DNA of 43,113 nucleotides, taken from the NCBI RefSeq assembly GCF_001186125.1, contig NW_014040480.1, positions 32,721 through 75,833 on the forward strand. The letters run 5' to 3'. Under the pieces are notes generated by a model. It did not search any database. It had not been told where the DNA came from and was given only the letters and a program-made list of their open reading frames with translations. The DNA comes from Sphaeroforma arctica JP610. Its lineage: Eukaryota. Position numbers and translations under genes: made by a program. This document shows, in pieces, positions 1 through 43,113 of this stretch. How positions within the stretch are numbered: position 1 is the first letter of the stretch; each line of letters starts with the position of its first letter.

Positions 1-14
1 TGTGGTNTATGTAG

Positions 15-51
<37 letters not shown>

Positions 52-123
52 CTATATATTTATATATGTAGTACTTATATATTGTAGTATTTATTCTATT
101 GTTGTATTCATGTTCTATGTATG

Positions 124-154
<31 letters not shown>

Positions 155-350
155 GTTATGAATGTATATATATATATTTATATTTATATATATATATATA
201 TATTCATAAATATATATATATGTATATAGAGATATTTATATTTATATATGTATACTTATATTTGTAAGTATTTATTCATTTATGTATTCATGTATTACGT
301 ATGTATATATATATATATGTATGAATATATACATATATATATATATATAT
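1..350. repeat. (TA)n/(TG)n microsatellite-rich intronic sequence
   Basis: Dinucleotide runs seen directly. Similar tracts occur at 4845-5135, 11999-12165, 14390-14876, 24140-24710, 28705-28915 and 31140-31365. Confidence 0.95.
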
Positions 351-492
351 AAACCCTGTTTGTTACGTTATTCATTCCGTTTCATCTGCGATAAACAAAA
401 GTCCTAGGCCTGAAATTATAATCTTGTGCGTTATTGTAAACTGCCTATTTTACTATATTAAGCAGTCATGAATATTGCCTTATATGGAACAG

Positions 493-1972
493 GCGCCAAA
501 GCGGCGGCCACTTTCAAGTGTCTCGACTCACGCATGCTGTGGGCGTCAGTGCGATCGTTTCCGTTTGACCGTAAATTGGTGGCCCAAAGTACCGAACTGT
601 GTGGATACGAAGAATCGCCAGACTACAAGCGAACCGTAAGTACTGGGACAATTATCCAGGAACGAGCCACTGTGACCATCTATTTACAGATAGACATGCA
701 TGTGGCGAGGTCTTCGAGCAGTCTGTGTAGAATGCATAGGAGCATGCAATGAAGTACACACAATAGAAATGCCCTCTCGGTCCCAGTTTCATGTATTGGG
801 TTGAGTATAACATTGCAGCGGATATAGATTCATGCTAGCACAGACATCCATACTCAGACGAATGTGAAAGCGGATGCTTGTCTTTCCTCGTCATGTATAC
901 ATCCGTACGCATATATATATACAAAGGCCTATCATTGCTATTCATATATACATCCGCACCAGATATGACAGCGCTTGAACTTCCAATGTACACTGCCGTG
1001 TGATGTCTGTGCATATCATAGTCACGCTCATCTGCCCCACTGGACTCTATATGCTACCCCACTTCACCTGGTCGCGTTACCATCCCTTCACACACCCTAC
1101 CCTATCTTCACCTCCCCTATCTCTACCTACAGGACGCCCTCTCCGCCGTGTACGATCCGGCGTTCGTACTCCCCACCGTCTACCAAGCACTGCTGTCCAG
1201 TGATGACGTCGACATTCGTAAACTCATTGAGAGTCATGTGGTTGGCTACTGTGTGTCGTCACTGTCGTCACGTGACGTGCACGTGCGCATTGCGGGGTCG
1301 GCAGTCCTGCGACATCTGTTTGACAACCATTTCAAACACTCGAGTTTCCGCGAACAGAGCCAGGTGCAGTACCTGCTGAGTGTGTTCAGGTGAGTAAATG
1401 TATATATGTATATATATATACGTATATATATATATATATATAAATGAACAGTAGAGAACATACACATATAGATGTACATTGCATTACCTCACTCATAAAA
1501 AGTTCATAGACGCACTTTCAAATACTTGCACATGCTTATACCATTGCTTACATAATCAACGTTCAATTATACTACATCCGCTACACTTCCCATCCCCGCA
1601 TCTCTCCACTTGTTGCCACAACCACATCCACACACCTACCTTCCTTAATCACTACAGACGTGGGAGGATCCACCACACATCTGTTCGTTCTTATTGCGTT
1701 TCTATCACGCCACTCATCTCTCCTTTCTTATTGTGTTACGACCACGCCAATGCAGAGACGGCATCGAAAGCAACGATCAACGAGTGCCTACTATCATGAC
1801 CGTGTTTGTGAGCGAAGCTCTGCTGGTACTCATTGCCCCTGACCATGCTATGTAAGTACGGGAGCGATGTATACATGGCAGTATGATAGTGTGATAGTAG
1901 GAAAGTATGATAGTAGAATGGTATGGATGGAATGATGGTATGGTGGTATGGTAGTTTATATTGTACTGTGAC

Positions 1973-2003
<31 letters not shown>

Positions 2004-3189
2004 TATGTGTGCATATCAGGCATAAACAATCGTACACATGCTCTCATATAGAATTCTATAAAACCTATGCACGCGCAAGAGGCCAAGTGCCTATTCGCTT
2101 TACGCTTTCATATCGTTCACCGACAATTTATGACAGTTTTCCAAAACCTTAAAACCCCAAAACCCTAAACCCTTGCTCATATGGTCTCTCATATATCCAC
2201 AGGTATGCAACAGTGAATAAATTCATTCTGCAAAGACCCTATCTGCCCCTGGATGACGTCCCCTTGTTCTACAACATGCTTCTTAGGTACGTTAGCGTGT
2301 GTACATATGCTCACTCTGATATGCTGTACACGTTGTCGTATACGTATGTATATATATATAGTACACTCCAGAAACACTCATACTCTACCCATATCCTGCC
2401 ATTCAGTGGTGATGACACAAGCATAGCACAACAGAACTGGATGCTGCGGTGGGTGACATTTGGTTTGGTAGATGAATCCGATTGGGCGCTGTACAAAAGA
2501 CGTCACGTGGGCGAATTGCTGCTGAGGTGTGTGTGTGTGATTGTGTATATATGTGTGTGTGTGTGATTGTGTATGTGTGTGTGTGTATGTGTGCTTGTGT
2601 GTGTGTTCGTGTGTGTTGTATCCTTGACCTAGTCTGTGTGTATATGAAGTACCGTATAACCCACGTCCGTAGAAATCATTCTGAACGTAAATAACCCTAC
2701 CATGCACTATATATCATACCACTTAGTCATTACAACCCATCCTACCCTATCCTATACTAGTCAATATAACCCATACTATCATATCCTATCCTATAACATT
2801 CATTATAAAACATCCTATCCTATAACAGTTATTATAAAACATCCTATCCTATCCTATCCTATCCTATTGTCCGTAGTATGAGCGAGTCCCGACTCAGCGA
2901 CAAAACCACACGCCAGTTGGTGTCCGAGTTCTTCCTCGCAGCGGTGCACATCCCTGGCGTAGCCAATGAGCTGTTCCGAAGCGCAGGCCTAGTCACGTGG
3001 TTGTTCACTCGTGCTAGTCTGAGTGCGTTTGATTTGGCACCCATACACCGACCGGGTGTACCGTTTGATATGCCCACGTACTGTCGTAGTGAGGCTGGCG
3101 ATGAGTTTGAAGACACACTGCAGGTGCGTTGTACTTGAGTTGCCGACTATATGTGAGTGTGAATGTATATGTATATGTAAATGCATATT

Positions 3190-3223
<34 letters not shown>

Positions 3224-5070
3224 GTGAACGGTAGGCTCCCCTGCGCGTCTAGGCTCATCCGCACACTTCTTCTACTTCCGCATGTTCTGCAGATGGCCGT
3301 GTTGCTATGGCAACGTATCGACGCACGCTCACGGCAGTGGCCGTTGGTACGCGAGACTTATCAGGCGTTGCTGGAGAGGGCTTTCCGATGGATCAACGTT
3401 AATAGTATGTCTTTGCATATATACTGAAGTCACTACATGTGCTCTGTATCTACACACTGAATTACTATATATACTCTGCATCTACACATTGGATATGTTG
3501 TGGTTTGTATATAGGTATATTGTTGTGTACATGTAGGTACATTGTGGACAACCTACGATATTCGGGCTCAGCTGGGTGAGTCATGCATGCCGTTTGTTTC
3601 GTAAGGGTGTACCATCCTTACAACAAGTCGCGAATTGGTGCCCACAGACCTGTCTACCGATGTTACTAGTGAGAATGGGTTAAACGGCTAGTACAAGTGC
3701 TCTATCGTGTATACCTCCATTTAGCTGTGCGCACACACCTGTTGTGTATGTGACACTGAGATGCGCCTGTGTCGGGGCTGTACGCATCTGCCATTCATAA
3801 TGCAGTAAACGGTTAGTAACTACTTGACATGTCTCTCAGTACTGGTTTGGTATCACTTATCTTGTTGTCCATATCAGGTAGTGTATGTTTAAATGTATTA
3901 CCTATATACATCATGTAGTGTACGTTTAAATGTGTTATTTATGTACATCATGTAGTGTATGCTTCTTTGATATATCTATCCGTATACCTAATGTGATGTA
4001 TGGTTTCTTCCTCATATCTACAGGCCAGGCCATGGGTGAGGGCGAATGCGTAAACCGTTGCACAATACTCTTAGTCGCACTCGCACACCTCACAGACAAC
4101 GAAGATATACAACCACACACGCACACACACACAAAGACCAGCACTCTCTCGGATACACACACCTCCACACAGAAGACACACACACACAACACCGTACACA
4201 CGCGAACGAAGGACCCCGGCGGTACACCGGCACGCCCATCGGCACTCGACGCCACCACTCCCAGTCCAATCTCCATAAAGCCATCGGTGATGGAGAGCTT
4301 TGTACGCACGTGTATACTGTTTGGGGTAGTGCAACCACACACACAGAGTGGTGGGGAACGGGTGGACTACACCCACGCACCGAACATGCACAGGCTCGTG
4401 CGGGTGGTGTGTGTGGCGGCGCTCGATAATTGCCCACTTTTGAGTGGTGGTGGGGGGTCTAGTGGTATCCGGAATGCCGAAATCGAGTCCGTTATTTGGC
4501 TCATCCAGTTCTGTGTGTCCGCGTTGAGTGTGGGCGAAGACATTTCATTGAACAGTGGTAGGAGTGCGCTCACGCTCGCGACCAATGAAAGGGCGAGATC
4601 TATAAATAGAATGTCTGGGTCTATTGATTTCCTGGTGGAATCTGTGCTGGGGCTGGTGGCGCGCAGAGGGGCGATGGGGCGAGCGATCCGATTGTCACTG
4701 ACTGACATTGAGACGGGACCTTCTAAGATGGTATGTGAGGGTTGCAGACGCTAGTGTGGGTGGGTGGGTGAGTAAGTGTGTTGTATGTAATTCGGGGAGT
4801 ATGCGTGTGTGATTAATGCGCTGCATTTTTTGGTACGTGTGCGCTTTGTGTGTGTGTGTGTGTATATATGTATGTATGTATGTGTATTTTATATTTTATA
4901 TTTATAAATTTATATATATATATATATATATATAATGTGTGTGTGTGTGTGTATAGAATATATGTATATATATATATAGTCTATGAGTGTGTGTAGTAAT
5001 ATATATATATATNNNNNNNNNNNNNNNNNNNNTAAGTTAAGTTACGTTAGTTAGTTAGTTAGTAGTATAG

Positions 5071-5134
<64 letters not shown>

Positions 5135-5639
5135 CTAGAATCACCTGTGTAAGTGTGTAGTGTGTATATCTGCACGCGTGTTTATCCCGTACGCTTGTGA
5201 TCAGATCCTTACTGACCGTTTGTGTTTTTTGAGTGTGTTAGTTCTGTTGACTAGTATCCTACCCTCCCCCCCCTGCACGCGTCCTTAATATCCCTCATGC
5301 TACATACGGGATATACCAGGTGCACTCCCCTCGCTTCCTGTGCGTTGTACGCTCTCCCGTGCATCAGAGCATACTTACTTATACTGTCATACATTAGTAT
5401 AAACGTTTATCCTTATCGCAACCCTGAAGCTTTGTCGGGCACGTACCAATGCTAATCAATGGTACTCCTTTTGTTATGACAGTGGACTTTATACGGAGCT
5501 GAAGAGTGAGCTCTCGCGCCTTCAGTCAGGCTCAGGTGCTTCGCCTGAGGCGGGTGTGGTTGCCTTGGCAACGGCGGTGCAGCTACAAAATCTATGGCAG
5601 AAATCCCTCGGTAGCGATGACGTACTCTGCACGGCCTGA
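493..5639 (+). CDS. URB1: Nucleolar pre-ribosomal-associated protein 1 (URB1/Npa1), 3' part; 5' exons lie upstream of the window
   Basis: Phase-consistent GT-AG model: 493-635, 1133-1389, 1756-1851, 2203-2286, 2407-2526, 2877-3123, 3293-3404, 3537-3575, 4024-4730, 5255-5319, 5483-5639 (TGA). Motifs match the NopRA1 C-terminal region: SFPFDRKL, YDPAFVLP, PDHAMYATVNKFILQRPYLPLDDVPLFYNML, QQNWMLRWVTFGL..ESDWALYKRRHVGELLL. The last three to four exons are less certain. Confidence 0.8.
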
Positions 5640-6129
5640 GCGGATTATGAGGAGAATCCGTTCGTAGATAAGGACACAATCTAGTGCCTATGTGAAACGC
5701 TATATAAACGTATATGACTGATCCCTTCGGAAGTACCCGCCTTGCCTTGCTTTGCCTTGCCTTGCCTTGTGGTGCTTATCTGCACCATTTGAGTGTTTCT
5801 TGAAAGTGTTTGCCTCGTGTGTTTAGTTCGACATGCACCCCTGCGACACCGGTCCAAAATAAAATACGACGGGTCCATGATATAGTCCCGAACTTCTCAA
5901 TCAGAGTACATTCAGGTTGAAATGTTGATGGCTGTGGAGTGGTAGGACTGGTAGCGCGGAGGTGACGCATATTCTATTTATTCACTATAACAACAGTTAT
6001 TTAAAAGTACTTCAAAACTTTCGGCCTGATTCCCATTTAGTATGCGGTATGCAGTAAGCAGTATGCGGATTGTGCTCGGACTAATACTCGAGGTCATTTT
6101 GTAAATCCTAAAAGCATATGTGCATGAAA

Positions 6130-6905
6130 ATACTAACAAGTGTTGTATGTACATAACTCGTGTTGCATAAACATAACTAGTGTTGTATATACATAACTAG
6201 CGTTGTATATACATAACTAGTGTTGTATATACGTAACTAGCGTCGTATATACATAACTACCGTTGTATTTATATAACTAGCGTTGTATATCCATAACTAG
6301 CGTTGTATATACAAAACCAGAGTTGTATATACATAGCTAGCGTTGTATATACATAACTAGCGTTATATATAAATATCTAGCGTTGTATATACATAACTAA
6401 CGTTTTATATACATAACTAGTGTTGTGTATACATAACTAGCGTTGTATATATATAACTAGCGTTGTATATACATAACTAGCGTTGTATATACATAACCAG
6501 CGTTGTATATACATAACTAGCGTTGTATATACATAACTAGCGTTGTATATACATGACTAGCGTTATATATACATAACTAGCGTTATATATACACAACTAG
6601 CGTTCTATATACATAACTAGCGTTCTATATACATAACTAGTGTTGTATGTACATAACTATCGTTGTATATACAAATCTAGCGTTGTATATACATAACTAG
6701 CGTTGTATATACATAACTAGCATTGTATATACATAGCTGGTGTTGTATATACATAACTAGCGTTATATATACATATTTAGCGTTGTATATACATACCTAC
6801 CGTTGTATATACATAACTAGCGTTGTACACACACCACTAGCGTTGTATATACATATTTAGCGTTGTATATACATAACTAGCGTTGTATTTACTTCACTAG
6901 CGTTG
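6130..6905. repeat. 20-bp tandem minisatellite, consensus ACATAACTAGCGTTGTATAT, about 38 copies
   Basis: Exact 20-nt periodicity with scattered substitutions. It lies between the convergent URB1 and LDH 3' ends. Confidence 0.97.
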
Positions 6906-7120
6906 CTGCGCACATATGTCGCCAACGCTAGAATCCCACGAAAGTCAACCAACCATGTGGTACACCACCAATAAATTATAAGCTAGGAATGTGTTTAGAA
7001 GTGCATGACCATGATACCTCGTTAATACTTCCGATATGTGCGGACACTCGTAAGTAACGAATGGCATCCGTGTATCTATTTGGTTAGTCAGAGTTAGTTA
7101 CGCATAGGTAGAGCGCGGGC

Positions 7121-7454
7121 CAATCTTCAAAGCCAAGAAGTGAACATGATCGTGGTATGGTTACTTTGACTGACTTTTATTTATATTGGATTGGATTGGG
7201 TGCGTCTCACCTGTCATACCTGACTGTTACTTATATACTGCTCGTGTTGATACCAGCACCTGCATTTACTTGCTGGGGGGTGGGGACAATCTTCCCAGCC
7301 TAGAAGTGAACATGACCGTGGTATGGTTACTTTGACTGGCTTTTATTTATATTGGATTGGGTGCGTCTCACCTGTCATACCTGACTGATACTTATATACT
7401 ACTCGTGTTTTAGGGTTGATACCAGCACCTGCATTTACTTGCTGGGGGGTGGGG
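7121..7454. repeat. Tandem duplication (~166 bp x2) of the last codons and 3' UTR of the LDH gene
   Basis: 7121-7286 aligns with 7287-7454 (caatcttc...agaagtgaacatga...gcatttacttgctggggggtgggg). Both copies contain the PPPSK-stop codons on the minus strand. Confidence 0.92.
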
Positions 7455-9588
7455 CCACATAGTTGGTGAGCTCAGCACCGTTCTTACCCTCGTTGAACAT
7501 CTCATTCACATTAGATAGCGTCACCCGCGCAATAGCCTCCAGCGCGTCAATCGTCAAGAACGCCTGGTGTGACGTGATCAGCACGTTGGTGTTAGACACC
7601 AGGTTAGCCAGGCGGTCATCCTGGATCACACGCCCGCTCCAATTCTCAAAGAAGTATCCCTGCTCTCCCTCGTACACATCCAGCCCAGCCCCACCCACTT
7701 GTCCGTTCTTAAGACCGTCTAGAAGCGCGTCTGTGTCAATCAGACCTCCACGCGCACAGTTGATGATGGTTACACCCTTCTTCATCTTGGCGATGGTTTC
7801 GGCGTTGATCATGTGGTGGGTGGAAGGCAGCAGAGGTGAGTGGATGGAGATCACATCTGAGCAGGCCAGGACTTCGTCTAGAGACATATATGTAACCTCG
7901 GGCTTAGCCTCGTATGTCTTGTTGATGTAGATGTCGTATGCCGCAATCTTCATGCCGTATCCGATCATGATGTCGATTAGGCACTGACCAATCTTTCCGG
8001 TTCCGATTACTGCGTGGAGGAGAGTACGGAGAGAAATGATCAACATGTGTGTACTTATTAAAGCGCTAGAGACATAAAGGGATGAGCGAGAAAACCCCAA
8101 TCGAAGCACAGCTCACAGACCCGCATAAGCACTACTTGAATACGCCCGCACAATACCATACACATATATCACACTGATACTTACCACCACAGGTTCGGCC
8201 GTGGAGATCATAGCCCACAAGTCCGCCCAGTGAGAAGTCACCTTCACGAATGCGATTGTAAGCCTTATGCAGCTTTCTGTTAAGCGTCTGGCATAGAGCC
8301 ACCGCGTGCTCCGCTACAGCGTAAGGCGAGTAAGCGGGCACACGCACCACTGGGATGCCCATAGCGTCAGCAACCTTCAAGTCAACACGGTCGAAGCCGG
8401 CGCATCGATTGGCAACCATCTTCACTCCATTGCGGGAAAGCGCACGAACGGTCTTATCAGACACATCATCGTTTACAAACACTACAACGACATCGTAGCC
8501 AGCAGCCAGCGCCGCGGTGTCGGGACCCAGACGGGTCTCAAAGTATGTGATTTCAAAGTTGTACTTTTCGTTCTCCTTGTCAAAGGTCTCGCGATCGTAT
8601 GACTTGGCATCGAACAGAGCGATGCGTGTGGCACCACTCTCAGCGTCACTACCCATCTGACGTCCCTTACGGTCGCGTCTGGCAATGTTCTGCATGTATC
8701 CAAGCATAGCTAGAGAGACACTGACGTCCTCCTGTAATAGCTTCTTGAAGTCAGTATCTCCAAGCGAGTAGTTGACAGCGGGTTCGCTGGCTGTGACGGT
8801 GGCCGAGTGAGGGGTGCCGCAGAATAGCGAACCCAATCCGATGAAATCACCTGCGGTCAGATGAAGGGGGAATGAATTTAAATGTTGAGTCGACAATAAT
8901 ACTACAAGTGTTTGCTGCTTCAGAACTACAGGTATTGTACCAAGTGTGGGGTTGGATCGTTCCCTAAGTTTAGCTAGAGTTTAATTTTCCCCACTGTAAC
9001 TATAAGTTATCTTGCGTGCTTTGTTACGCTACTTAACTTAATGAACGATTAGAACCACTCCGCAACGACAGACCTTCAACTTACAAAACCTAACACCAAA
9101 GTACTATCCAGACTCAAGAGTATACCTCGCTACTTGTATCGCTAGATGTAAATGATTTATATATAGAATGTATCACCCAAAAGTAGCATTTGATGGCTTC
9201 ATATATAGGTTTAAAGCCCCCAGACGAACTCACAATGGTTCGTTAACATGCATATCAGACATATGCACACATGTGACACTTTCCTTATAAATGCGAGGAG
9301 CTAATGCGATATCATTGCAACAAGCACACGCAATGTATACAACATCACAACGAACTTACCAGTCTTTAGCACATCGACTTGGACCTCTTCGCCTGCAGAT
9401 CCGGACATAGTGACGGAAAATTTTCCGGTTGAGATGATGGACAGACGTCCGGTCTGGTCACCTTGCTGCACAACTACATCTCCTTCACTGAACTTATCTT
9501 CACGCAGGAGATCTACAATCTTGTTCTTGGCATCCTCAGAACAATCCGAGAAAACGGATCGGTTTACGGCTTCACTCTTAGAAACCAT
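7435..9588 (-). CDS. ldhA: NAD-dependent D-lactate dehydrogenase (LdhA-type D-2-hydroxyacid dehydrogenase) with N-terminal cyclic-nucleotide-binding (CNB/CAP-like) domain, ~489 aa
   Basis: Exons complement(9360-9588, 8185-8850, 7435-8009) total 1470 nt, with two phase-1 GT-AG introns. D-LDH motifs: FVND, RCAGFDRVDL, RVPAYSPYAVAEHA, IGTGKIG, NCARG (Arg), DVYEGE (Glu), TSHQAFLT (His). The N-terminal ~130 aa follow the CNB pattern FSEGDVVVQQGD..LSIISTGKFSV..VDVLKTGDFIG..SATVTA. An alternative upstream in-frame ATG exists at 9666. Confidence 0.92.
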
Positions 9589-11641
9589 ATTGGTATCGTT
9601 ATATCTGTTTGTTGTGTTATACAAATCTGACTCTGGCACGGGGTGTAAATTCAGGTTAAGTACCATTTCATAATCGCTATGGTGCTCCTTTTACCATACA
9701 ATATCCACACCGCCAAATAAATAAATAAATTTGAATTTCATACAACTTCAACTCACTATAAAGTATACCGGGACTATTTTCCGTGTATTTATTTGAGACG
9801 TGTCGTAAAATGGTCCGTCGATTTCGAACGACTTGGTAAAATACTAAATTGAATTCTGGAAAAATTACCATATTTGGTGTCTATGATCTGGAATGCCGAT
9901 AACTTTTTTTGTAGCTCCACGAATCAGTATTCTTTTATCAAAGATTTAGACCAATGAGTATATTTCATCACATAGGAAATATTGTACTTCGTGTTCATTT
10001 GCAGGGGACTTTCAATTACGGAAGAACACGAACCTTCTGATAATTAAAAATAGGAGATATCACAATCAACAACCCAAAGACAAAGTCCCAGTCCAGCAAA
10101 CTTACAGCGAAGTGCAAACCCGGATGAAACCCTTAGTCTCCCTGGGACCCTGTCTCATACTCTCTTTGTCTACTCTTGCGTGCGCACTGAGTTGAGTTGT
10201 ATTTTTAATACTATTTATTTATTTACTGTTGTTGTTGTCGTTGTCGTTGTTGTTGTTGTAATTAAAGTTTAAACCCTAAACCTACTCCCACACCTTGATT
10301 AAAACCCTACTCTCGCTCCTGTTCGATTAAAAACTGTATTCGGTTATCATTAGATTCAACTTCTCTCACATTCGCTCAACCACACTAATTAAAAAAATAG
10401 TTTTGAAATTATTTAGAAACTATGATATAACTTTTATAACCATATCACTGAAGCAAAAAAAAAGATGCTTTTACAAATTATCTCATGAGGAGACAATTGT
10501 AGCAATTCTGTTCAGTTCGAAGTACAATCACTTGCTCAGTAGAGAATCGAATAGGTGGAGGAAATGTTTTCTGGTATGATTAACTGAATCAACCTGTAAA
10601 ATAACGCCAAAACATATACAATGATGGCATCCTTAAGGTCAGTTACTTGAAAAAAAATCTATAACAAGCTGTTCTTGTCATTGCGGCGACAACACCACCC
10701 CCAGACCATACATATAAAAAAGATTTGAACTTTAAGCGTTGTACTCAATCTTCTCGTGCCGAGAAGTATATAGCGCATAAGCTGCGCGTATGCGCATTCG
10801 GCATTTGTTATACTGTGCGGTAAGTGTGTAATTCATATGTACAACTGAGAAACTTAACTATGAACTTGTACATACTTAGCTCGCGTCGCAAGAAAGTTCT
10901 TCGATTTGTATTATGCAAGTGACATATTTTGGTGCCTTACGTTTCTTGGGACTGATGTGTCAGTAGACGGTGTCGATGCCGTCTCATTTCGCAACGTTCA
11001 ATCTGGTCAACGACTATAAGATTTATATCTAATCAGCGATTGTGGTCGAATATAAAACGCTCAGGTACAGGGGTTATACTGAAACTTAGTGTTGAGAAAG
11101 CGCTGAATGCCAAAAAACAAAAACAAAACAAGGCCAATTTTTTTTTATAAATGGCCCAAAGCCAAAGCCGAGTGCATCAGCAGTTCAGCACATTGAGGCT
11201 TGAGCGCCTGGTCGCAAGGCGCAAGCCCGCGCAAGTTTTCCGCCAAACTTTTCTAAGTCAATCGACAATACTCCACAGTCAAAACTCCAGAGTCCAGACT
11301 GAAGAGTGAGTTAGTCCTCGGTAATGCAGATAATAATAGACATCTTTCTATTAGTGTATAAACCCGCGCTTTAGATAATAATAAAATATTATTCGTCTAA
11401 AGAAAGGCATTAGCAATATAGTGAGTGCATTTGTTGCAATCTCTACGTTATGTATTGGTTTTTCATAGGTACATCCCAGAGTCTGGTCTGAAATTCTGGA
11501 TTGACTTGCTAGTCTCGTGATTGTCAAATGACAGTCAAAGCTGGACAGAGCCTCACGGAGATGATGCGCATATAGAACGCACAGACTTTTACATGTCTAC
11601 CTCATAACCTCGCTGCCACGAAGAACAATTTAAGTATATAT

Positions 11642-12026
11642 ATGTACTCTCGAAGCCGATTAATTGCCAGAATGATGAGCTCAAGCGCTACTAAAAGGAC
11701 ACACATTGACGGCGTCATAAGTACTACAATGTCTACCATGCAAGTTAAAAAACTGTCAGACGATGCCACTATCCCTGTAAAGGGTTCTGCGTTGGCTGCG
11801 GGATTTGACCTGTTTAGGTATGTCTTTATATGCTGTAGATATTATTTTGAAATAAGAGTATCAGTAGTTTTGTCAAATGTACACTATCCATGAACACAAA
11901 ACCCAAAAACTTCATTTTCTTTAAGCCGATAACTCAAATGTAAAAGCATATTTGTGTCAACGGTTCAATTGCTGACCTNNNNNNNNNNNNNNNNNNNNAT
12001 ATACTATATATACATATTACTAAATA

Positions 12027-12100
<74 letters not shown>

Positions 12101-14238
12101 ATATAAACATATATGTATGTATGTATAGATATATATATATATATATATAAATATATATATATAAGCCTATGTTTGTACCGTGTTCAAACTCGAGTAGACC
12201 CATATGCTTTGCTGACGATATACTGGCCTTTTCGATTCAATTACTACCTCCAAACGCCTCTTACACTCATTTCCGTATGGTTCCTCTACACATAATAGTG
12301 CGCATGATGGTGTCATCCCCGCTCAAGGCAAAGCTATCATGAAGACAGACATCTCCATCGCTATCCCTGCCGGCTGCTATGGGCGAGTTGGTATGTTGGT
12401 TTTTACTGTCATGTAGGTACTTGGTACAGACCTATGTTCTTTAATTTGTATGGGGGGGCTGGGTAGTATCTCACAAATACGTCCCCATCCCGTGGATGCT
12501 CGATGAAGACCGCCTCTTGCTTGAGCACGTTTCCACGTGCTGAACATAACTCAGTGAGTGAACAGCTTGTACTTGAGCGCGCTCTTTGTATCAGTGTGAA
12601 CGTTGGCCATGAACAAATCGTGCGGTTGTTTGTCTTGCGAGCCACACTCATCAACACACGTCTCACCGTGTGCTGGCGCGAATCATAGAATGTTGGTTCA
12701 ATCGCAATAACGACATTCAATGGTAGTTTTGAACGCCGATGCAAGTATTTCGAACATGCATACCGGATTCTTCGCATACATAAGATGGTACTCTCGACAT
12801 GCTGATGTCTGCATTTCGTGGGAAACATCTCCAATATATATATATTCATACTTACGAACCATACATTTACATGTACGTACATACATGAATATGTATACTG
12901 ATACATATGCTAAATTTAAATGTCCGTTTAGTTGTCATGATTAGCATACCACCTGCCGACAATGCCCACCAACAAAAACCTCACGATTCAATATTAAAAA
13001 CTTCCCGGTAACTTTGGTGTAGGGTGAGTCTGAAATATCTGTGCCTATTTAAACATACAAACATACAGTTGTGCCACGGAAGCTTATCGAGAAATAACGC
13101 CCTCCATACACACCATACAATACAAAGCGAGTACGTCTATCCAATCGAGAACCCCGCGTAGTTAGTGAACCTTGACTGTCCTATACCCTACCTTAGTATA
13201 TCTGTTTATCGCTTCACGGTCGGGCTGTCGTGGAAGCATCTGACCAAACTATAACGTCGTGGAAGCATCTGACTAACCTATAACCTACCTTGGTATATCT
13301 ATTTATAGCTCCACGCTCGGGCTTGTCGTGGAAACATCACATTGATGTTGGGGCCGGTGTCATTGACGGCGACTACAGGGGGAATGTGGGTGTAGTTCTG
13401 TTCAACCACGCTCAAACCGACTACAACGGTATGTGTGCATCTCACGTTGACTGGTGTTGTGCATACTAATTAATATGCTATACTTGTAGTCGAGTACGTG
13501 AATCATTGTATACCTTACGGATATCTGAAAGCCGGTACGAAAGCGTGCACAAATGTGGGAACATGGTGCTTGTTATTCTTAGGGAGCAGTTGTATAACTG
13601 TATGTCAGATGCATATGTATACTTAATGATTCTAAATTCATACGTACATGCGTATTACATATATAGTGGCCAAGGGAGATCGCGTTGCGCAGCTGATCCT
13701 GGAGAAGTACGTCGTGGCCGAGATTGAGGAAGTTCAGGTGCGTGATCGTGTAGCTTCTGTGTATCGTCGACGTTTCGGATCTTTGCTGTACTACACATAC
13801 GAGCTCATATGCGTATGGATTGAGCGATATCGCATTACGCTAATATGCGCAACCCACTGTGTCAACGCTTTAAGTTGTCATTCTTTTGTCCTTGCGTAGC
13901 AACATTGCCCGTACAAAGATTTTATTTTCTTCGCATCACATTATTTAATAGGTAGTATCTACTGTCTCCCACCACAATTCGTGGAGCTTTGAATCATACC
14001 AGCTGTTTGAGCTCAGTTCTTCCCCTGTGGTATAGAATCGTATAATCGCAGCATTTACTGCCAAGATCACATTGAAATTATTCATATACAGGCCACTATG
14101 ACGCAAGATCGTAACATGCCCGCATCTATTACGCATATCATGTCGTGCTTAATCTTTGAACTGACCTGTCAATCTATACAGGAGCTAGACGAGACGGTAC
14201 GCGGCGCTGGTGGGTTTGGATCCACTGGAAAGAACTAA
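11642..14238 (+). CDS. DUT: dUTP pyrophosphatase (trimeric dUTPase), ~171 aa
   Basis: Exons 11642-11817, 12299-12390, 13309-13428, 13667-13737, 14182-14238 total 516 nt. All five dUTPase motifs are present: [39 protein letters not shown]. Confidence 0.96.
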
Positions 14239-14455
14239 ACACACCTCGTATATGTGAGACCACACTCAACAAACACCGATATACAGCCGGGAGGTTGACG
14301 AATATAGATACTGAATCAGTATAAAATAAAATAAATTCTACCTGTCTATCCATATCTACATATTTGAATGCACTATATGCATACATCTTCATATATATAT
14401 ATATATATAGATATATATATAATATATATATATCTATATATATATATATATATAT

Positions 14456-14501
<46 letters not shown>

Positions 14502-14837
14502 TATTATTATTAATATTGTTATTATTATTATTATTATTACTATTATTATTATTATTATTATTATTAATTTGTGTGTGTGTGTTTATGTCTATGTATATTC
14601 TATATATATACATGTATATACCAACTATGTATATATATGCATTTATAATATATATATATATATATATATACTCCACAAAGGGATTAGCATGGAGATAGGA
14701 TAGTTTTATATATATATATATATATCATCTATTGTTTAATATCTATATATATATACAATACTATGAATATATACTATACTATTCATACATATATACTATA
14801 TATATATATGTGTGTGTGTGTATATATGTATATCTTC

Positions 14838-14869
<32 letters not shown>

Positions 14870-14876
14870 GTATATA

Positions 14877-15600
14877 NNNNNNNNNNNNNNNNNNNNNNNN
14901 NNNNNNNNNNNNNNNNNNNNNNNNNNNNNNNNNNNNNNNNNNNNNNNNNNNNNNNNNNNNNNNNNNNNNNNNNNNNNNNNNNNNNNNNNNNNNNNNNNNN
15001 NNNNNNNNNNNNNNNNNNNNNNNNNNNNNNNNNNNNNNNNNNNNNNNNNNNNNNNNNNNNNNNNNNNNNNNNNNNNNNNNNNNNNNNNNNNNNNNNNNNN
15101 NNNNNNNNNNNNNNNNNNNNNNNNNNNNNNNNNNNNNNNNNNNNNNNNNNNNNNNNNNNNNNNNNNNNNNNNNNNNNNNNNNNNNNNNNNNNNNNNNNNN
15201 NNNNNNNNNNNNNNNNNNNNNNNNNNNNNNNNNNNNNNNNNNNNNNNNNNNNNNNNNNNNNNNNNNNNNNNNNNNNNNNNNNNNNNNNNNNNNNNNNNNN
15301 NNNNNNNNNNNNNNNNNNNNNNNNNNNNNNNNNNNNNNNNNNNNNNNNNNNNNNNNNNNNNNNNNNNNNNNNNNNNNNNNNNNNNNNNNNNNNNNNNNNN
15401 NNNNNNNNNNNNNNNNNNNNNNNNNNNNNNNNNNNNNNNNNNNNNNNNNNNNNNNNNNNNNNNNNNNNNNNNNNNNNNNNNNNNNNNNNNNNNNNNNNNN
15501 NNNNNNNNNNNNNNNNNNNNNNNNNNNNNNNNNNNNNNNNNNNNNNNNNNNNNNNNNNNNNNNNNNNNNNNNNNNNNNNNNNNNNNNNNNNNNNNNNNNN
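14877..15600. other. Assembly gap (N run); smaller gaps at 5013-5032 and 11979-11998
   Basis: Runs of n flanked by TA/TG microsatellites. Confidence 1.
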
Positions 15601-17134
15601 ATGTGTGTGTATGTGAGTGTGTGTGTATCGTATCTCTGATTCTCACGGCTGTTTTATATAAAAATTCGAATAAAAATCTTCCTATACCTACAAAGTGGCA
15701 AGATTTTCATTTTAGTTTGAAGTCCTCGCATGGTCTGCCGAGTAGATATACCAGCAGCAGCGAGATCGTATCACTAAATAAATAGGGTTGGCGTGTTGAC
15801 TTGCATAAAGTGAACATGAGCGAGACCCGTTTGAGTTTGATGCTGACTGCAAACTTGTCTTTTTCAATGTTTTTTTGGCCTTTGTAAATTCATAGCCCAT
15901 TCCTTTTGTGTTCAATTTAGTGTTATGGTAAATTAACATGGAAATTAATATTTAGTTGAAAAATAGAGTTTTATACGACGTATCCCTGGCTACCTCAGAA
16001 GAGTATTAAGAGTCTCGGACCGTCAACTGAGGCCTGGATTGCTATATATAGGTACCTTTATCACATACCTAAAGTATGTGATATTTACACCATGTACGCA
16101 TACGCTCTATTTACTACTGAGCGTTTCTTTATAGGCATGAAGTACAGTTGCACGAACTGACATACAGTCACACGCTGTGACCGCGACCGGTAGGTGTGAC
16201 AACACTATTCTAGAGACTCATAGAGTGTGACTTGAGGCGGTGACGGTGTCGACTATTGAGACTGATGATACATAGATAAATAGAAAAAGAGTACATATGT
16301 AAAACTATAAATAGACTGATAGCTCATTGGACTCCGTTGTAGTATCTGATGAGTCATCATGATTCATGAACATTTTGCCGCTCATCGGCTCTTGGTTCGG
16401 CTTTAGCTGTCGAACACCCAGAAACTACAGAAAGTCTTTCGCGGAAATAAAAAGAACATATACTGTATGTATGTAATTTTCTTTTATAGAAATAATACAG
16501 AAACTTACTCAGTTCGTTTCTCGTTAAAACGTTTTCGAATCGATCGTTTGTTTTTGTTTTGTTTTTTGTAAAACAATATTTTCGTGTGGATTTCAACTGG
16601 GGTCTGGAGGTGTCATTCTCGAGAGAGTGAGCAGGCTATGTTCTTGAGATATTTACGTTTTAACCCCGTACAAAATGCAACCAATTTTTAGTGCGTTTAC
16701 ATACAACGTTTATTTAATCTTTACTGCATGTGGGTGCTCAGTGCTATCTTGACGTTTAATAAAAGATGAGCGTGTTAATTGAGCATATCTAAAGTCTCAC
16801 GGCCGGTTTCACATGTATATCCATTCACAAGGCTGGTATCACACATGTATATCTATTCACGTGCTGTATTCAAATACAATACGTCACATCACTTCACTTC
16901 ACACAGAGAACAATACATTGCTTCACGACAGATAGAAATTGTATGTAACCACATAGTCGGCAGCTTGCGTTGCGGATGAAGCTCTGTATTCTAGTTAGTT
17001 GTAGCGTGTGAGGTTTAAAGGTTCGTTGACGGCATAACTATCCCGGCTTAATTTCATAATTCGTATACTACCCGCTTACATTTATACGCCTCTACGTACA
17101 CATCAGCACATCTACATACACATAAACATACACC

Positions 17135-20100
17135 ATGGATGTCTTTGGATTAAGGATGGAACCCTGGCAAGGCATATTCATCTTGTCGCCGGTTGTCACA
17201 TACTATACGTCGTGCATAGCATTTGGTATCATGGACTGTATGCCATCATTCGAGAAGTACCGTGTGCAGCCGAAGTTCGAGGAGAAGAGGAATAAGATCT
17301 GTTGGAAGGACGCGCTCCCTTGGGTTATATTACAGCATGCCATGCAGGTACATACGTATGCGTGTTGTATGATCACTCGGACACATATGGTATATGTGCG
17401 TATCACATAGTTGTCACTTTCCTATTAATGCTACGTATATGAGATACATGATCATTTCCATGTTTATGTTATCTGTATATCATGTTTTGAATAACCCAAT
17501 GATCACTTCTTCCATATCAATCTCATCTATCTGTATAACTTGGTGAATTGTTGTCTATATTGTCAACTATTGAGAATTTAGTATAGACTATTTTTGTATT
17601 CTTATTGAACACCCTTATTGATGTTATCTGTATGGTTCACATTATAATCGTACCATATTCGTATCGTCTATGCGATTCACATGGCGCTCACTTTCCTATC
17701 TCTGCTGTCGTCGCTTAGAGAGCAGCCGGCTTTCTTGACTTCCCATGTCACCTCCAAGCATTGATGGATGTTTGTGTACCCCGCAGTATTGTCCTCGGCC
17801 TCATTTGTTTTCTATCACCCACTGTAGTTTACACCCACTGTAACTTCGCTTAGCGTGTTTACATTGGGTCGCATAGCAAATAGCACACTATCCGTCCAGC
17901 CTTCGAGTACCCCTACCAATATTATATTTTTTGTACCGTCACTCTAGCTCTATGTACTTACTGCATTATCACACCGTGTGTACACCCTGGTTTAAATGCT
18001 CTATTTGATGCAGTATGGTTTGTCGGGATGGATATGCTTCACGTCCAGATACTACTCTATTTATAGTACCGTTCGCTTACCAATTAAGAGCAACCAGAAT
18101 TGAGTGTCAGAGATGTGGTCGTGTCCCTCTCGTAGTTCATTGCGGTGTCGAAAGGAAGGTGTGAAGTATAGATGCTGGGTAATTGTTTCATATGCATATT
18201 CTATGGCAATGATGACCTGACTTTTGTCCCTCTTGTTGGCGGATAGTTGCACGTGGGCATGAAGACGATTGTTTTTTTAAGCTCACAAGGTTCTATCAGG
18301 CATCTAGCCATATGCTTTCTATAGTATCATACTTTGCTATATTGTTCGAACATGATCGGCATATAGTCCAAGTAAATTATAAACTCTGCATTGCTTATCG
18401 TTGGCGTGTGCTGATTTGCTATTAACTGCCTCAATGATTAACACAGTAGTGACAATTCAAGGGATATCTGGCGTGTTAGTAGCGTACAAATACATGCTAA
18501 GTGAACATTACTCACTCTATCACATCCATTTCCTTGTGTAGATATTTGCCGGCATCATGTTTGTGCAATTCGAGGACTACTCGGAAGACTTCGACTCGTG
18601 GCTGGCGGTGGTACCGAAGTTTGTAGTAGCTGCCCTTGTCATGGACACGTATCAGTACTGGATTCACCGGTGGATGCACATTAACAAATGGGCCTTCGAG
18701 CACTTTCACTCATGGCATCATCGCCTGCATTGTCCTTATCCCATTGGAGCCCTGTACAACCACCCGCTCGAAGGTATGTGCTGGTATGGTACTCTTGTAT
18801 GTGAGCATTGATGTAAAATTGCATGCATGTATACATTTATGTCTGTGTAAACGCATAAGTATACATTCTTCTATATCTAGACCTATCATGTCAACGTATT
18901 GCTACTTATCCGCCCGCCCCCCAAAATCGTGTACAACGCAAACGCACTAGGATAGGTATTCATGTCGGGTAATTTTTAAAATGGTCAGATGGTAAGCATT
19001 TTGAGATCTCATTGTTTAGGAGCTCTAGGGTAAGGACGAAGCCTTTTTTATGAACGAATATATGACTCAACATGATACATCTATATATAGGTGTAGGTAT
19101 AGGTATGTATGTTTGTATGCATAATATGTATTTATGTATGTATGTATATATGTGCGTGGGTGTGTATATAGGCATATATGTATATATGCACTTATATCCG
19201 GCAAGTTCGGTAGCTCTGTAGGGTATCGCCGTCTCTACTCGCAATCTCAACCACTAGTCACTTTCATACACAGGGTTTGTGTTGGATGCCGGGAGCGGTG
19301 CTCTATCTGTGGCCGTTGCTGGGCTTGATCTTCGAGCCGCGAGTCTGTTTGTCTCAGTATCCACCTTCAAGACTGTGTGCGATCACGCGAACTACGACTT
19401 ACCCTGGAACCCTATGAATAAGCTCTTCACCAACAATGCTTCCTACCACGATATGCACCATCAATTGAGAGGTTTCCGGTATGTCATTGGCGTGTTCTTG
19501 TTGCGTATCCGTTGTTGTCATGTATGTAGCTGCGAAATATCGCTTCTGCTTTTGGATTGTTTTCTTTTATGTACATTATAATTTGGATGGTTATTAATAT
19601 TATTTGGATCATAGGAATCAGACAATTAGAATGGTATAATGGTATGCAGTTGTTGTAAATTGAATTCATTTTTAATACTTGCATCAATTTGGTTGTATAC
19701 TCATGTTTAGTAAACAAAGCAATCCAACTTGTATTCTCACAAGATATGTACATCTTACTTTGTTTGTAGTTGGCATCTAAGCGCATATCTAGTGTATCTA
19801 CGCACCACACATATATTATCAATCGTATCATGTGTTTACTCTTTATGACTAGCAGAACTATCCACATCAATCTACATGTGTGCTTATGGTATGGCCTGTG
19901 TCGTCGGTGCGCGCGTGTGTTGTTGTTCGTCACTTCATATTCAGATTTTGGAATGTTGCATTCTCTCGTAGCTGCGTTTGCCCAACTCAATCGCTCACAA
20001 TTGTGAGGAAGTCCACAAACCTTCCGATTCACGCAGTTCAACGCTTCATGTACAGCTTATATACACCCCTCGAATGCTGTTTTATAGCTTCACAGACCTC

Positions 20101-20361
20101 TCATTACTTGAACATCGACGATTCATATACAACTCAAACCCATGCATACTTGCTCATCACTGTTCAATATTGTATCAATGAATAATCAGGTTCAACTTCT
20201 CGCAGCCGTACTTCACTTTCTGGGATGACATCATGGGCACCAAAAAAATGCCCACCAGAGACGACCTCGTGCGGTGTGAGAAGCCGAAGACAGCTGTCAA
20301 ATCTGTGGCAAAAACGGAGACAGCCTCGACTAAGAGTGATGCAGCTAAGAAGGCGGAATAG
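17135..20361 (+). CDS. SUR2: Sphingoid-base (sphinganine) C4-hydroxylase, SUR2/SBH-like, fatty acid hydroxylase superfamily, ~273 aa
   Basis: Exons 17135-17347, 18542-18773, 19274-19478, 20190-20361 total 822 nt. His boxes HRWMH, HSWHH and HDMHH are present. Family motifs: MDTYQYW, GALYNHPLEG, STFKTVCDH, NNASYHD, FNFSQPYFTFWD. The C-terminus ends in a KKAE ER-retrieval (KKxx) signal. Confidence 0.92.
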
Positions 20362-20868
20362 ACCCGGTAATGGGGGTGATCGCAGAGATGGGAAAAGCGC
20401 GCGGACGTGTTTAATGGAGATACGTGTGTGACGACAATGAGGGCTTGCGTGGGCAAGTGGTAGTCGTAGTAGGAAGTGAGCGGACACATATATACGTATG
20501 TATATATACATGTGTATTTATATGTGTATTTACATATGCATGTGTATTTACATGTGTACATGCATGTGTCCACTTTTATGTCTAGAGAGGTTGATGTTGC
20601 GCCTGCAGGGATGGGTGAGTGACAATCGATAACTTCGGACGCACCGTGAAAGTCAGTGAGGTTGGGAAGACGCCCGAATGCGGCTGTATCGCATGTTGTA
20701 CATGCATGCATGCTTTTGCAACAGCGGGTGTCTGTCAGGAATTAATCTCCAGGTACATGGGTGGGTGCACCACTACGCACGCAACCGTACGTAGTGGTGC
20801 AACGCCTGGTTGATAGTTTATGTGTGTTTAAAACTGGGTTAGTGAGACGTGTGGTAGCAGCTTACAGG

Positions 20869-21260
20869 TGTAGACTAGTCATGGCGGGAGGGCGTTGGTA
20901 GAGGAATATATAGGTCGATTGCAATTGGTAGATACGATGCAATCGGAGCGAAGGTAGGATGATAACAGAAATGACGTAATATAGTAAAACAGTGGAGAAG
21001 AAATAAATGTGGTCGATAAATATGGCTGCCCATCTCTTCCGGTTATCTGTACCCGGATTGTCTGTTTCGTTGTAAGTGATTTTTCTGCGTTCCATGGGTG
21101 TCACCAAGGGATCCTCGAGGGCTCTCGAGAGGGAGAGGGCGTGTAGGAGGGTTAACACCCCAAGGGGACACCCTCACTCTCTCTTGGAGAGTGGGGAACC
21201 CCGACACCTCTAGACATCACCCCTGGTTATCTATTAACTTTTAACTCCTTTCAGTCTACA
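20869..21260. mobile_element. Possible solo LTR or small TIR element (392 bp)
   Basis: Termini TGTAGACT...AGTCTACA form a perfect 8-bp inverted repeat with TG..CA ends. The interior is purine-skewed and hairpin-rich, unlike its flanks. No target-site duplication is visible (acagg / tttgt). Confidence 0.4.
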
Positions 21261-22609
21261 TTTGTATACTAGTATTTTGTCTAAAAATCGGTTAGAGAGA
21301 TTTATTGAGTGCATGTGACAGAGTGTCGTACCGCCATTGAAAGTGCGCCGTGCCCGATACGAATGAAGTTCAAACGCAACCCGCTATCGAGTGTGGATAG
21401 CATATTCTGCATATCACATTTTGATGAAGCTATGTTGTCTTTAACGGAACTGTATGCTGGCGGAAAATGAGTCTACTACTGATTTTGCTACCGAGATTTC
21501 GATTGTAATGGTATGCTTGTTGACAGTCTCGGCAGTCACAATGAATAGAGCGAATCAACGTAGAACCCGTATACAAAAGAGGACATCGTCCCCGCTCTCA
21601 TTTTTATACAAAGAACAGAAATCTTTATGCATCATTCTATGCGTCTGGATATGAAATGTCAACCGTTTATCGCCGCATACAAGCATTTACACTTCTGCTC
21701 AATAAAGTTTAAAGGCTGGAAATGTTTACATGATACTGCGAGGAATCTAACTCCACACTCCAACTGTCGGCCAGTGCTGTGCCTGTGCATCAATCGGCCT
21801 ACTACGTATTCGACAACACTGCTATGGAAATTTATAGTTATGAATTGCCGCTCATCCCCTAAGCATACTCAACGGACTATCCCGCCTGACCTTCACAATA
21901 CCTTAGAATCGCACGCACACTACTAACGCTGGGTTGTTTAAAAACCCCTAAAACCCTAATTCCAGCGACGCCGCTAACTTGAATCACGCGTCCACTCCCT
22001 GGTGTATGTCAGTACGAAGCTAGCAACGTGGCTCTCGATGGTACTTACACGCTACCACTTGACAACCTGTGCCCTGTTGCACATTAACACCGTGCACAGC
22101 TCACGCTACTCGTCAGTGTCGTCGTGTATCTCCACTTCCAGTCTTGTTTGATCTGTACACTAATTGCGGGTCTGCAACTTGCTTGCACGTCATCTACCGA
22201 CGGTTTCAAACAGCAATGCATGATGTGCCACACGAGAGTGCGTATGTATATCGTTCATACCGTAGAATCGCTCTCAATTTAAAAGCTTGCAAAGTGTCCA
22301 ACTTAAATTGTGCATATTTTTAGGGTTTAGGGTTTTAGTGTTTTGGTTCGAAATGCATTCGTAAATCCACCCCTTCTTCCCGCCACCTGGGTCTACGCCC
22401 ATGGCCCATTTGACGGTCGCCTGATTTCGAATATTGCGTACCTTGATCATAAACTGCAGTTCCTGACTAAAAACTACGATCAGAACACTAGAACACTGTG
22501 TGTTTATATTAGTCTTCGCACAAGAGACATAATCCGATAAATTTCAGTCACGCATAGCACACAGTCGTACGTGAGCTTCTCGATATGGTAAACCGTGTGC
22601 ACATGATGT

Positions 22610-22864
22610 GCTGGAGAACCTATTGATATATATTCGTACCTGGTCCATACCGTTCGCGTGTTTTACTAGTAGTACGGTAAGTTGACAGCTGGAGAACCTA
22701 TTGATATATATTCGTACCTGGTCCATACCGTTCGCGTGTTTTACTAGTAGTACGGTAAGTTGACAATAAGTACACAATGAACACTAAATGTGCTTTGAAC
22801 TATGGAAATAGAAGTTCAGGCTACTGCTGCTTTGAAATATGGAAATAGAAGTTCAGGCTACTGC
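22610..22864. repeat. Two adjacent short tandem duplications: 78 bp x2 (22610-22765) and 37 bp x2 (22791-22864)
   Basis: gctggagaacc...ggtaagttgaca is repeated exactly. tgctttgaa(c/a)tatggaaatagaagttcaggctactgc is repeated with one mismatch. Confidence 0.95.
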
Positions 22865-24188
22865 GCCCTATCTCAGTAAACAGTTACAGTAAATAATTTG
22901 ATATAACGCGTAGTGACAAACGTTTACGATTGCGCTTTTGTTTGCGACATATCTCCAATCGCATCAAGGAGTGAAGCATGGCGCCATAACTATTAGCACA
23001 TAAGCCTCTACAACTAAAGAGCGTATTACTATTATGCTGTTCTCGTGTCCAACTGTAATCGCAGCAGCTCAACTTGTATCGACAACTGTATTACCATATG
23101 TGTTGACACTTCTGGACTAAATTCGATACTATCTGCATATTCAGAATTATACCCCAGTGGGTTAATGTTTCTGGCTGTATCCCGGTTCAATACTACCACA
23201 CATGTTCATGAAAACCATTTAATGATATCATGAGTGCCGCTTGTACTCTCTGACGTTGCACAGTACTCGCTGAGTGGAGGTCAATACTCAGGCCCCGTTG
23301 ATAGTACCTATGTGACAGAATTCTGTATCAGATCAATGCATCCACATTGGTTGTTGTTTGTCAGTGGACAACACCTATGTGACGGGATTTTGTATTAGAT
23401 CAATGCGTCCAGATTGGCTGTTTATAAACAAGTCCAATTCAGGGCAACAGATCCGGTGTGGCTGCAATGCCGTATAGCTGTAACCAAGCGTGGAACGGGC
23501 CATATACAATAAACACTGATATACTGAACTACTTATCAGAAACACAGCAGTTTTATTTATTTATTTTTAAAATTGTAGACGTTTCATGATATGGGCTATA
23601 AATATCACTTTTTAGTTTTTACTCCCATTGCTTAACAGTGACACAAATAAAACTAAAATATGTACAGTGCGTACTGTGGGTATCCCTATCCCGTTTATAC
23701 GGGTAAATATTTGTTCGGGGCCTTGAAGCTTGAGGTTTATTTGTTTTACAAAAAAAATTGTTTTCTAATATTTTCCCTCGATGTATTATAGTACATATAG
23801 GGTGTGGGTTTTTGTGTCATTTGACCCATAGAAACGTTTTATTAATAAAAGTATGTATCGTTTACGCTACACTTTTAAATTGGTCCTCTTTAACGGATTG
23901 AGGTTATCTGTGGGTTTATGTATTGCAATATTTTTTAAACGTACATTGAGACGCTATCATAGCCTCTACTTTGCTGTCGTGTATCTTTGTTCCTCGGCTG
24001 ATCACTGAAGATCTTAATAGCTACAACCCCTTGACTATTTAGATAGTATATGCTACGTTAAGTCTACATACACAACCCCTTTTAAGGATAGTTAACTGCT
24101 GTAGTTTCCATTCACAATCTCTCCCATTGCACCACCGTCCCTTATATATATATAGATATACATTATATATAGATATAGATATAGATAC

Positions 24189-24235
<47 letters not shown>

Positions 24236-24315
24236 CAGTGTATATGTACGTATGTATATGTCTATATCTAAATATATAAATAGACATATATATTTATATA
24301 TCTAATATACATATA

Positions 24316-27300
24316 ATGGCCGACGAAAGTGAACCAGAGCGAGGAGTGCCCCTACCTCTCCGGTTGGGAGAAACGTTCTATCAAGATGCTCCCACGTTCT
24401 ATAATATAGCATGTAAGTGATATGATGTAGATCCTACTGTTCTATTATGTAGGTCCATCACAAAAGAGTATATATATATATGTGTGCGTGTGTCTGTGTG
24501 TGTGTCTGTGTCTGTGTCTGTGTGTGTGTATGTATATATGTAATGTATGTATGTATTTACGTATGTATGTATGGGTATGTATGTTTGTATTTATGTATGT
24601 TTGTGTGTTTATGTATGTATGTATATATATATGTGTGTGTGTGTGTGTGTTTGTGTGCGTGCGCGTATTTGTGTATATTTGTGTATCTATGTGTCATGTA
24701 TCTATATATTTTGATACGCCTCCTCGTATACTCCCCCTCGCGTTAGCCTTGAATCCAATCTGCATGGTGCGCTAACCACATCTGAAGCCTTTAACAGTAT
24801 GTCAGGCACAGTTATGCTGAGCACTCCTAACAGAAGCAACCATTCGCCTGTCCTTATGTTTTCTAGTTGGTGTAGCTTGCATTACACGTAGCCCTATATG
24901 TATCATCTCATCCTCACCCCTGTGGTCGCAGATAAGGTCAAAATGGGCCCATTCGGTTTCTAAATTCTTCTATTATCGTTCGCATCTATCCGAATCCGTA
25001 AGATATATACAAGTCCCTAACACCAGTGCTACACTGAGTGATAAATTCGGCCCGTGCTTATGGCTAAGGCAACATCGTATCTCGTTGTCCATACATACCA
25101 CCAAGCAAAGCGAGAGAGTATGTATTGTAGGTAGCACGGTACACGCTCCCACTTTTATCATTTTGTGCCTAATAAGCCTTCCTGTGTTCACCCAATTGTG
25201 TATTTTGGCAGTTGACTTCAAGCCCGGGAAGATAGACCTGGAACAGGCCGGCTCGATAAACATCGACGGCGCATCGGTGAACGTAGGGTTCCAGACAAAT
25301 AACGACAACGTATGTCTAATCCAATTGGTGGGGTGGTGGCGTGTGCATTCGAGGGTGCGTGTGCGTCTAGTAGGGTTTGAATAGAGAGGGAGGTGTGATG
25401 AGTGTCAGTGTGTGTAGGTCTTTGCACATGGGTGAGACTTCAAGGGCGAGTGTGTGTAAGTGTGTGTGTGTGTGTGTGTGTGTATGGGTGTGTGTGTATG
25501 TGTGATGAGTGTGGATTCTCCCATTGTGCATGACGCGTGGCTGTCCACACAACCTTTAACCCCTAAAACATATTCCATTCTTCAAATGACGCATATTGTG
25601 CCCTATACGTTAACTATCAATGGTACAACGCACACACTCTCACAGAGACTGCATAAACGTGCATCTCCCTCTATACCGTACGGTATGCAGTGATTCAGTA
25701 TAGTACGCGGCCGAGCACATACTATCGCATGCATGTACACTTGACCACATACGAATGGGAGCGTCGTCATGATTCCCTTGAGCATGCCTATGTATAGCTT
25801 TTGCAATGCTGTATACATTCGCTGCCTCATATGTTACTGTCCGTGTCCTCACCCATGTATGTGCATGTGTAGCCTGAAGATTCATCACACTCGTCTGTAT
25901 AATAACACTCACCTATATCCTACCTACTCACCCGTGTATGTGCATGTGTAGCCCGATGATTTCGTCTACTACCAAGGAGCTAAGAGTGACACCGGCGGCA
26001 AAGATGCGATCATCGTCTACGATCCCGAGACCCAAGAATACACGCTGCAACTGGTGTGTTTGTGTGTGAGAGAGAGAGAGAAATGGTGTTTTGTGTGTGT
26101 GTGTGTGTATGTGGAGGGGGGGGGATGGTGTTGTCCCGGTTGTTTGTGTACATGAAAGTGTAGTTTGCACTCGAGTGCTGGGGATAGTTTTATGTACCAA
26201 GCATACTCTGTGTATGGTGTGTGTGTGTGGTATATGTGTGCTGTGCATAAGGCTTTGGTTCGCACCTCCTGCTAGGCTCGTTCTTGTTTGGAAGTTGGCG
26301 TACCATATACGTACGTAGTTGCATTCGTTGATGGGCAGCTGTTATCACTGAAGCTCGGTACATGTGCACGTCCGCATGTGCAAGCATGTACTCATTGCGA
26401 CTTCATACGAACTTTATTCGACTACACTCCCTCGGCGAATGTCTTTGGCACTGCCCTTCGTGTGCTTTGGCAGTTGGGACGTTATCCACACACATTGATA
26501 GACATACATTGCGTGTGTCGCTTAGTAGCTATGTAGGATGCATGGTCAGTGGTTTGAGGACGACTTCGTTCTAGTGCATCTACTCTCAGGCATAATTACA
26601 ATATATGCCGCAAACAAATTTGCACTTTCATCCAGGTGCAAGTGAGCCCAAAAATTTGAAATAAGTCCAAGTGAGCCCAAAATTTTCTTCGGGTGGGTTG
26701 GTGCGGCGAAACATTGCAGCGTGGCCTATGCTTGCTATGCGCGCGATAGAAGATCACCTCACAAGTACAGGAGTGTGTAGAACATCATGCTTAGCGTACA
26801 GACGCTGTATTTGTGTGTGTATAGCGTCGTTGCTGGTTGTGCGGGTGTGTGCAAGTGCATTTCACCGTATATTGACATACGTTGAACGATATAGGTCTTG
26901 TCTAATAGTCTATCTTCATTGCCCAAATGGCGGACTACAAACGGCAGCCCATTTTCATACACTTTGGCACGCATGCATCTACAACTACTCTCTTTACTAC
27001 AAAGTACGCCTTACCCGCGCGCGACTGTTAATCAAAAATACGCCTAGAACGTAACTTGTAAACGCCTGCAATGTTGTTTAATCAATTTAACCCAAAACAC
27101 GCCTATAGCGTTGCTTGTACGCTTTCTAATCCCAAATACGCCCACAACGTAGTTTAAGCAAGCTAACCTAAATTACATATGTATGGTCGTTTGGCAGGTG
27201 CACACTCATGTGCGGTTAAAGCAAATACGCGACACGACGGAGATGTCATTCCCGGATGTCTCGAATAAAACCAACCTGCACGATCTTCAAGCCATGAAGG

Positions 27301-28727
27301 CAGAAGGCTACCACGACGGTACGACACCACACCCACACTCGCTCGTGCGGTTACACATGTGTCTGCGTGCACGCATGCATGCATACATACAAGCGCATAG
27401 ATATGCACATGGCACATGTATCTGCGTGTGTATGCATGCATACATACAAGCACATCGATATGCACATATCAGTCCATACGCTGCTGTATTGCATTGCGGC
27501 TTGACTCCGTGGAGGACAGCCCCAGCCACACCCTTTAGGGGATATGGAACACGATTGCTTATTTATGTGCGGATGTATGTGATTGATCATGCCATTGGCG
27601 ATTGTTTATGTATGTGTGGATGTATGTGATTGATCATGCCACAGGGCACACACGCGATCTATCTGTACCAAGTAGTAGGGTGCAACCGTTTACTGGCACG
27701 CATAGCTATACCCGTCAGTAGGGGCGGTCTGCCTCGTTGCATGCACACAACACGTGTTCAACGGTGTAGGCCATTTGGGGTGGGATGTATATCAGCTGTT
27801 CTCCAGTGGGCAACGTCTGCCACCCGCGTGTCTGTACCGTGTGCGTACACGGCACACAATATCCACGTGTCCTAGTACATACGCGACAAGTGTGTGGAGG
27901 GTTGTGTCTAGGCAAAGGCTTGTGTGGGGAAGTGTTCTGCTCGTATGCATTGTATACGTCATACATAAATATATATATATATATAGATCTCCGTTTGCTG
28001 TGCATCTCGTGCTGTGTGTGGTCGTGTACATCACTTGGATCAATCCAATCACGCGCACGGGATGGCAAGTGTCCCCACTGGCGCACCCTGCCATTGCGTA
28101 GCACTGTACATGCTTGTCTCACGCTCTTATGTGTATGCACCTCGTTTTATTTGTTAGGATTTATAATATCTCACACTCTTATTTTATTTTTTTTGGACTT
28201 GTAATATCAGGACCGCGCGCGAGGCTCACCAGCATTGGCAGTGGCTTGTTCAGTGACGACGAAGCCAAATACAGAGACAGCCCAAGTATGTTACGGAGCA
28301 CCCCTTGTTTGCGTGTTAATGTGACTCCGCACATAATCATGCGTGTCATTTTTGTACGTGCAAAATCTGTGTAGGTACCATTCAGACCCAAGAAAGCAAT
28401 ATCATTTATTTACAATCATCGTAAAGGTCCCCATCGTGACTCTTATACACCTGAACTGGGGCATATGGCGCAACACTTTTAATGGCGGATCCTCCAATTG
28501 TCTGGCAACGGTTGTTTGTGTGCTCTCGTCCTATCCGCGAGTATATGAATCACAGCTGTGGTGTGGGATACTTTCTCTGTGTGTATATAAACCTCTGACC
28601 TATTGTTCTCCTGGCGGGAACTCATCAAGCAACGGTTGTCCGCTTTCCACGCGTACACACCTTTGCACTCGCACACTGCTAGTAGTGTGGCCTATTAAAC
28701 TAGAACTATATGTAAACGTATATGTAT

Positions 28728-28813
<86 letters not shown>

Positions 28814-30362
28814 GTATGTATATATATGTATATATATATATACATGTCTGTATATGTCTATATATATATATGTATGTATATGTATATATATGAATATGTA
28901 TATATATATATCTATGTAAATGTATGCATGCTAAACCTGCGCCTGGCGCAGCAAGCTTCAACCGTACGCACTTTGCCATCTCATACTGAACGCGCATTGA
29001 CGATTCAGCACAAGCTCGTGTTTGTGTCACTGATGTGAGCGTTTCGCTATAAACACGCGAGTGCTTAGTAATATTGGCCTTGTGTGTTGTGTGCAACATG
29101 TGCACGCACGCTATTGCATGGACCTTCGTTTGCATGCTGGTTGCGAGGTTCCTGGTGAGTAGGAATAAGTAAAATCACCCAAATTTGATTTCATATCAAC
29201 ATGCTACAATATACAATTTAATTTACAACAGTTGCCTATATGTATATATATATATATATGAATATATGCAGCACGCTACTAATGTGGGTAACGCTGCATC
29301 AATCGCTTGCGTTACGCATCCAGGTGGCCAGGATGTGCAGGTGCACGACTTGGAAGACATGGACGAGATGGATGACGCACACCAGGAATCATATCAGGAG
29401 CCAACGAGAATGGATACAATGGATATGGACAATAAAGGAGGAGTGGATCCGTACCTCTCTACCCAGGATCAGGACAGCTACACGGACGAGGAAGAGCCCG
29501 ATGCCGTGTCACAGAATGTTGACGACAGCATTGGTGCAAATACCAGGTACGTGTGATATGTTGTAGGCAGGTGTGATACGTCGTGTGCCCCTTGGCGGTC
29601 ACCAGATTCCTCTGGTTCAATAGATTGGCAGTTTGTTCTGCTTCGCGCTGAGTGTAAGCCAAAGCCATGTGTATATGCCTATTCATCTCGGTTGCGGATG
29701 TATCGTGCTTGGAGACTATACTGAGTCAGATGATCGTTTTGGTTGTGGAATTGATATCCCGATGTAGTAGGCAGGTATCGTAGGGAGTAAAGCCTGCCAT
29801 CTCACCTATCCTGTCTCTATCCTATGTTGTATGTTGTGTTGGTTAGTTATCGCTCACCGGCCAGAGCCATGGTTTCCGATGCAACGCTCTACTTAAATAT
29901 AGTTGGTACAACGTATGACAGCTTAGAATCCTGTCTCTGCCCTGTCCCAATTCCATTTCAGGGATGCATTGGTCATGATCACTGCTTTTGTGCCATTGTG
30001 CGTCACGCCACACCCATTGTCCACACTATCACACGCATGCCGAGCGTTACAAGTCCGGCAGGGTATGCTTACCATGGTTACTGTGAACGCTTTGTCTGAG
30101 TATTTTCGGTCTGGAGAGATGCATTCGGTTCTCATATACACTTGTTTAGCATGTATACTCTTCCAGAACTTTCCCAGCTTCATAAACAGTGTCACTACCT
30201 AAGCGAACGAATTCCCGCATACACGTCATTACAATCCCTATTGAATACTATACGTCTCCGGAAGATTGATCTGCTATATATGCAGTTCATAGGTAGATGC
30301 ACTTTGTGCACGCACACAAACGCCCACACACACACATACACTCACATACACTCACATACACT

Positions 30363-30394
<32 letters not shown>

Positions 30395-31182
30395 GCTTTA
30401 AGGACAGGAGGAGGAGCAGTGAAGGGTTGGATGTGAGTAGCAGTTCGGGATCATCCTCGGGCAGTGACTCTGAAGGCGAGCATCTGAGTCGGAAGGCCAG
30501 TATGACAAGTGTCAACAGTGTCAAAAGTGTACAAATTGTCACGTCGTTCCGCGAGATGGCAGACGCCCAGCAGCAGGACGGGAGCGGGGACGGTGCTGCG
30601 AGTGCTAAAAATAGCCCAGTCCATGCACCCGAAAGTTCGGTACGTTTTTGCTTTGGTTTTGGTTTTGGTTTTTGGTTTTGGTTTTTTGGGGAATATGCAC
30701 CATTAGTAGGTTTGTATGCAGGAGCACTCTTGGCGTAGCGATGTGTCCTGTGGTATCTCCGTGTATGCACACAAGCTGACTTCTTCTGTTACCTTCACCT
30801 GGTATCACCTGAAACTGTAGACTGCGGCAATCACACACCAGGACTCGGTCGCAAGCAATTCCGCGGGCGCCACAGACGCAGAAGGTAGGTGCCTGTGCTG
30901 CATAGAGGTGTTAACAGCGTGTCATATCTCTTCCCCAGGAGAGACTTCGTGTCTGACTCAGCATATGGCCCAATGGATCATGTGCTTCGCTAAAAGGCAA
31001 TACAGTTATTCTATAGTAAGAACTCGAGATAAAATTGGACTTTATCTCGATGCCACACGGATATAGGTCGATAATAGTCGGGTTTCAATAATGTTTGTTA
31101 TACTTATCTCGGTGCACAGGTTTATACTGTATTTAAGGTACCCATATATATACATATACATGTGCGTATGTATGTATGTATG

Positions 31183-31213
<31 letters not shown>

Positions 31214-31489
31214 ATTTATATATATGTGTGTGTGTGCGTATGTATGTATGTTTGTATGTATGTATATATATATATTATATATATATAAAAATATTATATA
31301 TGTGTGTGTGTGTGCGTGAGTGTCTGTGTGTGTGTGTGTGCATATATATGTGTGTACGTGTATGATCTCATAATATCCAATTTCTATCATCGAACAGAGA
31401 TCGGGCGGCGGCGTTCGTCTACGGGTCTGAATATGAACATGGCTGATCTCGACGACGGACTGGACTTGAGCGAATCTGACAGTGATTAG
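24316..31489 (+). CDS. EAF: ELL-associated factor (EAF1/EAF2 family transcription elongation factor), ~371 aa
   Basis: Exons 24316-24412, 25212-25309, 25952-26053, 27198-27318, 28211-28285, 29324-29546, 30396-30639, 30821-30884, 31398-31489 total 1116 nt with consistent phases. EAF domain: [41 protein letters not shown]. It has an acidic/Ser-rich middle ([13 protein letters not shown]) and the EAF-like terminus [14 protein letters not shown]. Confidence 0.85.
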
Positions 31490-32097
31490 CGTTGCAGGTG
31501 GCCCATATAAAGACCCCCCATGTTGTTCCATTGATGGCATTGATAGAGCGTTTAGTGTCACAGGTGGCCTATATAAAGCCCCCGTGTTGTTCCATTGATG
31601 GCATTGATACAGCGTTTAGCGTCACAGGTGGCCCATATAAAGACCCTCCATGTTGTGCATTGATGGCATTGATACAGCTTTTAGCGTCTTAGAGGCCCAT
31701 ATCAAGGCCCCCCATGTTGTTCCATTGATGGCATTGATAGAGCCTTTAGCGTCACAGGTGGCCCATATAAAGACCCCTCATGTTGTTCCATTGATGGCAT
31801 TGATAGAGCCTTTAGCGTCACAGGTGGCCCATATAAAGACCCCCCATGTTGTTCCATTGATGGCATTGATACAGCGTTTAGCGTCACAGGTGTCCCATAT
31901 AAAGACCCCTTATGTTCCATTGATGGCATTGATACAGCGTTTAGCGTCACAGGTGTCCCATATAAAGACCCCTTATGTTCCATTGATGGCATTGATACAG
32001 CATTTAGCGTCACAGGTGGCCCATATAAAGACCCCCCGTGTTGTTCCATTGATGGCAGGTGACCCATATAAAGGCCCGCCATGTTGTGCATTGATGC
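31486..32097. repeat. ~66-bp tandem minisatellite (about 9 copies, some 63-65 bp) immediately 3' of the EAF stop codon
   Basis: Unit CAGGTGGCCCATATAAAGACCCCCCATGTTGTTCCATTGATGGCATTGATACAGCGTTTAGCGTCA is repeated. The ORFs over it are repetitive by-products. Confidence 0.96.
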
Positions 32098-33368
32098 AAG
32101 CTAAGCGGCACAGTTACAGTTCCCACACCTTTCATTAAACTATATATGTTGCGAATCAATCTAGCGCGTGTGTGTGTGTGTTGTACATTCACCTATCGTG
32201 TGCCTGTCATCCTGTTCATACCATCGCGTATTGAACGCGCGTCCCCGTCGCTAGGTTCGTTGCTATGCGCTGTCGTGGTCATAGACCACTTTGGTACTAG
32301 TCGCAGGTATGTTCCGTGAGTCCGTTGACAGTGGGCAACATGTGCTGAAGTCCACAGTGAAGACTGAGTTGTCGTTTGTGTAGAATGGCTTCTCTTCGGT
32401 GCTGGATCGCTCAACCTTGGGTTTCCTCGATACCATATCACTGCATCAATGCAGAGGGGCGCGACATTAGTAACTTGTCTATCCTGTGCATAGGAGCATC
32501 TCTCCCTGTCTCTACCAACCCACCCAGTCAGTCATACACACGAGCCATCACATGCTAAACGCCTACGCTCACGAGTGTCAGTAGCTTACCTACAGAACCA
32601 CCGGAGAATAACAACGTCACACGTGACACGTAACACGCAGATATACTCGCGCCATGGCCTGAGCTACAGTACTGGTTTCAGTGGCAGACATGTGGACGAC
32701 TTCGCTTAGTGTGTGTGTTTCTGGGTGACATGCACTCTATAAGACTTAGCACACACTTGTGTATGGGCTTTAAAGTACAAGCGATCGCTGTGACATGCAC
32801 GCTATACGAACTAGCACATGTTTGGGTATGGGTTTCAAAGCACCAGCGCGTGTTAAGCCTGTAGTGGCGTGGCCTGCCTGCTCAGCATGGAAGCCACTTC
32901 GTACGTGTGTTGAAGTGGCGACGTTGACGGTACACTGAGGTTACTTGCTTCTGTTCACTAGCACGTGCCTATGCAATAAACCAGGTGTACAGCTACGCAC
33001 GATTTAGTATAGGCGCCATTGTACTAGTACACGTCGGGAGGGAAAGAAACGTGTATCCCCCACACGAAAGTCGCTGGCAGGCCATACGCTAGCACACCTC
33101 TACATGAAACAAGGGTTAATGATAATGATAATAATGTGCGTGTCCATGAGGTCAAAACTTACAAGAGGCTATACAGAATATAGCTACGTACGCGATATTG
33201 TGATCGCTTACTAGGTACCTAGGCAATAGTTGTGCGTGCATGCTGTATGATATCTGCAAATGGGAAGCATAACGGCTGTGTATGCTACTGTGTTCCAATC
33301 TGCATCCTACGAACACTCCCGGTATCAGAACTGTCATACTGTACCATATGTATACTATCTTTAGTTAT

Positions 33369-34100
33369 TTATCTTCTAGCACACTTCTTCACAGGGAAGC
33401 AATACGACGGCAGTTGTAGCATATTCGGCTCAATCTCTTTCGTGTATGTGTTGGGATCGATGGTAATCTGGAACGGGTTGTCTCCAGTAAAACTAGCCCC
33501 GCCATCATACAGCTCACACAATGCACCCGTCTTCTGACTAAAAGCTACACGATCAGGTGTACTGGACTCAATCACCCACTCATCACACGCAACACCGTTG
33601 TAGTTCCTAATCCCTGCGTAATGGAAGGGAGCAGCCGTGACCCACTGTGGGTTTAGCGTACCACAGCCTTCTTGGCAGTACAAGCAGCACTCTCGTGTGT
33701 TGGGCCAGATTAGGAACCTTGACGCCCCATCCGTGCTATGGTGAATGCAGGGAGTCTCGTCGCCAGGCTTCACACGGTCACAAATGGGATTGAACTTACT
33801 AACTGGTCGGTATATGGCCTGTGTGCCATGAGCGTACGAGTATAGCATCCACCCTCTCTCACTCTGCTGTTGATTCTGATACCAAGTGTCCTCAGTGAAT
33901 GCTGCGTAGAATTCGGTCGGCCATGTGGGTTTCAGAAATGGCTTATCGCCTGCACTGTGCTCTTCTTGTGCCTGGAATGCATCAAGCACATGGTGGTTAT
34001 GTTCAGGCGCAGTTACGGCATGTGGCGATTTGAGGTTGATTGACGAAGCTATAGTTGTGCTGACGGCTGGAATAACTAATAACATATGATGTGGGTACAT
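33369..34100 (-). CDS. Intronless, Cys-rich, probably secreted or lysosomal protein (243 aa), possibly ependymin-related/LolA-like fold
   Basis: Uninterrupted non-repetitive ORF with a hydrophobic N-terminus (MLLVIPAVSTTIAS). The pattern PTWPTEF..GWMLYSY..C..C..ECC..C..GCGTLNPQWV..YAG..NGVACDEW..LPSYC recalls ependymin-like proteins of protists and plants. The family call is an inference. Confidence 0.75.
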   Translation of the reverse strand: MYPHHMLLVIPAVSTTIASSINLKSPHAVTAPEHNHHVLDAFQAQEEHSAGDKPFLKPTWPTEFYAAFTEDTWYQNQQQSERGWMLYSYAHGTQAIYRPVSKFNPICDRVKPGDETPCIHHSTDGASRFLIWPNTRECCLYCQEGCGTLNPQWVTAAPFHYAGIRNYNGVACDEWVIESSTPDRVAFSQKTGALCELYDGGASFTGDNPFQITIDPNTYTKEIEPNMLQLPSYCFPVKKCARR

Positions 34101-35369
34101 AGTGCGATGCTTGTGTGATAGCGTGCGAATGCAACGAACTCACTGCTTAAACTCGTAGACGGAGTGTGTTGACATTATCATTTATTTACACACACGTCAA
34201 GCAGATTTTAAAGCACGCCTAAGGTGATATTATGATTTGCGCTAAATAATCAGCCAAAAGCATAGCCTTCAAGAAAAAGCCCTAAAAGGCTAAAACGGTA
34301 CAATTTAGGTCTATGCTAAAATTTGGGGTTTTTTTTAAATTTCAACGAATAGATTCATTTATAAATATGCGAAGTAATGTTTATCAAAGAGCCAATAATC
34401 ATTTAGATATCGGGAGTCTATAACTCTACTTACACCTCTATATTGTGTCGGTTGTATAACCCATGTTGTACTCTAACACTGGTACCTGTTGCTCTGGACC
34501 GTTGTCTGAGATTCTAGACTGCAGCCTACTATCTCATTGGCTGAAAAATGAGCCTTCGGTCAGATACTATGGATTTCTGGCGGTATTTCTCACATATTCC
34601 ATAGTATTTTATTAGTGGCCTGACCAAATTTGTTGCACCTACAGTTGGAAAATACCATCGAATATTGCAACTTTGTACAACTTTTGCGCGTGTTTCAAGA
34701 ATCTACAACTTTCGATTGGTAGAGAACTAATGTATTTCTGGAAAAGTTCACAAACGGTTGTACAGAATCTAAAGTGAAAATCAGTAAACAAGCAAATAAT
34801 GAACACAGCACGCAAATATGTACAAAGTACGTTGCAGTTTGTTTGTGATTCACAAGCACTCGCAGGTCAGCGAATAGGTGATACGATGGCTCCCTCGCAT
34901 AGCAATCTCAAACGATATGCAAAAAAAAACTACAAGGATTTTCTGCAATACTGGCAACCATAAAAACATGTTACTCCGGTAACTAATAATCCAAGTGCAA
35001 CAAGCTTTGTAACACCATCTGACGACCTCAACAGAATCGTCTAGGACCCAACTGCGACATTGCATCGCGCATAACCGGCGATTCTACACTCTTTTGCCGA
35101 CGTTGTCGGGTACTTGGTATCAGAGGAACAACATACGCACATCGATTTCAATGAACTTTCGTACACAAACTTCAGTTACCAACAATAACCCCTCGTTCGT
35201 TTAGTGGTTTCAGATTTGAGTTGTACCACAATCTTTTGTGAAAACAGAAAACCCGCTGAATATTTTCCTAGCTGATACGAATAAGAACCTGAGCTGGTAA
35301 AGAGGAAGTTCAATGATCATATTACAACACATTACAACTGACTGATAAAGAAGCTACAATAGTCAACTG

Positions 35370-36133
35370 TGTAATAGCCGGGCCTCCACATTAGACTTTA
35401 TACTATAAACGTACTCTTAAGCAGTACGTAAACTATAACCGTACTCTTAATAGTACGAGGAACTTAAGTTTCCTAAATGGGTTTTAATGGTTTTATTGAT
35501 TAATACCTTTTCCATTTTACATATCAGATATTTGGACAAGGCCATTAAAAGGGCCCCAGTAAATACCAACATAAGAGTTGGTCTAGTTCTATAAATAGAA
35601 CTATATTTACTTTCCAAATCTATTTATATCTGAATACTTCGGTAGCGAGATGGCTCATCCGAATATAGGTTTCTAGGGACTATTAACGTTACCTAGTTGA
35701 TCCTCCGATCAACCAACCAAATGTGCCAGTCTGATGAAGGCTATGTCGGTAATTCTTGATAAATGGCAAGTTATTGGTTAATGCAATAACTAAGGACAAC
35801 AGGAGTATTTTTTTTCTATTATTTTTCTTCTAAAGATAGGATTTTATGAGTCTCTCGGATTCGCCTGAACGAAACATACCATAGTATCTAATAGAGCGAC
35901 AGCGAAACACTAAATAAAATCATTTCCGCGGATACAGTACTGAGAGGATTATATATAGGCAATGTCTCAGCCTCACAATCCCTCAGAATAATGCTGTTTT
36001 CACGAGGCATACCTAACTTTACTACAAGACTCATTTCGTTTATTTACCTTAATATTTTCACGATACTTAGAATTTACATACGCGTTTATTTATTCTAAGG
36101 CGTTAATATCGCCTTGATAGACCGAATCTTACA
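35370..36133 (+). repeat. 5' LTR (764 bp)
   Basis: TGTAATAGCCGGGCC...CGAATCTTACA aligns end to end with 41842-42605 at roughly 85-90% identity by eye. The boundary could extend 2 bp (TGTGTAA). Confidence 0.93.
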
Positions 36134-36209
36134 CATTTTTAAGTTAACAAAGGTATTAATTACTTAGACTACTTAAGCGTAAAGGTAGATTAACTACCAC
36201 AAAAAATTT

Positions 36210-38396
36210 CTTGTCCAAGCTAGTAGTCATAAGTTAAGATTAGAACCAAGAAAGACAATACTCCTAAGAAGCGTAGAGCTGAAAAGAAGAAGATAAAGAG
36301 AGAAGCCGCTAGCGCTGCCGCAGAAGCAACCGCCGCCGCTGCCGATGCGTTTATAATAGTCAACAGAACAATGCTTCAGATAAGGATGTAGCCACTCCGA
36401 TTAAGTAGACTACTCCCACTGACAGAGCCCGAGGGCCAACTATTGCCTCAACTTAAAAGCTTGCATTTACGAAGCCAAGAAGTGGGACAAGGAACACGTC
36501 TCAAGATGCCCCAACCCATTCTTCTGACGAAACTCAGAAAGAAAAGTTCCCAATTATAAGGCAGTCCCCAATTATAGGGGACAAGGACAAATCTCAGAAG
36601 AGACCTATAACGGAACCAGAAGAGAAGGCAAGCACGCATAAATGAGTTAAATACTGAAAACACTGATCTTAAGAATCAGTTAGCCATCCGTATCAAAGAC
36701 TTGACTGTTGAAAATGTAGATCGAATGTATAGATCAGGAAAACATACACAGCACTTACGCGAGCATGTTTCTCCGGGCATTACTGAAGCCCTACAGAAGT
36801 GAACAGAACGTCGACAGGCAATTACGCCCGAAGAGCGTAAAGACTCGAGCGCTACACCTGTGGCATATGAGCCAGATGTGCTCAGCGTATCTATACCTTA
36901 CGAGGTACTACCGCCAGAACTTCAGGCTAATTACTCGCCTGTTCTGACACCCGGCCGTGAGTCACCCGACCTTGAGGGTATTATAGACCCAGAGGCAGGT
37001 AAAAATACTCCGCCACCTTTACCCAATTGGGATGACAATCGTCGGAAACCAGTTAAGACTGGGTATGCTATCCAGACGCATGAATCACCCAAGATTATAA
37101 TACCAACCACTATCCGAGGGACAGAGCACCGAAAGGCCTCGATCATGGATTTTACAAGGGGTCATAAACACACCCGTGAACGTGTTAACGAAGTCGAATT
37201 TAATCGCTTCGATCGCACAGCATTGCACCAGCCCGCAGAGGATTTCCACTTTGACGAGGTGACCGAACTTAACAAATCGGTCGACGATTACACCATTAAA
37301 ATGGAAATCACCCACGATGCACATCATGCTGATGATATCTCATACTTTGCTAATATGATTGCGATTATTCAAAAGCGCATCGATCAGCTACTTCAGACCC
37401 AACGTGGACAAGACCATAGGGATAATTAGAAGTACAAGGGACAGATCAGTCGACTTAAGTCAAACTGGGATGCCAACAGCAAGCAGGTCGAGTTTATAAA
37501 CAACCATGACCTCGACACGCTAACCCGTACGCTTAATGCGTTAACGGTCAAGCTGGAGACAAATGATATCGCTCCCCAGCAATGGATCTTCGCTTTAATG
37601 CCGACGTTTGACCCTACAGGTGCAAGTTACTTGATCTTGCAGCGACACCAGCATGAGCTAGACACTTGTCGTGACTGGTCAGCTGTGTGTTGGTTGGTTA
37701 CGTCCTTATTGCGTATAGGACATGCGTAGCCCAGGACTGAGTTCAATTTTAACTGAACCAGTTGAGAACACACCCATTCAGAGTTATATTCTGAAGTTAC
37801 ATGCTGACCTGTAACGTCCAGATATAACATAGGACAAGGCATAGCGATGGTACGAGTTCCTGGTTATGCCCGTGTTCTGTAAGAACATAGGGAATATCGA
37901 CCGTGAGAGCCTGTACACCGAGTTGCGACGTAAACACGCTACTGAGGCTCGAGACAAGGGACATGAAACAAAGTTTTATCTATTCCGACTTACGTGGGAA
38001 CAGTTTTATCCACCTTTTTTCCCCACACCGAGTAACATCGAAGGGAAAAGCGACTGTTAAGAAGCCGCGGGAGCACACCAATCACGGGTACGTATCCAGG
38101 TAGACCTCAAACAAGAGACCCCAACATACACGTGCTCGTGACTCCACTCTATCCACGCGATCCACTAAACGGGCACCGCGGAGGCGAAGGACAAGGAACC
38201 TCCATTTAAAGAGATTAAGAAATGTGCCCACGCACATTGTGAGTATGACATGTACCAATTGACCCCTAACGGTTATTGGAATGGCAGGCATGCATCCACC
38301 TGTACACACTTTCTTATTAAGTGCGACAAGTGTGAGAAGACCAATAGCTATCACACTAAGTCTTGTGACAAAAAGCCCGACATTAACTTGGAGTGA
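36210..38396 (+). pseudogene. gag: Disrupted gag region
   Basis: Broken reading frames between the 5' LTR and protease: a basic/Ala-rich segment (TPKKRRAEKKKIKREAASAAAEA), ORF 36860-37429, and a Cys/His knuckle-like end (CAHAHC..HASTC, CDKCEKTNSYHTKSC). The last segment is in frame with protease up to TGA 38394-38396. The start position is approximate. Confidence 0.6.
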
Positions 38397-41300
38397 AAGT
38401 TCTACCAGGTACAATCGTTACAAAAGAAATACAACGACTCTTTAGACGAGCGTGTAATAATCCCTGTATATTACAATGGAAATAAAATCCTTGCATTGAT
38501 TGATCCTGGTTCAGAAATTTCATGTATATCCGACCGCTTTGCATTAATGAAAGACTTTGAAAGGCGAACTCAAACTACTCACCTAATCGTAGCAGATGAC
38601 AAATCTTCTAAGTGTGATACCATGGCCACAGATGTTAAAATCTCCCTGGCGGATGATAGAAATATCACTACCCAAGCTATGATAGTTAAGATGTCACAAG
38701 AGTACGACATTATAGTCGAAACAAGCGATTTACTCACTCTAGATATAACCGTAACTGGTCTACCAAATAACATAAATCCATTGAAGGATCAGTCAAACGA
38801 TAACTGTCTGAATCCATATAAGCCCCCGTCAGACGCAGTCAAGGTATTAATACCTGACTTTGCGAAAAAAAATCATAGATCTGATTATTGTTAATAAGAA
38901 GATAAAGATCACAGATTGGGCAAAATTCCGTTATAACGACGGGTATGTCAGCCTTGACTTAACCAAGGTGGACTTTACACAGTTAAAGTGCCCCTCAAGG
39001 AACTATGTATCCTGGAGACACGAGGCTGTGGTAAAAGAACAAGTTGAGAAATGGCTAGCAGATGGAGTGATAGAAATTAACTATCAACAGACGCCAGTTA
39101 ACTTGGCACTGCTAGCCGTAGACCAACATAACTCTGACGGATCGTTTAAGAAAGTCAGAGTATGTTTAGATATGAGTTCGATAAATAAATTATTGCCGAC
39201 TCATAGCTTTCACTTACCTCGTTTTAACGAGCTACTGCAAAGGATGGAAGGTGCTACAGTATTTACAACTATAGACCTTACACAAGGATACCATCAAATG
39301 CAGGTATATGAACCACATCGTAAACACTTTAGTTTTACGTGGAAAGGGGTTTTTGCACCTTTCGGGTTACACTCTTTACCAGCATTCTTCCAACAATTAA
39401 TGGAGAAAATGTTTGCAGACATGCCTAACGTGCAAGTCTATATAGATGACATAGTCGTCTTTTCTAAGACTAAAAGCAAACATGCCGCATTAGTCAGACG
39501 AGTCCTTCAGAGACTCGATGAACAAAACTTCAAGATTAACGAGAAGAAATATCACTTCGACATGAGCGAAATACAGCTCTTTGGCTACCGCATATCTGGG
39601 GACGGTATTAAAATCGACCCTGGTAAGGTAGAACACCTGTTAGATTGGCAAACACCAACTACAGGAAGAGATCTTAACAGCATGTGTGGGGTTGTAAACT
39701 TCCTTTCAGATGGAGTACCACACTTAGCTAATTACCTTAAACCTTTTGAACACTTAAGATGTCATAAAGGGAAACTAGGAGACTTGTGGACTAAAGAGTG
39801 TGATAACGCATTTAAAGCGCTCAAACACGCAGTCCAGCAAGCCCCTGTTGTACAAGGACCAGTCGATGGCGTGTCGTTTGAAATAGCAACGGACGCCTCC
39901 GACTTAGCCCTAGGAGGAGTATTATATCAGGTTATAGATAACAAACCTAGAAATATACAATTCTTTAGTCGAGCAATGAATGCTTTACAGTTGAATTACC
40001 CAACCGTTAAACAAGAGCTATTAGCCATAGTGGCAGCTCTAACACACTTCCGCGATTACTTATACGGAACATCTTCTATGCTGATGTGTGATCAGAAGTC
40101 CCTTCAATATATGAAGGAAATGAAGCCAGACTCTCAATTACTGAGCCGATGGCGTGATACAATATCAAAGTTTCATTTTGATATCAAACATCTACCAGGG
40201 ACACATAACCATTTACCGGATATGTTATCACGCTTTGTACCGGACTTTAATAAATCCGTACGTGAGTTACTAGCCACTGATTGGAAATGTATCCCCGGGT
40301 GGTTTGAACTGACTCAAAAGATATTTGGGCCACATACAGTTGACATGTTTGCTACACATCATAATGCACAACTATCAAATTACAGGACTTTAAATCATCC
40401 TTTGGGAGACGCCTTACAAATAGACCTCTCCAAACATAATGCGTGGGCTAATCCACCATGGCAGTCAATTGCCCAGCTACTAAATTATGTTCATATACAT
40501 AAAACTACCATCACGTTGTGTTGCCCATTACGGAGTAAAGATCCATGGCTCAATAAATTAATAGGCATGATACAATGCAAGCTAATATATTTAGATAGGG
40601 AAGTAGATACTTTCCTATATCAGGGTACCCGAGCCGTCCAGAAGACGCCCTGGAGACATACTATAATATGTCGTATATGTCCCATTGGAACAACCAAATG
40701 GGCCCCTTCTGAGACCTTCCTTAACAAGGTCAAAGAATCAGAGATTCCACTCTCTACCCAATTGAACGTTAAGCAATTCAAAGGCAACACAACACTTGAG
40801 GTCTGTGCACAAGAAATACAATCTACTAATGACACTACAGTTAAGAAGCGTCAGTCTCTAGCTAGGGCAGATGATTGGCCGTACCATCTTAAGTGGGTAC
40901 AAACACAAATGAACGAGTGTGCTGATCCGGATACAGGAACTACACCCGCTCACTGTTTTCATGGCAGATATAGTGAGTTACAAATACCCTTTAACAAGGA
41001 CGAACCTGATCACCATGAGTTACCATGGTTAAAGAAGGTACAACGTATTTATAACGTTGTATATCCTTGCTTGCGAGAAATACGCAATATAGCCTTATTA
41101 AAAAGGCAAAAGCGTTGAAACACTACCAAGAAGATAGCAGAGTATCAGGTCGGTGACAGAGTTAATAACCGTCAACGTAATTCCGATGCTACTGTATTAA
41201 CATCTAATTGGATAGGTCCATATATAATCTCTGTAGCAGACACTAAAAGTGGAACATACGAGGTAAATAACCCCGATGGTTCTAGTGCGCTTAATATAGG

Positions 41301-41622
41301 CACAAGTCGTATTCCGACTACAGAGTTTATACTCGCAAGAAGACACGACTATAATGCCCCTTTTGATCGTTCTGAATTTAAAGACATTATATGGAGAACG
41401 GATAAGGGAGGCAATACATACTATCGTACACGCTTTATAGACGGTACAATCGCTGAGTTGACTTCAGATGCTTTCGATAATCAAGACTATTTAAAAGACT
41501 TTAATCGAAAATGGCGTAAACGCCTGCATAAGTCACAAGCTGAAAAAGATAGCATGTTTCCATTGTCTGAAGGTTTATCCCGAGCTTTAATGCTCACCCT
41601 TCATATGTGCTTAAGACACTGA
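38397..41622 (+). pseudogene. pol: pol: aspartic protease, reverse transcriptase, RNase H, Dam-like methyltransferase, truncated integrase with GPY/F and chromodomain-like tail
   Basis: PR: ILALIDPGSEISCIS (~38487-38531), then a frameshift near 38860. RT: KVRVCLDMSSIN, IDLTQGYHQ, APFGL, YIDD (39439-39450). RNase H: ATDASD, QELLAIV, CDQKSL, NHLPDMLSR. MTase spans 40276-40683. IN tail: DDWPYHL..TGTTP..HGR. An in-frame TGA lies at 41116-41118, and the frame continues YQVGDRV..WIGPY to a stop at 41622. Confidence 0.92.
40276..40683 (+). CDS. DNA N6-adenine (Dam-like/DIRS-type) methyltransferase domain within pol
   Basis: Sequence DWK..FGPHTVDMFATHHNAQL..DALQID..AWANPPW..LL..ITLCCP..PW. It shows a SAM-binding-type DxFA motif at 40342 and catalytic motif IV NPPW at 40450-40461. 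Confidence 0.85.
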
Positions 41623-41829
41623 AGCGTAAGAAACGTCCAGTCGACCACCACGGACCTACTGGACCTAAGCCCAAAACTCACAGGGTAACCGAGAACGCTT
41701 AACTCCACCGCCTGAGAAACATTAACTATATGTTATGCTACTTAATATTTTCGACCCGTTTTTCCATTCTCGCTTTTTGACCCATAATCAGCTTGAGTGA
41801 GCAACTTGCTTTTCCTGGGTCTCAAAGCT

Positions 41830-41838
41830 GAGTGGGGG
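41830..41838 (+). other. Polypurine tract (plus-strand primer)
   Basis: GAGTGGGGG lies three bases upstream of the 3' LTR start. Confidence 0.7.
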
Positions 41839-41841
41839 CTG

Positions 41842-42605
41842 TGTAATAGCCGGGCCTCCCCATTAGACTCTATGTTATAAACGTACTCTTAAGCAGTACG
41901 TATACTAAAACGTACTCTTAATAGTACAAGGAACTTAAGTTTTCTAAATGGTCTTTAATGGTTTTATTAATTAATACCTTTTCCATTTTACATATCAGAT
42001 ATTTGGACAAGGCCATTAAAAGGCCCCAGTAAAATACCAACATAAGAGTTGGTCTAGTTCTATTAATAGAACTATATTTACTTTCCAACTTTATGTATAT
42101 CTTAATACTTCGGTAGCGAGATGACTCAACCGAATATAAGTTTCTGGGGATTATTAACGTTACCTAGTTGATCCTCCGATCAACCAACCAGATGTGCCAG
42201 TCTGATGAAGGCTAAGTCAGTAATTCTTGACAAGTGGCAAGTTATTGGTTAAGACAATAACTAAGGACATCAAGAATAATTTTTATCTATTTATATTTTT
42301 TCTAATGATACGATTTTATGAGTCTCTCAGATTTGCCCCCACGAAACATACCATAGCTTCTAATAGAGCGACAATGAAACACTAAATAAAATCCCTTTGG
42401 CGGAAACAGTTCTCAGAGGATTATATATAGGCAATGTCTCAGCCTCACAATCGAACAGAGCAATGATGTTTTCACGAGGCATACCTACCTTTACTAAAAG
42501 TTTCATTTTGTTTATTTACTTTAAAGTTTTCACGATACTTAGAATTTAACTACGCGTTTATTTATTGTATGGGGTTATTATCGCCTTGATAGATCGAATC
42601 TTACA
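41842..42605 (+). repeat. 3' LTR (764 bp)
   Basis: Direct repeat of 35370-36133 with TGTAA...TTACA termini. Confidence 0.93.
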
Positions 42606-43113
42606 AATCTGTATGTGTATAATTACATATTGCCCTAGTATATATCTGACTCGTTTTTATCTTTTGTGTTCAATCTGTATGTGTGTCATTACATATTGGC
42701 CTAGTATATATCTGACTCGTTTTTATCCGTTGTGTTGAATCTGTATGTGTGTTATTGCATATTGGCCTAGTACATATCTGACTCGGTTTTATCCGTCGTG
42801 TTGAATCTGTATGTGTATTATTACATATTGGTCTAGTATATATCTGACTCATTTTTATCCGCTGTGTTGAATCTGTATGTGTGTCATTACATATTGGTCT
42901 AGTATATATCTGACTTGTTTTTATCCGTGGTGTTGAATCTGTATGTGTATTATTACATATTGGCCTAGTACATATCTGACTTGTTTTTATTCGTTGTGTT
43001 GAATCTGTATGTGTATTATTACATATTGGCCTAGTACATATCTGACTCGTTTCTATACGTTGTGTTGAATCTGTATGTGTGTCATCACATATTGGTCTAG
43101 TATATATCTGACT
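42606..43113. repeat. 66-bp tandem satellite, at least 7.5 copies, running off the window end
   Basis: Unit AATCTGTATGTGTATTATTACATATTGGCCTAGTATATATCTGACTCGTTTTTATCCGTTGTGTTG starts at 42606, 42672, 42738 and so on. Confidence 0.97.

What the first reader, a model, noticed from the sequence alone, without database searches (positions are those of the whole stretch)
40276..40683. Ty3/Gypsy retrotransposon encoding an in-frame Dam-like DNA amino-methyltransferase with an intact NPPW catalytic motif
Seen: directly after RNase H (..NHLPDMLSRF) the pol frame continues, with no stop, into a ~135-aa domain containing GPHTVDMFAT..N, DALQID, AWANPPW and CCP..PW. Established: this motif set characterises phage Dam-like N6-adenine methyltransferases. 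An RT-RH-MT arrangement is typical of tyrosine-recombinase DIRS elements, not of integrase-type LTR elements. This element has direct TG..CA LTRs, an aspartic protease, a PPT and integrase remnants, so it is Gypsy rather than DIRS. The full [DNS]PP[YFW] motif is retained. Inference: this lineage may methylate its own cDNA or target DNA (6mA, possibly 4mC), for example to mark itself as active chromatin or evade host silencing. This copy is dead, so any activity would belong to intact relatives. Methyltransferase capture by retroelements has precedent, so novelty must be tested.
Basis: partly seen in the sequence, partly recalled or inferred. Interest (0 to 1): 0.9.

Follow-up and report, generated by a model that had tools for sequence, protein, structure and literature searches.

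The report
Dead Gypsy retrotransposon carrying adenine methyltransferase
This is a broken copy of a Gypsy-type jumping gene whose enzyme string includes a Dam-like methyltransferase domain that intact copies likely use to put methyl-adenine on their own newly copied DNA; the design is real and conserved, but a 2026 preprint already described it.

Summary
A 7.2-kb element has two 764-bp direct LTRs (35370-36133, 41842-42605). Its pol frame runs RT, RNase H, then a Dam-like domain with NPPW (Pfam Dam E 1e-6; confident methyltransferase fold). The RT is Ty3/Gypsy-type. RT and Dam both group with Abeoforma whisleri proteins, and Sphaeroforma arctica has close relatives. All 10 full-length relatives checked have the order RT-RNase H-Dam-integrase, and the domain is as conserved as the RT. 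This is the Ichthyosporean DAM-LTR lineage of bioRxiv 10.64898/2026.05.21.726589, which reports 6mA and expression enrichment but no activity in E. coli. This scan also found the architecture on other genomes.

This copy is dead. It has stops and a frameshift, and it has lost the integrase zinc finger and catalytic core at 40866/40867, where other copies carry extra sequence.

Two side leads are absent from the preprint's main text. The closest solved structure is the RNA cap methyltransferase PCIF1/CAPAM, narrowly ahead of T4 Dam. There is also a 14-bp LTR-leader duplex resembling self-priming, though it sits off the usual position. Enzyme activity and substrate remain unshown. Already known; low interest.

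The parts
35370..36133 (+). 5' LTR, 764 bp, TGTAA..TTACA
   Evidence: contigs of three laid runs leave the window at 36133 into many different flanks (table 7)
36149..36162 (+). leader stretch complementary to LTR positions 127-140; possible tRNA-independent priming structure, 15 nt after the LTR end
36218..38400 (+). decayed gag-like region with stops and a Cys/His-rich end (gag identity inferred from position; no Pfam hit on 36803-37426)
38397..38894 (+). aspartic protease, out of frame with RT in this copy
   Evidence: Pfam below cut-off; 44-47% identical to P0003/P0004
39028..39615 (+). reverse transcriptase (YIDD at 39439-39450), with a 5-residue gap against relatives
39871..40233 (+). 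RNase H
   Evidence: PF17917 E 9.5e-27
40273..40683 (+). Dam-like N6-adenine methyltransferase domain; D-x-F-A motif 40342-40353, NPPW 40450-40461
40866..40867 (+). in-frame junction where about 235-300 codons (linker end, integrase zinc finger, catalytic core) are missing
40867..41622 (+). integrase C-terminal part with GPY-like motif (41209), interrupted by a stop at 41116-41118
   Evidence: 50-53% identical to P0003/P0004
41830..41838 (+). polypurine-tract-like run, 3 nt before the 3' LTR
41842..42605 (+). 3' LTR, 764 bp, 89.8% identical to the 5' LTR

Best explanation
This is a dead, integrase-deleted copy of a Ty3/Gypsy LTR retrotransposon family whose pol polyprotein carries a conserved Dam-like domain between RNase H and integrase, and in intact copies that domain likely adds N6-methyladenine to the element's own reverse-transcription intermediates, which would help new insertions stay transcribed. 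Shown here: the anatomy, the fold, conservation across the family, placement with ichthyosporean proteins, and the decay of this copy. Inferred: the domain is packaged with RT and integrase because it is part of the same polyprotein; it uses SAM and the NPPW loop on adenine in the RNA:DNA hybrid or cDNA; host AMT1 then maintains 6mA at ApT after integration. The last two steps are the preprint's model and have only correlative support. I put the identification at about 0.93 and the mechanism at about 0.55.
For: Domain: Pfam Dam, PHROG 111, model pLDDT 91.6, fold matches PCIF1/CAPAM Z 9.7 (rmsd 3.5, 138 aligned) and T4 Dam Z 8.0 (rmsd 2.5, 103 aligned). Family trait: 10 of 10 full-length members of the clade have RT>RH>Dam>INT; 17 of 19 clade rows have NPPW, 1 NPPF, 1 CPPW. 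Dam identity to P0003/P0004 is 67/62%, against RT 65/61% and the following linker 40/36%. Among 27 listed variant sites in 40281-40702, the 14 that split family contigs are 11 synonymous and 3 not, against 0.26 expected (binomial p 5e-5). The 13 nearly private to this copy are 1 and 12 (Fisher p 3e-4). Placement: Ty3 RT is the best PDB match (E 3e-56). The RT falls in an all-DAM-LTR clade with Abeoforma P0005 (100/98; SH-aLRT 99). The Dam clade includes Abeoforma P0005, P0243 and P0244 (SH-aLRT 94). S. arctica proteins P0253/P0254 match the domain's end. The preprint (main text read) reports more 6mA-marked copies and more expression for DAM-LTRs than for other LTRs in A. whisleri and S. arctica, and AMT1 in 9 of 13 host species.
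Against: No activity has been shown: the preprint's expression in dam-minus E. coli gave no 6mA. Iyer et al. judged DIRS1 domains likely inactive (PMC4738411, passages). P0004, a close relative with an open 1400-aa frame, has CPPW. Three chromodomain-bearing relatives have FPPV. 6mA enrichment could follow from transcription rather than cause it. The variant-site test uses 27 sites from the 40 rows shown of 149, and contig depth is not a copy count. An AU test did not reject placing the window's RT group next to the DIRS-like rows (p 0.20), so RT alone does not fix its place inside Gypsy.
Confidence: 0.55

Rival explanations
1. The domain is an active N6-adenine methyltransferase that acts mainly on the element's RNA, PCIF1-style, on the cap-adjacent or internal adenosines of the transcript or of a self-primer. 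6mA on genomic copies would then be secondary to transcription.
For: PCIF1/CAPAM is the top match in both fold searches (Foldseek E 3e-5; VIA Z 9.7), and ranks 2-7 are RNA adenine methyltransferases. 13 of 66 alignment members also hit the PCIF1 Pfam model at E<=0.05. Iyer et al. place DIRS1 domains in the PCIF1 clade. [quoted passage not shown]
Against: The structural margin is thin: Z 9.7 against 8.0-8.5 for the next hits, at 14% identity. 58 of 66 members hit Dam. The domain lacks the helical domain that helps CAPAM bind the cap (PMC8287941, passages). A shared fold shows no substrate.
Confidence: 0.18
2. The domain is kept as a largely non-catalytic nucleic-acid- or SAM-binding module, or as a structural part of the polyprotein.
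For: Negative E. coli assay; the view of Iyer et al.; CPPW in P0004 and FPPV/FPPF in other relatives with long open frames.
Against: 123 of 163 Dam-bearing proteins fetched have NPPW, NPPF or NPPY, and 18 of 19 in this clade keep the Asn, which is hard to explain without catalysis.
Confidence: 0.2
3. The domain is a one-off DIRS fragment nested in a Gypsy copy, or the element is a DIRS.
For: RT-RH-Dam is the DIRS order, and many Dam hits are DIRS-like. This copy lacks an integrase core and a target-site duplication. The AU test left a position next to DIRS open.
Against: Direct LTRs, a protease, an integrase C-terminus and a purine tract are present. The DIRS-like rows form one side of a branch without the window in 100% of bootstrap trees. 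Intact relatives carry Dam at the same place. Contigs of four runs run through the RNase H-Dam-linker stretch at depth like the rest of the element.
Confidence: 0.02
4. Side question: the integrase-less form is an amplified non-autonomous subfamily that keeps RT, RNase H and Dam.
For: The deletion is in frame; summed depth in the bin holding the junction drops but is not zero.
Against: All 4 laid runs have contigs leaving at 40866 and entering at 40867, and none of the 32 listed pieces bridges the junction (about 11,000 pieces not shown). The differences private to this copy look neutral.
Confidence: 0.1

Closest known systems
Ichthyosporean DAM-LTR lineage (Fernandez-Moreno et al., bioRxiv 10.64898/2026.05.21.726589; Pirum gemmata, Abeoforma whisleri, Sphaeroforma arctica)
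   Same: Ty3/Gypsy organisation, Dam domain in pol with the NPP triplet, no Pfam chromodomain, RT and Dam grouping with A. whisleri proteins, close relatives in S. arctica.
   Different: This copy is dead and lacks the integrase core. I could not check whether this exact family is in the preprint's tables, because its supplements are closed.
DIRS1-type tyrosine-recombinase retrotransposons with a methyltransferase domain
   Same: RT-RNase H-Dam order; homologous domain with D-x-F-A and NPP[WF] motifs.
   Different: RT clade, direct LTRs, protease and DDE integrase instead of a tyrosine recombinase.
PCIF1/CAPAM cap-specific adenosine N6-methyltransferase
   Same: Best solved-structure match (Z 9.7, rmsd 3.5, 138 aligned); NPPF/NPPW catalytic loop.
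   Different: 14% identity; no WW or helical domain; embedded in a retrotransposon polyprotein.
Phage Dam family PF05869 / PHROG 111, and T4 Dam
   Same: Profile hits; T4 Dam Z 8.0, rmsd 2.5, 103 aligned.
   Different: No DNA methylation shown for the eukaryotic domains; target sequence unknown.

Membership tests
Ty3/Gypsy LTR retrotransposon | direct LTRs with TG..CA ends | tested here: met
   764 bp, TGTAA..TTACA, 89.8%
Ty3/Gypsy LTR retrotransposon | order PR-RT-RH-INT | tested here: met
   complete in relatives; here with the integrase C-terminal part only
Ty3/Gypsy LTR retrotransposon | RT groups with Ty3/Gypsy | tested here: met
   100/100 split from DIRS-like rows, Ty3 best PDB hit; AU test of a position next to DIRS not rejected, p 0.20
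Ty3/Gypsy LTR retrotransposon | target-site duplication at this insertion | tested here: inconclusive
   flanks do not match at 4-6 bp; the right flank is a tandem array and the copy is old, so rearrangement is possible
Ty3/Gypsy LTR retrotransposon | primer-binding site | tested here: inconclusive
   no TGG after the LTR; a 14-nt complement to the LTR starts 15 nt downstream, outside the 0-5 nt rule in PMC6317226
Ichthyosporean DAM-LTR | Dam domain with NPP triplet inside pol | tested here: met
Ichthyosporean DAM-LTR | Dam domain groups with ichthyosporean elements | tested here: met
   19-row clade with three A. whisleri proteins, SH-aLRT 94, quick tree, not starred; RT clade 100/98
Ichthyosporean DAM-LTR | no chromodomain | tested here: met
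   no Chromo hit in the window's C-terminal frame or in P0003-P0006, P0008
Ichthyosporean DAM-LTR | host is an ichthyosporean | tested here: inconclusive
   inferred from named relatives only; no host genome is held and no host marker gene was tested
Ichthyosporean DAM-LTR | 6mA and expression enrichment over copies | not testable with these tools
   reported in the preprint
DIRS1-like element | inverted or split terminal repeats, no protease or DDE integrase, RT in the DIRS clade | tested here: not met
Active N6-adenine methyltransferase | SAM-dependent methyl transfer | not testable with these tools
   fold and motifs fit; the one published assay was negative

The most novel reading that the evidence does not exclude
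Retrotransposon 'Dam' domains are PCIF1-like enzymes whose true substrate is RNA or the RNA:DNA hybrid inside the particle. In this lineage they would methylate adenines of the transcript's 5' end, which folds back onto the leader as a self-primer-like duplex. That would tie an element-encoded methyltransferase to priming or RNA fate rather than to host chromatin, and explain the failed E. coli DNA assay.
Probability: 0.1. Interest if true: 0.65.

Novelty: already known. Interest (0 to 1): 0.17.

Why it matters
As a class, DAM-LTR elements suggest that transposons can write an active-chromatin mark on themselves, the reverse of the usual silencing by methylation. That idea is in print as a preprint, and this copy is one more dead member. 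What remains open is the enzyme's substrate. The structural link to PCIF1 points to assays on RNA and RNA:DNA hybrids, and the intact relatives P0003 (NPPW) and P0004 (CPPW) are a natural pair for such a test.

Tried and rejected
No whole genome is held, so no copy census or proper dN/dS was possible. The region-limited homolog search on the Dam domain gave 0 of 501 candidates at E<=0.001. PDB sequence searches with the domain gave no hit, and with the 66-row profile none better than E 0.68. No RNA holder was listed among the sequencing runs. No tRNA gene in the window. A search for the missing integrase core across the whole window found only the junction edge; none of 431 tblastn hits of fetched proteins lay outside the element. 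Target-site duplications of 4-6 bp were not found under either LTR start. The careful mixture-model RT tree did not finish, so one search is the quick tree (7 rows skipped for lack of an anchor; 18 of 37 DIRS-like and 31 of 178 Gypsy rows chosen). One search is a careful LG+G4 tree on 31 rows. DIRS labels rest on RT+Dam, no integrase and recalled RNase H motifs, not on a recombinase. Neither tree had a prokaryotic outgroup, so the direction of Dam transfer was not tested. Earlier-finding look-ups by sequence, by place and by 'Sphaeroforma...PCIF1' were empty.

Full report
Observation. Pfam Dam matches the isolated stretch at E 1.1e-6, just over the family cut-off (28.8 vs 28.1 bits), and scores under the cut-off within the whole frame. 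PHROG 111 also matches. An AlphaFold model from a 66-row alignment has pLDDT 91.6. Foldseek ranks PCIF1/CAPAM first (E 3e-5). VIA-align against 48,161 chains gives CAPAM Z 9.7 (rmsd 3.5, 138 aligned), DIMT1/Erm/KsgA 8.0-8.5 and T4 Dam 8.0 (rmsd 2.5, 103 aligned). The domain is a real N6-adenine methyltransferase fold.

The element. Two direct 764-bp LTRs at 35370-36133 and 41842-42605 begin TGTAA and end TTACA, at 89.8% identity, K2P 0.105. Between them lie a decayed gag-like region, a protease out of frame with RT, RT-RNase H-Dam, an integrase C-terminal part with a stop at 41116-41118, and a short purine tract. No target-site duplication was found, and a 66-bp array abuts the right end.

The integrase. 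The closest intact relatives, P0003 (66%, 1376 aa) and P0004 (61%, 1400 aa), align to the window up to about 40840 and again from about 40867. P0004 residues 836-1071, which hold the zinc finger and the rve core, have no counterpart anywhere in the window. In all 4 runs laid, contigs leave the window at 40866 and enter at 40867, the entering letters resembling the integrase end of the relatives. None of the 32 listed pieces bridges the junction, though most pieces were not shown. The deletion is therefore most likely particular to this copy or a minority.

A family trait under selection. 10 of 10 full-length clade members have RT>RH>Dam>INT; of 19 clade rows, 17 have NPPW, 1 NPPF and 1 CPPW. 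Of 390 proteins fetched, 163 (two from the window) match my Dam profile and 123 of these have NPP[WFY]. Identity to P0003/P0004 is 67/62% in Dam, 65/61% in RT, 67/70% in RNase H and 40/36% in the linker. Summed contig depth over the element is some hundreds of times that of the flanks, and contigs leave the LTR end into many different flanks, so the family is multi-copy; depth is not a copy number. One search showed 40 of 149 variant rows, of which 27 lie in 40281-40702. Sites that split the family are 11 synonymous of 14, against 0.26 expected (p 5e-5). Sites nearly private to this copy are 1 of 13. This fits purifying selection in active lineages and neutral decay here, on a selected and small sample.

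Placement. Ty3 RT is the best solved relative. In RT trees the window sits with P0003/P0004 inside a clade made only of Dam-bearing LTR elements that includes Abeoforma whisleri P0005 (SH-aLRT 99 among 63 rows; 100/98 among 31 rows). The DIRS-like rows are one side of a branch in all bootstrap trees. Against this, an AU test did not reject moving the window's group next to the DIRS rows (p 0.20), so the RT alone does not fix its position within Gypsy; the anatomy settles the class. In the Dam tree the window is in a 19-row clade with three A. whisleri proteins (SH-aLRT 94). P0253 and P0254, which match the end of the domain, are Sphaeroforma arctica proteins. The host is likely an ichthyosporean; I did not test this with host genes.

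What is known. bioRxiv 10.64898/2026.05.21.726589 (whole main text read; figures and supplements not seen) reports Dam domains in LTR retrotransposons and defines five lineages. One is an Ichthyosporean DAM-LTR lineage in Pirum, Abeoforma and Sphaeroforma, without chromodomain and with ordinary Ty3/Gypsy layout. It finds more 6mA-marked copies and more expression than in other LTRs, and association with host AMT1. It finds no 6mA on expression in dam-minus E. coli, and proposes methylation of RNA-DNA intermediates followed by AMT1 maintenance. PMC4738411 (passages) places DIRS1 domains in the PCIF1 clade and calls them likely inactive. PMC9178792 (abstract) gives PCIF1's preference ssRNA > hybrid > ssDNA > dsDNA. 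PMC8287941 (passages) describes CAPAM's NPPF loop and cap-binding helical domain. PMC6317226 and PMC4600332 (passages) describe self-priming and the 0-5 nt rule. The preprint's main text has no occurrence of 'PCIF1', 'CAPAM', 'self-prim' or 'non-autonomous'. A search for PCIF1 + DIRS + methyltransferase + retrotransposon returned only PMC4738411. The closed supplements may bear on this and on whether this family was analysed. Earlier notes of this scan (150 findings hold the words, at least 4 genomes) report the same architecture on other DNA; I had found the preprint before reading them.

How it most likely works. In an intact copy the polyprotein would bring the Dam domain into the particle with RT and integrase (inferred from the fusion). 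There it likely methylates adenine on the hybrid or cDNA, and host AMT1 would keep 6mA on the new insertion, favouring transcription (0.55). Rivals: a mainly RNA-directed, PCIF1-like enzyme (0.18), or a largely non-catalytic module (0.2). A nested fragment or DIRS identity is nearly excluded (0.02). This copy cannot transpose by itself.

Verdict. The PCIF1 structural link and the leader-LTR duplex are leads for substrate tests, not findings. Interest 0.17.

Noticed in passing
window 35497-35510 / 41968-41981 and 36149-36162: The leader carries a 14-nt perfect complement to the 3' LTR (12 nt plus a G-U pair in the 5' LTR). 1 and 4 of 1000 shuffles reach it, and 140 internal control windows reach at most 11 nt. 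The pairing closes the predicted fold. It resembles Tf1-type self-priming but begins 15 nt after the LTR.
   Followed up: partly
P0007, P0011, P0269, P0050, P0128, P0022, P0130, P0132 (unnamed records): Mostly chromodomain-bearing RT-RH-Dam-INT proteins whose RTs lie near fungal chromoviruses such as Absidia glauca, outside the ichthyosporean clade. Three have FPPV in place of NPPW. They may be DAM-LTR lineages beyond the preprint's five; hosts unknown.
   Followed up: partly
P0257, P0321: Proteins over 2100 aa with an endonuclease domain, then Dam, then RT, RNase H and an integrase zinc finger. They may match the preprint's Euglena group.
   Followed up: no
P0004: Close relative with an open 1400-aa frame has CPPW in place of NPPW.
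   Followed up: partly
window 33369-34139, minus strand: Intronless 256-codon frame for an ependymin/DUF8395-like protein, likely secreted (Atlas score 0.96; no Pfam hit).
   Followed up: partly
window 42606-43113; 31486-32101; 6014-about 7000: A 66-bp tandem array begins exactly at the 3' LTR end and has no counterpart on the left; a second 63-66-bp array and a 20-bp array lie elsewhere.
   Followed up: no
window 35370-36133 vs 41842-42605: LTR identity is 92-94% in the first 400 columns and 86% in the next 300, which may mean recombination between copies.
   Followed up: no
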